A stretch of 64,000 bases of DNA from Burkholderiales bacterium (GTDB lineage Bacteria > Pseudomonadota > Gammaproteobacteria > Burkholderiales > JAEUOS01). Position numbers and translations under genes: made by a program. The DNA lies in assembly GCA_046160545.1 (NCBI GenBank), contig JBJXGS010000193.1:13487-77486 (forward strand), given 5' to 3'. Below are positions 1 to 64,000 of this stretch, piece by piece. Numbering within the stretch: position 1 is the first letter of the stretch; the number at the start of each line of letters is the position of its first letter. The notes beneath the pieces are model-generated. The model was given only the letters and a program-made list of their open reading frames with translations. It was not told the origin of the DNA and made no database searches.

Positions 1-2887
1 AGGCCATCGCCGCGGCGGTCCCGGCATTGAAGCGCCGCCGGCCGAGCTTGCGCAACAGGTTTCGCATGTTTATCGACACGTCGCCGAAATCGATGTCCAC
101 CGGGCACGGCGTGGCGCACTTGTGGCACACCGTGCAGTGGTCGGCCACGTCACCGAATTCGTCGAAATGCTTGACCGAGATGCCGCGCCGCGTCTGCTCC
201 TCGTACAGGAAGGCCTCGATCAGGAGTGAGGTCGCGAGAATCTTGTTGCGCGGGCTGTAGAGCAGGTTGGCACGCGGCACATGGGTCGCGCACACCGGCT
301 TGCACTTGCCGCAGCGCAGGCAGTCCTTGATCGAATCGGCGATCTTGCCGATGTCGGACTGCTCGAGGATCAATGACTCGGCGCCGATCAGGCTGAACGA
401 GGGCGTGTAGGCACGGGTCAGGTCAGCACCGGGCAGAAGCTTGCCTGAGTTAAAGCGGCCCTGTGGATCGACGCGCTGCTTGTAATCACGAAATGCCGTG
501 ATTTCGTGCTCTTCCAGGTACTCGAGCTTGGTGATGCCGATGCCGTGCTCGCCGGAGATGACTCCGTCGAGCGAACGCGCCAGCGCCATGATGCGCGCCA
601 CGGTCACATTGGCCGTATGCAGCATCTCGTAGTTGTCGGAATTGACCGGGATGTTGGTGTGCACGTTGCCGTCGCCGGCGTGCATGTGCAGCGCAACCCA
701 GACGCGCCCGGAGAGCACCTCGCGATGCACGCGCTCGCACTCGCGAAACACCGGCAGGGTCGCCGCGCCGCCAAAGATCTCCATCAACGGCGCGCGCAAT
801 TCCGTCTTCCAGGACACGCGGATGGTGTGGTTCTGCACCATGCGGAAAATGCTCGCCTCCTGCGGCATGGTCAGCGCGTCAGCCGACACGCCCAGTGCGC
901 ACAGCGCAAGACCGTGCTCGGCCACACTCGCGTCGAGCGCAGCCAGGAGCGCGCTCCAGCGCCTGCGCACGCGCGCAAGCAGGTCACGCGCCTCGGTCAG
1001 GCGGTCGTCCAGCAGGTCGTGCGTGGTGAGAGTTTCGTCGTCCGGATTGACCGGCAGCACCGGTCGCGCCAGCAGCGCGGCCAGCGCGTCGACGAGCGCG
1101 ATCTTGTTGGCGATCGAGAGTTCGATGTTGATGCGCTCGATGCCGTCCGAGTAGTCGCCCAGACGCGCCAAGGGAATCACCACGTCCTCGTTGATCTTGA
1201 AGGCGTTGGTGTGGCGCGCGATCGCCGCGGTGCGGGCGCGGTCCAGCCAGAAGGTGCGCCGGGTCTCGGCGGACACTGCGACGAAGCCCTCGGCGCCGCG
1301 CGCGTTGCAGATGCGCACCACTTCACTGGTTGCGCGCGCAACCGCATCATCGTCGTCGCCGGTGATGTCCCCCAGGAGGACCATCTTGGGCAGGCGTCCG
1401 CGTCGCGACTTGGTCGCATAACCCACCGCGCGCAAATAACGTTCGTCCAGATGCTCAAGCCCTGCCAGCACGACCGGATGCGGCCCGTCCGGTACGCCTG
1501 CGGCCTGCGCGCGCCGCGTGACCTCGTCAAGATGATTCTTGACTTCGACGATGGCAGGCACGGAATCCCCCACCAGACCGAAGAACTCCAGACACACCGT
1601 GCGCGTGAATTTCGGCATGCGGTGCAGGATGAAAGTGGCCTCGGTGATGAGACCGTCACAGCCTTCCTTTTGCACCCCGGGCAGGCCGGACAGGAACTTG
1701 TCGGTCACATCCTTGCCGAGACCGGCCTTGCGAAACGCCGTGCCCGGAATCTCCAGCAGCTCGGGGCCTCCGAACGGCGTGAACCCGTCGCGGCGAAAAC
1801 GCTGCACCGAAAAGCGCGCCATGGCGATGTCGTGGATCTTGCCCAGGTTGTGTTCCAGGCGCCGCACCTCAAGCATATGTCCGCTGGGGTCGACCATGCG
1901 CCATGACACCAGGTTGTCCAGCGCGGTACCCCACAATACGGCTTTCTTGCCGCCGGCATTCATGGCGACATTTCCGCCGATGCAGGAGGCATCCGCCGAG
2001 GTCGGGTCGACGGCAAAGACGAGCCCGGCGGCCTCGGCGGCTTCCATGACCCTCTTGGTCACCACGCCGGCACCGCACTTGATCACCGCGCTGTCGCGCT
2101 CTGCGCCAGGCAAGCGCAGGGTCTCGACCGTCCCCAGGCTATCCAGCTTTTCGGTGTTGACGACCGCCGACCACTTGGTAAGCGGAACTGCACCCCCCGT
2201 ATAACCGGTGCCCCCGCCGCGCGGGATGACGGTGAGTCCCAGTTCGAAGAGTTCGCGCACCAGCGCCGCGCACTCGGTCTCGCTCTCCGGGGTCAGCACC
2301 ACGAAGGGGTACTCGACCCGCCAGTCGGTCGCGTCGGTCACGTGCGAGACCCGCGCCATCCCGTCGAAAGCGATGTTGTCGCGCGCGGTAACGCGGGCCA
2401 GACGCTTGATGCAAGCTCGCCGCAGGCGCGCCATCTCATCAAACTCGGCGTCGAAATCGGCAACCGCGCGGCGCGCCGCAGCGATCAGGCGCACCACCTC
2501 GCCGCCTGATTGCGCGACGTCCAGACCTTCACGCGCGTATATCGCGCGCCTCTTTTCCATCTCGTTCAAGCGATGGTGAAGCGCCTCGATCAAGGCAGCC
2601 CGGCGCTTGGGATTGTCGAGCAGGTCATCCTGCAAGTAGGGATTGCGCTGCACCACCCAGATGTCGCCCAGCACCTCGTAGAGCATGCGCGCCGAACGCC
2701 CGGTGCGGCGTTCTGCACGCAGGGTCGAAAGGAGCTCCCAGGTCTCCTCCCCGAGGAGGCGGATGACGATCTCGCGGTCGGAGAAAGAGGTGTAGTTGTA
2801 GGGAATCTCGCGCAGGCGCAACGGCGCGTCTGCGTCGCTGAATTCAGCTGGCAGGGATGAGGCGGGGGGCAGGGAAAGGTCGGTCAT
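1..2887 (-). CDS. DUF3683 / FAD-linked oxidase / 4Fe-4S cluster fusion oxidoreductase (YdiJ-like). The C-terminus runs off the window start.
   Basis: Absent from the ORF track because it is open at position 1. My reverse translation from the ATG at 2887 gives [41 protein letters not shown]. Further on it contains [13 protein letters not shown] (FAD-binding), [13 protein letters not shown], and the ferredoxin-like clusters [11 protein letters not shown] and [12 protein letters not shown]. Confidence 0.85.
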
Positions 2888-2922
2888 TGCGCTGGCGCTG
2901 CACTTGTGCGGGCGCCGCCTTT

Positions 2923-2940
2923 TCTTGACTTAAGTCAAGA
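2923..2940. promoter_or_regulatory. Perfect 18-bp palindrome TCTTGACTTAAGTCAAGA, a candidate operator
   Basis: Read directly from the sequence. It lies 36 bp upstream of the ATG (2887) of the minus-strand oxidoreductase gene. It is an AT-rich dyad in a GC-rich spacer. Confidence 0.35.
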
Positions 2941-2977
2941 TTTTACTGCGTTGCAACAAATGTGCTGCACGCACGTA

Positions 2978-3382
2978 TCAGGCAGCCATCCACCCGCCGA
3001 TGACGGCCAGATAGCGAAACGCCTTGCCGAATGCCATCAGCACGACCACCGGCAGTATGGCCAGGCGCAGCCAGCCCGCCGCCACGCACAGCGCGTCGCC
3101 GATCACAGGCAGCCAAGACAGCAGCATCGACCATGCGCCATAGCGTCGCGCCAGCGCCTCGTACTTGATCTCCTGCCGGTGCGGGATGAAGCGCCCGATA
3201 CCGTAGGACATCATGCCGCCGATGGTGTTGCCGGCAGTGGCCACGGCGAACATGGGCCAGACCAGGTGCGGGTGCAGCGTGAGGGCGCCGAGCAGCAGCG
3301 CCTCGGAGGCGAACGGGATCAGGGTGGCGGCGACCAGGCTGCCGGCGAAGACCAGCCACAGGCTGGCCTCGTCATTGATCAT
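2978..3382 (-). CDS. YqaA-like DedA/SNARE-associated small inner-membrane protein
   Basis: ORF 2978..3418. MINDEASLWLVFAGSLVAATLIPFASEALLLGAL resembles the YqaA N-terminus, so the ATG at 3382 is preferred over the GTG at 3418. The protein is multi-TM and hydrophobic. Confidence 0.7.
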   Translation of the reverse strand: MINDEASLWLVFAGSLVAATLIPFASEALLLGALTLHPHLVWPMFAVATAGNTIGGMMSYGIGRFIPHRQEIKYEALARRYGAWSMLLSWLPVIGDALCVAAGWLRLAILPVVVLMAFGKAFRYLAVIGGWMAA

Positions 3383-3415
3383 CGCGTTCAAGGTTTCGAC
3401 CACGGGTGGTTTCCC

Positions 3416-3458
3416 CACCCCTTCCGAGGGGGTAGAATAGACCCCTTCGGAAGGGGTG
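3416..3458. repeat. 43-nt near-perfect hairpin/inverted repeat in the yqaA-ilvA divergent spacer
   Basis: The arms 3416-3433 and 3441-3458 pair at 18 positions (17 Watson-Crick plus one G-T). The loop is AGAATAG, and a TAGAAT -10-like hexamer sits at 3433-3438. Confidence 0.6.
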
Positions 3459-3468
3459 AAAAACTACT

Positions 3469-4983
3469 GTGAAAACAATCGATTATCTCCAAAAAATACT
3501 CACCGCCCGCGTCTATGACGTGGCGCGCGAGACGGCGCTGGAAAAAGCCGCCGGACTGTCGGCGCGCTTGAACAACACTTTGCTGCTCAAGCGCGAAGAC
3601 GCGCAGAGCGTCTTCTCGTTCAAGTTGCGCGGCGCCTACAACAAGATGGCACAGTTGCCGAAGGAAGCGCTCGCGCGCGGGGTCATCTGTGCCTCAGCCG
3701 GCAATCACGCGCAGGGCGTGGCGCTTTCGGCCAAGCGCCTGGGCGCGCGCGCGGTCATCGTCATGCCGGTGACCACGCCGACGGTCAAGGTGCAGGCCGT
3801 GCGCGCACGCGGTGGCGAAGTCGTGCTCCATGGCGACAGCTTTGACGAGGCCTACGCCCACGCGCGTGAACTTGAAGCCGCACAGTCGCTGGTCTTCGTC
3901 CACCCGTTCGACGACCCTGACGTCATCGCCGGGCAGGGCACGATCGGCATGGAGATCCTGCGCCAGCATCAGGGGCCAATTGCGGCGATCTTCGTCGCCA
4001 TCGGTGGCGGCGGTCTGATCGCCGGCATCGCCTCGTACGTGAAACGGGTGCGCCCGGAAATCCGCATCATCGGTGTCGAACCCACCGATTCCGACGCCAT
4101 GGCGCGCTCGATCGCCGCCGGCCGGCGCGTCAAGCTCGACCAGGTGGGCCTGTTCGCCGACGGCGTTGCCGTCAAACAGGTGGGCGAGGAGACCTTTCGC
4201 ATCGCCCGCAATCTCGTCGACGACATCGTGCTGGTCGATACCGACCTCATGTGCGCTGCGATCAAGGACGTCTTCGAAGACACGCGCACCATCCTGGAGC
4301 CTGCGGGCGCACTTGCGATCGCCGGCGCCAAGGCATGGGTCGAGCGCGAGAAGGTCAAGGGCCTGACCCTGGTGGCGGTGGCCTGCGGCGCCAACATGAA
4401 CTTCGACAGGCTGCGCTTTGTCGCCGAGCGCGCCGAGGTCGGCGAGCGCCGCGAGGCCATCCTCGCAGTGACCATCCCCGAAGCGCGCGGTTCGCTGCGC
4501 AGGTTTTGCGAACTGATCGGCAATCGCGCGGTTACCGAGTTCAATTACCGCATCGCTGACGCCAGGCAGGCGCACATCTTCGTGGGCATCGGCGTGCACG
4601 ACCGCGCCGACATCGCGCGCCTGACCCGCACGCTGGTCAAGCACGGATTCGACACGCTGGACCTGACCGACGACGAGCTCGCCAAGTCACACTTGAGGCA
4701 TCTGGTGGGTGGGCACTCGCCGCTGGCCCGCGACGAACTCCTGTACCGCTTCGAGTTTCCCGAGAGACCGGGAGCCCTCATGAAGTTCCTGCTCAACATG
4801 CACCCGGGCTGGAACATCAGCCTGTTCCACTATCGCAACCACGGCGCCGACGTCGGTCGCGTATTGATCGGCATGCAGGTTCCCGCAGACGAGAAACCGG
4901 CCTTAAAGCGTGTCCTGGAGACACTCGGCTATCGCTACTGGGACGAGACCGCCAACCCGGCGTATCGCCTGTTTCTCGCTTGA
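3469..4983 (+). CDS. ilvA: Biosynthetic threonine dehydratase (threonine ammonia-lyase)
   Basis: 504 aa with a GTG start. It has the PLP motif SFKLRGAYNK and a C-terminal ACT-like regulatory region, with full-length similarity to IlvA. Confidence 0.95.
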   Translation: MKTIDYLQKILTARVYDVARETALEKAAGLSARLNNTLLLKREDAQSVFSFKLRGAYNKMAQLPKEALARGVICASAGNHAQGVALSAKRLGARAVIVMPVTTPTVKVQAVRARGGEVVLHGDSFDEAYAHARELEAAQSLVFVHPFDDPDVIAGQGTIGMEILRQHQGPIAAIFVAIGGGGLIAGIASYVKRVRPEIRIIGVEPTDSDAMARSIAAGRRVKLDQVGLFADGVAVKQVGEETFRIARNLVDDIVLVDTDLMCAAIKDVFEDTRTILEPAGALAIAGAKAWVEREKVKGLTLVAVACGANMNFDRLRFVAERAEVGERREAILAVTIPEARGSLRRFCELIGNRAVTEFNYRIADARQAHIFVGIGVHDRADIARLTRTLVKHGFDTLDLTDDELAKSHLRHLVGGHSPLARDELLYRFEFPERPGALMKFLLNMHPGWNISLFHYRNHGADVGRVLIGMQVPADEKPALKRVLETLGYRYWDETANPAYRLFLA

Positions 4984-4988
4984 CGGGC

Positions 4989-5006
4989 AAGCCGCCCGGG
5001 CTTTTC
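4989..5006 (+). terminator. Weak intrinsic terminator candidate after ilvA
   Basis: AAGCC-GCCCG-GGCTT stem-loop followed by TTTC. The stem is only 5 bp. Confidence 0.3.
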
Positions 5007-5091
5007 GGCGTACACGTGAAGCAGTTCACGCTCGATTGGCAATGCGCGATGCTAACTTCGTTAACTATTGTTTCGGCAACTGGTGGTGGCG

Positions 5092-5868
5092 ATGCAAAAG
5101 GCAATCAAGGCGTGGCTGGCAAGCGGATTCCTGCTGGCTTCGTTCAGTGCACAGGCACAGGCGATCTCGATCATCAATCCCAGTTTCGAGGACAACCTCG
5201 CGCCCAACGGCGGGTTTCCGGTCTTGAATCCGAACGGATGGAGCCGCTACGATCCGGCCGGCATCATTAACCAGGGCGCCAACGCGGTCGGCGTGCTCAA
5301 CCCGACCGGTACGACTTTCTACGTCGACCCGACCCCGCACGGCAACAATGTCGCGCTGGTTTATCTCGAGCAGCGCCGCGGCACCAACTTGACCGGTGAT
5401 TCGGCAGGCTTTTTCCAGACCCTCACAGGCAACAGCCTCACACTCAACACCCGCTATACCCTGAACGTGGCGGTCGGCAACATTGCCTCCGGTATCGGCC
5501 TGGGAGCCTTTGCCCCGTTCGGCTTCGCCAACTTGTCCGGTTTCCCGGGCTACCGGGTCGAGCTTCTGGCCGGCGGGGAGGTCGTGGCTTCCGACAACAA
5601 CTCGCTTGTCATCGGCGATGGACGCTTTGCAACATCGAGTGTAGTACTGGATGTACGCCAGAGCCACGACCTGGCGGGACAGACACTCGGCATTCGCTTG
5701 ATCAATCTCAATCTTGCCACCGGCAACCCGTTCGAGCGAGCGCGTGAAGTCAATTTCGACAACGCCTCGCTGGTAGCTGCGCCGATCCCGGAGTTGCCTC
5801 CCAGCGCGCTGTATCTGGCTGGCCTGGCGCTGATCGGGTCGATCGCCTTGCGACGCGGCAGGGGCTAG
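5092..5868 (+). CDS. Secreted PEP-CTERM sorting-domain protein
   Basis: It has a signal peptide (MQKAIKAWLASGFLLASFSAQAQA). The C-terminus PIPELPPSALYLAGLALIGSIALRRGRG has the PEP-like motif, TM helix and basic tail. The ATG at 5092 is preferred to the track start at 5068. Confidence 0.8.
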   Translation: MQKAIKAWLASGFLLASFSAQAQAISIINPSFEDNLAPNGGFPVLNPNGWSRYDPAGIINQGANAVGVLNPTGTTFYVDPTPHGNNVALVYLEQRRGTNLTGDSAGFFQTLTGNSLTLNTRYTLNVAVGNIASGIGLGAFAPFGFANLSGFPGYRVELLAGGEVVASDNNSLVIGDGRFATSSVVLDVRQSHDLAGQTLGIRLINLNLATGNPFERAREVNFDNASLVAAPIPELPPSALYLAGLALIGSIALRRGRG

Positions 5869-5878
5869 TTCGCGTCGC

Positions 5879-7714
5879 CTACGGTTGCGCCGCTGCTGGC
5901 TTTCCGCCGCCGCCAGTAGCCTGAAATGCCGCTCGTGCAGTACCACGCAGGGCTTGCAGCCGTTCGCGACCGAGCCCAAGCAGAACGTCGCGCTCCTCCC
6001 GGGGATCCGAGAACAGCTCAAATGCCTGTTCGCGCGTGGAGGCGCGGTCGTAGCGCATCTTGATTGCGGTCTCGCCGTCAAAATGGACGACGGCTACCTG
6101 TTGCGGCAGGTTCTGGGAAACATGTTCACTCAGACTCCCGGCAAGCGAGTGTTGCAATGGCCGTCCGTGCCAGGTGACCGGCGCAGGCAGGCCCAGGGCT
6201 GCCAGGACGGTCGGCGCCACATCGACCTGGCGCGCAAAGCGGGTAGCTCCCACGGTGGGTCGAGTCTCATGTATCCACAGCGGCACGTGCAACTCGGCCT
6301 GGTCAAGCGACACCATGTGGCCGATCACCCCCGCGCGCTCGCCCAGCGACTCGCCATGATCGGAGGTGATGATCACGATCGCGTCCTCCAGGTAGCCGCC
6401 AAGCTTGAGCGAGTCCCACAGCATCGCGAGGGTCGCGTCCGCCTGCAGGACGCCGTTGTGATAGTTGTTGCGATAGCGTTCCGTGAACGACGCATCCTCG
6501 CCGCCGCGATAGTCCGGCCGAAAGCGCCGGTAGGACTCAGCCCGGCGCCCAAGCGCGTGGGTGGATACCATCCCGATCATGAGGAATACCGGCCTGCCCT
6601 GCCAGGGGCCGAGGCGTCGCAATCCTTCCGGCAGGACGGCATCGTCCAGTGCAAGTCGACTGCCCAGGTCCTTGCCATCGACGTAGAAGTCGGCCGGCTC
6701 GTAATACCGGCGCGTCTCCATGAAGTCCTGGTGATTGCTCGCCAGCACGTAGGCCGTCGAGTAGCCGATGTTCTTGAGGGTCTTGGGCAGGGAACAGAAT
6801 TCCGGGTGCTGGAGCCGCGCCGGCCGCGACTGCAGCAGCGCCGCGAGCCCGCAGACCGTGCTTGTGCAAGCGGCCATGGCCAGGTCGGCCTGGACAAACC
6901 TTCCCTCGCGCACCATGCGTGTCATGAAGGGCATGTTCTCCCGCGCGCCGGCTCCGCCGTAGGGCTGCGTCACGTCGGCACGCAAGGCATCGACATAGAC
7001 CAGAATCACATTCGGGCGTCGCCGCGGCGTACTCGGCACCGCGCACGCCGCGCGGTCGAGTTGCCGTTCCTGAGGTTGCGGGCCGCGCGCGGCCGCTGTG
7101 CCGCGCACTGACACGTTGTGCCAACTGGAGGCGAAGGGCTCGCGGCCATCAACTTGCCAAGCCAGCGGAATCACCATGGAAACGCCCGGATATACCGCGC
7201 CTGCACAGGCAAGCAGGCTCGCCAGCGGTACACCTGACCGCGAGCGCGGGCGCCGGGCGACGTACGCGCCGACCTGCGCCAGGCACCAGCCGGCCACCGC
7301 TCCGATGAAAAGCAGCAGGAGGGCCAGCCCCAAGGAGACCGAAGCCAGCATCGCTCGCGTCATCGGCAATGTATCGATGAGCACCGGCAGATCGGCCAAG
7401 TGGGCTGAGACCAGGTTACGTGTCGGGAACTCGCCCAGAAACACCAGGCAGAAAAATAGTGCGATGTAGGCGATGAGCAGTCCCGTCGCTGCGATGAAGC
7501 CGAGCGCGAAAAGGACTGCCGTGCGTGCGCGCCGGCGCTCTGATCCCATACCGGCAAGTGCCGCAAATCCGCCCAGCGCGATCATCCCGGCCGCAAGCAG
7601 CGCTAAATGCGGTCCGATCGAGGACGCGGCGGCCTCGGAGAGCGAGTCGACGTGGCGCCCGACCGCAATCCCGGCCAGCAGCACCCCGAGTGCAACAAGC
7701 AGCGGGAAACCCAT
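5879..7714 (-). CDS. Membrane-anchored sulfatase/alkaline-phosphatase-superfamily protein (LTA-synthase/phosphoethanolamine-transferase-like architecture)
   Basis: 611 aa. The N-terminus has multiple TM helices. The C-terminal domain carries ILVYVDALRAD and SDHGESLGE metal-site motifs. Confidence 0.8.
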   Translation of the reverse strand: MGFPLLVALGVLLAGIAVGRHVDSLSEAAASSIGPHLALLAAGMIALGGFAALAGMGSERRRARTAVLFALGFIAATGLLIAYIALFFCLVFLGEFPTRNLVSAHLADLPVLIDTLPMTRAMLASVSLGLALLLLFIGAVAGWCLAQVGAYVARRPRSRSGVPLASLLACAGAVYPGVSMVIPLAWQVDGREPFASSWHNVSVRGTAAARGPQPQERQLDRAACAVPSTPRRRPNVILVYVDALRADVTQPYGGAGARENMPFMTRMVREGRFVQADLAMAACTSTVCGLAALLQSRPARLQHPEFCSLPKTLKNIGYSTAYVLASNHQDFMETRRYYEPADFYVDGKDLGSRLALDDAVLPEGLRRLGPWQGRPVFLMIGMVSTHALGRRAESYRRFRPDYRGGEDASFTERYRNNYHNGVLQADATLAMLWDSLKLGGYLEDAIVIITSDHGESLGERAGVIGHMVSLDQAELHVPLWIHETRPTVGATRFARQVDVAPTVLAALGLPAPVTWHGRPLQHSLAGSLSEHVSQNLPQQVAVVHFDGETAIKMRYDRASTREQAFELFSDPREERDVLLGLGRERLQALRGTARAAFQATGGGGKPAAAQP

Positions 7715-7737
7715 CGGTCGCCAGTTCAGCCGCGCGC

Positions 7738-8241
7738 CTACGCGCTTTTACGGATCGGAATCACCTTGCGCGGCGATGCCACGGCGGATGCAACCCTGAA
7801 ACTAGGGCAACCGTAGAGTGCGATTTCGTCGCCTGTTACAGGGTAGCTTGCGCAACTCAGGGTCCTGAAGAAGGCGCTGCCGTGGATCGCGCAGGACGAA
7901 TTTCCGGCTGCGTCGAAACGCAGGAACACACAGGCGCGGTCTATGCAACAGGCGCCGCAGTGAACACACTCGCCTTCGATTTTCTGTGCCTGGCGGGAGC
8001 GACCCAGGGCACGCTCGATGCGGCGCGCAACCACACGCTTCGCACGCATCGCCACGAGCATGCGCGCGCAGCGGCACAACGTGTCGCCAAAACGTCGCAG
8101 GTATCCGGCGTCGAGCGCGAGCAGCGCGCTGACCACAGGCGAGATCGGCAACAGCACCGCCATTGTCGCAAGTACCGCGTCCTCGGCGATGCGCGCGAAC
8201 CAGTCGGGCCGGGATTGCCTCCCAAATGCGACGCTACTCAT
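7738..8241 (-). CDS. YkgJ-like cysteine-cluster (CxxCxxCC) protein
   Basis: Contains the Cys pattern [18 protein letters not shown]...SCAIHG...SCASYP...GCPSF. The ATG at 8241 overlaps the ttcA stop by 8 nt, and the track start at 8304 would run antisense-free but inside ttcA. Confidence 0.55.
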
Positions 8242-9145
8242 TCGGCATTTCGAACGGGAAAACATGGGTGCCGGACTCCGGCGTCGCACAGGGCTCTTCG
8301 TCAAACGCCAGGTCGCCTGGCACCAGCGCGGAAAGCGCCTCGAAATCGAAACGCTCGCGATCCATCAGGTGCGAAGGGACGACCCTGGACATCGCGCCGG
8401 CGATCGACTCGATGCGCCCGGGATGACGCTTGCTCCATTCCGTCAGGAGCGCCTTGACCTCGCGGCGCTTGAGAGTTTCCTGCGAACCGCACAGGTCGCA
8501 GGGGATGATGGGAAAGGCCTTTTCCAGGGCATAGCGGGCGAGGTCGGCTTCGCACGCATAGGCGAGCGGGCGGATCACCACATGCGCGCCATCGTCGGAC
8601 TTGAGCTTGGGCGGCATGCCCTTCAAAGTACCGTTGTAGAACATGTTGAGAAACAAGGTTTCGAGCATGTCGTCACGGTGGTGTCCCAGTGCGATGCGCG
8701 TCGCCCCGATCTCGGTGGCGACTCGATAGAGGATGCCGCGGCGCAGCCGCGAACACAGCGAGCAGGTGGTCCTGCCCTCCGGAATGACGCGCTTGACGAT
8801 CGAATAGGTGTCCTCTTCCTCGATGCGGAAAGGCACGCCGCGACGCGCGAGGTAGTCGGGCAGCACATGTGCCGGAAAGCCCGGCTGTTTCTGGTCCAGG
8901 TTGACCGCGGTGATGCGAAACGATACCGGCGCGCGCGCCCTGAGCAGGAGAAGGATTTCCAGGAGCGCGTAACTATCCTTGCCGCCGGACACGCAGACCA
9001 TGAGGTGGTCGCCCTCGCCGATCATGTTGAAGTCGGCTATTGCCCGGCCGACCTGCGCTGTCAGGCGCTTCTCGAGCTTGGCGTTCTCGAAGCGTTCCTT
9101 GCGCTGGCGCGGACTGAATGCGATGGGTCGGGCGACGGCGTGCAT
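8234..9145 (-). CDS. ttcA: tRNA 2-thiocytidine(32) synthetase
   Basis: Contains the PP-loop [10 protein letters not shown] and [10 protein letters not shown]. The ATG at 9145 ([10 protein letters not shown]...) avoids overlap with the upstream SDR gene, which ends at 9156. Confidence 0.9.
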
Positions 9146-9155
9146 GGATATGAGC

Positions 9156-9908
9156 CTAGAGGTAGAGGGACCGGCCACCGTCGACATTGACGATCTGGCC
9201 GGTCACGAAACTCGCGCCGGCGATGAGGAAATGGACGGTCTCGGCGATGGCTTCCGCTCCGCCTTCGCGTGCCAGCGGCGTGGACGCAAGAATGCGTGCC
9301 TGTTCCTGCGGCGCGATGCTGCTGCCAGGTGCATCAGGCCATGCGATCGGGCCGGGAGCGACGCCGTTGACCCGCACCTCGGGGGCCAGGTCGAGCGCGA
9401 GCGCACGCGTGAGCCCGGCCAGCCCGGCCTTGGCGGCGCAGTAGGCAACGTGGTCCCGCAGGGGCCGTTCGGTGTGGATGTCAATCAGATTCACGATTGC
9501 GCCGCGCCGGCGCCTGAGTTCGGAAGCGGCAGCGCGGCAGAGGAAAAGCGGTGCCTTGAGGTTGCTCGAAGCCAGGTCGTCCCACTGAATTTCGGTAAGG
9601 GTCTCAAGCGGTGTCGGATAAAAGCTCGACGCGTTGTTGACGAGAGCGTCGAGCCGGCCGAAATTTGCGATCGCCGCGTCGATGAGGCCGGGCAGCGCAG
9701 CGGTGTCGGAAAGATCCTGTCGCACTACCGCCGCCGATCCGTCACGCGCCGCGTTGAGCAAGGTGGCCAGCGAACGGGCCTCTGCCAGGTGTTCGCGGCA
9801 ATGGACAACGATGCTGGCGCCGTCTGCATGCAGACGGCGCGCGATCGCCGCTCCGACGCGTCGCGCGGCGCCGGTCACGAGAATGCATTTGCCGGCGAGC
9901 GCGGACAT
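9156..9908 (-). CDS. Short-chain dehydrogenase, pteridine/dihydromonapterin reductase-like (FolM/PTR1 type)
   Basis: 250 aa with TGAARRVG Rossmann motif, NNAS, and the YCAAK catalytic motif. Confidence 0.75.
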
Positions 9909-9977
9909 GTACGCAGAAGATTGGCGACAACGAAAGGCTGCCGATTTTACGTTAGTCTACCGAGCGCCCCCTGCACG

Positions 9978-11132
9978 ATGAACGACCTCCCCGACCCTGG
10001 CACGGACGCGCTGATCCACAGCGCGCGCGTCACCGACCACATTCGTCGCGCGATCGCCAATGCCGGCGGCTGGATCTCGTTCGAACGCTACATGGACCTG
10101 GCACTCCATGCACCCGGGCTCGGCTACTACGCCGCCGGCGCCGCGAAGTTCGGGGCGGCGGGTGACTTCGTCACCGCACCGGAAATTTCGTCGCTGTTCG
10201 GCCAGACGCTGGCTGTGCAGGTCGGCGAGGTGCTGGCCGCCAGCGGTGCGGCCGTGCTCGAGTTCGGCGCCGGAAGTGGACGCCTCGCGGCCGACCTCCT
10301 ATGCGCCTTGGGCCGGAGCTGCGGGGAGTACTTGATCCTCGAGACCTCGCCGGACCTGCGCGAGCGCCAGGCGCGCACCCTGTCGGCAGCTGGCCATGCC
10401 GGCCGCGTGCGCTGGCTGGATGTTCCGCCCACCCAATTTGCCGGCTGCCTCATCGCCAACGAAGTGCTCGATGCAATGCCGGTGCAAGTGGTCGCGCAGC
10501 GCGGCAGGCGTTGGGTCGAGCGAGGCGTGCGCGCTGATGGCAGGGCGGGCTTCGCCTGGGCCGACGGACCGGACGTTGAAGGGGTGGCGGCGATTCCGGA
10601 CGCGGCCGATTTTCCCGGGGGCTACCAGACCGAGATCAACCGCAGAGCGCCGGCCTGGGTCGATGCCGTGGGACGCACCCTCACCCACGGTGCGGCGCTG
10701 GTCGTCGACTACGGCTTCGCCGCGGCTGAGTACTACCACCCACAGCGTTCCGGCGGCACCCTCATGTGTCACACACGCCACCGCGCGCACACCGATCCCT
10801 TCTTCATGCCGGGCCTGACCGACATCACCGCCCATCTGGACTTCAGCTCACTGGCCGGTGCGGCGCGTGGCGCCGGGCTCGAGGTGCTGGGCTATGCGAC
10901 GCAGGCCAATTTCCTCATCAATTGCGGCATCACCGACCTCCTCGCACAGACCCCGGCCAGCGATGCGGTGACCTACCTGCCGCTGGCCAACCAGGCCAAC
11001 CGCCTGCTCTCGCCGGCCGAAATGGGTGAGCTCTTCAAGGTGATCGCATTCGGGCGCGGAATCGAAGATGCTCTCACCGGCTTTACCCGGGGCGACCGCC
11101 GCCACACCTTGTCGCCATGCGCACCCGTCTGA
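9978..11132 (+). CDS. MidA/NDUFAF7-family class I SAM-dependent methyltransferase (DUF185)
   Basis: The real start is MNDLPDPGTDALIHSAR at 9978. It contains FERYMDLALHAPGLGYYAAG and DFVTAPEIS. The upstream 333 codons of track ORF 8979..11132 are antisense to ttcA and the SDR gene. Confidence 0.85.
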   Translation: MNDLPDPGTDALIHSARVTDHIRRAIANAGGWISFERYMDLALHAPGLGYYAAGAAKFGAAGDFVTAPEISSLFGQTLAVQVGEVLAASGAAVLEFGAGSGRLAADLLCALGRSCGEYLILETSPDLRERQARTLSAAGHAGRVRWLDVPPTQFAGCLIANEVLDAMPVQVVAQRGRRWVERGVRADGRAGFAWADGPDVEGVAAIPDAADFPGGYQTEINRRAPAWVDAVGRTLTHGAALVVDYGFAAAEYYHPQRSGGTLMCHTRHRAHTDPFFMPGLTDITAHLDFSSLAGAARGAGLEVLGYATQANFLINCGITDLLAQTPASDAVTYLPLANQANRLLSPAEMGELFKVIAFGRGIEDALTGFTRGDRRHTLSPCAPV

Positions 11133-11812
11133 TCGCTGTAGTCATGGCCGCGATCGCCCCGGCTGCCTGGGCGGCCGAGCCTGCACCGTCGAAGGCAGGC
11201 ACACAGGCGTCAGCCACCGACCTGGTCGCGGCCGCGCGCGCACGCTGGGAGCAAAGCCCGCACGGCGAGATGCTCCGGCGCATCATTCCGCCCAACCTCA
11301 CGCCTGCGCAGCTCCCCGAGCCACGCTCGCGCGGCGCACGCCTCACCGTTGCCTACTGCGTGCAATGCCACAACCTCGCACCCCCGGCCATGCACGATGC
11401 CGACAAATGGCCTGGCATCGTCGAACGCATGCTGCCGCGCATGCAGGGGCGCGGCAACCGCGGCGAGCTCATGAACGAACTCATGGCCGGAGTGCGCGCG
11501 CCCAGCGACGAGGAAACCCAAGTCATCGTCGCCTACCTGCGCCGCCACGCGCAAAAGCGCGTCGAGGCCAACACCCTGCCCGAAGCCAACACCAGCCGCG
11601 CCTGGGTCAGCTTCACGCATGCCTGCGCGCAATGCCACACCCTGCCCGACCCGCGGCGCCACACGCGCGAAGCCTGGCCGGGCGTGGTCGCGCGCATGGA
11701 GCGCAATATGGAGTGGATGAACCGCGTCGTCGGCTCGCAGCGGGATCCACGCGAACCCCGCTATGACAGCGCCGAGATCGTCGCCTACCTGAGGCGGCAC
11801 GCCAGACCATGA
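11117..11812 (+). CDS. Periplasmic di-haem c-type cytochrome-like protein (internally duplicated module)
   Basis: It has a signal peptide and two CxxCH motifs (CVQCH, CAQCH). Each is followed by W-P-G-[IV]-V-x-R-M and ends in IVAYLRRHA. It overlaps the midA-like stop by 16 nt and the phoD start by 4 nt. Confidence 0.75.
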   Translation: MRTRLIAVVMAAIAPAAWAAEPAPSKAGTQASATDLVAAARARWEQSPHGEMLRRIIPPNLTPAQLPEPRSRGARLTVAYCVQCHNLAPPAMHDADKWPGIVERMLPRMQGRGNRGELMNELMAGVRAPSDEETQVIVAYLRRHAQKRVEANTLPEANTSRAWVSFTHACAQCHTLPDPRRHTREAWPGVVARMERNMEWMNRVVGSQRDPREPRYDSAEIVAYLRRHARP

Positions 11813-13410
11813 GCGCCGTGGTATCGCAGCGCCGGCGCGTCCTCATCGCCCTGACCGCAGCCGCCGCAGCGAGCGGGATGGCGGCATGCGCCGTGGGCAA
11901 CAGCGTTCGCGGCACGCGCTTTCCGTTTTCACCGTTCGGCCTCGGTGTCGCCAGCGGCTCCCCTGCGGCCGACGGCTTCGTGCTCTGGACCCGCTTGGTC
12001 GCCCCTGGGAATACGCCTTTGGCCGGCGTCGTCGGGCCGAATGGCCCCGTCGAAGTCGCCTGGGAAGTTGCCGATGACCAGGCGTTTGCGCGCATCGTCC
12101 GGCGCGGCGTTGCCATCGCCCCGGCCGGACTTGCGCACGCGGTCCATGTGCAAGTACACGGCCTCGCGCCCGATCGCCCGTACTTCTACCGCTTTCTCGC
12201 CGGCGACGCGGTGAGCCCGGTCGGTCGCTCGCGCACACTGCCGTCGCCGGACGCAGCCGTCGCACGCCTGCGCCTGGCCTACGCCTCCTGCCAGCGCTTC
12301 GAACACGGCTATTTCAGCGCCTATCGCCACATGCGCGACGACGATCCGGACTGCGTGCTGTTTCTGGGCGACTACATCTACGAGTACCCCGGCGCACAGA
12401 ACGCGGTACGCAACGTCGACGGCGCCTGGACCATGACCCTGGACGACTACCGGCGCCGTTACGCCCTCTACAAGGCCGACCCGGATCTCAAGGCGATGCA
12501 CGCCGCCGCGCCGTGGATCGTCACCTGGGACGACCACGAGGTGCAGAACGACTACGCCGGGACACGCGAAGGCAACGCCGGGCCGCCGACGGCTGACTTC
12601 CTCGCGCGCCGCGCTGCGGCCTACCAGGCCTGGTTCGAGCACCTCCCCGTCCCGCAAGCCGCGCTGACGCGCGCGCTCGCCAGCCTCATCCAGGGCGCCG
12701 AAACCCGCATTTACGGAAATTTCCGCGTCGGCCAACTGGCCGATATCGCGCTACTGGACACGCGCCAGTACCGCGCCCCGCAGGCCTGCTCGACCAGCGG
12801 CCGCACCCTAACCGCGACCGCGGAGCCGGCTGCCTGCGCCGAGTGGAACGACCCGGCGCGCAGTCTTCTCGGAACCGAGCAGGAGCGCTGGCTCGAAGGC
12901 GTCTACGCCCGCTCGAAAACCCGCTGGAACCTGCTCGCCCAGCAATGCATGTTCGGTGAACGCAACCTCTCCCCAGGCCGCGCGCGCACCCTGCTACGCG
13001 ACCCCTGGGACGGCTACCCGGCCGCGCGGCGCCGCGTGACCGACGCGTGGCTGCGACATCGCGTCGCCAACCCGGTGGTCTTTGGCGGCGACGCGCACGA
13101 GAACTGGGTCGGCCAGGTCAAGGCCGACTACGCCGACCCACGTAGTGCTGACGTGGGCGTCGAGTTTTGCGGCACCAGCGTCAGCTCGCGCGAATTCGAC
13201 CGCCGCCAGACCGCCGCGCAACTATCGGCGAACCCGCACTTCATCTTTGCCGACTCGGCGCAGCGTGGCTACGGGCTGGCCGAGTTCACACCGGGTCGGC
13301 TAGACGTGAAATTGCGCGTTGTCGATGACGTAACGCGGCGCGATGCCGGTGTCTCGACAATGGCGGACTTTGAGGTCGACGCTGGGCGCCCTCGTGTAGC
13401 GCGGCGATAG
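11809..13410 (+). CDS. phoD: Tat-exported PhoD-family alkaline phosphatase/phosphodiesterase
   Basis: 533 aa. It has the twin-arginine signal SQRRRVLIALTAAAAASG and the motifs GDYIYEY and WDDHEVQNDY. Confidence 0.9.
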   Translation: MSAVVSQRRRVLIALTAAAAASGMAACAVGNSVRGTRFPFSPFGLGVASGSPAADGFVLWTRLVAPGNTPLAGVVGPNGPVEVAWEVADDQAFARIVRRGVAIAPAGLAHAVHVQVHGLAPDRPYFYRFLAGDAVSPVGRSRTLPSPDAAVARLRLAYASCQRFEHGYFSAYRHMRDDDPDCVLFLGDYIYEYPGAQNAVRNVDGAWTMTLDDYRRRYALYKADPDLKAMHAAAPWIVTWDDHEVQNDYAGTREGNAGPPTADFLARRAAAYQAWFEHLPVPQAALTRALASLIQGAETRIYGNFRVGQLADIALLDTRQYRAPQACSTSGRTLTATAEPAACAEWNDPARSLLGTEQERWLEGVYARSKTRWNLLAQQCMFGERNLSPGRARTLLRDPWDGYPAARRRVTDAWLRHRVANPVVFGGDAHENWVGQVKADYADPRSADVGVEFCGTSVSSREFDRRQTAAQLSANPHFIFADSAQRGYGLAEFTPGRLDVKLRVVDDVTRRDAGVSTMADFEVDAGRPRVARR

Positions 13411-13520
13411 CAAGAGCCGGGCAAGTGACCCTCAAAGGGGGTCGAGCATTACCTGGCAGGTAATTGTCCGGACTCTGCGCGGCCGCAACACTGGCATCTT
13501 TCCCACGACAAGGAACTGCC

Positions 13521-13814
13521 GTGCTACGTGCCATCCTCATAGCTGTGCTTCTCGCCTTCGCTGCCCTCTCGGGCAAGGCCCTTTGGCAACACGGCTACTG
13601 GGGCCTCTTCGAGCCACTACTCAAAAGCAGCGCCGGCGTCCAGGTCCTGGTGGACCTGGTGATCGCGCTCAGCCTGTTTCTTGTGTGGATGTTCCGCGAT
13701 GCCAAGACCAGTGGTCGCAACCCTTGGCCATGGCTAGTTGTCACCTTGACACTTGGCTCTTTCGGCCCGCTTCTGTACCTGCTTGCCAACAAGCGCACAT
13801 CTGGCGCCGCGTGA
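13521..13814 (+). CDS. Small integral membrane protein (DUF2834/DUF1475-like)
   Basis: ORF 13464..13814. The GTG at 13521 is preceded by AAGGA. It has three hydrophobic helices, and the C-terminal NPWPWLVVTLTLGSFGPLLYLL resembles that family. Confidence 0.5.
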   Translation: MLRAILIAVLLAFAALSGKALWQHGYWGLFEPLLKSSAGVQVLVDLVIALSLFLVWMFRDAKTSGRNPWPWLVVTLTLGSFGPLLYLLANKRTSGAA

Positions 13815-14025
13815 TCTCGTTCCTGTGGCTGGCGCTTAGCGTTGGTGGCTACAACGCGCAGCTGGCAAGGGTCGTGGTCGCAGATCTCGTGGCGCTGGCT
13901 TGCCTTTTGATAGGCGGTGCTGCCCTGGCCGCGAGGCCGCAAACCGGCTAGCCGGAACCCCGGTTGGACTTCCCGATGCGGCGTCCGGCGTCCAGTCCGT
14001 TGGTCGCGACTGGCGCGGGCGTCTC

Positions 14026-14649
14026 CTAGCTCGCCGGCACCGCCATTCCACGCTTGACCGCCGGTCGCGCGCCGATGGTATCGAACCAGCGCTTCACGTT
14101 CGGAAAGTCATTCAGGTCGACCATATGCCACTCGTGGCGCGCCACCCAGGGGAAGGTTGCGATGTCGGCGATGGTGTATGCGCCTGCCGCCAGATAGGGT
14201 TCGCTCGCGAGTCGCTTGTCCATGACGCCGTAGAGGCGGCGCGTCTCCTTGCTGTAGCGCTCGATGCCGTAGGGCACCTTCTCGGGCGCCGCGCGCAGGA
14301 AGTGATGGGTCTGGCCGAACATCGGCCCGACGCTCGCCATCTGGAACATGAGCCATTGCAAGGCGTCGTACTTGCCGCGCGCAGACTTCGGCAGAAACTT
14401 GCCGGTCTTGCCGGCCAGGTAGACCAGGATGGCACCGGACTCCATGAGCGAGATGGGCTTGCCATCTGGTCCGTCGGAGTCGACGATCGCGGGAATCTTG
14501 CCGTTGGGATTGATCTCCAGGAACTCCGGCGTGAACTGCTCGTTCTTGCCGATGGCGACCGGGTGCGTGCGGTAAGACAGGTTGCACTCCTCAAGCATCA
14601 CCGACACCTTGCGCCCGTTGGGCGTACCCCATGTATACAGATCGATCAT
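14026..14649 (-). CDS. Nu-class glutathione S-transferase (YfcG/YghU-like)
   Basis: MIDLYTWGTPNGRKVSVMLEE...INPNGKIPAIVD...ESGAILVYLA. The ATG at 14649 is preferred over the track start at 14700. Confidence 0.85.
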   Translation of the reverse strand: MIDLYTWGTPNGRKVSVMLEECNLSYRTHPVAIGKNEQFTPEFLEINPNGKIPAIVDSDGPDGKPISLMESGAILVYLAGKTGKFLPKSARGKYDALQWLMFQMASVGPMFGQTHHFLRAAPEKVPYGIERYSKETRRLYGVMDKRLASEPYLAAGAYTIADIATFPWVARHEWHMVDLNDFPNVKRWFDTIGARPAVKRGMAVPAS

Positions 14650-14757
14650 CGCGTCATCTCCGGAAAATGAGGGCGCTACGCTATCACAAGCCCTCGCCAC
14701 CGGTTCTCCGCGCCAATACCGGAGCGGGTGCTTGTGTCCAGCACGTAGAATGTCTGC

Positions 14758-14952
14758 ATGCTCAAGTGGCTGATCGTCTTCGTGCTCGCCTGCATCGTGT
14801 TCTCGGCGATTCTGCCGCGCCTGGCACGCTTCGGTATTGGCCGCCTGCCCGGAGATGTACGCTTCACGGTGCGCGGCACCGAATACATCGTGCCGACTGC
14901 CTCCACGGCGCTATTCGCAGTGGTGTTCTGGCTCATCACCTACCTGATCTGA
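14758..14952 (+). CDS. DUF2905 small membrane protein
   Basis: 64 aa. It has two TM helices flanking the GIGRLPGDVRF motif typical of DUF2905. Confidence 0.7.
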   Translation: MLKWLIVFVLACIVFSAILPRLARFGIGRLPGDVRFTVRGTEYIVPTASTALFAVVFWLITYLI

Positions 14953-14974
14953 ACAGTCACTTTGGGGTCGTACC

Positions 14975-15742
14975 ATGTCCTGGAACCCGGAGCAGTACCT
15001 CAAATTTGAAGAGCCGCGCCTGCGTCCCGCGGTCGATCTCCTCGGACGCATCGGCCTCACAGCACCGCGCACGGTCTACGACCTGGGCTGCGGCACAGGC
15101 AATGTCACCCGGCTCATCGCGGCGCGCTGGCCGCAGGCTGCGATCACCGGGGTCGACGATTCCGGCGCGATGCTTGCACAGGCGGCGAAGAATCTGCCGT
15201 CCCTGCGCTGGGTCGAACAAAGCCTCGCGCAATGGTCAGCCGGGACACCTGCCGACCTGGTGTACTCCAACGCTGCGCTGCACTGGCTGGCGCATCACGA
15301 GCGATTGTTTGCACGCCTGGTCGGGCAGCTCGCGCCCGGCGGAGTGCTGGCGGTGCAGATGCCGCGCAATTTCGATGCACCCTCGCACACCGCGATCGCA
15401 CAGACGGTGGCTGCCGGTCCGTGGCGCGAACGATTAAGCCCGCTGGTCAAGCCGGCGCCGGTCGCGCCGCCGCAGAGCTACTACGCATGGTTGAAGCCAC
15501 TGGCTGCGAACCTGGATATCTGGGAGACCGAGTACCTGCAGGTCCTGACCGGTCCCGACGCGGTCAAGGAATGGACCAAGGGCACCTGGCTCAAGCAGTT
15601 CCTGGACGCGCTCGAGCCCGCGGCAGCCGCCGACTTCGAGGCAGCCTATGCAGAACGGGTGCGCGCCGCGTATCCAATGCGAGCCGACGGCCGCACCCTG
15701 TTTCCGTTTCGCCGACTCTTCATCGTACTCACGCGCTCGTAA
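14975..15742 (+). CDS. tam: Trans-aconitate 2-methyltransferase
   Basis: 255 aa. It starts MSWNPEQYLKFEEPRLRPAVDLL and contains the SAM motif VYDLGCGTGN. Confidence 0.85.
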   Translation: MSWNPEQYLKFEEPRLRPAVDLLGRIGLTAPRTVYDLGCGTGNVTRLIAARWPQAAITGVDDSGAMLAQAAKNLPSLRWVEQSLAQWSAGTPADLVYSNAALHWLAHHERLFARLVGQLAPGGVLAVQMPRNFDAPSHTAIAQTVAAGPWRERLSPLVKPAPVAPPQSYYAWLKPLAANLDIWETEYLQVLTGPDAVKEWTKGTWLKQFLDALEPAAAADFEAAYAERVRAAYPMRADGRTLFPFRRLFIVLTRS

Positions 15743-15776
15743 GGTGGTTGGGCGCAGGCGGGATCGCTCGCCCAGC

Positions 15777-16445
15777 CTATTGCGGCGCCTCGCCCTTCTC
15801 CCGGGCGCCCGGACGTCCGGGCGCGTTACTACGCTGCTTCATGCGGTAAGCGCGCATTTCCTCGCGCGTCAACTGCCCGTCGCCGTTGGCATCCATCGCG
15901 GCGAAGTTCTGCGCCAGCATCGGTGAGGCTCGCGCCGCCTCGTCCTCCGAGAGCATGCCGTCACCGTTGCTGTCGGCCTTCTTGAACATCTCATCGGCTT
16001 GCGAACGCATCTCCTCGCGCGCGGGCCGGCGGCCATCACCTGCGCGCGGTGCGCCGGGCTCGCCCCGGGCTGCATGGGGACCTGAGCGGCCAGGACCTGC
16101 GCCGCTGCCCGCCTGAGGGCTGCCTTCGGCCGTCGCGGCACGGCGCCGCTCCATGGCCGCGCGAACCTCATCCGGCGTGACCTTGCCATCACCATTGGTG
16201 TCGATGGCGGCGAAGTGCTCGGCGATGCGCGGCATCCCCTGTTCGGCCTCGGCGCGGGTGAGCGCGCCATCGCCGTCGGCGTCCGCCTTCTTGAAGCGCT
16301 CCTCGAACATCTGGCGCATGCGCTCGGGATCCGGTCGTCCGCCAGCAGGGCGCGCTTCGGGGGCAGCCTGCGCCGGCGACTGAGCAAAGGCGGCCGCGGG
16401 CAGCAGGGCGGCGGCGAGCAAGGAGAGAGCGAACCTGGCTTTCAT
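15777..16445 (-). CDS. Secreted four-EF-hand calcium-binding protein
   Basis: It has a signal peptide and the loops DADGDGALTRAE, DTNGDGKVTPDE, DSNGDGMLSEDE and DANGDGQLTREE. The two halves are an internal duplication. Confidence 0.85.
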   Translation of the reverse strand: MKARFALSLLAAALLPAAAFAQSPAQAAPEARPAGGRPDPERMRQMFEERFKKADADGDGALTRAEAEQGMPRIAEHFAAIDTNGDGKVTPDEVRAAMERRRAATAEGSPQAGSGAGPGRSGPHAARGEPGAPRAGDGRRPAREEMRSQADEMFKKADSNGDGMLSEDEAARASPMLAQNFAAMDANGDGQLTREEMRAYRMKQRSNAPGRPGAREKGEAPQ

Positions 16446-16533
16446 GTGATGCCTTCCGATGGCAGTGCGGATGGCGCCACTCTAGCCAAGCCCGTCGCTA
16501 CGCGCCAGTGCGAGCAACATGCGGTTACAGGAT

Positions 16534-17637
16534 TTACGAGCCGGCCAGCGCCGCGCTCACGGCCGCGACGCGCGCCTCGCGCAGTGCCGCCTGTATCGCC
16601 GCCGGCCCGGACTGGCCACGCGCGATGGCGCCGGCGTCGATGCCAAGACAAGCATCCAGCGCCACCGCAATACGTTGCGCGCCGGCCTCGGATACGCCGC
16701 CGGCCAGTGCGACTCGCAGCAGGGCTGCCAGACGCTGCGGCTGGCGCAAGCCATCCGCCTGCTGCACGAAGTCGACGAGTTCCCGGGCGTCCAGGCCGTC
16801 GCCTCGCGCCAACACCGCGCCATGGCGTTCGTGAAGCACGGCGAGGTCGCGCGCGTCGGTCGGCACCCGCAAGCGGACACAGAGGCCCCTCACCCTGTCT
16901 TCGCCGAGTCCGATAGTCGCGCAGGCGAAGCGCTCGGGCAGGGCCAGGCCGTGCGCGGCGGCCTGCCTGAGCGCGAGCATGCCCGGCGCCTCCGGCAGCC
17001 AGGGTGTGAGCTCCGGGGCGATACGCGTGAGCGCTGCGGCCGCTTCCAGCATGGCGAACATCGCCACCGGGTCGCGCTCCATGAGTCCGCGCGAAAGCTC
17101 CTGCCAGACGCGCTCGGGTACCAGGGCATCGACCTCGCCCTCGGCCGCCATGCGGCGCATCAGGACCAGGGTTTCCGGTGCAATCGAAAATCCGAAGCGT
17201 GCAACAAAGCGCGCCGCGCGCAGGATGCGTACAGGGTCTTCGACAAAGGCCGGGCCGACATGGCGCAGCACGCGCGCCTCCAGGTCGCGTCGCCCGCCGA
17301 ACGGGTCGATGAGCGCAGCCTCGCGATCGTCGGCGGCGCGCGCCATGGCGTTGACGGTGAAATCGCGTCGCGCCAAATCCTCTTCGAGCGTGACGTCGGG
17401 AGCTGCATGAAAGACAAAGCCCGCATAGCCGGGCGCGGTCTTGCGCTCGGTGCGCGCCAATGCATACTCCTCGTGCGTCTGCGGATGCAAAAAGACCGGA
17501 AAATCACGCCCGACCGGCTTGAAGCCTGCGCGCACCATGTCTTCGGGAGTGGCGCCGGTCACGACCCAGTCACGGTCTCCGGCGGCAAGACCGAGGAGTT
17601 CGTCGCGCAGCGATCCGCCGACCTGATGGATACGCAT
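16534..17637 (-). CDS. cca: CCA-adding tRNA nucleotidyltransferase (class II) with a degenerate C-terminal HD region
   Basis: Contains MRIHQVGGSLRDELLG..DRDWVV and ERKTAPGY. At 367 aa it is shorter than the 412-aa E. coli Cca. No HD dipeptide occurs in the C-terminal half. Confidence 0.85.
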   Translation of the reverse strand: MRIHQVGGSLRDELLGLAAGDRDWVVTGATPEDMVRAGFKPVGRDFPVFLHPQTHEEYALARTERKTAPGYAGFVFHAAPDVTLEEDLARRDFTVNAMARAADDREAALIDPFGGRRDLEARVLRHVGPAFVEDPVRILRAARFVARFGFSIAPETLVLMRRMAAEGEVDALVPERVWQELSRGLMERDPVAMFAMLEAAAALTRIAPELTPWLPEAPGMLALRQAAAHGLALPERFACATIGLGEDRVRGLCVRLRVPTDARDLAVLHERHGAVLARGDGLDARELVDFVQQADGLRQPQRLAALLRVALAGGVSEAGAQRIAVALDACLGIDAGAIARGQSGPAAIQAALREARVAAVSAALAGS

Positions 17638-17662
17638 CGCCAGCCGCGCCGGCGCGCCGGGG

Positions 17663-18622
17663 TCAGCGACCCGAGCGGTCGCGCAGGCGCATGTAGCGCT
17701 CGCGCGGCGTCTCGCGCGCCAGATGGTGCGTCATCACCGCCGCCACGCTTGCCGGAACGACAGCCAGTTCGGCGGCAAATCCGTCCGCGCTGACGCTGTC
17801 GATCTTCAACGAATCGAGGTTGTCGCGCGACAGCAGCTTGACCGGGGCGAACTCCATGCAGAGGGCTTGCAGACGTGCAAGTGCGTCGGGCAAGGCAAAG
17901 ACTGGCCTGGGGCAACCGGCCGCTTGTCCCGCGAAACGCACCAGTTCACCCAGCGTATAGACGCGCGGGCCGGCCAGATCGTAGGCCTTGCCGAAGGTGG
18001 CAGGGGTTTCCAGTGAGTTGACAAAGGCCTGCGCCACATCTTCAACATGCACCGGCTGCAACCTGGCGTGCGCGCCGCCGAGCGGAATGAAGGGCGCCAC
18101 GCGCTGCATGGCGGCAAACAGGTTCAGGAAGCGGTCGTCACGCCCGAATATCACCGACGGCCGGAAAATCGTCCAGTCGAGCGTATTGCCAGCCGCGCGC
18201 ACTGCGGCTTCGCCGGCTGCCTTGGAGCGCAGGTACATCGATGGTCCATCGGCGGCGGCACCCAGCGAACTCATATGCAGCAGGCGACGCACGCCCGTGG
18301 CTTGACAGGCCGCGACGATACTGGCCGGCAGGTCAACGTGGGCGCGACGGAACGCGGAGCCGTACGGCGTGCCGCGGTCGCCATGCAGGATTCCAACCAG
18401 GCTGATGACCGCATCGGCAGCCGCCACCAGTTCCCGAAGGGTCCCGGGCTCATGCACATTGGCCTCGACTACGTCGGCGGTCGGCAGAGTGATGAGGTGC
18501 TTGGCGCGCTCGCGACGACGCGTCGGCACCACCACGCGTGCTCCGGTAGCGGCGAGCCGGCGCACGATAGCCGAACCTACGAATCCACTGCCGCCAACCA
18601 CGAGAATGTTGCGCATCGCCAT
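17663..18622 (-). CDS. NAD(P)H-binding NDUFA9/NmrA-like epimerase-fold protein
   Basis: 319 aa with the N-terminal ILVVGGSGFVGSAIVRRL Rossmann motif. Confidence 0.8.
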   Translation of the reverse strand: MAMRNILVVGGSGFVGSAIVRRLAATGARVVVPTRRRERAKHLITLPTADVVEANVHEPGTLRELVAAADAVISLVGILHGDRGTPYGSAFRRAHVDLPASIVAACQATGVRRLLHMSSLGAAADGPSMYLRSKAAGEAAVRAAGNTLDWTIFRPSVIFGRDDRFLNLFAAMQRVAPFIPLGGAHARLQPVHVEDVAQAFVNSLETPATFGKAYDLAGPRVYTLGELVRFAGQAAGCPRPVFALPDALARLQALCMEFAPVKLLSRDNLDSLKIDSVSADGFAAELAVVPASVAAVMTHHLARETPRERYMRLRDRSGR

Positions 18623-18731
18623 GACCAGATCGTTACCGTAAGAATCGCAGATGTGAAATTCTAGGCCATCGGCCGGCGCGCGTAGCTCCCCTGCGGACAG
18701 GCCTGTGCGCGTACTCCACGCGAAGCCCCGC

Positions 18732-20708
18732 TCAGGGCGTCTCGGTGGACTTCTCGTCGGGCCGACGCGGCGGAATCGGCGGCAGCCGGTCCATGATCGA
18801 GGCCGGCTTGCCGGTGAAGAGCGCCTGATAGAAGACCGCGTTGGAAATGACCTTCTTGACGTAGTCGCGCGTCTCGTTGAAGGGAATCGATTCGGCGAAC
18901 ACCGCCGCCTCCATGGGCTTCACATCGCGCCAGCGACGCGGTCGTCCGGGCCCTGCGTTATAGGCTGCGCTGGCCAGGGCCTGATGGCTATGCAGCTCGT
19001 CCAGGACGATCTTCAGGTAGTTGGTGCCGAGCGCGATATTGGTATCCAGGTCATTGACGCGCCCGTGGTGATAGTCGTTCAGGCCGATCTTCTTGGCCAC
19101 CCAGCGCGCCGTGGCGGGCATGAGCTGCATCAGCCCCGAGGCACCGGCCACCGACTTGGCATTCATGATGAACCGACTCTCCTGGCGCATCAGCCCGTAA
19201 ACCCAGGCGTCGTCCAGCGCCAGGGCCTTGGCCTGCGGTCGCACCTGCTCTGCATGCGGACTCAAGAAACGCAGGTTGAAATCGTGCACGCTGCGCGTCT
19301 TGTCGGCGGTATTGATGGCGCGGTCGGGCAGGTCGCGTTCGCGCGCCAGGTGCGAGGCGGCCAGTAGTTGCCGGTCATCGAGACTACGAATCGAGTAAAC
19401 CCACTCCCGGTTGGCATCGAAACGCAATCCCAGGCGATACAGTGCCAGGGCGCGCGCGAACCCAGGCAACTGCGCGACGGCCGCCACCTCGTCCTGGCCA
19501 GGCACATGACCTACCGGCGGGATCACGGTTGGCCTGCCGAATTCAGCCGCGGCGAGCTGTCCGTAAAAGCTGAAGTCCGCTGCAATCGATTCAAATAGAG
19601 CGCGCGCCTCGTCCGCACGTCCGGCCTCCTTGTGCGAACGCGCCAGCCAATACACCCAGGCGGGGTCGCGCTTGAGCTCAGGAGTCATGTCGCCAATCGC
19701 GCGCGCCACCAGCTTCCAGTTACGGGCGCGCAATCCGGTGCGCGCCATCCATTGCAGGTATTCGTCGGGGAGCTGGATTTCGCTCACATGGGAAAACCAT
19801 TCGTCCGCCTCGGGCATGAGGCGCCGCCCCGCCTGGTAGCCGATCTGCGCCCAGCCCCACTGGATCTCGGTCTCGGTAAAGGGCTTCTTGCCCAGTCGGG
19901 TCCACCACGCCGCGGCCTCGCGTGGCTCGGTCCTGGCCAGCCGTCCCACCGCCGCCAGGGTCAGTTCCCTCTGCGGCCGGGTGCGCAGGTCGACACCGCG
20001 TTTGAGCCAGGCCTCGGGCTGGGTGAACGCGCTGTCTATCTGGCGCAGGTCGAGTGCCTGATTGTCCGGCAGATACTCGGCGGTGCGCTTCAACGCCGCG
20101 GGCTGGTTGGCATCGGTCAGAGCGCGGATGCGATCCCACACATGGCGGTCAAGCAGGCGGGACTGCCGAATCAGGTGCTCGGCCATCGCGGCGCAGCCTT
20201 CGGGCAGGTCGCGCGGCGTCAGCCACAGCGCCATCGCCTCGCGTACGCCGTCTTCTTCCTTGCGCATGACCCGCGCCAGCGCCGAGTAGCACAACACCTC
20301 GAGGTCCTCGGTGTACGCGACCTTGGGACGCACGGCATCGAACTGCTCCCAGGCGCGCCGTTTGCCCAGGGCGCGCAGCCACTCTACGCGAGTGCGTTCG
20401 GCCAGCACACTGTTGTCATGCCTGGCGAGAAAGGCCTCGTAATCGGCGTCGCCCGCCTCGGCGCGCCGGATCAGCAGCTGCCAATAGTCAGCGTAGGGTT
20501 CCAGCACATGGCCGCGCAGGCGCTCGGCGGATTGCGCCAGGCGGTCGCGCTGGCCAACACGAAAGGCCTCGCGCGCACTCATGAATGCATCTTCCGGTGC
20601 GGGAGCTGCGGCGCGCTTGCCCTGTGCAAGAGCAGGTGCCGGTTGCAGGCACACGACGGCCACCACCAGAAATGCGCGAACGCCGAGCAACAATGATTGC
20701 ATAATCAT
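18732..20708 (-). CDS. slt: Soluble lytic murein transglycosylase
   Basis: The start is MIMQSLLLGVRAFLVVAVVCLQPAPALA (signal peptide) at 20708. The C-terminal goose-type lysozyme domain contains MRQESRFIMNAKSVAGASGLMQLMP and AYNAGPG. Confidence 0.9.
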   Translation of the reverse strand: MIMQSLLLGVRAFLVVAVVCLQPAPALAQGKRAAAPAPEDAFMSAREAFRVGQRDRLAQSAERLRGHVLEPYADYWQLLIRRAEAGDADYEAFLARHDNSVLAERTRVEWLRALGKRRAWEQFDAVRPKVAYTEDLEVLCYSALARVMRKEEDGVREAMALWLTPRDLPEGCAAMAEHLIRQSRLLDRHVWDRIRALTDANQPAALKRTAEYLPDNQALDLRQIDSAFTQPEAWLKRGVDLRTRPQRELTLAAVGRLARTEPREAAAWWTRLGKKPFTETEIQWGWAQIGYQAGRRLMPEADEWFSHVSEIQLPDEYLQWMARTGLRARNWKLVARAIGDMTPELKRDPAWVYWLARSHKEAGRADEARALFESIAADFSFYGQLAAAEFGRPTVIPPVGHVPGQDEVAAVAQLPGFARALALYRLGLRFDANREWVYSIRSLDDRQLLAASHLARERDLPDRAINTADKTRSVHDFNLRFLSPHAEQVRPQAKALALDDAWVYGLMRQESRFIMNAKSVAGASGLMQLMPATARWVAKKIGLNDYHHGRVNDLDTNIALGTNYLKIVLDELHSHQALASAAYNAGPGRPRRWRDVKPMEAAVFAESIPFNETRDYVKKVISNAVFYQALFTGKPASIMDRLPPIPPRRPDEKSTETP

Positions 20709-20747
20709 GCCGATCGAGCATAGCACAACGCATACGCGGAGTTTTCG

Positions 20748-21350
20748 ATGTCCGAAGCAACCGGAGGGCAATATCCGTCCTGGCTGCGCGAGAAGCGCGC
20801 GGCCTGGCGCAAGCAACTGCTGCTGCGCCGTGCGACGCTGACCGCAAACGAGCGCGGGAGCGCTGACGCTGTCATTGGCTCCGCCATCGCACGCCTGCTC
20901 GACTCGATCGACGGCGTCCTCGGCTTTTACTGGCCGATCCAGAATGAATATGACGCCCGTGCGCAGGTCACAGCCTGGCTTGGGCTGACCGGTCGTGACC
21001 GGCGCGCGGCCCTGCCGGTGGTAGTCCGGCGCAACGCGCCGCTTGAATTCCGCTCCTGGACGCCGGCTTCGACCATGCGGGCAGCCGGGTTCGGCACATC
21101 GGTTCCTGCCGACGGAGAGGCACTGGTCCCGACCTGCCTGCTTATTCCTTTGGTCGGTTTCGACGCCGAGGGCTACCGCCTCGGATACGGCGGTGGCTAC
21201 TACGACCGCACCATCGCCGCCCTGAAAAAGCGCCCGCTCCTGATCGGCGTGGCCTACGCGGGCAGTGAACTGCCCTCGATTGAGCCCTTGGACCATGACT
21301 GCCGGATGGACTGGATCGTCACCGATGCCGGCTCACGCCGATGCCCTTGA
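20748..21350 (+). CDS. 5-formyltetrahydrofolate cyclo-ligase
   Basis: 200 aa. Contains the GYRLGYGGGYYDRT motif and lies divergent from slt. Confidence 0.85.
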   Translation: MSEATGGQYPSWLREKRAAWRKQLLLRRATLTANERGSADAVIGSAIARLLDSIDGVLGFYWPIQNEYDARAQVTAWLGLTGRDRRAALPVVVRRNAPLEFRSWTPASTMRAAGFGTSVPADGEALVPTCLLIPLVGFDAEGYRLGYGGGYYDRTIAALKKRPLLIGVAYAGSELPSIEPLDHDCRMDWIVTDAGSRRCP

Positions 21351-21386
21351 CCTGCTCCGGCCATATCCGGACGCGCTCTTCTGCCA

Positions 21387-21395
21387 TGCTAAAAT
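21387..21395 (+). promoter_or_regulatory. Extended -10 promoter element TGcTAAAAT upstream of the aminotransferase gene
   Basis: Read directly from the sequence. It sits in an unusually AT-rich spacer (21385-21440), about 80 nt upstream of the ATG at 21477. Confidence 0.4.
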
Positions 21396-21476
21396 TTATG
21401 GTCTAACTTTTTGTTTTGTCGGCTTTTTTGCCTGCGCGACCCGCATGGCAACGGGGCCGACCCCCAGGGATTGCAC

Positions 21477-22736
21477 ATGACCTCTCAAGCCTTTCTGCCA
21501 AGCAAGAAATTCAGTTCCTTCCATCCGCCGCAACGCACCCTGATGGGCCCCGGGCCCTCGGAGATCAACCCGCGCGTGCTGGCCGCCTCGTCGCTGCCGT
21601 CGATCGGCTACCTCGACCCGATCTTTGTCGAGATGATGGACGAGCTGAAACAGCTCCTGCGTTACGCTTACCAGACCAACAACCAGCTGACCTTCCCGAT
21701 CTCCGGGCCTGGCTCGGTCGGCATGGAATCCTGCTTCGTCAACATGGTCGCGCCCGGCGACCGCGTCATCGTCATGAAGAACGGCGTCTTCGGCGGACGC
21801 ATGGTCGAGAATGTCGAACGTGTCGGCGGCAAGGCAGTCGTCGTCGAGGACGCCTGGGGCGACCCCTGCGATCCCAACAAGCTCGAAGACGCCCTCAAGG
21901 CGAATCCGGACACCAAGGTCGTGGCCTTCGTGCACGCGGAGACCTCGACGGGCGCGCAGTCCGACGCCAAGACGCTGGTGTCGGTGGCGCACAAATATGG
22001 CGCGCTGACCATTGTCGATGCGGTCACTTCGCTGGCCGGAACCCCGATCAAGACCGACGAATGGCAGATCGACGCGATCTATTCCGGGAGCCAGAAGTGC
22101 CTGTCTTGTGTGCCCGGGCTTTCGCCAGTGTCGTACAACGAAGCGGTCATCGAGCGTGTCAAGAAGCGCAAGGATGAGCATCGCGTACAAAGCTGGTTCA
22201 TGGACTTGAACCTGGTACTGGGTTACTGGGGCGAGACCACGCGCACCTATCATCACACCGCGCCGATCAACAGCCTCTTCGCGTTGCACGAAGCGCTGCT
22301 GTTGCTGCGTGAGGAGGGTCTGGAAAACGCCTGGGCACGCCACATGCGTCATCACCTTGCTTTCAAGGCCGGGCTCGAGGCAATGGGACTGGAATTCCTG
22401 GTCAAGGAGGCTTACCGGCTGCCGCAGATGAACGCGATCCGCATTCCGGAAAGCATGCAGAAGAACGAGGCGCAGGTGCGCAAGACGCTTTTGAACGAGT
22501 TCAACCTCGAGATCGGCGCGGGACTCGGCCCACTGGCTGGCAAGATCTGGCGCTTCGGGCTGATGGGTTATTCGTGCAAGCCCGAAAACGTCATGCTGTG
22601 CCTTTCTGCGCTGGGCTCGGTCTTGATGGACATGGGTCATCCGGTCAAGGTCGGGCAGGCCGAGGCGGCGGCGCATTCCGCCTACGCGTCCATGCACGCC
22701 ACCGCCGCGCAGGCCAAGCTGCGCGCGGCTGCCTGA
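21477..22736 (+). CDS. Class V PLP aminotransferase (serine/alanine-glyoxylate aminotransferase type)
   Basis: Starts MTSQAFLPSKKFSSFHPPQRTLMGPGPSEINPRVL and contains the PLP-lysine motif YSGSQKCLS. The ATG at 21477 is preferred over the track start at 21411. Confidence 0.85.
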   Translation: MTSQAFLPSKKFSSFHPPQRTLMGPGPSEINPRVLAASSLPSIGYLDPIFVEMMDELKQLLRYAYQTNNQLTFPISGPGSVGMESCFVNMVAPGDRVIVMKNGVFGGRMVENVERVGGKAVVVEDAWGDPCDPNKLEDALKANPDTKVVAFVHAETSTGAQSDAKTLVSVAHKYGALTIVDAVTSLAGTPIKTDEWQIDAIYSGSQKCLSCVPGLSPVSYNEAVIERVKKRKDEHRVQSWFMDLNLVLGYWGETTRTYHHTAPINSLFALHEALLLLREEGLENAWARHMRHHLAFKAGLEAMGLEFLVKEAYRLPQMNAIRIPESMQKNEAQVRKTLLNEFNLEIGAGLGPLAGKIWRFGLMGYSCKPENVMLCLSALGSVLMDMGHPVKVGQAEAAAHSAYASMHATAAQAKLRAAA

Positions 22737-22782
22737 AATTGCCGCATCGGGGCGAGCGGAACTGCGGCAGGAGTCAGGTACA

Positions 22783-23673
22783 GTGGCTGAGGCGTCGGCG
22801 ACGGTAGCGGTCCTGTTCGCCGACATCGCCGGCAGCACGCGCCTGTACGAGGTGCTCGGCGACGAGCGCGCCAAGGCGCTCATCGACGAAGCCATTGCCG
22901 AGTTGCGCGCCATCACGGAGCGCCATGGCGGCCGAGTGGTGAAGACAATCGGCGACGAGGTCATGTGCGTGTTTCCCAGCCCCGAGCGCGGTTTCATCGC
23001 GGCGACCGACATGCAGTTGCGCATCGATCGCCTGCCCACCGAATCCAACACCAAGCGCAAGATCCGTGTCGGCTTTCATGCCGGACAGGTGATCGAGCAG
23101 GACGGCGACGTCTTCGGCGACACCGTCAACACGGCCGCGCGCATGGCCGGCCTGGCCAAGGGATTGCAGATCATCACCACCCGCGCGACGGTGGACCTGC
23201 TGCCCCCGGCACTGGCGGCTGGCACGCGTGACATCGCTGCGCTTGCCGTCAAGGGCAAGGCCGACGATCTGGCCGTCTGCGAAGTCATCTGGCAGGAAGG
23301 CGACGACCTGACCATGACGGCGCCGTCGGTAGTCATCGCAGCGCCGGAAGCAGTCCTGCAGCTGATCCATGGCGGGAGCACCCTGATCCTGAATACGGCC
23401 AAGCCAGCTGCCAGCCTGGGCCGCGATGCGGGCAGCGATGTGGTTATCGCTGACCCGAAAGCGTCGCGCAACCACGCCCGCATCGAACGCCGGCGCGACA
23501 AGTTCTTCCTGGCGGATCAGAGCACCAACGGCACCTTCGTCACCTTCGAGGGCGAAGCGGAAATGTCGCTGCGCCGGGAAGAGGTGATGCTGCGTGGCTC
23601 AGGGAGCATCGTGTTCGGCCACAGCGCGACTGAGTCGGCAGCCGAAGTGGTCGAATTCTCGCTACGCGGCTAA
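22783..23673 (+). CDS. Class III adenylate cyclase catalytic domain fused to a C-terminal FHA domain
   Basis: 296 aa with a GTG start. Cyclase motifs are VLFADIAGST, VKTIGDEVM and GDVFGDTVNTAARM. FHA motifs are LGRDAGSDVVI, SRNHARI and STNGTFV. Confidence 0.85.
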   Translation: MAEASATVAVLFADIAGSTRLYEVLGDERAKALIDEAIAELRAITERHGGRVVKTIGDEVMCVFPSPERGFIAATDMQLRIDRLPTESNTKRKIRVGFHAGQVIEQDGDVFGDTVNTAARMAGLAKGLQIITTRATVDLLPPALAAGTRDIAALAVKGKADDLAVCEVIWQEGDDLTMTAPSVVIAAPEAVLQLIHGGSTLILNTAKPAASLGRDAGSDVVIADPKASRNHARIERRRDKFFLADQSTNGTFVTFEGEAEMSLRREEVMLRGSGSIVFGHSATESAAEVVEFSLRG

Positions 23674-23695
23674 GAGCTGCGCTACGTCCGGTCCC

Positions 23696-23723
23696 TCGCC
23701 CTGCGAACGCAGCCGCAGGGCGA
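23696..23723. terminator. 10-bp-stem hairpin between the convergent cyclase-FHA and kinase genes
   Basis: TCGCCCTGCG-aacgcagc-CGCAGGGCGA. There is no clear U-tract on either strand. Confidence 0.35.
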
Positions 23724-23735
23724 TCCCCGAAATGG

Positions 23736-26165
23736 CTAGGCGACGCGGCGCACAGCCTTGGTACGCCCGTCCGGCGCGCTCAACAGCCCGGCCGGTGGCG
23801 CGGACTCGAGCTTGCCGCGCACTGCCGGATCGGCACAGGCCGACACGAAGCTGAGTTTGACCTCGGCGCCGGTCGAACCGCCGGGCGCAAAGCAGCTCTG
23901 GCCGAGCTTGGCATTGAGCGGCTTGGCCACCCCGTCGGCGATCAGGTCACCCGCATTGCCTTCGGGCAGCTCAAGGGCGAACTTGCCAGGCCCGCTGGTC
24001 CGGGCATCGAGCACGACGCGCAGGCCGCGCAGCTCGCGCAGCAGCGCAGGCGTGGCGCCATCTGGCAGGCCGTCAATGGCAAGGGCGACCTTTTGCGTGC
24101 CGAAATTGAAGCGCGCCAGAAAGAACTTCTTGGAGAATTCGTCGCCCACCAGCCGGCCGATGTCGGCCAGCGCCGTGTCCTCGTTGGGCCAAGATGTGTT
24201 CTTGGGCATCGCCGTGTTCGAGTAGATCTCCTCGCCGGTCGCCTTGTCGATTGCCTTGACGGTCCATGACGTGAGAGCGGTCTTGTTGATGGTGAGCCCG
24301 GAGGCAGCCAGCTTCATCGACAGGAGCTTGACCTTGACTTCACCGACGATGTGGAAATCAGCGCCCTTGGCGTTCGGGCCGGTCTTGGTCTCACCCTCGT
24401 TGGACCAGACACGAAAGCCGAAGGAGCGGATGCGCTCCTTGATCATGTTCTCGGCCATCTGCGATCGCGCCGGCGGAATCGGCTCGGTCGATTCGGCGTT
24501 GCGGATCAGCATCTCCACCGAGATCCTGGGATCGCCGTTGTTGCGGATGAATTCGATGCGTTCCTTCTCACTCATCTGGTTCAGGGATTTCTGCACGTCG
24601 CGCACCTTGACCGAGGCGCGCGTGACCATCTGCACAAGACCGTCCTTGCCGGTCTGCGGTGCGTCCTCCGAGAGGGTGCTCTTGATGAATTCACTCGAGC
24701 GGACAAGCATTTTTTGCGCGACCCAGTCGTAATTCTTGTCCAGCGAATCCGCAGCGACATACAGGCCCAACGCCTTCTCGACCAGTTGACGCCGCGCATC
24801 GGCGCGCGCCTCGGCCCCGGCGGCAGCCGTGTCACCATTGAAGCGCGCCGGATCGGCTAACCCCAAGGCGCTGATGACGACCGTGCCGGGCTCTGCCGGA
24901 GGTTCGGCAGGAGCCGGAGGCGGAGCAGCGGGTGGCGCGGCGGTCGGCGCCGCGCCCGGTGCCGCCGCGGCAACAGGCCCTGCAGCCGGGGCGGATGCGG
25001 TGGCGCTTGCCGGGCCCTCGGCCTTGCGCTGAGAGGCGAAAAACGCTCCGACTCCGACGGCAAGAACGAGCGCCGCGACGATCGCGAATAGCGGCGTCCG
25101 TGACCGCGGCGGCGCCGCGACCGGCATGCCTGACGGTGACTGCGCGGCCGGGCGTCGCGCCGTCGGCGCAGCGCCTGATGCCAGGGTAGCGTCGGCCGCT
25201 GTCGCAGCGGCGGCGCTATTGGCGACGGTCGCATCCAGTTCTGACGACGCGGGCTTCGCCTCGATGACCGCGCGAATAGCGTCGGAGAACTCGCGTGCGC
25301 TCTGGTAGCGCTCGTCGGGATTCTTGGCCATCGCCTTGTTGACCACCGCATCCCAGGCAGGCGGCAGGGTAGCGTTTATCGTCGAAGGTGGCAGCGGCGC
25401 CTCCTTCAGGACCTTGTGCATGATGGTCGTGACCGCGCCGGTGAAGGGCTTTTCCCCGGTCAGGAACTGGTACAGGATCACGCCGCAGGAAAAGAGGTCG
25501 CTGCGTCCGTCGACGGTCTGGCCCAGAAACTGTTCGGGCGACATGTAGGACGGCGTGCCGAGCACCGTGCCTGCCTGGGTCAACTCCGAGGTCTCGATAC
25601 GCGCGATGCCGAAGTCGGCCACCTTGACTGCGCTGCCGGCCTCCAGAAGGATCACATTGGCGGGCTTCATGTCGCGGTGGGTGACGCCGTGCGCGTGGGC
25701 GTGGCCCAGCGCATCGAGCAGTTCGCCCATGATGCGGCCGATGTCCTTGACCGCAAAGCGGCGGTTCTCGTCGAAATATTCCTTGAGTTCGCGCCCCTTG
25801 ATGAACTCCATCGCGATGAAAGCGACGCGCGCCGCGCCCGTCGGGGCATCGACAATGGTGGCGTCGACATCGATGACGGTTGCATCCGCATCCGCTGGCG
25901 CACCCGCGCCCCCGCCATCATCCTCGCCGTACTCGTAGATGGCAACGATGTTCGGGTGGTTGAGCCGCCCGGCTGCCTGCGCCTCGCGCTTGAAGCGCGC
26001 CAGCATCTCGCCCATCTGCGCGGCTTCCACCTGGTCAGCGCGAATGGTCTTGATGGCCACCGTACGCTCGATGACGGGGTCGAAGCCCTCGTAGACGACG
26101 CCCATCGCACCGCGACCGAGCTCGCGACGGATCAGGTACTTGCCGAGTTTGCTGATTGCTGCCAT
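23736..26165 (-). CDS. Membrane-spanning Hanks-type Ser/Thr protein kinase with a large periplasmic C-terminal region
   Basis: 809 aa. Kinase motifs are GRGAMGVVYEG, VAIKTI, HRDMKPANVIL, DFGIA and GTPSYMSPEQ. A TM helix lies around aa 358-378 (LFAIVAALVLAVGVGAFFAS), followed by an Ala/Pro linker and about 430 aa of extracytoplasmic sequence. Confidence 0.9.
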   Translation of the reverse strand: MAAISKLGKYLIRRELGRGAMGVVYEGFDPVIERTVAIKTIRADQVEAAQMGEMLARFKREAQAAGRLNHPNIVAIYEYGEDDGGGAGAPADADATVIDVDATIVDAPTGAARVAFIAMEFIKGRELKEYFDENRRFAVKDIGRIMGELLDALGHAHAHGVTHRDMKPANVILLEAGSAVKVADFGIARIETSELTQAGTVLGTPSYMSPEQFLGQTVDGRSDLFSCGVILYQFLTGEKPFTGAVTTIMHKVLKEAPLPPSTINATLPPAWDAVVNKAMAKNPDERYQSAREFSDAIRAVIEAKPASSELDATVANSAAAATAADATLASGAAPTARRPAAQSPSGMPVAAPPRSRTPLFAIVAALVLAVGVGAFFASQRKAEGPASATASAPAAGPVAAAAPGAAPTAAPPAAPPPAPAEPPAEPGTVVISALGLADPARFNGDTAAAGAEARADARRQLVEKALGLYVAADSLDKNYDWVAQKMLVRSSEFIKSTLSEDAPQTGKDGLVQMVTRASVKVRDVQKSLNQMSEKERIEFIRNNGDPRISVEMLIRNAESTEPIPPARSQMAENMIKERIRSFGFRVWSNEGETKTGPNAKGADFHIVGEVKVKLLSMKLAASGLTINKTALTSWTVKAIDKATGEEIYSNTAMPKNTSWPNEDTALADIGRLVGDEFSKKFFLARFNFGTQKVALAIDGLPDGATPALLRELRGLRVVLDARTSGPGKFALELPEGNAGDLIADGVAKPLNAKLGQSCFAPGGSTGAEVKLSFVSACADPAVRGKLESAPPAGLLSAPDGRTKAVRRVA

Positions 26166-26231
26166 GACGTGCGCCGCGCATGGGCGCGGCCGGTCACGAC
26201 CTCACGTGAACCAGCCGCCCGGAGCGCGCCC

Positions 26232-27032
26232 TTATTTGTACTTGGAGTCGATTTCCCAGACGGCGGTCTGCACCAGGCGCTGCACCATGGTGTCCAGCCC
26301 AACCCCGCCTTTGGCGCCGTCGGACACGCCCATGACTGAGGTCCTGGTCTGGCCTACCTCCATCTTGAGTTCCTGGTAGCCCTGCGCGACCTGCTCGGTG
26401 GTGTTGGCGTTCATGATCTTGTAGCGCATGCCGACCAGCCACACCCCGGTCGCCTCGCTGGTCTGCACGTTGGAGACGACATGGCCGGCGACGGATCCGC
26501 CCAGACCGAACAGCCCGCCGAGTGCGCCGATCGCGCGGCCGTCAAAGCCCTTCTTGTTCTCTGCGATCTGCTCGGCCTTGATGATATCGAACTTGATGAC
26601 CCACTCGGTGGTCTTGAGCTTTCCCATCTGCATGGTCTTGCGCGCAGCGTTGGGGTCGCCCAGGTTGTAGGCCAGCGAGATCTCGTTCAGCAACGGCCCC
26701 AGGTTGGAACGCTCCAGAACCGAGAAATTGGCCTGTGAGAGCTCCAGTTCGGCGAAGTCGGCGATGTTGTTGGGGCCGACCTTTTGGGTGAAGCTCGCGT
26801 TGTTGCTCTTGACCTCGCCTGGAATGACCACCAGCGCCGGGCCCTTCTTGGCGCGGTTGGCGTACTCGATGGGCTTGTAGGCAGCCTGGTCGGCAGCGGC
26901 GTTGGCCGCCTGCGAGGTGCTGCTTCCCGCGGTGGGCGACGGGTTGCCGAAGGTCGGCTGGGCCAGCGCGGTCGATGCTGCGATAAGCGCGGCGAATCCG
27001 ACGGCGAATGCGGGGAGGCAGGTGCGATGCAT
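26232..27032 (-). CDS. Secreted CsgG-family-like protein (no lipobox)
   Basis: The ATG at 27032 is preceded by AAGGAG. It has the signal peptide MHRTCLPAFAVGFAALIAASTALA. The blocks ALVVIPGEVKS..ADFAELELSQANFSVLERSNLGPLLNEISLA and WLVGMRYKIMNANTTEQV align by eye to the CsgG core. Confidence 0.65.
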   Translation of the reverse strand: MHRTCLPAFAVGFAALIAASTALAQPTFGNPSPTAGSSTSQAANAAADQAAYKPIEYANRAKKGPALVVIPGEVKSNNASFTQKVGPNNIADFAELELSQANFSVLERSNLGPLLNEISLAYNLGDPNAARKTMQMGKLKTTEWVIKFDIIKAEQIAENKKGFDGRAIGALGGLFGLGGSVAGHVVSNVQTSEATGVWLVGMRYKIMNANTTEQVAQGYQELKMEVGQTRTSVMGVSDGAKGGVGLDTMVQRLVQTAVWEIDSKYK

Positions 27033-27057
27033 GATGTGGCTCCTTGGAAAGCGGGAA

Positions 27058-27780
27058 TTACTTCTTGCGGCGTGGCGCCGGCGGTGGTTCAGGCTGGTTG
27101 CAGTAGTCGCTGTAAAGGCGTGCGACGGCCTCGTCGGCCTGTTCATTGATGAGGGTCAGCGCCATGCCGGATGCATCCGCACCGGCGTAGCTCTGCGAGC
27201 GGGTCTGGGTCTCGGAAATGCGCTTGCCGTCAGCGCCGGTCAGGACAAACTGCATGCCGACGACGACCTGGTTGACCTTCAACACCGGATTGACCATGGC
27301 GCTCGAGGTAATCAGGCCGCGCAGGGTGTAGCTGGCCGCGAGGCGCCTGGACGCCGACAGTGCGGCATCGGGATTGTTCTTGAAGTAGGCATCGATCTCC
27401 GCCTGCGCGATCTGCTTCTTGATCTCGTCGGCGGTGAATGTGGCCAGGCCGAGCTTTCTCAAGCGCTGGTTGACGGCCTCGAAATGGGGGTTGAATGCGG
27501 CCTGGCTGGCGCTGACCACGCCATTCCTCTCTTCGCCGATCAGGACCATGATCTTGCGGCTCTTGATGCGCTCGCGACAGGGCGTGGACAGGAGGGCACC
27601 CACGCGGGCAGCGCGCTCGGCTTCTTCCTTGTCGGCAGTGTTTTCCTGATTGGAGAACTTGAAGCCCTGTGCCAGTGCCGACGGAGCGCCGCTCACCGCG
27701 CATACCGCCAGCGCGGCGATCAGGCCGCGCACGCGGCTGGCGACACCTGCGCGGGTTGGAGCAGCCAGGATGGTATGCAT
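27058..27780 (-). CDS. Secreted protein of unknown function with an LpoB/CsgG-N-like alpha/beta pattern
   Basis: It has the signal peptide ...LIAALAVCAVSGAPSALA. The core KIMVLIGEE...YTLRGLITSS...VVVGMQFVLTGADGKRI resembles that pattern. It is the first gene of the minus-strand operon with the CsgG-like gene and the kinase. The start could be 27780 or 27798. Confidence 0.55.
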   Translation of the reverse strand: MHTILAAPTRAGVASRVRGLIAALAVCAVSGAPSALAQGFKFSNQENTADKEEAERAARVGALLSTPCRERIKSRKIMVLIGEERNGVVSASQAAFNPHFEAVNQRLRKLGLATFTADEIKKQIAQAEIDAYFKNNPDAALSASRRLAASYTLRGLITSSAMVNPVLKVNQVVVGMQFVLTGADGKRISETQTRSQSYAGADASGMALTLINEQADEAVARLYSDYCNQPEPPPAPRRKK

Positions 27781-27876
27781 AGAACCAGATTGTCCCATGT
27801 CCGCAACGCGAATAGAAAGCCATTAGGCCTTTGGTATGAGAGACTCCGGTGTGCGCATGTGCGCTAAGTCACACCG

Positions 27877-29217
27877 ATGTCAACTTCCATACCACCTGGC
27901 GGCAGCGCGGCCCCTGGCCCCGCCCTGCCCGAAGGCGCCGCCGACCTCAAGTCGCTGATCCTGGCTGACGTCCAGGCGCGGCGCGCGCGCGACCTGGCCC
28001 GCGAGCGTATTGAGCGCAGCCTTGCCGAACAGGCCGACGCCGGCGAAAAACTGCGGCGCCAGGAAGACGCCCTGGCCAACACGCGCGCGCTGGTGGTGCA
28101 GACCGCGACCGCCGCCGATCACGCCGAACGCGATCTGGAGGACGCGACCGCGCGGCTGACGCGTGTCAAGGCGGCGCTGGCACGCCAGGTCGCGGCGGCG
28201 CGCAGCCTGGCCTCGGAAGCCGCCGCTGCCTGCGAGGCCGAGCGCGCGCTGGCCGGTCAATACACGCAGGACCTCGCGCGCGAGCGGGATGCGCGTGAGC
28301 ATTTGGACGCGCTGCTCGGCATGGCGCGGCGCGAGCGCGATGCGCTTGAGCAGGACATGGCGACCCTGCGCCAGGCCGACGCCGATGCGCGTGCCAAACA
28401 CGAAGAACTGCGCGCCGCGGCGCGCGCCCTCAAGGACGAACTCGCGGCAATGCCCCAGGCCAACCCTGGCGCGGCACTGGCTGATTTGCGCGCCCGGCTG
28501 GCCGCGGACCGCGCCACCGTGGTGCGGGAGGCTGAAGCCTGGCGCGAACAACGCCTTGCCCTGGCTCGCGAAGGAGCCGCCGAAACGGAATTGCGGGCGC
28601 GCCTGGTAGCGGCGAAAAGCGAGCGCGACAGTCTCGCCACCGACCTGCGTGTTGTAGAGGCCGCCGCCACGGCACTGGCAAGCGACCTCGACGCCAACCG
28701 CAACGCCGCCGCCGCCCTGGCCGTCGAAATCAATCGCCAGGTCACGGCCCGCGCCACGCAAACCGCGCGCGCAACCGCCCTCGGTGTCGCCCTGGCGCGA
28801 CTCGCCCTGCGCACTGACCAGACCACGACGCAGCTGGCGGCAAGGCGGGCCGAGCACGAGGAACTGCAGGCGCGTGTACGCGAACTGCGCTTGCAGAACG
28901 CCAATCTGGTCGCTGATTCAGCCCGCCTGGCTGCCACGAACCGTCATGAGAAGCGTCAAGCCGAGGCTGCAGCACGTAGTGCGCCACCAACCGACGACGC
29001 AAGCGACGCAGGTCTCGTACCGAGCGCGCAAGCGGCAAACGAATCCCCACCGACCGACGCGGGCCCTTCGCCGTCGCCCCGCGCCGAGGAATGGCCGCAG
29101 GGCCCGGTCGCATGGCCGAGCCCGCAGCCGCGCAAGCGCGCACGCGGCTGGCTCCTCGGCATCGTCTTTGCCGCAGCCGCGGCAGCCATCTACCTGGTGC
29201 CGCGCTACTTGCCCTGA
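27877..29217 (+). CDS. Ala/Arg/Glu/Leu-rich coiled-coil protein with a C-terminal TM anchor
   Basis: 446 aa of long heptad-like low-complexity helix. It has a Pro/Ser/Asp-rich spacer and then WLLGIVFAAAAAAIYLVPRYLP at the extreme C-terminus. It is divergent from the kinase operon across a 78-96-bp spacer. Confidence 0.6.
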   Translation: MSTSIPPGGSAAPGPALPEGAADLKSLILADVQARRARDLARERIERSLAEQADAGEKLRRQEDALANTRALVVQTATAADHAERDLEDATARLTRVKAALARQVAAARSLASEAAAACEAERALAGQYTQDLARERDAREHLDALLGMARRERDALEQDMATLRQADADARAKHEELRAAARALKDELAAMPQANPGAALADLRARLAADRATVVREAEAWREQRLALAREGAAETELRARLVAAKSERDSLATDLRVVEAAATALASDLDANRNAAAALAVEINRQVTARATQTARATALGVALARLALRTDQTTTQLAARRAEHEELQARVRELRLQNANLVADSARLAATNRHEKRQAEAAARSAPPTDDASDAGLVPSAQAANESPPTDAGPSPSPRAEEWPQGPVAWPSPQPRKRARGWLLGIVFAAAAAAIYLVPRYLP

Positions 29218-29257
29218 CTTGCCCGCGGGAGGGAACCAGGGGACCGGGGTGCGGCGG

Positions 29258-30097
29258 CTACAAGCCCAGCCGCTGCCAGATTGTGCTCGTCAACCCGGCC
29301 ATGTTGAGGGTGTAGAAATGCAGGCCCGGCGCCCCCTGTGACAACAGGCGATCGCACAATTCGGTCACGACGTCGAGGCCAAAGGACCGTATGGAAGCGC
29401 GGTCATCACCGAATGACGCCAGCTTGACGCGCATCCAGCGTGGAATCTCCGCGCCGCAGGCATCCGAAAAGCGCGCCAGCTGCGTAAAGTTCGCGATCGG
29501 CATGATGCCGGGCACGATCGGGGCGCGTATGCCAAGTGCCTCGCATTCATCGCGAAAACGGAAATACGCGTCACCGTTGTAGAAGTACTGCGTAATGCCG
29601 GCGTCAGCCCCCGCGTCGAGCTTGCGCTTGAAATTGAGCAGGTCATCGCCGGGCGACTTCGCCTGCGGGTGCACTTCGGGATAGCAGGCGGTCTCGATAT
29701 GAAACCAGTCACCACTGCGTTCCCGGATGAAGGCGATGAGGTCCGCGGCGTAGCGAAAATCACCGATTTCGACCATGCCCGAGGGCAGGTCGCCGCGCAA
29801 CGCGACGACACGGCGAATGCCGGCCGCGCGATACTCGTCGAGGATGGAGCCGATCGAATCGCGCGTTCCGCCGATGCACGAGAGATGCGGCGCGGCCTCG
29901 AATCCGTCGCGGCGGATCTCGAGAACGGTGGCCAGCGTGCCGTCGCGCGTGGTGCCACCGGCACCAAAGGTGACCGAGAAGAATTTTGGGCGCAGCTGCT
30001 CGAGCTGGCGCCGCGTGGCCGTCAGCTTGGAGCGCCCCTCATCGGTCTTGGGCGGAAAGAACTCGCAGGAAAAAACCGGATTGTCGACACGCGCCAT
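29258..30097 (-). CDS. metF: 5,10-methylenetetrahydrofolate reductase
   Basis: 279 aa. It starts FSCEFFPPKTDEG, with full-length MetF similarity. Confidence 0.92.
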   Translation of the reverse strand: MARVDNPVFSCEFFPPKTDEGRSKLTATRRQLEQLRPKFFSVTFGAGGTTRDGTLATVLEIRRDGFEAAPHLSCIGGTRDSIGSILDEYRAAGIRRVVALRGDLPSGMVEIGDFRYAADLIAFIRERSGDWFHIETACYPEVHPQAKSPGDDLLNFKRKLDAGADAGITQYFYNGDAYFRFRDECEALGIRAPIVPGIMPIANFTQLARFSDACGAEIPRWMRVKLASFGDDRASIRSFGLDVVTELCDRLLSQGAPGLHFYTLNMAGLTSTIWQRLGL

Positions 30098-30154
30098 CGG
30101 CGCACCTCCAGATTGCCAGGCACCGCGCCCGTTGCCGGGCGCGGGTTCGCATGA

Positions 30155-31567
<1,413 letters not shown>

Positions 31568-31583
31568 GTGGGCTCCTTTGATG

Positions 31584-31615
31584 AGAAAACGGAGCGCAAA
31601 AGCAAACGGCGCTCC
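31584..31615 (-). terminator. Terminator-like hairpin in the ahcY leader (part of the riboswitch expression platform)
   Basis: The minus-strand RNA reads GGAGCGC-cguuugcuuuu-GCGCUCC followed by GUUUUCU, about 20 nt before the ahcY RBS. Confidence 0.45.
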
Positions 31616-31632
31616 AAACACGGGTTAAGGGT

Positions 31633-31702
31633 GTTTGAGCGCCGTTCAATTCATGCCGAGCCTGGCTCACCCTGACATCGGGGAGTCGCAACGCTCCTCA
31701 GC
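31633..31702 (-). promoter_or_regulatory. SAH (S-adenosylhomocysteine) riboswitch aptamer (Rfam SAH_riboswitch type)
   Basis: The minus-strand RNA CUGAGGAGCGUUGCGACUCCCCGAUGUCAGGGUGAGCCAGGCUCGGCAUGAAUUGAACGGCGCUCAAAC contains the conserved GAGGAGCG...GCCAGGCUCGG...AACGGCGCUC blocks. It occupies the canonical position upstream of ahcY. Confidence 0.85.
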
Positions 31703-31732
31703 AGCCGCGCATTTTAACGCAATCGCGGCTGC
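31701..31732 (-). other. 9-bp-stem hairpin after metK, abutting the riboswitch
   Basis: GCAGCCGCG-auugcguuaaaaug-CGCGGCUGC. There is no U-tract, and its 3' end touches the first aptamer nucleotides. Confidence 0.4.
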
Positions 31733-31759
31733 CGTGCCAGGCGGTTGCCTTGGCCGAAA

Positions 31760-32923
<1,164 letters not shown>

Positions 32924-33001
32924 GGGCGTTGGTTCGTGAGGGGATTGTAGGGACGCTGAAAAAGCTGCTTAGTCTAGCAGACCGCCCCACACCGAGCCCC
33001 A

Positions 33002-33880
33002 GTGCTTAAGCTCTTCTTTCACCTCGCCGCCCGCCTGCCCCTACCCGTCCTGCACTTCGCCGGCGCGCTCCTGGGGCGCCTGGTGTACCGGTTTTCGCCT
33101 TCGTGGCGCGCACACCTGACTGCCAACCTGAGGCAGGCGGGGTATCACGACGACGCCACCCGCGCGGCGGCATTGCGTGAAGCCGGCAAGGCGCTGACCG
33201 AATTGCCGGCCGTATGGCTGCGCGTGCATGCCGATGTCGCCGCACTGGTCAGGAGCGTGGATGGCTGGCAGCATGTCGAAACGGCGCAGGCCGTCGGCAC
33301 GCCGATCGTCTTCCTCACACCGCACCTGGGCTGCTTCGAGATCACCGCGCAGTACTACGCGTACCGCACGCGGGCCGACAAGCCGATCACGGTCCTCTAT
33401 CGGCGTCCGCGCAAGGCCGCGCTGACGCCCTTGATCGAATCGGGTCGCGGGCGCACCAACATGCGCCTGGCCGCCGCCGACCTGTCCGGGGTGCGCGCCC
33501 TGATCCGCGCCCTGCGCCAGGGCGAGGCGGCGGGCCTCCTGCCCGACCAGACTCCCGATCTGGGCGAGGGGGTGTGGGCGCCCTTCTTTGGCCGCCCGGC
33601 CTACACCATGACCCTGGTCAAGCGCCTGGTACGCGCCAGTGGCGCGACTATCCTCCTGGCGTATGCCGAGCGACTGCCGCGCGGGGGCGGCTACCGGCTC
33701 TCGATTCGCCCCTTCTCAGGCGTTCTTGCCGAGGACCTGGTGGCTGCAACCACGCAGATCAATGCCGCCCTCGAAGACCTGATCCGCGCCTGCCCGGCCC
33801 AGTACCTGTGGAGCTATGACCGCTATCGCCAGCCGCGCGCCGTTGCGCGTGGGGGCAACGGCACGCCCACCGCGTCATGA
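33002..33880 (+). CDS. Lipid A biosynthesis late acyltransferase (LpxL/HtrB family), copy 1
   Basis: 292 aa with a GTG start. Contains TPHLGCFE (HX4E-type motif) and LLPDQ. Confidence 0.85.
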   Translation: MLKLFFHLAARLPLPVLHFAGALLGRLVYRFSPSWRAHLTANLRQAGYHDDATRAAALREAGKALTELPAVWLRVHADVAALVRSVDGWQHVETAQAVGTPIVFLTPHLGCFEITAQYYAYRTRADKPITVLYRRPRKAALTPLIESGRGRTNMRLAAADLSGVRALIRALRQGEAAGLLPDQTPDLGEGVWAPFFGRPAYTMTLVKRLVRASGATILLAYAERLPRGGGYRLSIRPFSGVLAEDLVAATTQINAALEDLIRACPAQYLWSYDRYRQPRAVARGGNGTPTAS

Positions 33881-34749
33881 GCGCGCTCCTGCTCAAGCTC
33901 CTGGGTCTGGGCCGCTTTTTGCCCGTGCCGCTGCTGCGCCTGGCCGGCGCGGCGCTGGGGAGCCTCTTCTATCTCACGGCACGCGAACGCCGCGCCGTAG
34001 CACACGCCAATCTGGCGGCCTGCTTTCCGGCGCTTTCAGATGCGCGCCGCAGCGCGCTGGTGCGCGCGGTCTTCCGCGCCTTCGCACGCTCGGTTCTCGA
34101 TCGGGCCGTGTTGTGGCATGGCAGCGCCGATCGCGTGCGCCGCTTTGTGCAAATCGACGGCCGCGAGCACCTTGATGCGCTCACCGGGCGCCCGGTGATC
34201 CTCCTGGCGCCGCACTTCGCGGGACTGGACGCCGGCGGCATCCGCATCACCGCCGACTGGCGCATCGTCTCGATCTACTCGCGACAGAAGGATGCGGCCT
34301 TCGACGCGGCGCTCCTGGCCGGACGCTCGCGCTTCAATGCCCCCATGCTCCTGACGCGCCAGGCCGGGGTGCGCAGCGCGCTGCGCGGCCTTTCGATGGG
34401 GCTGCCCTTCTACTATCTGCCGGACATGGACTTCGGTGCGCGCGACGCAGTGTTCGTGCCGTTCTTCGGCGTTCCGGCGGCAACCGTAACCGCGCTGTCG
34501 CGACTGGCGCGGCTTTCCGGGGCCAGTGTCCTGCCCTGCGTGACGCGCATGACCGCAGACGGCTACCGCACCACCATCCAGCCCGCGTGGCGCGACTTTC
34601 CCGGTCCAAGCCTGGAAGAAGACGCGCGCCGCATCAACGCATTCATAGAAGCAGAGGTGCGCGAGATGCCCGAGCAATACCACTGGCTGCACAAGCGCTT
34701 CAAGACCCGCCCGCCCGGCGCGCCGCCGTTCTACAAGCCGTCGGCCTGA
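33877..34749 (+). CDS. Lipid A biosynthesis late acyltransferase (LpxL/LpxM family), copy 2
   Basis: 290 aa with an ATGA overlap on copy 1. Contains APHFAGLD and YYLPDMD. Confidence 0.85.
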
Positions 34750-34775
34750 TGGCGCATGGGAAAATGCGCCGCGCC

Positions 34776-35717
34776 ATGAAACTCGCGTTCACCAAAATGC
34801 ACGGCCTGGGCAACGATTTCGTCGTGCTCGACGCCACGCGCGCGCCGCTTGCGCTTGACCGCTCGCAATGGCGCTTTATCGCCGACCGTCACTTTGGCGT
34901 TGGTGCCGACCAGATCCTCGTCGTCGAAGCCCCACGCAGCGCGGATACCGATTTTCGCTATCGCATCTTCAACTCCGACGGTGGCGAGGTCGAACAGTGC
35001 GGCAACGGCGCACGCTGCTTTGTGCGCTTTGTCGTCGATCGCGGGCTGACGACTAAGCGCAGCATTCGCGTCGAAACCCTGGGCGGCATCATCGAGCCGC
35101 GCCTGGAGGCCGACGGCCGCGTCACCGTCGACATGGGCGTGCCCGCGCTGACCTGCGAAGCGGTGCATTTCGACGCCGCGCGCGCCACGCCCACCAGCGA
35201 CCCGACGCGCTTTCTCGTCGACGTCGCCGGAGAGCCCGTCGATGTGACCATCGTCTCGATGGGCAATCCGCATGCGGTGCAGGTTGTCGCCGATGTCGAA
35301 CGCGCGCCGGTCGGGCGGGTTGGCCCCTTGATAGAAGGGCACCCCGCATTCAAGCGGCGTGTCAACGCGGGATTCATGGCCGTGCAATCGCGGCGCTCGC
35401 TCAATCTGCGCGTCTACGAACGCGGCGCCGGCGAGACCTTGAGTTGCGGCAGCGGTGCCTGCGCCGCGCTGGTCGCCGCGACCCTGCGCGGATTGGTCGA
35501 TGCCGGACCAATCCGTGTGGCCACGCGCGGCGGAGAACTCACGATCAGCTGGGGCGGGCCAGGCCGGCCGGTATTAATGACCGGCCCTGCCGCGACGGTC
35601 TTCGAAGGCAGCCTGGAGTTGCCCTCCGCCTCTGAAGCGGAGGGACTCCTCACGCGCGCCCCGGCGGCAGCGGAGTCCGTACAATCCGCGCCATCCGCAC
35701 CCTTGGTCCGCGCATGA
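34776..35717 (+). CDS. dapF: Diaminopimelate epimerase
   Basis: [19 protein letters not shown] at 34776, plus catalytic [10 protein letters not shown] and SCGSGACA. It has a low-complexity C-terminal tail of about 30 aa ([33 protein letters not shown]). Confidence 0.92.
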
Positions 35718-36439
35718 GCCCAGACGCCATCGCCCAGTACCTGCAGCACAACCCGAGTTTTTTCGAGGACTACGCCGACCTGATGGCGCAGATCTTCGTG
35801 CCGCACCCGCACGGCGGGCGCGCCATCTCGCTGCCCGAGCGCCAGATGATCACCTTGCGCGAAAAGGTGCGCAGCCTCGAACACACGCTGGCCGACCTGA
35901 TCGAAACCGGCCGCAGCAACGATGCCCTCTCCAACCGCATGCATGCGCTCAATCTGGCGCTGCTGTCGTCTGCCACGGAGTCGCCGCGCAGGCTGATCGC
36001 GATGGTCGAAGCGCGCCTGATCGAGGATTTCGCGATTCCCCACACCGCGTTTCGCATCTGGGGCCTGGGCGCCCCGGGCGATGCGACCGACAGCGTGATC
36101 GCGCTCGATGACGACCTGGCGCGCGTGGTCGCCTCCGAATACTTCAAGCATCCGTATTGCGGGCCTTTGGCCGGGCTGGAACACGATGGCGTGGCCATCG
36201 GCGAGCGGGTCGGCGCATGGTTCGGCGAGGCGCGCACGCACCTGAAATCGGCTGCGCTCCTGGCCGTGCGCGCCGGCGCAGGCGGTGGCCTTCTGGCGCT
36301 GGCCTCTGAAGACGAGCACCGCTTCTACGCCGGCATGGGCACGCTGTATCTGGAACGTCTGGCCGAGTCCCTGGGTGCCGTGCTGACGCCTCCTGCCGCC
36401 GGCACGGATGGCGCAGCCGCAAGCGCACCGGCCGGCTAG
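35714..36439 (+). CDS. DUF484 family protein (YigA-like)
   Basis: Starts [24 protein letters not shown]. It holds the conserved position between dapF and xerC. Confidence 0.8.
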
Positions 36440-36442
36440 GTC

Positions 36443-37360
36443 GTGGACCCCGCATTCGGCGACAGCGTGGCGGCGTTCTGCCGCTACCTCGCCGCCGAAC
36501 GCGCTTATTCAGCGGCCACCATCACCGGCTATCGCCGCGACCTGGAGGAACTGGCCCGCCTCACCGGCGCCGCGTCGCCCGATTCCCTGGACACGCAGGC
36601 CATTCGCACGGCCGCGGCGCGGCTGCGCCAGCGCGGCCTGTCGCCGCGCTCGATCGCGCGTGCCCTGTCGGCCTGGCGCAGCTATTTCGCCTGGAGTTGC
36701 CGGGTGCGTGGCTTGACCCACAACCCGGTCACCGGTGTGCGCGCACCGAAGGCGCCGCGCGGCCTGCCCAAGGCACTCTCCGCCGACCAGGCCAAGCAGC
36801 TCCTGGATGCACCGACCGCTGCGGCTGCCGGCGACGCCGCCCGCGACGCCGCCATGTTCGAACTCTTCTATTCCTCCGGGCTGCGCTTGAGCGAACTCAT
36901 CAGCCTGGATGCGCAACGCGCGCCCGACTCGCGCGGCTGGGTGGACCTGGGCGCGGGCGAACTCACCGTGACCGGCAAGGGCGGCAAGACGCGCGTCGTG
37001 CCGGTCGGCGCTGCTGCGCGGAGCGCGCTGGCGGCGTGGCTGGCCGGGCGTGGCGCCGTTGCAAAGCCCGGTGAAGCTGCACTCTTTGTCTCGCCGCGCG
37101 GGCGGCGCGTGTCGCCGTCCTACGTTTCGACGCGCCTGAAGCGCCGCACCCTGGAAGCCGGTGTACCGGCCAAGGTACACCCGCACGTACTGCGCCACAG
37201 CTTTGCCAGCCATCTGCTGCAATCCTCCGGCGACCTGCGCGCAGTCCAGGAGCTGCTGGGCCATGCCAACATCTCGACCACGCAGGTCTACACCCACCTG
37301 GATTTCCAGCAACTGGCCCGTGTCTACGACGCCGCGCACCCGCGCGCGCGGCGCAAGTGA
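36443..37360 (+). CDS. xerC: Tyrosine site-specific recombinase XerC
   Basis: 305 aa. Contains ARDAAMFELFYSSGLRLSEL, HVLRHSFASHLL, LLGHANISTTQVYTH. The dapF-DUF484-xerC synteny supports the call. Confidence 0.9.
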   Translation: MDPAFGDSVAAFCRYLAAERAYSAATITGYRRDLEELARLTGAASPDSLDTQAIRTAAARLRQRGLSPRSIARALSAWRSYFAWSCRVRGLTHNPVTGVRAPKAPRGLPKALSADQAKQLLDAPTAAAAGDAARDAAMFELFYSSGLRLSELISLDAQRAPDSRGWVDLGAGELTVTGKGGKTRVVPVGAAARSALAAWLAGRGAVAKPGEAALFVSPRGRRVSPSYVSTRLKRRTLEAGVPAKVHPHVLRHSFASHLLQSSGDLRAVQELLGHANISTTQVYTHLDFQQLARVYDAAHPRARRK

Positions 37361-38544
37361 AACTCCCGGCACTGGTCCTCAAACCCGGCCGCGACAAGTC
37401 GCTCAAACGTCGCCACCCCTGGGTCTTCTCCGGGGCGATTGAGCGCGTCGAAGGCACACCCGCGCTGGGCGCCACGGTTCAGGTGCGTTCAGGCGAAGGC
37501 ACGCCCCTGGGCCTGGCTGCCTACAGCCCGCACTCGCAGATCCGTGCGCGCATGTGGAGCTTCGCGGCGGACGAGCGCATCGACGCGGCCTGGTTCAAGC
37601 GGCGCATTGCAGCCGCCGTGGCGCGCCGCGCGGGTCTCGACCCCGCTGCCGGAGTGCGCCTGGTACACGCTGAGGCCGATGGCCTGCCCGGGCTGATCGT
37701 CGACCGCTATGCCGACCTGGCCGTGGTCCAGCTCCTGTCAGCCGGCTGCGAACACTGGCGTGATGCGATCGTCGCCGCACTCGTCGAAGCGACCGGGGTC
37801 GCGCGGGTCTACGAGCGCTCCGACACCGACAGCCGCGAACTCGAAGGCTTGCAGCCGCGCAGCGGTCCGCTGCACGGCGCAGCGCCCGAGGCGACCATCG
37901 AGATCGTCGAGAACGGACTCAAGCTCAAGGTCGACGTGGTGCAAGGGCACAAGACCGGCTTCTACCTGGACCAGCGCGACAACCGCGCCCGCGCGCTGGC
38001 CGCGGCCGCACCCGGCATCACGGCCCTCAACTGCTTTTGCTACACCGGTGCATTCTCGGTTGCGCTGGTTGCCGGCGGAGCCGCGCGCGTGGTCTCGATC
38101 GACTCTTCCGCGCCGGCGCTGGACCTGGCGCGCGCCAACTGGGCCGCCAACGGCCTCGACCCCGGGCGCGCAGAGTGGCGCTGCGCCGATGTCTTCGAAG
38201 AGCTGCGCCGCGCGCGCGACCGTAGCGAGAAGTACGACATCATCGTGCTTGACCCGCCAAAGTTCGCGCCCACCCCGGCCAGCGTCGAGCGCGCCGCGCG
38301 CGCCTACAAGGACATCAACCTCCTGGGCTTGAAACTGCTGGCCCCGGGCGGACGCCTGTTTACTTTCTCGTGTTCCGGCGGCGTCAGTGCCGAACTCTTC
38401 GGCAAGATCGTCGCCGGCGCGGCGGCAGATGCCGGTGTGGAAGCCATCATCGAAGCGCGCCTGGGTGCCGCACGGGATCACCCGGTGCTGCTGTCGTTTC
38501 CCGAAGGCGAGTATCTGAAGGGCTTGGTGCTGCGGCGCGTTTGA
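37357..38544 (+). CDS. rlmI: 23S rRNA (cytosine-C5) methyltransferase RlmI-like (PUA + class I SAM MTase)
   Basis: 395 aa with a GTGA overlap on xerC. Contains LKRRHPWVFSGAIERVEG, TGFYLDQRDNR, VLDPPKF. Confidence 0.8.
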   Translation: MKLPALVLKPGRDKSLKRRHPWVFSGAIERVEGTPALGATVQVRSGEGTPLGLAAYSPHSQIRARMWSFAADERIDAAWFKRRIAAAVARRAGLDPAAGVRLVHAEADGLPGLIVDRYADLAVVQLLSAGCEHWRDAIVAALVEATGVARVYERSDTDSRELEGLQPRSGPLHGAAPEATIEIVENGLKLKVDVVQGHKTGFYLDQRDNRARALAAAAPGITALNCFCYTGAFSVALVAGGAARVVSIDSSAPALDLARANWAANGLDPGRAEWRCADVFEELRRARDRSEKYDIIVLDPPKFAPTPASVERAARAYKDINLLGLKLLAPGGRLFTFSCSGGVSAELFGKIVAGAAADAGVEAIIEARLGAARDHPVLLSFPEGEYLKGLVLRRV

Positions 38545-38622
38545 CGCAAGGCTTCGCATCGCATTGCAATGCCCAGGCATTGCCGATAACCTTGCCGCCC
38601 GTCCTACCAGACCTGCGCGATC

Positions 38623-39825
38623 ATGCAAGCACTCGAAGGCGTCCGCATCCTCGACTTCACGCGCCACATGTCGGGGCCCTATGCAACGCTGCTGATGGGC
38701 GATTTCGGCGCCGATGTGATCAAGATCGAATCAATGCCGCATGGCGACCCGACGCGCACCATGGGCACCGCCTTTGTCGATGGCGAATCCGGAATGTTCC
38801 TGATCTGGAACCGCAGCAAGCGCAGCATCGCCCTCGATGCCCGCAAGCCGGATGCGGGCGAAATCCTGCGGCGTCTGGTGATCGGCGCCGACATGCTGGT
38901 GGAGAATTTTCGCCCCGGTGTGGCCGAGGAAATGGGCATCGGCTATGAAACAGTCAGCGCACTCAACGCGCGCCTGATCTACCTGTCGATCACCGCATTC
39001 GGGCGCAGCGGACCCTACGCGCAGTCGCCGGGCACCGACCCGGTGGTGCAGGCGATGTCGGGCGTGATGTCGGTGACCGGCGAGCGCGGCGGTGATCCGG
39101 TGCTGGTGGGCCTGCCGGTCGCCGACTTCACCTCGGCGATGGTTGCCGTGCAGGGCGCCCTACTGGCCTTGTTCGCGCGCGAACGCAGCGGACGCGGCCA
39201 GCGGGTCGACATTCCGATGCTGGGCGCGCTCGCCTTTGGCCTCACCACCCGGCTGGCAAATTACTGGTGGGGCGACAAGGAGCCGCAACGCGAAGGCAGC
39301 GCGCACAGTTCGGTCGCCCCCTACCAGATGTACAAGGCCAGCGACGGCAACATCGTGGCTGGTGCCTGGACGCGCGACACCTGGCCGCGTTTTTGCGTGG
39401 CGATTGGCTTGCCTGAGCTCGCAAACGATGCCCGCTTTGCGAGCAACCCGCTGCGCATGCAAAACCGCGACGCGCTCAACCACCTGCTGTCGGCGGCCTT
39501 CGCGAAGCGGCCGGTTCAAGAGTGGGAGCAGGCGTTTCGCGATGCCAATGCCTTGTTCGGTCCGGTGCTCACCATTCCGCAGGTCCTGGAGCACCCGCAG
39601 ATGAAAGCGCTGGGCATGGTGCAATCGATAGCCCACCCGAAGATCGGGCCCATGCCGCAGCTGGGCCCGCCCATCCTCATGTCGGACACACCGGGGCGGC
39701 CCGATCGACCGCCCCCTGCCTACGGCCAGCATACGGCCGAGGTGCTCGCCGAGCTCGGCTACTCGCCCGCCGAAATCGGGCGTCTCGCCGACAGCAAGAC
39801 CGTCGCCATGGCCGCGGTGGGCTGA
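38623..39825 (+). CDS. Family III CoA-transferase (CaiB/BaiF), copy 1
   Basis: 400 aa. Contains GVRILDFTRHMSGPYATLLMGDFGADVIKIE. Confidence 0.85.
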   Translation: MQALEGVRILDFTRHMSGPYATLLMGDFGADVIKIESMPHGDPTRTMGTAFVDGESGMFLIWNRSKRSIALDARKPDAGEILRRLVIGADMLVENFRPGVAEEMGIGYETVSALNARLIYLSITAFGRSGPYAQSPGTDPVVQAMSGVMSVTGERGGDPVLVGLPVADFTSAMVAVQGALLALFARERSGRGQRVDIPMLGALAFGLTTRLANYWWGDKEPQREGSAHSSVAPYQMYKASDGNIVAGAWTRDTWPRFCVAIGLPELANDARFASNPLRMQNRDALNHLLSAAFAKRPVQEWEQAFRDANALFGPVLTIPQVLEHPQMKALGMVQSIAHPKIGPMPQLGPPILMSDTPGRPDRPPPAYGQHTAEVLAELGYSPAEIGRLADSKTVAMAAVG

Positions 39826-39882
39826 TGAACCAGAGCCCGCAAGTCGCGGGAAGCGTGTCGGCACTCACAGGAGACCCATGCA

Positions 39883-41070
39883 ATGAGCAAGAGCGTCTTT
39901 GAAGGCATCAGGGTGCTCGATGTCGGCCACATCGTGGCGGGGCCGTTCGTGGCCTCGGTGCTGGCCGACTTCGGCGCGGAGGTGATCAAGATCGAGCCGC
40001 CCGTCAAGGGCGACCCGCTGCGCTGGCTTTATCCCAAGGGTGATGTGGGCCTCTTCTACAAGATGCAGGGCCGCAACAAGAAATCGATCACCTTGGACCT
40101 CAAGAAACCCGAAGGCCAGGCGATCTTTCACCGGCTCGCCGCCGGCGCCGACGTCGTGGTCGAGAACTTTCGCCCCGGCGTCATGGAGCGCCTGGGCTGC
40201 GGCTGGGAGGTGTTGTCCGCGCTCAATCCGCGCCTCATCATGTGCCGGCTGTCGGGTTTCGGACAGACCGGGCCCTACCGGGACCGACGCGCCTACGGAC
40301 GCATCTCGGAGGCCTTTGCCGGGTTTGCCCACATCACCGGCGAGCCGGATGGCCCGCCCGCGCATTCGCACATGTCGGTGGGCGACACGGTGGCCGGTAC
40401 CTGGGCTGCGATGGGCGTGATGATGGCGCTGTACTGGCGCGATGCGCGCGACGGCGGCGTCGGCCAGATGGTCGACATGGCGCTCTATGAGGGCCTGTTT
40501 CGCCAGATCGAGCAGCAGGTGGTGATCTTCGACCAGCTGGGCAAGGTGCTCGCACGCAGCGGCAGCAATCATCGCGACGTGCCCTACACCGGCTTGTTCC
40601 GCTGCAAGGACGGCGGGTACTTTTCATTCTCCGCGGTGACCGACAGCAGCGCCGGCGCCATCCTGCGCGCGGTCGGCCTGGCCGACGACGTGCGCTACAA
40701 CAGCTTCACCGAATGCGTGCGCCACCGCGATGCGTTCGCCATGGCCATCGGCGACTGGATGGCGGCACGCGCCTTGGCCGAAGTCGAGGCTGCGTTCGTC
40801 GCCTGCGACGCGCCCGGCAGCCGGGTGATGAGCGCCGCCGACCTCGTGGCGGACCCGCATGTGCAGGCACGCGAGATGGTCATCACTGTCGCGGACCGTG
40901 ACCTGGGCCCGATACGCATGCAGGGCATCGTCCCCAAGCTTTCTGCAACCCCGGGCGAAGTGCGCCACGCCGGCCAGCGCCTGGGTGAATCAAACCAGGC
41001 CGTGTACGGCGACCTCCTGGGCATGAGCGCGGCCGAGATGGAGGACCTGCGCTCGCGCGGCGTGATATAG
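39883..41070 (+). CDS. Family III CoA-transferase (CaiB/BaiF), copy 2
   Basis: 395 aa. Contains GIRVLDVGHIVAGPFVASVLADFGAEVIKIE. Confidence 0.85.
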   Translation: MSKSVFEGIRVLDVGHIVAGPFVASVLADFGAEVIKIEPPVKGDPLRWLYPKGDVGLFYKMQGRNKKSITLDLKKPEGQAIFHRLAAGADVVVENFRPGVMERLGCGWEVLSALNPRLIMCRLSGFGQTGPYRDRRAYGRISEAFAGFAHITGEPDGPPAHSHMSVGDTVAGTWAAMGVMMALYWRDARDGGVGQMVDMALYEGLFRQIEQQVVIFDQLGKVLARSGSNHRDVPYTGLFRCKDGGYFSFSAVTDSSAGAILRAVGLADDVRYNSFTECVRHRDAFAMAIGDWMAARALAEVEAAFVACDAPGSRVMSAADLVADPHVQAREMVITVADRDLGPIRMQGIVPKLSATPGEVRHAGQRLGESNQAVYGDLLGMSAAEMEDLRSRGVI

Positions 41071-41142
41071 CATGCGCCGACAGCAGCGCCGTCAGCCTGC
41101 TTCAATCCGAAATCCATTGCGATCGATCAGGAGACAAAGAAG

Positions 41143-42114
41143 ATGAATCGCTTTTCGGCAAGCATCTGCGCGGCCTTGATCGCCGCCGTGGCCCTGTGCG
41201 CGACGGCGCAAGCCCAAACCTATCCGCAGCAACCGATCCGCCTGATCGTAGCCTTCGGTCCGGGCAGTGGTGCCGACGCCATGGCGCGTGTGATCGCCGA
41301 GCGCCTCGCGTTGCAGCTCAAGACCCCCGTGACGGTCGAGAACCGCGAGGGCGCCGGCGGGGTGATCGGCGCATCCGCGGTTGCCAAGGCGCCGGCCGAC
41401 GGCTACACCCTGCACTTCGGGGTCACGACGATGACAGTCACCCCGCACCTGCAGGCGGTCCCGGCGTTCGACCCGGTGCGCGATTTCGTGCCCATCGTCA
41501 AGGTGGCCGAACTGGCGCTCCTGATGATCGCCGGCAACGACGCGCCCTTCAAGTCGCTCAAGGAGTTGATCGCCTATGCGAAAAAGAATCCGGGCAAGCT
41601 CAACTACGCCACCTCCGGCAAGGGCTCGCCCAGCCACCTGGGTGTGGAGATGATCAGGAAGGCCACCGGCATCGATGTGCGCGACGTGCCCTATAAAAAC
41701 ATCGGGCAGGCGACCACCGATGTGATCGGCGGGCAGGTGTCGTTCTACTTTCCCGGCATCACGGGAGCCGCGCCGCAGGTCAGGGCCGGCAAGGCCCGCG
41801 GCCTGGCGGTGGGGTCGGTCAAGCGTTCGGCGCTGGCACCCGAGGTGCCGACGGTCGCCGAAGAGACCGGGATCGCGGGTCTCGAGGTCATCACCTGGTA
41901 CGGGCTGCTAGGCCCCGCGGGCCTGCCCCGCGAGATCGCCAGCCGGCTGCAGGCCGAGACCTTCAAGGCGCTCGAAGTGCAGGAGGTGCGCGAGCGCATC
42001 GCGCGCACCGGCGCTGAGGTCGTGTTGGCGACCGGCGAGGAATTTGCCGCGCAGATCCGCAGCGACAGCGCGCGCTACGAAAAGCTGGTCAGGGAGCTGG
42101 GCTTGCGGGAATAA
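41143..42114 (+). CDS. Bug-family / TctC tripartite tricarboxylate transporter substrate-binding protein
   Basis: 323 aa. It has a signal peptide, and the motifs YPQQPIRLIVAFGPGSGADAMAR and NYATSGKGSPSHL. Confidence 0.9.
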   Translation: MNRFSASICAALIAAVALCATAQAQTYPQQPIRLIVAFGPGSGADAMARVIAERLALQLKTPVTVENREGAGGVIGASAVAKAPADGYTLHFGVTTMTVTPHLQAVPAFDPVRDFVPIVKVAELALLMIAGNDAPFKSLKELIAYAKKNPGKLNYATSGKGSPSHLGVEMIRKATGIDVRDVPYKNIGQATTDVIGGQVSFYFPGITGAAPQVRAGKARGLAVGSVKRSALAPEVPTVAEETGIAGLEVITWYGLLGPAGLPREIASRLQAETFKALEVQEVRERIARTGAEVVLATGEEFAAQIRSDSARYEKLVRELGLRE

Positions 42115-42179
42115 AGGGGCTGGCCGCCTCACACAGAGGTCGGCTCCTCCCAGTTGCAGTAGCAGCAGCCTGCGACCGA

Positions 42180-42437
42180 CTAGGCGACACTCTTGCCCGC
42201 CAGCCCGATGACAAAGGCGGCCCAAAGCCCGACGACCAGCAGGAACCCGGCCCCGAAGGCGGCGAATCGTTGCATCACGCGGTTGTAGGTGCAGTGAATG
42301 AAGCTGTGGACCGCGCGCAGAGCGACGTACGTCCACGCACCAACGATTAGCCAGTCCGGCGCATGGTGGGCACCGATGGCGGTTGCGACCAAAGCGTAGA
42401 ACAGGACCGGGGTCTCGAAGAGGTTCCTGAAGTTAGT
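42180..42437 (-). pseudogene. 5'-truncated MAPEG-family membrane protein gene
   Basis: Track ORF 42180..42392. My upstream extension reads ...TNFRNLFETPVLFYALVATAIG..., then loses similarity and hits a stop at 42474-42476. The N-terminal third to half expected for a MAPEG protein of about 130 aa is missing. Confidence 0.55.
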
Positions 42438-42574
42438 TGTGCGGCTTGGTTGTCTGCAGAGAGGCGAGCCGCATTAACGCCTCTGCAACGGCAAGTAGTC
42501 AGAGATACCAGAGATCCCTGCGATGCCAATGGCAATAGCTACCAGCCCGACCGCGCAAGCGTTACTCAGAAATC

Positions 42575-42812
42575 AAAGGCGTGCTGCGATTTCCATCGGC
42601 AATGTCCCGGGAAGTGTTGAACAGAGACGTTGAAGGTGGCGTCCGAAAACCCGTGTTTGCGGCACAGCGCGGCTACGGCATGTCGGCCCCGACCTGTTCG
42701 ATAAACCCGATGAACTGTTCTTCGCTTTATCCGCTCTTCCGTCTGTCCGTGATTCTCCAGGATTGACGGACTTTAAGAACTTGAGGCGGTACGGCTGTGG
42801 GGGAGCAGGTCA
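42575..42812 (-). mobile_element. IS3-family insertion sequence remnant (terminal repeat plus degenerate 5' end of orfA)
   Basis: The minus strand starts TGACCTGCTCCCCCACAG at 42812. OrfA HTH-like segments SEEQFIGFIEQVGADMP and VAALCRKHGFSDATF lie in two frames 1 nt apart, with an in-frame stop just before SEEQ. No transposase body follows, and the left boundary is approximate. Confidence 0.6.
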
Positions 42813-42878
42813 GAACGCCTTCGCTCGCGGCATGTCCTGAACATAGATTTCAAACCAACCCACCGGATTGCTTTTCAT
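42810..42878 (-). pseudogene. VOC/glyoxalase-family gene truncated after 22 codons by the IS end
   Basis: GAGGAGAG RBS followed by MKSNPVGWFEIYVQDMPRAKAF, a typical VOC N-terminus. The TGA stop is supplied by the first bases of the IS terminal repeat. Confidence 0.55.
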
Positions 42879-42949
42879 GGTGTCTCTCCTCTCGTGGATC
42901 ACAACTTCGATCAGGTCCTTGCCATGGGCGGCGAGTCCATATACGCGAG

Positions 42950-43558
42950 TCAGCCAGCACTTTCCTTGCCCTTGACGGCGATGATGACCAAATGATGAAG
43001 CGGGTACTGGTCTCGCTCCATCAGGACCGGCACGCACCCCTCGCTCTTGACCAACTGAATCAACGCCGTCTCGCACAGCGAGGAGTAATGAAACTCGTGT
43101 CCGTACATCGTACCCACCACTTCAGACTCGATGCCGCCTGCCGAAAACAGAATCACACCACCTTCGCTCAGACGGCGGCACAATTTTTCGATCACTGGAA
43201 CATGCAAATCACGCGGCAAATGGAAAATGCTATCCCAGGCTAGGATCAGATCGAACCGTAGCGGGGATACCCATTCCGTGATGTCGTCGTGAATGAACTC
43301 AACCGTCGGGTGCTTGGCCTTCGCAATCGCAAGCATGGCCGCCGAGACATCGATTCCTGCAACGCTGAAACCGGCGGCGATCAGTTTCTCGATCATCGGA
43401 CCGCCGGAGCCGCAACCCACATCGAGCGCCCTGTTCCCCGAACCACACAGCGCAATGGCACGCTCTAGGAACGGGACGCCGTAAAGCGAGCCCCGTCGGC
43501 TCTCATCCCAGAGAGTTGCGATAGCGTCGTATTGGCGTCCGGTATCGCGAGGGTGCAT
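42950..43558 (-). CDS. Class I SAM-dependent methyltransferase
   Basis: 202 aa. Contains ALDVGCGSGGPMIEKL (motif I) and DLILAWDSIFHL. Its GC content is lower than in flanking genes. Confidence 0.8.
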   Translation of the reverse strand: MHPRDTGRQYDAIATLWDESRRGSLYGVPFLERAIALCGSGNRALDVGCGSGGPMIEKLIAAGFSVAGIDVSAAMLAIAKAKHPTVEFIHDDITEWVSPLRFDLILAWDSIFHLPRDLHVPVIEKLCRRLSEGGVILFSAGGIESEVVGTMYGHEFHYSSLCETALIQLVKSEGCVPVLMERDQYPLHHLVIIAVKGKESAG

Positions 43559-43670
43559 GACAGTGCTTTCGACTATTGCCTTCAGACAGACGCTTCAGGG
43601 CGCTGGCTGCACGGCAAAGCGAAGTGGCCAGGCTGCCGCCCTTGCTCGACACCTGCCCTGACGACGTCGC

Positions 43671-44423
43671 TCATCCGAGCTTCTTAAGCGCGTTGAAGAT
43701 GATGTATGCGCCCAAGACCAATATCGCAGCAAAGAACACTGTACGGAATCTCTGCTCGGAAAGCTTCCTGCGAACGAGTTGTCCGACGACCATTCCCGCG
43801 AGCGCCGGCAGCACAGCCATCGTCGACAGAATGCCATGCTGGATTGTGATGAAGTTCGCCTGCTGCAAACCGGCCGCCAACGCAACGGTGGAGACAGTAA
43901 ACAGCATCCCCATGGCCTGGATGAGCATATCCCTCGGCAAGCCGATGGCCTGCAGGAACATGACGCCCGGCACAACAAACGAGCCGGTCATCCCCGTCAG
44001 CACACCGTTGGCAGACCCAATCAGGGGACCTGCCCAGAACTCGTACCGCGCCGGAATGGTGAGCCGTACTCCCGCCAGGTTCACTACGGAGTAGGTAACC
44101 AGCAGCACACCGAGTAGCGCAGTGAGCAGGGACGGGTTCAGTCGCGTCAGCGCTGCCACGCCAATCCAGACTGTGACCGTTGCCATTACCAGAAACGGCC
44201 AGAGGCGGTACAGAATGGCCTTTGCATTTCCTCCGACGACGGACTGCCAAAGATTCGTGACGAAGGAGGGCAACAGAAGGAGCGCCATCGCGCTTGGCAG
44301 GTCTAGTGCGACCGTAAGCAGTGCCAGACTTACCGTGGGCAGGCCGAGGCCGATTACCCCCTTTACGGCACCAGCGAGAAGGAAGGTGCCGACTACCACG
44401 ACTACGGTCGTCGGTTCAAACAC
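43671..44423 (-). CDS. TauE/SafE (TSUP) family anion/sulfite exporter
   Basis: The GTG at 44423 gives about 250 aa and about 8 TM helices. Contains AGAVKGVIGLGLPTVSLALL and GPLIGSANGVLTGMTG. Confidence 0.8.
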   Translation of the reverse strand: MFEPTTVVVVVGTFLLAGAVKGVIGLGLPTVSLALLTVALDLPSAMALLLLPSFVTNLWQSVVGGNAKAILYRLWPFLVMATVTVWIGVAALTRLNPSLLTALLGVLLVTYSVVNLAGVRLTIPARYEFWAGPLIGSANGVLTGMTGSFVVPGVMFLQAIGLPRDMLIQAMGMLFTVSTVALAAGLQQANFITIQHGILSTMAVLPALAGMVVGQLVRRKLSEQRFRTVFFAAILVLGAYIIFNALKKLG

Positions 44424-44511
44424 GTTTTCGCCTTTCAGCGCGTGCGGGTCGGACAAAGTGGATGCTACGTGGCCTGATGTAGGCAGGTCCAATTGAGCTG
44501 CGGGTAGGGTC

Positions 44512-45201
44512 TCACTCGATACGCGCCGATTTGGCGAGATTGTGGCGGGCGCATAGCAACTGTACGTTGGCAGCCGTCTCGGATGTGCCACCCTTTGAGA
44601 AGGGAACGATGTGATCGAAGTGCAGTTCGTCAGCGGCACCGCAGATCGCGCACTTTCCCGCATCGCGCTGCCACACCTCGAGCTTTACGTGTGACGGGAT
44701 GATGCGCCTACGATTTGCCGACAAGCGAACAGGTTGTGTGAGGTCTTCATCACCCTCGACCGCGATAAGCTTGAACTTGCATACCGTACGGTGATCGTCT
44801 CGTTCCGTCCACGCGTCGACGAGGTGGAAGATCCCGTTGTAGGCCCACATTCCGGGACGGAGTTTCTCGTAAACGCGTACACGCTCAGGGGCACGCCTCC
44901 TCGCAGCGGCCTCTTTGGCCGCGTTGAAGAACTTGCCGTTCTGAGTAGGTCGACCGGTGTGCGAAGCGAGAGGCTGGTCGACAACCTTGGGATTGGGGCA
45001 GCTTGCAACTTTGGGATGGTCGTGTCCCTCGTACACCAAGGTGGTGCCGCCGTCTTCCAGCTTGTCGCGGTAAGGCGCATTGGGGCGAACGGACATGAGA
45101 ATTACGGAGTGGTTTCCACCGAGCCCGAAGTTCATACCCGCTTGAAGGCTTGCTCCTTCACGCTGACACATGTCGATGTAAGAAATGACGTTATCGGACA
45201 T
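44512..45201 (-). CDS. PUA-superfamily (SRA/YDG-like) reader domain fused to an HNH nuclease; putative type IV modification-dependent restriction endonuclease
   Basis: 229 aa. The C-terminal HNH is KCAICGAADELHFDHIVPFSKGGTSETAANVQLLCARHNLAKS. The N-terminal pattern HSVILMSVRPNAPYRDKLEDGGTTLVYEGHD...VRVYEK...WAYNGIFHLVDAWTE...CKFKL resembles SRA-HNH enzymes. Confidence 0.7.
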   Translation of the reverse strand: MSDNVISYIDMCQREGASLQAGMNFGLGGNHSVILMSVRPNAPYRDKLEDGGTTLVYEGHDHPKVASCPNPKVVDQPLASHTGRPTQNGKFFNAAKEAAARRRAPERVRVYEKLRPGMWAYNGIFHLVDAWTERDDHRTVCKFKLIAVEGDEDLTQPVRLSANRRRIIPSHVKLEVWQRDAGKCAICGAADELHFDHIVPFSKGGTSETAANVQLLCARHNLAKSARIE

Positions 45202-45225
45202 GGTGAGTGCGGTTGACGCCTAACC

Positions 45226-45251
45226 AAAAAACGGCGGCCGGAAACCGCCGT
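45226..45251 (-). terminator. Intrinsic terminator on the minus strand with no annotated gene upstream of it
   Basis: The minus strand reads ACGGCGG-TTTCCGG-CCGCCGT followed by TTTTT. It lies just upstream of the HNH gene start. Confidence 0.5.
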
Positions 45252-45568
45252 CGATCGCGATACGCGCTTCGCGTATTCGATGACGGGTCGTGAAAGACCA
45301 CTGATTTGTTTCGGCTTTATCGAACATCGTCTAGATTGGGCGACCCAAAAGACTGAAAAAACGACACCGCGCGCCCTTTCCTGCTTGCCGCGTCCTGCCG
45401 GCCGCGGTCTCCCGGCCCGTTCCCTTGCGAAATCATAGGCGCCGGGATCTTACCTACGGCGACGCTTGAGTCATGGGTAGAAAGCATACGCCGATCGCTT
45501 GGGCAATTCTGCCCGTAGCACGCTGGCGGTTCATTGCGAGGCTTCGAGTCCTGCTCTAGACTTGCCAC

Positions 45569-45988
45569 ATGGCCCCGGCTGTCTCCTCCGACCCCAACGT
45601 CCACCGGCTGCGCAGCATGGGCGCACGCGTGACTTCGGCACGCGTGGCCGTGCTGGACGTGCTCACCCGTTCCGACCGGGCGCTCACCCACCGCGAGATC
45701 GAGGACGGCCTGGCCGGCATGCGCGTGGACCGGGTCACGGTGTACCGGGTGCTGGAGTGGCTGACTTCCGAGGGACTGGCGCACCGGATCGCCGACGATG
45801 ACCGGGTGACGCGCTTTTCCGCAGCCGGTGAGTCCGACCATGGGCATGCCCACTTCAAGTGCAGCGCTTGTGGTGGGGTGTATTGCATCCCGACCGGACC
45901 GGCGCTCAAGTTGCGGCTGCCGGCGGGGTTTCGGGCCGGCGAGATCGAGTTGACCATCAAGGGCACGTGCGCGCACTGCCCTGCGTAG
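45569..45988 (+). CDS. zur: Fur-family metalloregulator, zinc uptake regulator by context
   Basis: 139 aa. It has a winged-helix N-terminus (RVTSARVAVLDVLTRSDRALTHREIEDGL), HGHAHFKCSACGGVYC and a C-terminal CAHC. Confidence 0.75.
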   Translation: MAPAVSSDPNVHRLRSMGARVTSARVAVLDVLTRSDRALTHREIEDGLAGMRVDRVTVYRVLEWLTSEGLAHRIADDDRVTRFSAAGESDHGHAHFKCSACGGVYCIPTGPALKLRLPAGFRAGEIELTIKGTCAHCPA

Positions 45989-46019
45989 CATCGTGCAATT
46001 CTGCAAAGCAAGGTTCGCA

Positions 46020-46589
46020 ATGTTCACAATCCGTCCGCTCGCCGGCGTCTTCGCGGCTCTCTTGGTCGCCACTGCAGCCGCGCCCGTCCAGGCGGGCAAG
46101 GGGCATGTGCATGGCCTGGCCACGCTCAAGGTCGCGGTCGACGGGGAGACGCTGACGCTGATCCTGGAGAGTCCGCTGGACAACCTGCTTGGCTTTGAGC
46201 GCGCCCCGCGCGATGACGCCGAGCGCCGCGCCGTGGCAACCATGGCCGAACGCCTGCGCAACCCGGAGAAGATGCTGCTGCCGGCGGCAGCGGCGCGCTG
46301 CACTTTGGCTGAGGTGCGCCTGACTTCCCCGGTCCTGGCCGGCACGCCCGCGCACGACGCCCTGCCCGGGGCAGCCGGCGCGGCTGCTCCCGCCAAACCC
46401 GCCGACGGCCACGGCGAGCTGATGGCACGCTACCGTTACCGTTGCGCGGCACCTGCCGAGTTGCGCAGCGTCGAGGTGCGGCTTTTCGAGTCGTTTCGCC
46501 GCCTGGCCTCGATCAATGCGCAGGTGGCCGGGGCCAAGGGCCAGTCGGCCAAGCGCCTGACACCCAAGCAGAGCGTTTTGACGTTGTGA
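46020..46589 (+). CDS. DUF2796 periplasmic metal-binding protein (ZrgA-like)
   Basis: It has a signal peptide, plus GKGHVHGLATLKVAVDGETLTLILESPLDNLLGFE and HGELMARYRYRC. The start could be 46020 or 45993. Confidence 0.75.
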   Translation: MFTIRPLAGVFAALLVATAAAPVQAGKGHVHGLATLKVAVDGETLTLILESPLDNLLGFERAPRDDAERRAVATMAERLRNPEKMLLPAAAARCTLAEVRLTSPVLAGTPAHDALPGAAGAAAPAKPADGHGELMARYRYRCAAPAELRSVEVRLFESFRRLASINAQVAGAKGQSAKRLTPKQSVLTL

Positions 46590-47305
46590 GCGCGACGGCT
46601 GTCGCGGCAATCGAGGTCCGGGACCTGCGTTTTCGCTGGCCGGGCGCGCAAACCGATTGCCTGGACATCGCCGAATTCGTGGTGGCGCCGGGTGAAGCGG
46701 TCTTCCTGCACGGACCCAGCGGCAGCGGCAAGAGCACGCTTCTGAACCTGCTTGGCGGCGTCGTGTTGCCACAGGCGGGCATGGTGCGCCTGTTGGGCCG
46801 TGACCTGACCGGACTTGCCGGTGCGGCACGGGATCGCCTGCGCGCCGACCATCTGGGATTCATATTCCAGCAGTTCAATCTTGTGCCCTACCTGCCTGTA
46901 CTCGACAACGTGCTTCTGGCGACGCGGTTTTCCGCTCGCAGGAGGGATGCGGCCACGGCAGCGCACGGTTCGCCGGCGGCGGCGGCGCGTGCGCTGCTCG
47001 ACGGGCTTGAAGTCGGCGGAGCACTCGCAGGCCAGCGGGCCGACACGCTCTCGGTCGGGCAGCAGCAACGCGTCGCGGCGGCGCGCGCGCTGATCGGTGC
47101 GCCGGATGTCGTGATTGCCGACGAACCAACCTCGGCGCTTGACGAAGACCTGCGGCAGGCCTTCCTTACGCTGCTCACCGCGCGCTGCCGTGCGCATGGC
47201 ACGGCGCTTGTGTTCGTGAGTCACGACCGGCGCATGGCGGCGGCTTTCGATCGCACCGTGGCGTTGGCGGACATCAATCGCCAGCCGCGTGGGGCCGGAG
47301 CATGA
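46586..47305 (+). CDS. ABC transporter ATP-binding protein (ZrgB-like)
   Basis: The GTG at 46586 overlaps the upstream stop (GTGA). Contains Walker A GPSGSGKST, signature LSVGQQQRVAAARA and Walker B VVIADEPTSALD. Confidence 0.88.
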   Translation: MSATAVAAIEVRDLRFRWPGAQTDCLDIAEFVVAPGEAVFLHGPSGSGKSTLLNLLGGVVLPQAGMVRLLGRDLTGLAGAARDRLRADHLGFIFQQFNLVPYLPVLDNVLLATRFSARRRDAATAAHGSPAAAARALLDGLEVGGALAGQRADTLSVGQQQRVAAARALIGAPDVVIADEPTSALDEDLRQAFLTLLTARCRAHGTALVFVSHDRRMAAAFDRTVALADINRQPRGAGA

Positions 47306-48564
47306 GTTTTCTCCTGCGCCTGGCAGCTTTAAGCGCATGGAACCGGCGCCTGACGCTGGGGCTACTCATGGCGTCGATCGCGCTCTCGACGGTTCTGTTG
47401 GTCGGCATCGAGCGCCTGCGCCAGGATGCGCGCGCAAGTTTCAACGAGGCGGTGTCGGGCGCCGATCTCGTGGTCGGGCCGCGCGGCAGCCCCGTGGGGC
47501 TGATCCTTTATGCGGTGTTTCGCATCGGTGCGCCAACCGACACGCTTTCGTGGGCCGCCTTCCAGAAACTCGAGCGCGACCCGGCGGTGGCCTGGGCGGT
47601 GCCGCTCTCTCTCGGTGACTCGCATCGCGGCTTCGCGGTGCTGGGTACCACCAAGACGTACTTCGAGCGCTTTCGCCACGGCGACAAGCGCCCGCTCGCC
47701 TACGCGGCCGGGCGCGGCTTCGACGGCATTTTCGAGGCCGTGATCGGCGCGGAGGTCGCCGAGCGCCTCAAGTATTCGGTCGGCGCACGCATCACGCTTG
47801 CGCACGGCACGGGCGAGGGCATGCAGGCCGAACACGCCGACAAGCCGTTCACGGTCTCCGGCATCCTGGCGCGCACCGGCACGCCGGTGGATCGCACCGT
47901 GCACGTGAGCCTGGAAGCAATCGAGGCGATCCACCTGGACTGGCGCGGCGGTGCGCCCATCCCCGGCGTGGTGATCCCGCCGGAATTCGTGCGCAAGTTC
48001 GATCTGACGCCCAAGACCATCAGCGCGGCCCTGATCGGACTTAACAGTCGCGCCGAGGTGTTCGAGGTGCAGCGGCGGCTACACGCCGAGCGTGCGGAAC
48101 CCATGCTGGCCGTCCTGCCCGGCGTGGCGCTGGACGAACTCTGGCAGCTCCTGGGCACAGCCGAGCGTACGCTCGCGGTGGTGTCCGCGCTGGTGGCGCT
48201 GGTGTCGTTTGCGGGGCTGATTGCGGCCGTGCTGGCCGGACTCAACGAGCGCCGCCGCGAATTGGCCATCCTGCGCGCGGTCGGCGCCCGGCCTCGCGAG
48301 CTCACTTTGTTGCTGTTTTGCGAAGGGTTTCTGGTCACCGTTGGCGGCGTCGTCGCGGGACTGGTGGTCCTGGCGCTTGGCACGGCCGCATTCGGCGATA
48401 CACTGCTCTCTGCCTACGGCGTGCAGCTCACGACCCGCCTCCTTGCCTTCGATGAGGCGCCGCTTGTCGCCGGCATCCTGGCCGCAGGGTGCCTGGCAAG
48501 CCTGGTCCCTGGGGTACGCGCCTACCGGCTTTCGCTGGCAGATGGATTGACACCGCACACATGA
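47302..48564 (+). CDS. FtsX/MacB-type ABC transporter permease (ZrgC-like)
   Basis: 420 aa with an ATGA overlap. It has an N-terminal TM helix, a periplasmic domain and a C-terminal bundle of 3 TM helices. Confidence 0.85.
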   Translation: MSFLLRLAALSAWNRRLTLGLLMASIALSTVLLVGIERLRQDARASFNEAVSGADLVVGPRGSPVGLILYAVFRIGAPTDTLSWAAFQKLERDPAVAWAVPLSLGDSHRGFAVLGTTKTYFERFRHGDKRPLAYAAGRGFDGIFEAVIGAEVAERLKYSVGARITLAHGTGEGMQAEHADKPFTVSGILARTGTPVDRTVHVSLEAIEAIHLDWRGGAPIPGVVIPPEFVRKFDLTPKTISAALIGLNSRAEVFEVQRRLHAERAEPMLAVLPGVALDELWQLLGTAERTLAVVSALVALVSFAGLIAAVLAGLNERRRELAILRAVGARPRELTLLLFCEGFLVTVGGVVAGLVVLALGTAAFGDTLLSAYGVQLTTRLLAFDEAPLVAGILAAGCLASLVPGVRAYRLSLADGLTPHT

Positions 48565-49169
48565 GCCATTCCCACTCCACGCAACGTCGACGCTTCGCCC
48601 AGGCAATGCTGGCTGCGGCGGCTGCCGCCGTGGTCCCCGCCGGCCTGGCCCAGGAGCGCGGCGGGTTCAAGCTGGGCGACCGGCTCGCGCCGGGCACCGC
48701 GCGCAGCGGCGCCACTTACCGCGAAATCGATTGGGAAAAGCTCGTCCCGCCGGGCTGGGACCCTGCGGCGGCCTTCAAGGGACTTGACCTTGCCAACCTG
48801 AAGGATGGCGACCCGCGCGCCATGGAAGCCATGGCGCGCGTCCAGGAAGCCTGGGACCAGGCGCCGCTGAACCAGGAGATGCACAACATCAAGGTGCGCA
48901 TCCCGGGCTTTGTCGTGCCGCTGGAACGGCGCGGCACCCTGATCTACGAATTCCTGCTGGTACCCTACTTTGGCGCCTGCATCCACACCCCGCCGCCACC
49001 TGCCAACCAGATCATCCATGTCTTCCCGGCGCGCCCGGTGACCGACGTGATCGCGATGGACCCGGTGTGGGTGAGTGGCCCGATCGAGAACAAGCGCAGC
49101 GCCACCGCCATGGGCCGCGCCGGCTACCGCATGGGCGCCGACCTGGTCACGCCGTACAAGAAGCGCTGA
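48561..49169 (+). CDS. DUF3299 periplasmic protein (ZrgD-like) with a twin-arginine-like signal
   Basis: Starts MSHSHSTQRRRFAQAMLAAAAAAVVPAGLA and contains LVPYFGACIHTPPPPANQIIHV. It has an ATGA overlap with the permease gene. Confidence 0.8.
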   Translation: MSHSHSTQRRRFAQAMLAAAAAAVVPAGLAQERGGFKLGDRLAPGTARSGATYREIDWEKLVPPGWDPAAAFKGLDLANLKDGDPRAMEAMARVQEAWDQAPLNQEMHNIKVRIPGFVVPLERRGTLIYEFLLVPYFGACIHTPPPPANQIIHVFPARPVTDVIAMDPVWVSGPIENKRSATAMGRAGYRMGADLVTPYKKR

Positions 49170-49263
49170 CCGCGAGGCCCCCGCAAGCGCCGGGGCCGCC
49201 AGTTTCTGCTATGCTCGCGCCCCCTCGCAACAAGCCCGTCCGCAGCACACGGCAAAAATCGCA

Positions 49264-50244
49264 ATGTCCGTCCAGGTTCCAGTCACCATCCTCACCGGCT
49301 TCCTAGGTGCCGGCAAGACCACGCTCCTCAACCGCATCCTGACCGAGCAGCACGGCCTGAAGATCGCGGTCATCGAGAACGAATTCGGCGAAGAGGGGAT
49401 CGACAATGAGATCCTGCTGCGCGAACAGGGTCGCGAGCAGATCATCGAGATGAACAACGGCTGCATCTGCTGCACCGTGCGCGGCGACCTGGTGCGCATC
49501 CTGGGCGACTTGAAGCGCAAGCGCGACTCCGGCAAGCTGGCTTTTGACCGCGTCATCATCGAGACCACGGGCTTAGCCGATCCGGCCCCGGTGGCGCAGA
49601 CCTTTTTCATCGACGACGCGATCGCCGAGTACTACCTGCTCGACGCCGTCGTGACGGTGGTCGATGCCAAGCACGCCCAGACCCAGTTGGACGAGCACCA
49701 CGAGGCACAGGAGCAGGTCGGCTTTGCCGACCGCATCCTGCTCTCCAAGGTGGACCTGGTGGGCGAAGATGAGCAGATCCGCCTGAAGGACCGCCTGAAA
49801 CGCATGAACCCGCGCGCGCCGATCAAGCCCGTGCACTTCGGCAACGCGCCGATCGCCGAGGTGCTTGACATCCGCGGCTTCAACCTCAATGCGATCCTCG
49901 AAATCGACCCGGACTTCCTCGAGGGCGATGACCACAGCCACGACGATAGCGTCAAGTCGTTCATCTACAAGACCGCCAAGCCCTTCGATTCGATGAAGCT
50001 CGAGGAATTCCTGGGCGCCATGATCCAGGTCTACGGCAAGGACATGCTGCGCTACAAGGGTGTGCTCAACGTGAGCGGGCAGAACCGGCGCGTGGTATTC
50101 CAGGGCGTGCACATGATGATGGGCGGCGACCTGGCCAAACCCTGGGGCGAAAACGAGGCCAGAACGAGTAAAATGGTGTTCATCGGTCGCAATCTCCCGC
50201 AGGACGTCTTCATCAAGGGTCTGGAGTTGTGCACCGTCACCTGA
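49264..50244 (+). CDS. COG0523 (CobW/ZigA/YeiR-type) metallochaperone GTPase
   Basis: Starts MSVQVPVTILTGFLGAGKTTLLNRIL (P-loop). Contains the GCICCTVRGD CxCC motif and the His/Asp-rich EGDDHSHDDS stretch. Confidence 0.88.
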   Translation: MSVQVPVTILTGFLGAGKTTLLNRILTEQHGLKIAVIENEFGEEGIDNEILLREQGREQIIEMNNGCICCTVRGDLVRILGDLKRKRDSGKLAFDRVIIETTGLADPAPVAQTFFIDDAIAEYYLLDAVVTVVDAKHAQTQLDEHHEAQEQVGFADRILLSKVDLVGEDEQIRLKDRLKRMNPRAPIKPVHFGNAPIAEVLDIRGFNLNAILEIDPDFLEGDDHSHDDSVKSFIYKTAKPFDSMKLEEFLGAMIQVYGKDMLRYKGVLNVSGQNRRVVFQGVHMMMGGDLAKPWGENEARTSKMVFIGRNLPQDVFIKGLELCTVT

Positions 50245-50316
50245 AATTTCACCCGGCATGCCAGCATACGGCGGGCCGGGTCCGATTCATATCTGTCCAG
50301 GAAGCAAGGGTTCGCC

Positions 50317-50757
50317 ATGGCAGGCGCCGTCAAGTCCAAACCGCAAGCTAAGCCCCTCAGCGAGGCAGAGCTTTTGCGCATGCCCGCCAAGGATTACATG
50401 AACGAGGCGCAACTGGCCTTCTTCAAGGCGCGCCTGGAAACCCAGCGCGACGAACTCCTGGCCAACGCCGGCGAGACTTCTGAGCACCTGCGCGAGACCC
50501 CTTCGGTTCCTGACCCGGCCGACCGCGCGACGATCGAGGAAGAACACGCCCTCGAGCTGCGTACCCGCGACCGCGAGCGCAAGCTCATGAAGAAAATCGA
50601 AGGTTCGCTGATGCGTATCGAGACCGGCGACTACGGATTTTGTGACGAGACCGGCGAGCCCATCGGCTTGAAGCGGCTCCTGGCGCGCCCGACGGCCAAC
50701 CTCACCATCGAGGCGCAGCAAAGGCGCGAGCTCAAGCAAAAAATGTACGGAGAGTAG
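50317..50757 (+). CDS. dksA: DksA-family RNA-polymerase-binding protein, cysteine-poor DksA2 type
   Basis: 146 aa. It has the coiled-coil tip region and the C-terminal GDYGFCDETGEPIGLKRLLARPTANLTIEAQ. Only the first of the four canonical zinc-finger Cys positions is Cys. Confidence 0.85.
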   Translation: MAGAVKSKPQAKPLSEAELLRMPAKDYMNEAQLAFFKARLETQRDELLANAGETSEHLRETPSVPDPADRATIEEEHALELRTRDRERKLMKKIEGSLMRIETGDYGFCDETGEPIGLKRLLARPTANLTIEAQQRRELKQKMYGE

Positions 50758-50805
50758 TCGCCGCTGGCGCTTGGCGCAGCCTGCCGCGGCACCGCAGCAC
50801 GGGCC

Positions 50806-52071
50806 TTGCGCCAGGCACGGCCGGGCCCCGGGGATGTTTCTCAAGTGATCTCCCTCTTCAACAAGAAACCCGCACCGCAGCCCCGCAAAGGTCGGGTCGC
50901 GGTCGAGCACGGCTTCTCCGGCGGCGCGAAGCCACAGCCCAAGGGCAAGGACCCGGCAGGCGCCGGCGCGCAGGACGACCCGGTACAAGCCGAAATCGCT
51001 GCCAACCGCGCGGCTGGTGTCACCTCGGTCATGATGATGGATGTGCAGGAGGCGCGCTTCGATGCGGCTCCCGCGCTCGAGGAAGCGGCGATCCTCTACG
51101 CCAATCGCCAGGATGACGCCGCGCGCGCCGCCCTCGAGGAAGCGCTGGCCCAGGACGACCTGCCCGTCCCGGTGGTGCGGCAGGCCTTCGCGATGCTGTT
51201 CGACCTGTTCGAGAACTCCGGCAATCGTAACGACTTCGAATCCACTGCGCTTGCCTTCGCGGTACGACTGGAGACTTCGCCGCCGGCCTTCAATGACCGT
51301 TCGAACATCAAGCAGGAAGCGGTGCGTGCCGGCAACCTGCCGCAGGTGGCCTTCGGCGCGAAGCTCGATGCCGAGGCAGTGCGCCAATGCGACCAGGCGC
51401 GCGCCTTCGCCGCCAAGAATCCGGCGCTGCGTCTGGATGCCTCCAAGATCGAGAGCGTCACGCCCGAGGGCGCCGACCACCTGCATGCGCTGATCGCGGG
51501 CCTTAAGCGCTCCGCGCGCATCATCGAGTTCGGCGGCGCAGCGCACCTGACGGCTTTGCTTGGCAGCCTCACGGAAACCGGGCGCGCCGATGTGCCGCAA
51601 CCCTATTGGCTCCTCATGCTGGACCTGCTGCAACTGCAGGGCATGCAGGCCGAGTACGAAGAGACCGCGCTCAATTACTGCGTCACCTACGAGGTGTCGC
51701 CGCCGGCCTGGGTCGATGCCCCCAAGCCCAAGACCGGACGTGCCTCCGGCGCGCCGACGCCGACCGTGCCGCTGCCCGACGACGCCTTCTACCTGAGCGG
51801 CGAGATCGAAGGCAGCGCGCAGGCCACCGTCAAGGCCATCGGCGACTACGCCGCCGAGAAAACCCTGCTGGTGATCGACACCTTCAACGTCAAGCGCCTG
51901 GATTTCATCGCCGCGGGCGCGCTGCTCAACCTGGTATCGGCACTGAAGGGCACCGACCGGCAGATCGAGATCCGCAACCCCAGCCCGCTGATCGCGGCGC
52001 TGCTGGTGGCGATGGGCTTCACCGAGTGCGCGCGACTATCGCGGCGCAAGGAATCCAAGCCGCAACCTTGA
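50806..52071 (+). CDS. Internally duplicated protein with two STAS-like domains
   Basis: 421 aa. It has two copies of a helical segment ending in SPPA[FW]xD, each followed by a STAS-like block (e.g. TLLVIDTFNVKRLDFIAAGALLNLVSALKGTDRQIEIRNPSPLIAALL). The start could be the GTG at 50845. Confidence 0.6.
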   Translation: MRQARPGPGDVSQVISLFNKKPAPQPRKGRVAVEHGFSGGAKPQPKGKDPAGAGAQDDPVQAEIAANRAAGVTSVMMMDVQEARFDAAPALEEAAILYANRQDDAARAALEEALAQDDLPVPVVRQAFAMLFDLFENSGNRNDFESTALAFAVRLETSPPAFNDRSNIKQEAVRAGNLPQVAFGAKLDAEAVRQCDQARAFAAKNPALRLDASKIESVTPEGADHLHALIAGLKRSARIIEFGGAAHLTALLGSLTETGRADVPQPYWLLMLDLLQLQGMQAEYEETALNYCVTYEVSPPAWVDAPKPKTGRASGAPTPTVPLPDDAFYLSGEIEGSAQATVKAIGDYAAEKTLLVIDTFNVKRLDFIAAGALLNLVSALKGTDRQIEIRNPSPLIAALLVAMGFTECARLSRRKESKPQP

Positions 52072-52137
52072 AAGGCGCGCAGGCGCCACCATTTGCAACC
52101 ATCGTGCGGTGTGCAGCCGCGCAGAGTCCGGCCCGGC

Positions 52138-52674
52138 ATGGAACAATTCCACGGTACCACCATACTTGCAGTGCGGCGCGGCGCCCAGGTCGCCTTAGGC
52201 GGTGACGGCCAGGTCACCCTGGGCAATGTCATCGTCAAGGCTGGCGCCAAGAAGGTGCGGCGCCTGTATCACGACCGCATCCTGGCCGGCTTCGCCGGCG
52301 GCACCGCGGATGCCTTCACGCTCTTCGAGCGCTTCGACGCCAAGCTCGACAAGCACCAGGGGCACCTGATGCGTGCCGCGGTCGAACTGGCGCGCGACTG
52401 GCGCACCGACCGTATCCTGCGCCGCCTCGATGCCATGCTCGCAGTAGCCGACCGCGAGCACTCGCTCATCATCACCGGCAATGGCGATGTGCTCGAGCCC
52501 GAAGCAGGCATCGTCGCCATCGGCTCGGGTGGCGCCTTCGCACAGGCGGCTGCCAAGGCCTTGCTGGAGAACACCACCCTCACGCCGGCCGAGATCGTCA
52601 AGAAGGCGCTCACCATCGCCGGGGAGATCTGCATCTACACCAACCAGCAGCACGCCATCGAGGAACTAGGCTAA
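52138..52674 (+). CDS. hslV: ATP-dependent protease subunit HslV
   Basis: [29 protein letters not shown] (N-terminal Thr after processing). 178 aa. Confidence 0.95.
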
Positions 52675-52678
52675 ATCC

Positions 52679-54007
52679 ATGTCGGCCATGACACCGCAGG
52701 AAATCGTGCATGAGCTCGACCGGCACATCGTCGGCCAGGCGCGCGCCAAGCGCGCGGTCGCCATCGCGTTGCGCAACCGCTGGCGGCGCCAGAACGTCGC
52801 CGAGCCACTGCGCTCCGAGATCACGCCCAAGAACATCCTCATGATCGGCCCCACCGGGGTGGGCAAGACCGAGATTGCCCGCCGCCTGGCGCGGCTGGCT
52901 GACGCTCCTTTCATCAAGGTCGAGGCGACCAAGTTCACCGAAGTCGGCTACGTCGGGCGCGATGTCGACACCATCATCCGCGACTTGGCCGAGATCGCCG
53001 TCAAGGAGACCCGCGAGGCGGAAATGAAGCGCCAGCGCGCGCGCGCCGCCGATGCCGCCGAGGAGCGCATCCTCGATGTGCTGCTGCCGCCGCCGGCGGA
53101 CCGCGCGCTGCAGCCGCAAGGCGAGGCCGAGAACGCGACGCGGCAGAAATTCCGCAAGAAACTGCGCGAGGGCGGGTTCGACGAGGCCGAGATCGAGATC
53201 GAGGTCGCGCAGCCGGCCGCGCAGATGGAAGTGATGGCGCCGCCCGGCATGGAAGAACTCACGTCGCAGCTGCAGGGCATGTTCGCCAACCTGGGCCAGG
53301 GCAAGCGCCGCATGAAAAAGCTCAAGGTCAAGGACGCGCTGCGCATGGTCACCGACGAGGAAGCGGCCAGGCTCGTCAACGACGACGAACTCAAGGTGCG
53401 CGCGATCCGGAACGTCGAGGAAAACGGCATCGTTTTCCTGGACGAGATCGACAAGATCGCCAGCCGCTCCGAGACCCAGGGCGCCGACGTGTCGCGCCAG
53501 GGTGTGCAGCGCGACCTCCTGCCCTTAGTCGAGGGCACCACGGTCACCACCAAGTACGGCATGGTCAAGACCGACCACATCCTGTTCATCGGCTCGGGTG
53601 CCTTTCACTTCGCCAAGCCCTCCGACCTGATCCCGGAGCTGCAGGGCCGCTTTCCGATCCGTGTCGAACTGGAGTCCCTCACGGTCGAGGACTTCGAAAA
53701 GATCCTGACGGCAACGCACGCCTCGCTGACGCGCCAATACGAGGCGCTCCTGGCCACCGACAACCTGCGCGTCGAATTCACACCCGAAGGCGTCAGGCGC
53801 CTGGCGGAGATCGCGTTTTCGGTCAACGAGAAGACCGAGAATATCGGCGCACGCCGGCTGCACACGGTCATGGAAAAGCTGCTCGAGGAAATTTCCTTCG
53901 AAGCCGCCGGCGCCACGGCCAAGCTGACGACCATCGACCCGGCCTACGTCGATGGGCGCCTGGCCGAACTGGCCAAGTCCGAAGACCTGGCGCGCTACGT
54001 CCTGTGA
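52679..54007 (+). CDS. hslU: ATP-dependent protease ATPase subunit HslU
   Basis: 442 aa. Contains [17 protein letters not shown], Walker [16 protein letters not shown] and Walker [11 protein letters not shown]. Confidence 0.96.
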
Positions 54008-55149
54008 ACGCGCTCCCCGCAGCCGACGACGATGCCCGCGCGGCGTCGTTCCAGACCCTGCAGGAGATCGTCGCCGCCGCGCGCGCACGCCTGGGCCCTG
54101 GCGCATGGGCCTACCTGGTGGGCGGTACCGAGACGGAAGCAACCGTGCGACGCAATCGCCTGGCGCTCGACGCGCTGGCGTTCCGGCCGCGGGTCTTGAA
54201 CGACGTGCGCGACGCGGCGCCCACCGGCACCTGCCTGGGCCTGCCCGTGCGCCTGCCGATAATCCTGGCGCCGGTCGGCGGTGTGGAAGCTTTCGTCGCC
54301 GGTGGCGCTGCCACCTCGGCGCAAGCGGCAGCAGCCTTCGGTATCCCCTTGATGCTGTCTTCAGTGTGCCAGCCGGGCCTGGAGGCGACTGCGCAGGCCG
54401 CTGATGCGCAGCGCATCTTCCAGCTTTACGTGCGCGGCGACGACGCCTGGGTCGACGACTGGGTGCGCCGCGCGCGCGACAACGACTACAGTGCCTTCTG
54501 CCTCACGGTGGACAGCGCCTTCTACAGTCGGCGTGAGCGTGACATCATCGGCCGTTACGCGAAACCCTGGCGTCCGGCGGACAGCGCCGGATTGGCCTGG
54601 CAGTCGGCGCTCTCATGGCGCGAGGTCGCCCGCTTCAAGGACAAGTGGGACCTGCCCTTGATCTTAAAGGGCATCGCGACTGCGGAAGACGCCGCATTGG
54701 CGGCAGAGCATGGTGTGGACGTGGTCTATGTCTCCAACCACGGTGGCCGGCAGCTCGATTGCGGCCTGGGCAGCCTCACCGTATTGCCGGAGGTCATCGC
54801 AGCCGTCGCCGGCCGGGCCCAGGTGTGGGTCGACGGCGGGGCCATGCGCGGCAGTGACGTGCTGAAGGCGCTGGCACTCGGTGCATCGATGGTCGGCATC
54901 GGGCGGCTCGCCTGCCTGGGGCTGGCGGCGGCCGGCGCGCCCGGCCTGGTGCGCACCCTGGAACTCCTCGAGGAGGAGATGCGTATCGGCCTGGGCTTGC
55001 TGGGTGCAACGCGCGTCGCTCATTTGACGCCGCGCCACCTCGCGGCAGCAGCGCCGGTCGCCGACCATGGCGTGCTGGGCGCGTTTCCGTTGCTGGACAC
55101 GCAGGCGCCGCCGCCGAGGCAACCTGACTCAACGGGCGCCGGCACCTGA
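54004..55149 (+). CDS. FMN-dependent alpha-hydroxy acid dehydrogenase/oxidase (LldD/glycolate oxidase family)
   Basis: 381 aa with a GTGA overlap on hslU. Contains the [10 protein letters not shown] and [17 protein letters not shown] motifs. Confidence 0.85.
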
Positions 55150-55218
55150 GGAGCCCGCAACTGCCCTGAGTGGCGACCGGCAGGCCCGGACCGCGCAAGC
55201 GGCAGTACAATTCCCGAT

Positions 55219-55596
55219 ATGCATCGCTGGTTCCGCCGCCCCTTGCGCTTGGTCGCCCTGACCGTCGCCCTGCTGCAATTGGGGCTGCCGGTGGCCGCAT
55301 ACGCCAAGTCGGCCGCCAAGGGCGCGCTGACCCAGGAAATCTGCACCGCGACCGGAGTCAGGCAGATCATCCTGGACGACGACGGTCAGGCACACGAGAT
55401 CCGCACAAGTGCGCAGGGGGATCATTCCCAGCACTGTTCGATGTGCGGTGCCGGCCCGTTGCTGCCGCTGCAAACCCTGATCGATTGGCACGTCAGCCAG
55501 ACCCAGCGCGGAGAGATCCGCCTCTCCAGCGTCTGCGCTCCATCACCGGACTCGGTCGCCAAGCCGCCGGCCACCGGCCCGCCTTCCCGCCTGTAA
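55219..55596 (+). CDS. DUF2946 family protein (copper-associated neighbourhoods)
   Basis: 125 aa. It has a signal/TM segment, the EICTATG segment, and HCSMCG. Confidence 0.6.
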   Translation: MHRWFRRPLRLVALTVALLQLGLPVAAYAKSAAKGALTQEICTATGVRQIILDDDGQAHEIRTSAQGDHSQHCSMCGAGPLLPLQTLIDWHVSQTQRGEIRLSSVCAPSPDSVAKPPATGPPSRL

Positions 55597-55769
55597 TTCC
55601 TGCTAAGGGCCGGTGCGGACGAATGCGCCGGCATGCACGTCAGGGCACATCGCCAGCCGTGACTCCCTTTTTGCGGAAGCGTCGCCATGTTCAAAGCCAT
55701 GAAGAAGCTTCGCCTGCGGCCTGACGAGGCAGCCGGTACGCAGGCCGTCCTGCGCGTCGCACACGGTCA

Positions 55770-57002
55770 ATGATCCGTAGGCGACACGACAACGGCTTGG
55801 CGAGTGGTGTGGGATGCGCCCTCCTGCTGGCCTGCGCCGCTGTGGTTCTGGCACAGGCGCCGGAGACGCCCGCGCCATATGCAGGTACCGGCGCCCCCAG
55901 CACCACGCGCGCCGAGTACGACTGGCGGCTGCCGCGCTGGACACCCAAGCCACTGGTACCACCGGGCAACCCGATGTCGCATGAAAAGGTCGAGCTCGGG
56001 CGCTTCCTCTTCTACGACAAGCGCATGTCGATCAACGGCACCACCAGTTGCGCCACCTGCCATCAGCAGGCACGTGCCTTTACCGACGGCGTCAAGCTTG
56101 CCATCGGCGCCACCGGCGAGAAGCATCCGCGCAACACCATGGCGCTGGCCAATGTCGCCTACACGCCGGTGCTGACCTGGGCCAACCCGCTCATGACCGC
56201 TCTGGAATCACAGGCGCTGGTGCCGATGTTCGGCGAACATCCGGTAGAGATGGGCCTAGCCGGCAAGGAAGCTGAACTCCTGCGATTGCTGCGCCGCGAT
56301 CCGCGCTACGAACGCCGCTTCGCGCTTGCCTTTCCCGGCGAAAGCGACCCCTATACCCTGGCCAACCTGACGCGTGCATTGGCCGCATTCCAGCGCACTC
56401 TGGTGTCGTTCGACTCCCCTTATGACCGTTATCGCTATGGTGGCGACTCCAAGGCCATTCCCGCAGCGGCCAAGCGCGGCGAGCGCCTGTTTTTCAGCGA
56501 ACGACTGGAATGCTTTCACTGCCACGGTGGCGTCAATTTTTCCGACTCGGTGGTGCACGAGCGACTGCGCGACGCGGAAATCGCCTTTCACAACACCGGG
56601 CTCTACAACCTCGATGGTCGCGGCGCGTTCCCGCCCGGCAACAAGGGGCTTATCGAGCATTCGGGCAAGCCCGGCGACATGGGGCGGTTCCGCACACCGA
56701 GCCTGCGCAACGTCGCGGTCACGGCGCCGTACATGCACGATGGCTCGGTGGCGACCTTGAGCGAGGCCATCGCCCACTACGCGCGCGGTGGGCGGCGCAT
56801 CGCCTCCGGGCCGACGCGCGGCGATGGCGCGAAGAATCCATACAAGAGCGGTTTCGTCAAGGGCTTTCGTCTGACCGAAGGTGAGAAGCGCGACCTGATC
56901 GCGTTTCTCGAGAGCCTGACCGACCGCGGCTTCCTGACCGACCCCCGCTTTGCCGACCCGTTCGAGGCGCCCGGCACGGCAACCCTCCCCGCCTCCCGCT
57001 AG
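55770..57002 (+). CDS. MbnH-like / MauG-CCP-family di-haem enzyme
   Basis: 410 aa. Contains WRLPRWTPKPLVPPGNPMSHEKVELGRFLFYDKRMS and the two haem motifs CATCH and CFHCH. Confidence 0.8.
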   Translation: MIRRRHDNGLASGVGCALLLACAAVVLAQAPETPAPYAGTGAPSTTRAEYDWRLPRWTPKPLVPPGNPMSHEKVELGRFLFYDKRMSINGTTSCATCHQQARAFTDGVKLAIGATGEKHPRNTMALANVAYTPVLTWANPLMTALESQALVPMFGEHPVEMGLAGKEAELLRLLRRDPRYERRFALAFPGESDPYTLANLTRALAAFQRTLVSFDSPYDRYRYGGDSKAIPAAAKRGERLFFSERLECFHCHGGVNFSDSVVHERLRDAEIAFHNTGLYNLDGRGAFPPGNKGLIEHSGKPGDMGRFRTPSLRNVAVTAPYMHDGSVATLSEAIAHYARGGRRIASGPTRGDGAKNPYKSGFVKGFRLTEGEKRDLIAFLESLTDRGFLTDPRFADPFEAPGTATLPASR

Positions 57003-57013
57003 AAAGCATCATC

Positions 57014-57475
57014 ATGAAAATCTTCGGCGCACTGATCCTCTCGCTCTCCTTCGCGGTCAACGCGCACGACTTCAGCTTGAAGGACCTGCGCATCGTCCAT
57101 CCGGTGGCCGCCGCCACCGTCCCTGGCGCTGCCACCGGCGGCGCCTACCTGACCCTGGAGAACCGGGGCAAGGTCGCCGACCGCCTGATCGGCGCGTCCA
57201 CACCGCGCGCCAGGCGTGTCGAGTTGCACACCATGAGCATGGATGGCGGCGTCATGCGCATGCGCGAGGTCGAGGGCATCGAGGTCAAGCCCGGCGAGAC
57301 TGTCAAGATGCGCCCGGGTGCGGGCTTTCACCTGATGCTCATGGAACTGTCCGCGCCGCTCAAGGATGGCGAGACCTTTCCGCTCACCCTGATCTTCGAG
57401 AAATCCGGCAAGGTCGAGGTCAAGACCTGGGTGCAAAAGGCCAAGGGCGGCGCTCACGAGCACCACAAACACTAA
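57014..57475 (+). CDS. Periplasmic copper chaperone PCu(A)C (DUF461)
   Basis: 153 aa with a signal peptide. Contains the HTMSMDGGVMRMREV and GFHLMLMEL motifs. Confidence 0.85.
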   Translation: MKIFGALILSLSFAVNAHDFSLKDLRIVHPVAAATVPGAATGGAYLTLENRGKVADRLIGASTPRARRVELHTMSMDGGVMRMREVEGIEVKPGETVKMRPGAGFHLMLMELSAPLKDGETFPLTLIFEKSGKVEVKTWVQKAKGGAHEHHKH

Positions 57476-57524
57476 AACGACGCGCACCCGCGGGAAGCCC
57501 GCAGCCGGGTGGTACGACCGCGCC

Positions 57525-58124
57525 TTACCGGTTCAGGAACATGAGGCGCTCGCGGAGTTCGCCGTCGGCACGTCGTGTAACGTCGACGCGCGACACACGC
57601 CCCTGGGCCACGTCGGTGAGAGCGAAGGCATCCGGGCTCATGCGCAGCGCACGCATGACCAGCATCTTCAGGCTGCCGGCATGGCCGACGATGGCGATGC
57701 GCTCGGTGCCTTTGTTGTGCGCGTCATCCAGCGTCGCCTGATAGAACTCGGTCACGCGCGCCCACAGGGCCATGAGGTTCTCGCCGCCCGGCGGAGCCCC
57801 ATGCACGATGTCGGACCGCCAGCGCCGGGTTTCTTCGCTCGGCAGCTCTGACCACAGGCGCCCCTCCCAGCTTCCGAAGTCGAGTTCGCGCAATCGCTCG
57901 TCGACACCGGCCAGCGCACCGCAGGTCGCATCGACCAGGTGCCCGGCCAGCCGCGCACAGCGCGTGGCCGGACTGGAGTAGAAGGCCATGCCGCGCGGCA
58001 ACTGCGCCGCAATGTGCGGTACGCGTGCGGCGAAATCGTGCTCATCGAGCGGCACGTCGGTGCGGCCATAGCAGGTACCCTCGACAACTGCGGGACGCGT
58101 ATGACGGATCAGGAACACTTCCAT
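57525..58124 (-). CDS. Histidine phosphatase family protein (alpha-ribazole phosphatase CobC-like)
   Basis: 199 aa. Starts MEVFLIRHTRPAVVEGTCYGRTDVPL (RHG-type motif) and contains the IVGHAGSL second His. Confidence 0.75.
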   Translation of the reverse strand: MEVFLIRHTRPAVVEGTCYGRTDVPLDEHDFAARVPHIAAQLPRGMAFYSSPATRCARLAGHLVDATCGALAGVDERLRELDFGSWEGRLWSELPSEETRRWRSDIVHGAPPGGENLMALWARVTEFYQATLDDAHNKGTERIAIVGHAGSLKMLVMRALRMSPDAFALTDVAQGRVSRVDVTRRADGELRERLMFLNR

Positions 58125-58282
58125 GCTCAGCCGCCACCGGCAGTCAACGTGGCAAGGGCGCCAGGCAGGGGCAGGCGCGAACCGAAATTCCGCACCAACT
58201 GGCGTGATCCGGCGGGCATCACAGTGATTTTCATGGTGCGCATGACCGTGAGGATTCTACGAGGTGTGCTCTACCGGCTGGC

Positions 58283-58288
58283 TATAAT
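58283..58288 (+). promoter_or_regulatory. Consensus -10 hexamer TATAAT upstream of argS
   Basis: Read directly from the sequence, 36 nt upstream of the ATG at 58324. No good -35 element was seen. Confidence 0.35.
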
Positions 58289-58323
58289 TTGCAATTGCCC
58301 CCGCGCGTCACAGCGCCCCTGTC

Positions 58324-60048
58324 ATGCTCCCCGCCATCCGCGCGCAGATCACCGCCAGCATCGAGAACGCGCTTGCCACCTTGGGTGCAACACAGCACCC
58401 GCCGGTGGAACTTGAGCGGCCCAAGGTCGCCGCGCATGGTGACCTGGCCTGCAACATCGCCATGCAGCTGGCCAAGTCGCAGAAGCGCAACCCGCGCGAG
58501 CTGGCGACCCTGCTGGTGGCCGCCATCGCGGCCGCCGGCGACTCGCCGATCGCGTCCGCCGAGGTCGCCGGGCCGGGCTTCATCAATCTGCGCATCAAGC
58601 CATCAGCCAAACTCGCGGTCATCGGCGCGGCACTCGCTGCAACGGACTCCTTCGGCAATTCACGTGCGCCGGACGCGGCACGGCTGATGGTCGAATTCGT
58701 CTCCGCCAATCCGACCGGCCCGCTGCACGTCGGTCACGGTCGCCAGGCGGCGCTGGGCGACGCCCTGTGCAACCTGTTCGCGGCGCGCGGGTTCGAAGTG
58801 ACGCGGGAGTTCTACTACAACGACGCCGGAGCGCAGATCGCCAACCTGGCGCTGTCGGTGCAGGCGCGCTGCCGCGGCTTGTCGCCGGGCGAAGCCAACT
58901 GGCCTGCTGCGGCCTACAACGGCGACTACATCGCCGACATCGCAGAAGACTATATGGCGAAGAAGTCGGTCAAGGCGGCCGACATCGAGGTGACCTCCGC
59001 GGGCGACATCGAAGACCTGGATGCCATCCGGCGCTTCGCCGTCGCCGCACTGCGCCGCGAGCAGGACCTCGACCTTACGGTCTTTGGTGTGCGCTTCGAC
59101 AATTACTATCTCGAATCGTCCCTCTACACCGAGGGCCGGGTCGATGCCGCGGTGGCCGCCATGAGCGCCTCGGGCAAGACCTACGAAGAGGGCGGCGCGC
59201 TGTGGTTGAAGAGCACCGACTTCGGCGACGACAAGGACCGCGTCATGCGCAAGTCCGACGCGACCTACACCTACTTCGTCCCCGACGTGGCCTATCACAT
59301 CGCCAAGTGGCAACGCGGCTTTACGCGCGTGGTCAACGTGCAGGGCTCGGACCACCACGGCACCATCGCGCGCGTGCGCGCCGGCCTCATGGCCTCGGGC
59401 GCGGGCATCCCGCCGGGCTGGCCCGACTACGTGCTGCACAAGATGGTCACGGTCATGAAGGGCGGCGCCGAGGTCAAGATCTCCAAGCGCGCCGGTTCGT
59501 ACGTGACCCTGCGCGACTTGATCGAGATGTCCGGCGGCGGGCTGGGCGAGGCCGAGCTCGCCCGTGGGCGCGATGCGGTGCGCTTTTTCTTAGTCTCGCG
59601 CAAGGCCGATACCGAGTTCGTCTTCGACGTCGATCTGGCGCAAAAGGCCGGCGACGAAAATCCGGTCTATTACGTGCAGTATGCGCATGCGCGCATCTGC
59701 AGTGTGTTGTCCTCCTGGGACGAGCGCTGGCGCACGCGCACAGCCGAACTGGCTGCGGCCCCGCTTGACGCCCTGGCCCACGAGCGCGAGCTGGCATTGG
59801 CGCAAAAACTGGGCGAACTACCCGGCGTGATCGAGACCGCGGCGCGCGACCTGGCGCCCCACGACCTGGCCTTTTATGCACGCGACGTTGCCGCCGCCTT
59901 CCACGCCGTCTACAACGAGCGCGAATTGCGTGTCCTCAGCGCCACCGAAGAGGTTAAACTCGCCAGGCTTGCCCTCTACGCGGCAACCGCCCAGGTGATT
60001 CGCAACACGCTTGCCAAGATCGGCGTATGCGCCCCCGAGCACATGTGA
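58324..60048 (+). CDS. argS: Arginine--tRNA ligase
   Basis: 574 aa. Contains [14 protein letters not shown] (HIGH) and KMVTVMKGG (KMSK-like). Confidence 0.95.
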
Positions 60049-60064
60049 GGCTGCCATTCCAAAC

Positions 60065-60760
60065 GTGAATCCGCCCAAGAACGCGCGCTCCGGACGTGCT
60101 GGTGCTCCCCGGCGCGGCGGTACGCTTTTGGGCATCGTCATCGGCCTGATGCTGGGGCTCATCATCGCTGCCGCCGTCGCGCTGTTCCTCACCAAGGGCC
60201 CCAAGCCCTTCGCCGACAAGACCGCGCGCGCGCCCAGCGGGGCCGTGCCCAAGGGTTCCCCCAACGACGATCCCAACAAGCCGCTCTTCGGCAAGGATGC
60301 CAAGTCCCATCCCTCGCAAGCGACGCCAAGGGATGGCAAGGACGGCGAGAAACGCTTCTCTTTCTACGACATCCTGCCGGGCAAGGAGGAGGTGGTCGAC
60401 CCGCGCAAGGCGGCGCCGGTGGCCAAGCTCGAACCGAAGGGGGAATCCCGCGCGGATACCGCCAAACCGGACCCTTCCCGCGCAGACCCGGCCAAGCCGG
60501 ATGCCAAGGCTCCTGCCGGCGAGCGCTATTTCCTGCAGGCCGGTGCGTTCGCATCGGCGGGCGACGCCGACAACCAGAAGGCCAAGCTGGCGCTGATGGG
60601 CTTCGAGGCGCGCGTCGAGTCGATCGACATCGAGAACAAGGGTACCGTGTACCGGGTGCGCATGGGGCCCTACCAACGACTCGAGGACATCAACCGCATT
60701 CGCGCGACACTGACGCAGAACAACGTCGACGCCGCGCTGATCCGCGTGCGCGAACCCTGA
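60065..60760 (+). CDS. SPOR-domain cell-division/peptidoglycan-binding protein
   Basis: The GTG at 60065 gives an N-terminal TM helix (LLGIVIGLMLGLIIAAAVALFL) and a Lys/Pro/Asp-rich linker. The C-terminal SPOR domain is YFLQAGAFASAGDADNQKAKLALMGF...YRVRMGPY. Confidence 0.8.
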   Translation: MNPPKNARSGRAGAPRRGGTLLGIVIGLMLGLIIAAAVALFLTKGPKPFADKTARAPSGAVPKGSPNDDPNKPLFGKDAKSHPSQATPRDGKDGEKRFSFYDILPGKEEVVDPRKAAPVAKLEPKGESRADTAKPDPSRADPAKPDAKAPAGERYFLQAGAFASAGDADNQKAKLALMGFEARVESIDIENKGTVYRVRMGPYQRLEDINRIRATLTQNNVDAALIRVREP

Positions 60761-60792
60761 TCGCGATCACGTTTATGCCCACGGAGGTGGTC

Positions 60793-61449
60793 ATGCGTAA
60801 TTTGGTCAAACTGGCTGTTGCACTCCTCATGACCGGATTGGTTGGCGCTTCGGCCGCGCAGGCGCAGGTGCGCACCAGCCTGCCTTACCGCACCATCGAT
60901 CCGCCGTTGGCGCCGGTCTCCGGGGTGCTCGGCGACAGCCCGCGCGACAAGATCGAGGTGATCCAGTTCTTCTACTACGGCTGCCCGCATTGCTTCGACC
61001 AGCAGCCGCTGATCGAGGACTGGCTGGCCAAGAAGCCGGCGGATGTCGAATTCCGCTACATCCCGGCGCTGCGCGACGACAAGTGGCTGACCCTGACACG
61101 CGCCTACTTCGCGCTCGAACACCTCGGTGAGGCGATGCGACTGCACCGGCCGATCTATGACGTGATCAACTTCGACAGCGTCAACCTCGCCGAAGAAGCG
61201 CGCCTGATCGACTGGGTGTCGCGCAACGGGGTGGATCGCGCACGCTTTGTCGAGGCGCTCAATTCAGACCAGACGCGCGCCAAGGTGGAGGCGGTGCGCA
61301 AGCTTTCCAACGACTACAACGTGCGCGCCACGCCGACCCTGGTGGTGGCGGGCAAGTACCTGTTTGCCAGCGGGCAGGCCGGCAGCCATCACGAGGCGCT
61401 GCGCCTGCTCGAACAGTTCATCGAGGTCGCGCGACGCGAGAAGCGCTAG
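60793..61449 (+). CDS. dsbA: Thiol:disulfide interchange protein DsbA, copy 1
   Basis: It has the signal peptide MRNLVKLAVALLMTGLVGASAAQA and the active site FFYYGCPHCF. Confidence 0.88.
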   Translation: MRNLVKLAVALLMTGLVGASAAQAQVRTSLPYRTIDPPLAPVSGVLGDSPRDKIEVIQFFYYGCPHCFDQQPLIEDWLAKKPADVEFRYIPALRDDKWLTLTRAYFALEHLGEAMRLHRPIYDVINFDSVNLAEEARLIDWVSRNGVDRARFVEALNSDQTRAKVEAVRKLSNDYNVRATPTLVVAGKYLFASGQAGSHHEALRLLEQFIEVARREKR

Positions 61450-61492
61450 CCATTCTGCACGCGCGCCGCTGCAATTTCCCGAAAGGACAGCC

Positions 61493-62146
61493 GTGAAATA
61501 CAACCGCAGAACATTGATCGCGGCGCTGACCGCAGGCGCGGCCCTGCCGCTCGCTCCGCTGGCACGCGCGCAGCGCCGCGAACCGGACGCCGGCATCGAC
61601 TACCGTGTACTCGACCCCGTGCAGCCGACAGAAAGCGGGTCCAGGATCGAGGTCATGGAGTTCTTCTGGTACGGCTGCCCGCATTGTTACGCCTTCGAGC
61701 CACCGCTGAGCGCCTGGGTCCGCAAGCTGCCCGCCGATGTGGCCTACCGGCGTCTCCCGGCACAGTTCAATCCGACCTGGGCGCAGCATGCCAAGCTCTT
61801 TTACGCCCTGGAGGCACTCGGACAGGTCGAACGACTGCACAAGAAATGCTTTGACACCATCCACATGGACCGCCGCGCGCTGGTGCAGGACGCCGACATG
61901 ACCGAATGGGCGGTATCCAACGGCATCGATCGCGCACGCTTCACCGAAGCCCTCAACTCGGCCGAAGTAGCAACCAAGATGTCACTGGCGCGCCAGACGC
62001 TGATCAACTACCGTATAGACGGCGTGCCGGCGATGGCCTTGAACGGCCGCTTTCTCACCTCGCCCTCGATTGTCGGCAGCCACGAGGGCTGCCTGCAGGT
62101 GCTGGACTTCCTGATCGTCGAGGAACGCAAGCGCAAGCGCGCCTAG
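61493..62146 (+). CDS. DsbA-family thiol:disulfide oxidoreductase, copy 2
   Basis: The GTG at 61493 is preceded by AAAGGA. The N-terminus is VKYNRRTLIAALTAGAALPLAPLARA and the active site is FFWYGCPHCY. Confidence 0.85.
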   Translation: MKYNRRTLIAALTAGAALPLAPLARAQRREPDAGIDYRVLDPVQPTESGSRIEVMEFFWYGCPHCYAFEPPLSAWVRKLPADVAYRRLPAQFNPTWAQHAKLFYALEALGQVERLHKKCFDTIHMDRRALVQDADMTEWAVSNGIDRARFTEALNSAEVATKMSLARQTLINYRIDGVPAMALNGRFLTSPSIVGSHEGCLQVLDFLIVEERKRKRA

Positions 62147-62165
62147 GCGGTCTGCGCGCGCGGGC

Positions 62166-62375
62166 TCAGCCGCCCGCCTGCGCGCGCTGCCGGATCGATA
62201 CCCACACCCGCTCGCGCGCAGCGTCGTCCATGCGCGACCAGCCGGCGATCTCCTCGAGAGTGCGCAGGCAGCCGCTGCACTTTTCTCCGGCCGCATCAAG
62301 CCGGCAGATGCCGATGCACGGTGACGCCACGGGCAGGACGGGCGCCGCGCCACCGACAGGCGGACTGGTAGCCAT
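62166..62375 (-). CDS. DUF1289 small cysteine-rich protein
   Basis: 69 aa counted from the ATG at 62375. Contains the SPCIGICRLD...CSGCLRTLEEIAGW motif. It lies 2 nt downstream of the dehydrogenase stop. Confidence 0.7.
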   Translation of the reverse strand: MATSPPVGGAAPVLPVASPCIGICRLDAAGEKCSGCLRTLEEIAGWSRMDDAARERVWVSIRQRAQAGG

Positions 62376-62377
62376 CG

Positions 62378-63310
62378 TCAGTAGCCCTGTGCCCGGTCGA
62401 TCAGCCCGGCGACGGGCAGACCGCGCTCGAGGTGACGGATCTTGTCGGCGATCTGCCGCATCGAGACCTCGAGCACGGTTTGCGCAGAGATGTGCGGCGT
62501 GATCGTGATGCGCGGGTGACGCCAGAGCGGAGAATCCTCCGGCAGCGGCTCGGTCGGAAAGACATCCAGGGTCGCACCGTCCAGATGTCCGTTGTCCAGG
62601 AGCGCAATCAGGTCGGCCTCGACTAAGTGTGCGCCGCGGCCGATGCCGACCAAATGGGCTCCGGCCGGCAGCTGCAGCAGCAGATCGCGATCCAGAATGC
62701 CGCGCGTGGCCTCGGTCAGGGGCACGAGGCACACCAGGAGATTGCTCGCTGCCAGGAACGCCGCGCGCTCGTCATGCCCTGCATGGCAGGCCACCCCTTC
62801 GATGACATGTCGGCTGCGACTCCAGCCGTGCACCGTGAAACCCATCCCGACCAGAAAACGCGCGACCCGTTCGCCGAGCACACCCAATCCCATGATGCCG
62901 ATCGAGAAGGACGCGCGCGGTGCGAAGGGCAGCTGCCGCCACTGCGAGCTTGCCTGCTGGCGCGCATATTCGTCGGTGCGGCGCAGTGCACGCAGTGCGC
63001 ACCAGGCCACGTATTCCTCCATCTGCTCGCCCATGCCGGCGTCGGTGACGCGCACCAGCGGCACGCCGGCCGGCAGCGCGCGACCATCAAGGATGGCGTC
63101 GACCCCGGCGCCCAGATTCATGATCGCCTTCAGGCGCGACTGCCCGGAAAAGAAGTCGGCGGGTGGCTTCCAGCACACCGCGTAATCACTCGATGCTTTA
63201 TCGCCGTCTGCAAAGCGATGCACGCGCGCCTCCGGCAAGGCGGCACCCAGTGCTTCGGCCCACGCAGGCGCGTCCTCGTCGTCGGCGAAGAAGAGAACGT
63301 CCATCGCCAA
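62378..63310 (-). CDS. D-isomer-specific 2-hydroxyacid dehydrogenase (GhrA-like glyoxylate/hydroxypyruvate reductase)
   Basis: 310 aa. Contains the NAD-binding segment IGIMGLGVLGERVA and the catalytic-region segments GRGAHLVE and TPHISA. Confidence 0.85.
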   Translation of the reverse strand: MAMDVLFFADDEDAPAWAEALGAALPEARVHRFADGDKASSDYAVCWKPPADFFSGQSRLKAIMNLGAGVDAILDGRALPAGVPLVRVTDAGMGEQMEEYVAWCALRALRRTDEYARQQASSQWRQLPFAPRASFSIGIMGLGVLGERVARFLVGMGFTVHGWSRSRHVIEGVACHAGHDERAAFLAASNLLVCLVPLTEATRGILDRDLLLQLPAGAHLVGIGRGAHLVEADLIALLDNGHLDGATLDVFPTEPLPEDSPLWRHPRITITPHISAQTVLEVSMRQIADKIRHLERGLPVAGLIDRAQGY

Positions 63311-63312
63311 AC

Positions 63313-64000
63313 CTAGTCGGCGTCGAAGACGATCAGAAGTGCGCCCTCTTCGACCTGATCGCCGGCGGCACAGCGGTACTCGCGCACACGCCCGGCGCGT
63401 GGCGCCGTCAGCGTGTGCTCCATCTTCATCGCTTCCATGACCAGGAGTGCCGCCCCCTTGGCGACCGGCGTGCCGGCGGGCGCGACCAGCGACAACACCT
63501 TGCCCGACATCGGCGCTGCGAACGATGCGTCGCCAGCGTCGTCATCGTCATCGCCCACGAGCATCGGGTCGAAGCGTTCGAGATCCAGGCGCCGGCCGGA
63601 AAAAAACACCGTGTGCCGCGCGACGTCGCGCGCCACACCAGCCGCAACCTGCACATCGCCCCAGGAGAAAACAGCGCGTCCGTCCACGCATTTCCCTTTC
63701 AAGGCCCCGCAACGCTCGCCGATGCTGAGCATCATCCCGCTGCGGGTGTACTCGAGCAACGCCGCAAAGGTTTCCTCACCGCTGCGGTAGGTGAGGGTAC
63801 GACGCGCGGTCAGCGACGGGCGCCAGCCATCCGTGGCCGCCCACGGGTCTGCGCCATGCTGCGGCGCCTCGGCCGCAAGGTCGGCCAGGACCGCCGCCGC
63901 CACCGCTTCGACCGGCGTGGGAAGGCCGGGCAGCAGCTCCGCGCGGTTGCGCTCGATGAGTCCGGTATCGAGTTCGCCACCCGCGAAGGCGCGCGAGGTG
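63313..64000 (-). CDS. Biotin-dependent acyl-CoA carboxylase alpha subunit (methylcrotonyl-/acetyl-/propionyl-CoA carboxylase type). Only the C-terminal part is in the window.
   Basis: The reading frame is open to the window end. The C-terminal biotinyl domain carries VMEAMKMEH. The upstream portion reads ...GGELDTGLIERNRAELLPG. Confidence 0.85.
   Translation of the reverse strand, partial: TSRAFAGGELDTGLIERNRAELLPGLPTPVEAVAAAVLADLAAEAPQHGADPWAATDGWRPSLTARRTLTYRSGEETFAALLEYTRSGMMLSIGERCGALKGKCVDGRAVFSWGDVQVAAGVARDVARHTVFFSGRRLDLERFDPMLVGDDDDDAGDASFAAPMSGKVLSLVAPAGTPVAKGAALLVMEAMKMEHTLTAPRAGRVREYRCAAGDQVEEGALLIVFDAD

Follow-up and report, generated by a model that had tools for sequence, protein, structure and literature searches.

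A conserved four-gene Ser/Thr kinase and FHA-cyclase unit with exported accessory proteins in Burkholderiales

INTRODUCTION

Do five adjacent genes in the window (the whole 64-kb stretch of DNA analysed here) form an envelope-signalling system that has so far gone undescribed? A sequence-only reading had proposed this of a receptor kinase, two secreted proteins, a cyclase fused to an FHA domain and a coiled-coil protein. To our knowledge, what bacterial Hanks kinases respond to is in most cases unknown, the PASTA/peptidoglycan case excepted, and the links between Ser/Thr phosphorylation and cyclic nucleotide signalling are poorly defined.

RESULTS

Gene set and conservation

All five ORFs (5/5) are present in the window, and the domains, gaps and shared hairpin that had been claimed for them were each located. 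The features are as follows, with P3 and P4 denoting the two exported proteins.

22783..23673, plus strand: soluble class III (IIIc-like) adenylate cyclase with C-terminal FHA, by Pfam domains
23696..23723, no strand: G+C-rich inverted repeat, 10-bp stem and 8-nt loop, lying where the cyclase and kinase genes converge across 62 nt, by sequence and fold
23736..26165, minus strand: Hanks-type Ser/Thr kinase gene, 809 aa, with catalytic domain, transmembrane (TM) helix and C-terminal ectodomain
23739..24887, minus strand: periplasmic ectodomain of the kinase, aa 427-809 (~380 aa), three subdomains
25032..25094, minus strand: single TM helix, ~aa 358-378, preceded by RSR, read from sequence
25302..26132, minus strand: kinase catalytic domain, aa 12-288 (Pfam Pkinase, 1e-44)
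26232..27032, minus strand: P3, predicted exported, 266 aa; signal peptidase I site ALA↓QP, conserved mature N-terminus FGNPSPTAG, glycine-zipper-like insert
27058..27780, minus strand: P4, which opens the operon; predicted exported, 240 aa; signal peptidase I site ALA↓QGFKFS, two invariant cysteines
27877..29217, plus strand: coiled-coil protein of 446 aa, rich in Ala, Arg and Glu and ending in a hydrophobic tail, divergent from the operon

From these coordinates the intergenic gaps are 25 nt (P4/P3), 66 nt (P3/kinase) and 62 nt (kinase/cyclase).

The ectodomain is encoded in at least 447 species-representative genomes, almost all of them Burkholderiales. Loci were compared for the best 80 of these, and flank counts were restricted to loci with sufficient flank. 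The order P4 > P3 > kinase-ectodomain < cyclase-FHA is kept in nearly all of these 80 species-level loci. In 62 of 67 the cyclase is convergent and no more than 600 nt from the kinase stop, and in 54 of 61 the kinase is directly preceded by P4-P3; in three of the 67, among them the sole isolate, Ramlibacter sp. WS9, the available flank holds no cyclase. Neighbours outside the four genes vary from locus to locus, those of the window (AT, metF, ahcY, Slt) being common to its closest relatives only (L003-L011). Thus the coherent and unfamiliar gene set that had been claimed holds for four genes, co-conserved across dozens of species while their flanks vary: P4, P3, the 809-aa Hanks kinase and the convergent class III cyclase-FHA are a conserved signalling unit. 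Our search found no published description of it, and the module is a previously undescribed form of Ser/Thr kinase-FHA signalling.

The window flanks carry housekeeping genes (aminotransferase, MTHFS, Slt, metF, ahcY, metK and lipid A acyltransferases), in agreement with the claim that curli and T6SS genes are not nearby. The further claim that no PP2C phosphatase is nearby also agrees with our search, which detected none in the 64-kb window, although with the PstP query used the result is approximate. PP2C is not a component of the module, being present in one locus only (L033), and no cAMP receptor is linked to it.

Co-conservation does not extend to the fifth gene that had been counted in the module. 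Among all loci, the coiled-coil gene has an ortholog only in L003, a 93%-identical relative, and in L006 only ~240 nt separate P4 from metF. The ORF has weak coiled-coil family matches only, but it is a real gene, since its differences from the L003 ortholog concentrate at third codon positions (159 versus 67 and 54). Because it is found in one close relative only, we class it as a lineage-specific neighbour outside the conserved module.

Receptor kinase and ectodomain

The kinase matches PF00069 with 153 bits (cut-off 31.7), and its VAIK Lys, HRD, DFG and SPE motifs and activation-loop threonines are present in the window and conserved in 66 intact orthologs; by these marks it is a Hanks-type (eukaryote-like) Ser/Thr protein kinase. 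The top NCBIfam kinase match is a PknB-type model and involves the kinase domain alone. Assignment as a PASTA kinase (PknB/Stk1) was rejected, since NF033483 reaches only 309 of the 450 bits required and covers aa 8-380 only, and Pfam finds no PASTA domain. The region around the TM helix, juxtamembrane and linker, is rich in Ala, Pro and Thr, and the ortholog conservation profile shows it to be unconserved.

The ectodomain has no Pfam match and no PDB sequence match. The sequence-only reading had seen LPP20-like and CsgG-like patterns in it and had suggested structure prediction with Foldseek. The resulting AF2 model is confident (pLDDT 81, pTM 0.70), and its fold matches are HpaA (4e-5), CsgG (2e-4) and PelC (2.6e-4), then DUF330, CadC and TolB (to 4e-3), which bears those patterns out. 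We read the modelled ectodomain as an uncharacterised three-subdomain sensor module. One invariant Cys pair occurs in the ectodomain and one in P4. The ectodomain, P3 and P4 are three protein families without Pfam models, and sequence paralogy among them is undetectable.

Cyclase-FHA

The fusion that had been described as converging on the kinase across a 62-nt gap is present at the expected coordinates, with both domains above their curated Pfam cut-offs. The cyclase domain spans ~aa 3-159 (nt 22789-23259; Guanylate_cyc 3e-21; PF00211 76 bits, cut-off 21.9) and the FHA domain ~aa 197-278 (nt 23371-23616; 1.6e-12; PF00498 48 bits, cut-off 20.7). Class III cyclases use two metal-binding Asp, a Lys/Asp substrate pair and a transition-state Asn and Arg. 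In the cyclase, D14, K54, D58, D109, N116, R120 and K158 are at least 98% conserved over 68 orthologs, and in the FHA domain the same level is reached by R29, S43, H46 and N64 (numbered from aa 186) and, over 67 orthologs, by the GR, SRNH and NGT motifs. Judged by profile and by metal, substrate and transition-state residues, the window protein is a class III adenylate cyclase, and by profile and conserved residues its FHA is a phosphothreonine-binding domain. Since the catalytic residues are invariant, cyclase activity is under selection, and the protein is the predicted output enzyme of the module.

The nearest solved cyclase domains are from mycobacterial adenylate cyclases: Ma1120, to which the window domain aligns, Rv1900c and Rv1264 (E 5e-15 to 1e-10). 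It shares with these class IIIc enzymes the same type of metal, substrate and transition-state residues, but carries a C-terminal FHA rather than an N-terminal pH-sensing or alpha/beta-hydrolase domain; that the receptor kinase encoded beside it controls the enzyme is a proposal made here.

A natural swap of receptor head and cyclase partner

In some genomes the same type of ectodomain carries a TIR domain in place of the kinase, and the adjacent cyclase has TPR-S rather than FHA. FHA is absent from the TIR loci, and TIR and TPR-S are absent from all 80 kinase loci. TIR-headed ectodomains are 76-81% identical to kinase-headed ones (the kinase-kinase median is 66%); TIR-headed receptors occupy the same slot, between Nth and FeS-DHOdh-ATE, and retain P4 and P3. 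The TPR-S-cyclase flanks the TIR receptor loci in two different positions, and P4, P3 and the receptor remain one operon despite this reshuffled gene order. The sample consists of few, related contigs, with three distinct loci in two arrangements (L001/L085 and L083, L084 being a second contig of the L083 gene), and the variant may be a single evolutionary event. The cytoplasmic head of the receptor and the partner domain of the cyclase change together, and this is the strongest evidence for a relay between them.

In the TPR-S-linked cyclase, Asn replaces Lys54 and Ser replaces Asn116, and therefore the two variants may make different nucleotides. The TIR domain, read by eye, retains the Glu of what we take to be its SxFVxxE motif, and so may presumably be an NADase. 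The TIR-headed variant (L001 and L083; not in the window) resembles animal and plant Toll-like/TIR receptors in having an extracytoplasmic sensor, a single TM helix and a cytoplasmic TIR domain, while its ectodomain is not LRR-based and its partner is a TPR-S-cyclase instead of a TIR adaptor.

DISCUSSION

Proposed relay

Our model, to which we give a probability of about 60%, is a four-gene transmembrane module that converts periplasmic sensing into kinase autophosphorylation, FHA docking and cAMP. The exported P4 and P3 would act with the kinase ectodomain as an extracytoplasmic sensor, as operon structure and co-conservation suggest; we think that the cue is envelope- or cell-wall-related. 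Occupancy of the sensor would alter oligomerisation of the kinase, which, given its intact catalytic motifs, would autophosphorylate on activation-loop threonines and probably on juxtamembrane ones too. The soluble cyclase from the adjacent convergent gene would then be recruited to the phosphothreonines by its FHA domain, and docking would either pair two cyclase domains or permit their phosphorylation, setting cAMP synthesis. We infer all of the protein-protein contacts, the direction of regulation and the in vivo product. The step from kinase through phosphothreonine and FHA-cyclase to cAMP, as the sequence-only reading had hypothesised it, is strongly favoured, because the catalytic and phosphothreonine-binding residues are invariant and because receptor head and cyclase partner domain covary. 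Counting against the model, the juxtamembrane region expected to bear docking threonines is not conserved, the module has neither a PP2C of its own to reset the signal nor a linked cAMP receptor, the cyclase is missing from the available flank of three loci, and the TIR variant, which may stem from one event, may make another nucleotide.

The unconserved juxtamembrane region also leaves some room for a different wiring, in which the FHA-cyclase is a cAMP-independent regulator or scaffold upstream of the kinase, or one of many substrates, and whatever P3 and P4 do in the envelope is not sensed by the kinase. FHA proteins can indeed regulate or localise their own kinases, as mycobacterial FhaA and FhaB do, and three loci lack the cyclase beside the kinase. 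We nevertheless hold such a wiring to be unlikely: cyclase catalytic residues are invariant, and where TIR replaces the kinase the cyclase stays and swaps its partner domain, which fits a downstream output matched to its input rather than a regulator of the kinase. The persistence of P4, P3 and the receptor as one operon after reshuffling also speaks against it.

A broader claim, which we offer tentatively, is that one periplasmic sensor (ectodomain, P3 and P4) plugs into two chemically unrelated relays, Hanks kinase to phosphothreonine to FHA-cyclase and TM TIR receptor to TPR-S-cyclase, both yielding a nucleotide second messenger. The TIR form, if this is true, would be a Toll-like-receptor architecture in chromosomal housekeeping envelope signalling of bacteria, not in phage defence, and the kinase form would be, among routes from an STPK to cAMP, the first to be defined that has an extracytoplasmic sensor complex of its own. 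The module is compact and widespread, with sensor parts, transducer and output enzyme encoded together and an output that is easily measured, and the natural swap of kinase/FHA for TIR/TPR-S points to the interaction partners.

The exported proteins

Signal peptidase I sites in both P3 and P4, with no lipid anchor in either, predict that the two are periplasmic. The claim that they are two secreted CsgG/LpoB-fold proteins is not supported: profile matches are consistent but stay below the family thresholds, and the fold search that agrees for P3 used a low-confidence model. P4 adjoins P3 in every locus compared. No Pfam or NCBIfam family reaches threshold for it, and the PDB has no relative by sequence; LpoB (PF13036) matches 21 of 25 orthologs below threshold (best E 0.0044), the scores reported for two being 12.5 and 16.7 bits (cut-off 22.3), and in the L001 ortholog the match runs over profile positions 8-134 of 147. 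We therefore call P4 LpoB-like at sub-threshold level. Its identity as the LpoB peptidoglycan-synthase activator was rejected, given the unreached gathering score and the lack of a lipoprotein cysteine, the signal region having no conserved cysteine at all.

P3 is, at a similar sub-threshold level, a putative distant relative of CsgG. The window protein scores 18.5 bits against the Pfam CsgG cut-off of 20.8. The family is small (273 representatives in 1.84 billion proteins), and P3 sequence conservation is high (75-95%). One match in the wider P3 search carries a precomputed PF03783 assignment.

The sequence-only reading had linked the relay to a CsgG-like outer-membrane channel. In this scheme P3 would be an oligomeric channel of the CsgG type with P4 as its adaptor, the ectodomain would monitor or gate secretion, and cAMP would report the secretion state. 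CsgG is the sole Pfam family that P3 orthologs match consistently (23 of 25, best E 1e-4), but all these matches are weak, below the gathering score and mostly confined to profile positions 30-100 of 210. The top 22 Foldseek matches of the P3 model are all CsgG, its membrane-bound form included, but the model is unreliable (pLDDT 40). Remote family members are lipoproteins, LysM, PG_binding_1 or SH3b domains occurring in some of them, and six loci, and only these, have a second, lipidated P3 paralog; the lipobox Cys is nonetheless absent from 65 of 75 module copies, the window's included, and non-lipidated CsgG stays soluble and is not known to form the pore. The Gly-rich inserts fall roughly where we presume the CsgG membrane hairpins to lie, yet their length varies and they are nearly gone in several distant relatives. 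The neighbourhoods show no conserved genes for cargo, for CsgE/F-like proteins or for other secretion components. We consider this channel quite improbable, and rejected a curli channel proper on the missed gathering score, the missing lipobox and the absence of linked csgE/csgF or curli subunit genes; a periplasmic subunit, either accessory or sensory, is the better reading of P3.

With the CsgG/PelC/LpoB/TolB-N/HpaA group the module shares the ectodomain fold matches (HpaA, CsgG, PelC, DUF330, TolB) and the weak likeness of P3 to CsgG and of P4 to LpoB. In contrast to those lipoproteins, none of the three has a lipid anchor or reaches a family threshold, the TM helix of the kinase ties the ectodomain to the inner membrane, and curli, Pel or PBP partner genes are not linked. 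A CsgG/LpoB/PelC-type fold, apparently underlying all three families and freed from the outer membrane in this way, suggests a new mode of envelope monitoring.

Very improbable is a conflict or anti-phage role, in which a kinase or TIR receptor sensing at the surface or in the periplasm would trigger a nucleotide alarm through the cyclase: TIR and TPR-S domains are common in conflict systems and PADLOC models match single domains (PD-T4-6 kinase, Pycsar PycC at 4e-8 over aa 8-71, and TIR), but these are generic matches rather than system-specific models for all components, P3, P4 and the TPR-S-cyclase match nothing, no effector gene is linked, the module was not found on plasmids, and it is inherited over at least 447 species in a stable chromosomal slot amid housekeeping genes with a conservation unlike that of fast-evolving defence loci.

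Comparison with known kinase pathways

In Pseudomonas aeruginosa, TagQRST-PpkA-Fha1-PppA is the threonine phosphorylation pathway that controls the H1-T6SS. It has in common with our module a Hanks kinase that crosses the membrane once and has a periplasmic domain, co-encoded periplasmic or outer-membrane-associated accessory proteins that act upstream, and an FHA protein that reads the phosphothreonine of the kinase. It differs in that the window output is a class III cyclase fused to FHA and not a T6SS scaffold, that T6SS genes and a conserved PP2C are missing nearby, that the ectodomain has HpaA/CsgG/PelC-like folds unlike PpkA, and that neither P3 nor P4 reaches the threshold of any named Pfam or NCBIfam family. 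Assignment to the T6SS pathway was rejected, with no T6SS core genes in the flanks, PP2C in the single locus noted above, and TagH TIGR03354 at 34 bits against a cut-off of 120.

Like mycobacterial PknB/FhaA, PknF/Rv1747, PknH/EmbR and PknG/GarA, the module sets a Hanks kinase beside, or acting on, an FHA protein that docks on its phosphothreonines. Unlike them, the window comes from a Gram-negative host, its ectodomain is periplasmic and has no PASTA repeats, its FHA is fused to a cyclase, and its operon includes two exported accessory proteins. The regulatory logic of the mycobacterial STPK-FHA pairs has been described (PMC12189002).

The inverted repeat between the convergent cyclase and kinase genes forms its stem but has no T-run, was not called by the terminator scan, and gives a fold z-score of only -1.4 for the whole region; it is possibly a bidirectional transcript end.

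Genes in the window

All five open reading frames that a sequence-only reading had joined into one envelope-signalling set are present, the gaps of 25, 66 and 62 nt between them are exact, and the shared hairpin was located in the last of these gaps. P3 and P4 denote the two exported proteins encoded 5′ of the kinase.

Features of the module in the window (coordinates; strand; description)
22783-23673; +; cyclase-FHA, 296 aa, Pfam Guanylate_cyc 3e-21 (aa 3-159) and FHA 1.6e-12, both above curated thresholds
23696-23723; hairpin in the 62-nt cyclase/kinase gap, G+C stem of 10 bp, loop of 8 nt
23736-26165; -; kinase, 809 aa, Pkinase 1e-44 at aa 12-288
26232-27032; -; P3, CsgG match of 18.5 bits, below the gathering score of 20.8
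27058-27780; -; P4, no Pfam family above threshold
27877-29217; +; coiled-coil ORF, weak coiled-coil family matches only

The hairpin has no T-run, and the fold of the whole region is not exceptional (z = -1.4). Pfam matches to NDUS4 and IF3_N were short and sub-threshold and were disregarded. Housekeeping genes flank the module, and a PP2C query (an approximate sequence) had no match within the 64-kb window, in agreement with the earlier statement that no such phosphatase is nearby. Directly 5′ of ahcY, in the metK-ahcY-metF cluster adjoining the module, is an SAH riboswitch (31630-31705, minus strand) that scores 52 bits with Rfam RF01057 (gathering score 37); it is a known element and stands where one would be expected. 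Positions 42001-46000 have a G+C content of 0.59-0.61, against about 0.65-0.70 elsewhere, and could be a foreign segment.

The conserved unit

An alignment of the ectodomain, the C-terminal periplasmic part of the kinase, was scanned against genomes, one per species. Relatives turned up in at least 447 of them, nearly all from Burkholderiales and mostly MAGs, with carriers in Rhodoferax, Ramlibacter and Ca. Aalborgicola; a plasmid search yielded no ectodomain homolog. Among the best 80 loci from these genomes, one gene order is nearly universal, with P4, P3 and the kinase-ectodomain gene on one strand and the cyclase-FHA gene converging on them. Within those 80, the cyclase gene lies no more than 600 nt away in 62 of the 67 loci that have enough downstream sequence (median gap about 54 nt) and at 1.3 and 4.2 kb in two more, while P4-P3 is directly upstream of the kinase in 54 of the 61 with enough upstream sequence. 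Ramlibacter sp. WS9, the one isolate encountered among the carriers, has no cyclase gene adjoining its module. The neighbours of the module vary between the loci compared, the flanks seen in the window being common only to its closest relatives (L003-L011).

The coiled-coil gene was found, among the loci compared, only in L003, a 93%-identical relative, and in L006 the interval between P4 and metF is about 240 nt; what is conserved is thus a unit of four genes, and the proposed set of five holds for these four and not for the fifth. The coiled-coil ORF is nonetheless a real gene, since its differences from one ortholog fall at third codon positions (159) far more than at the other two (67 and 54). 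It is under purifying selection, its product is predicted to be tail-anchored, and it is an insertion, specific to this lineage, between P4 and metF. Its identity with the L003 copy is 76%, against 88-96% for the neighbouring genes.

Two loci (L087, 5790-8140; L088, 5764-8173) have the kinase and the ectodomain called as two genes, and a split receptor with ectodomain-only genes was considered and rejected. The frame in L088 is broken after the kinase domain, which indicates a frameshift or assembly error; the calls overlap in L087, presumably by the same artefact. Ectodomain-only proteins of about 380-390 aa also occur among the ectodomain homologs, many of them from short contigs, and some may have this origin too.

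Kinase, cyclase and the TIR/TPR-S swap

The VAIK, HRD, DFG and SPE motifs and the activation-loop threonines are kept in 66 intact kinase orthologs. A Gly/Ala/Asp-rich low-complexity insertion in the N-lobe (aa ~82-112, nt ~25830-25922) is variable or absent in orthologs. One hydrophobic helix was read from the sequence at aa ~358-378, and the juxtamembrane region and linker are of low complexity and unconserved. The two metal aspartates of the cyclase, its Lys/Asp pair, which is of the adenylate-cyclase type, and its transition-state Asn and Arg are at least 98% conserved (68 orthologs), as are the phosphothreonine-binding residues of the FHA domain in orthologs. Among solved structures, the cyclase is nearest to Ma1120, Rv1900c and Rv1264, mycobacterial adenylate cyclases of class IIIc.

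Some ectodomain homologs, from a few related contigs, carry an N-terminal TIR domain in place of the kinase, in an operon of TIR-ectodomain, P4 and P3. The adjoining cyclase has TPR-S instead of FHA and is encoded downstream of P3 in L001 and divergently upstream of the receptor in L083 and L084. No FHA was found in the TIR loci, and none of the 80 kinase loci, the best from at least 447 genomes, has TIR or TPR-S. Between the TIR-type ectodomains and certain kinase-type ones the identity is 76-81%, higher than the 66% median within the kinase type, and both types share a chromosomal slot between nth and FeS-DHOdh-ATE genes. The sensor half (ectodomain, P3 and P4) was thus kept, and the cytoplasmic head was exchanged jointly with the partner domain of the cyclase. 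Searching metagenomes with the TIR head brought up nothing but unrelated TIR proteins (25-49% identity), none accompanied by an ectodomain, P3, P4 or a cyclase.

The TPR-S-cyclases (L001, 11595-13382; L083, 6024-7808) keep both metal Asp residues and the Arg, and have Asn for the adenine-specifying Lys54 and Ser for the transition-state Asn116. These two substitutions make their product uncertain, and it may be other than cAMP. Between TPR-S and cyclase is a middle region of about 200 aa with no family assignment. Of the kinase-type ectodomains, that of L033 is nearest to the TIR variant, and its locus also has the one PP2C-type phosphatase detected close to a module (4062-4763; about 440 nt 5′ of P4).

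This joint exchange is the strongest evidence so far for signalling from the receptor head to the adjacent cyclase via the partner domain of the latter. In the pathway that we infer, including its protein contacts, its direction and its cue, P4 and P3 would be exported and would sense a periplasmic or envelope cue with the ectodomain; the kinase would autophosphorylate, the FHA domain of the cyclase would dock on its phosphothreonines, and dimerisation or phosphorylation of the cyclase would then set the cAMP output. A different wiring, in which the cyclase acts upstream of the kinase or is one substrate among many, is improbable though the strongest of the alternatives. The kinase-FHA-cyclase relay of the initial interpretation is supported, and its fifth gene and outer-membrane channel are not.

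The proposed sensor half

The C-terminal kinase region of about 380 aa matched no Pfam or NCBIfam family. Its AlphaFold2 model (pLDDT 81, pTM 0.70) has three alpha/beta subdomains, and scores best in the PDB against HpaA (4e-5), pre-pore CsgG (2e-4) and PelC (2.6e-4; TM-score 0.56-0.59 on target), followed by PelBC, DUF330, the CadC periplasmic domain and TolB. The CsgG/LpoB-type patterns earlier noticed inside the kinase are borne out by these matches. Profiles of the ectodomain, P3 and P4 found nothing meaningful among PDB sequences, and comparing them with each other gave no significant paralogy (probabilities of 20% or less).

The P3 family is small: a search of 1.84 billion proteins gave 273 representatives at E ≤ 1e-3. 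The channel proposal, that P3 forms a CsgG-like outer-membrane pore, draws on matches to CsgG by 23 of 25 close orthologs, all below threshold, and on a Foldseek search in which the top 22 matches were all CsgG at very low TM-scores, the P3 model being of low confidence (pLDDT 39.7) because the 25-sequence alignment is too uniform. In the module, P3 carries a site for signal peptidase I, and 65 of 75 copies are without a lipobox and hence without the lipid anchor of a channel; its Gly-rich insert is variable and no cargo genes are nearby. We consider such a channel unlikely, slightly more so than the altered wiring. Of 25 P4 orthologs, 21 resemble LpoB below threshold, the best at E 0.0044, and one ortholog spans nearly the whole profile; P4 has two invariant cysteines. 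Being below the family thresholds and not lipidated, P3 and P4 are at most distant superfamily relatives of CsgG and LpoB.

Distant members of the P3 family are mostly lipoproteins, and the LysM, PG_binding_1 or SH3b domains that some of them carry hint at a peptidoglycan-facing role. Six loci in Rhodoferax-like genomes (L030, 7657-8556; L072, 4202-5101; L076, 7884-8765; L081, 7025-7834; also L029 and L035) encode, within the operon, a second, lipidated P3 paralog with a lipobox (LAVSGC, FALSAC, GLAGC or FLAGC) and a long Ala/Pro linker of about 40 aa before a conserved FGNPSPTAG, which suggests that P3 assemblies could be tethered to the outer membrane.

Relation to known systems

The module belongs with Ser/Thr kinase-FHA signalling, as a variant whose sensor complex is uncharacterised and whose output enzyme is a cyclase, and no description of it was found in the literature searched, an absence of evidence within that scope. 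Nearest in logic are the TagQRST-PpkA-Fha1 pathway of P. aeruginosa and mycobacterial PknB/PknF/PknH with FHA proteins. Unlike the former, the module has no T6SS genes; a PP2C is not conserved in it (L033 only), and its kinase lacks the PASTA repeats of PknB. The view that this is not the PpkA/Fha1 arrangement therefore stands. The TIR/TPR-S counterpart adds to its interest. That the module is a defence system is very improbable, given its stable housekeeping context, high sequence conservation, lack of plasmid copies in the search and only generic domain matches from PADLOC.

Two further P3-family loci have other contexts. In L171 (662-6996) a same-strand cluster of seven genes adjoining lspA-ileS ends in a distant P3-family lipoprotein with C-terminal PG_binding_1; most of its genes have no family assignment, one is weakly LPP20-like, and the cluster may be an ancestral envelope lipoprotein cluster of the family. 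In L169 (6001-7281 and 9865-13281) a 426-aa P3-family protein is encoded 2.6 kb from a 1307-aa pentapeptide-repeat/class I adenylate cyclase fusion, a second P3-cyclase proximity that may be coincidence.
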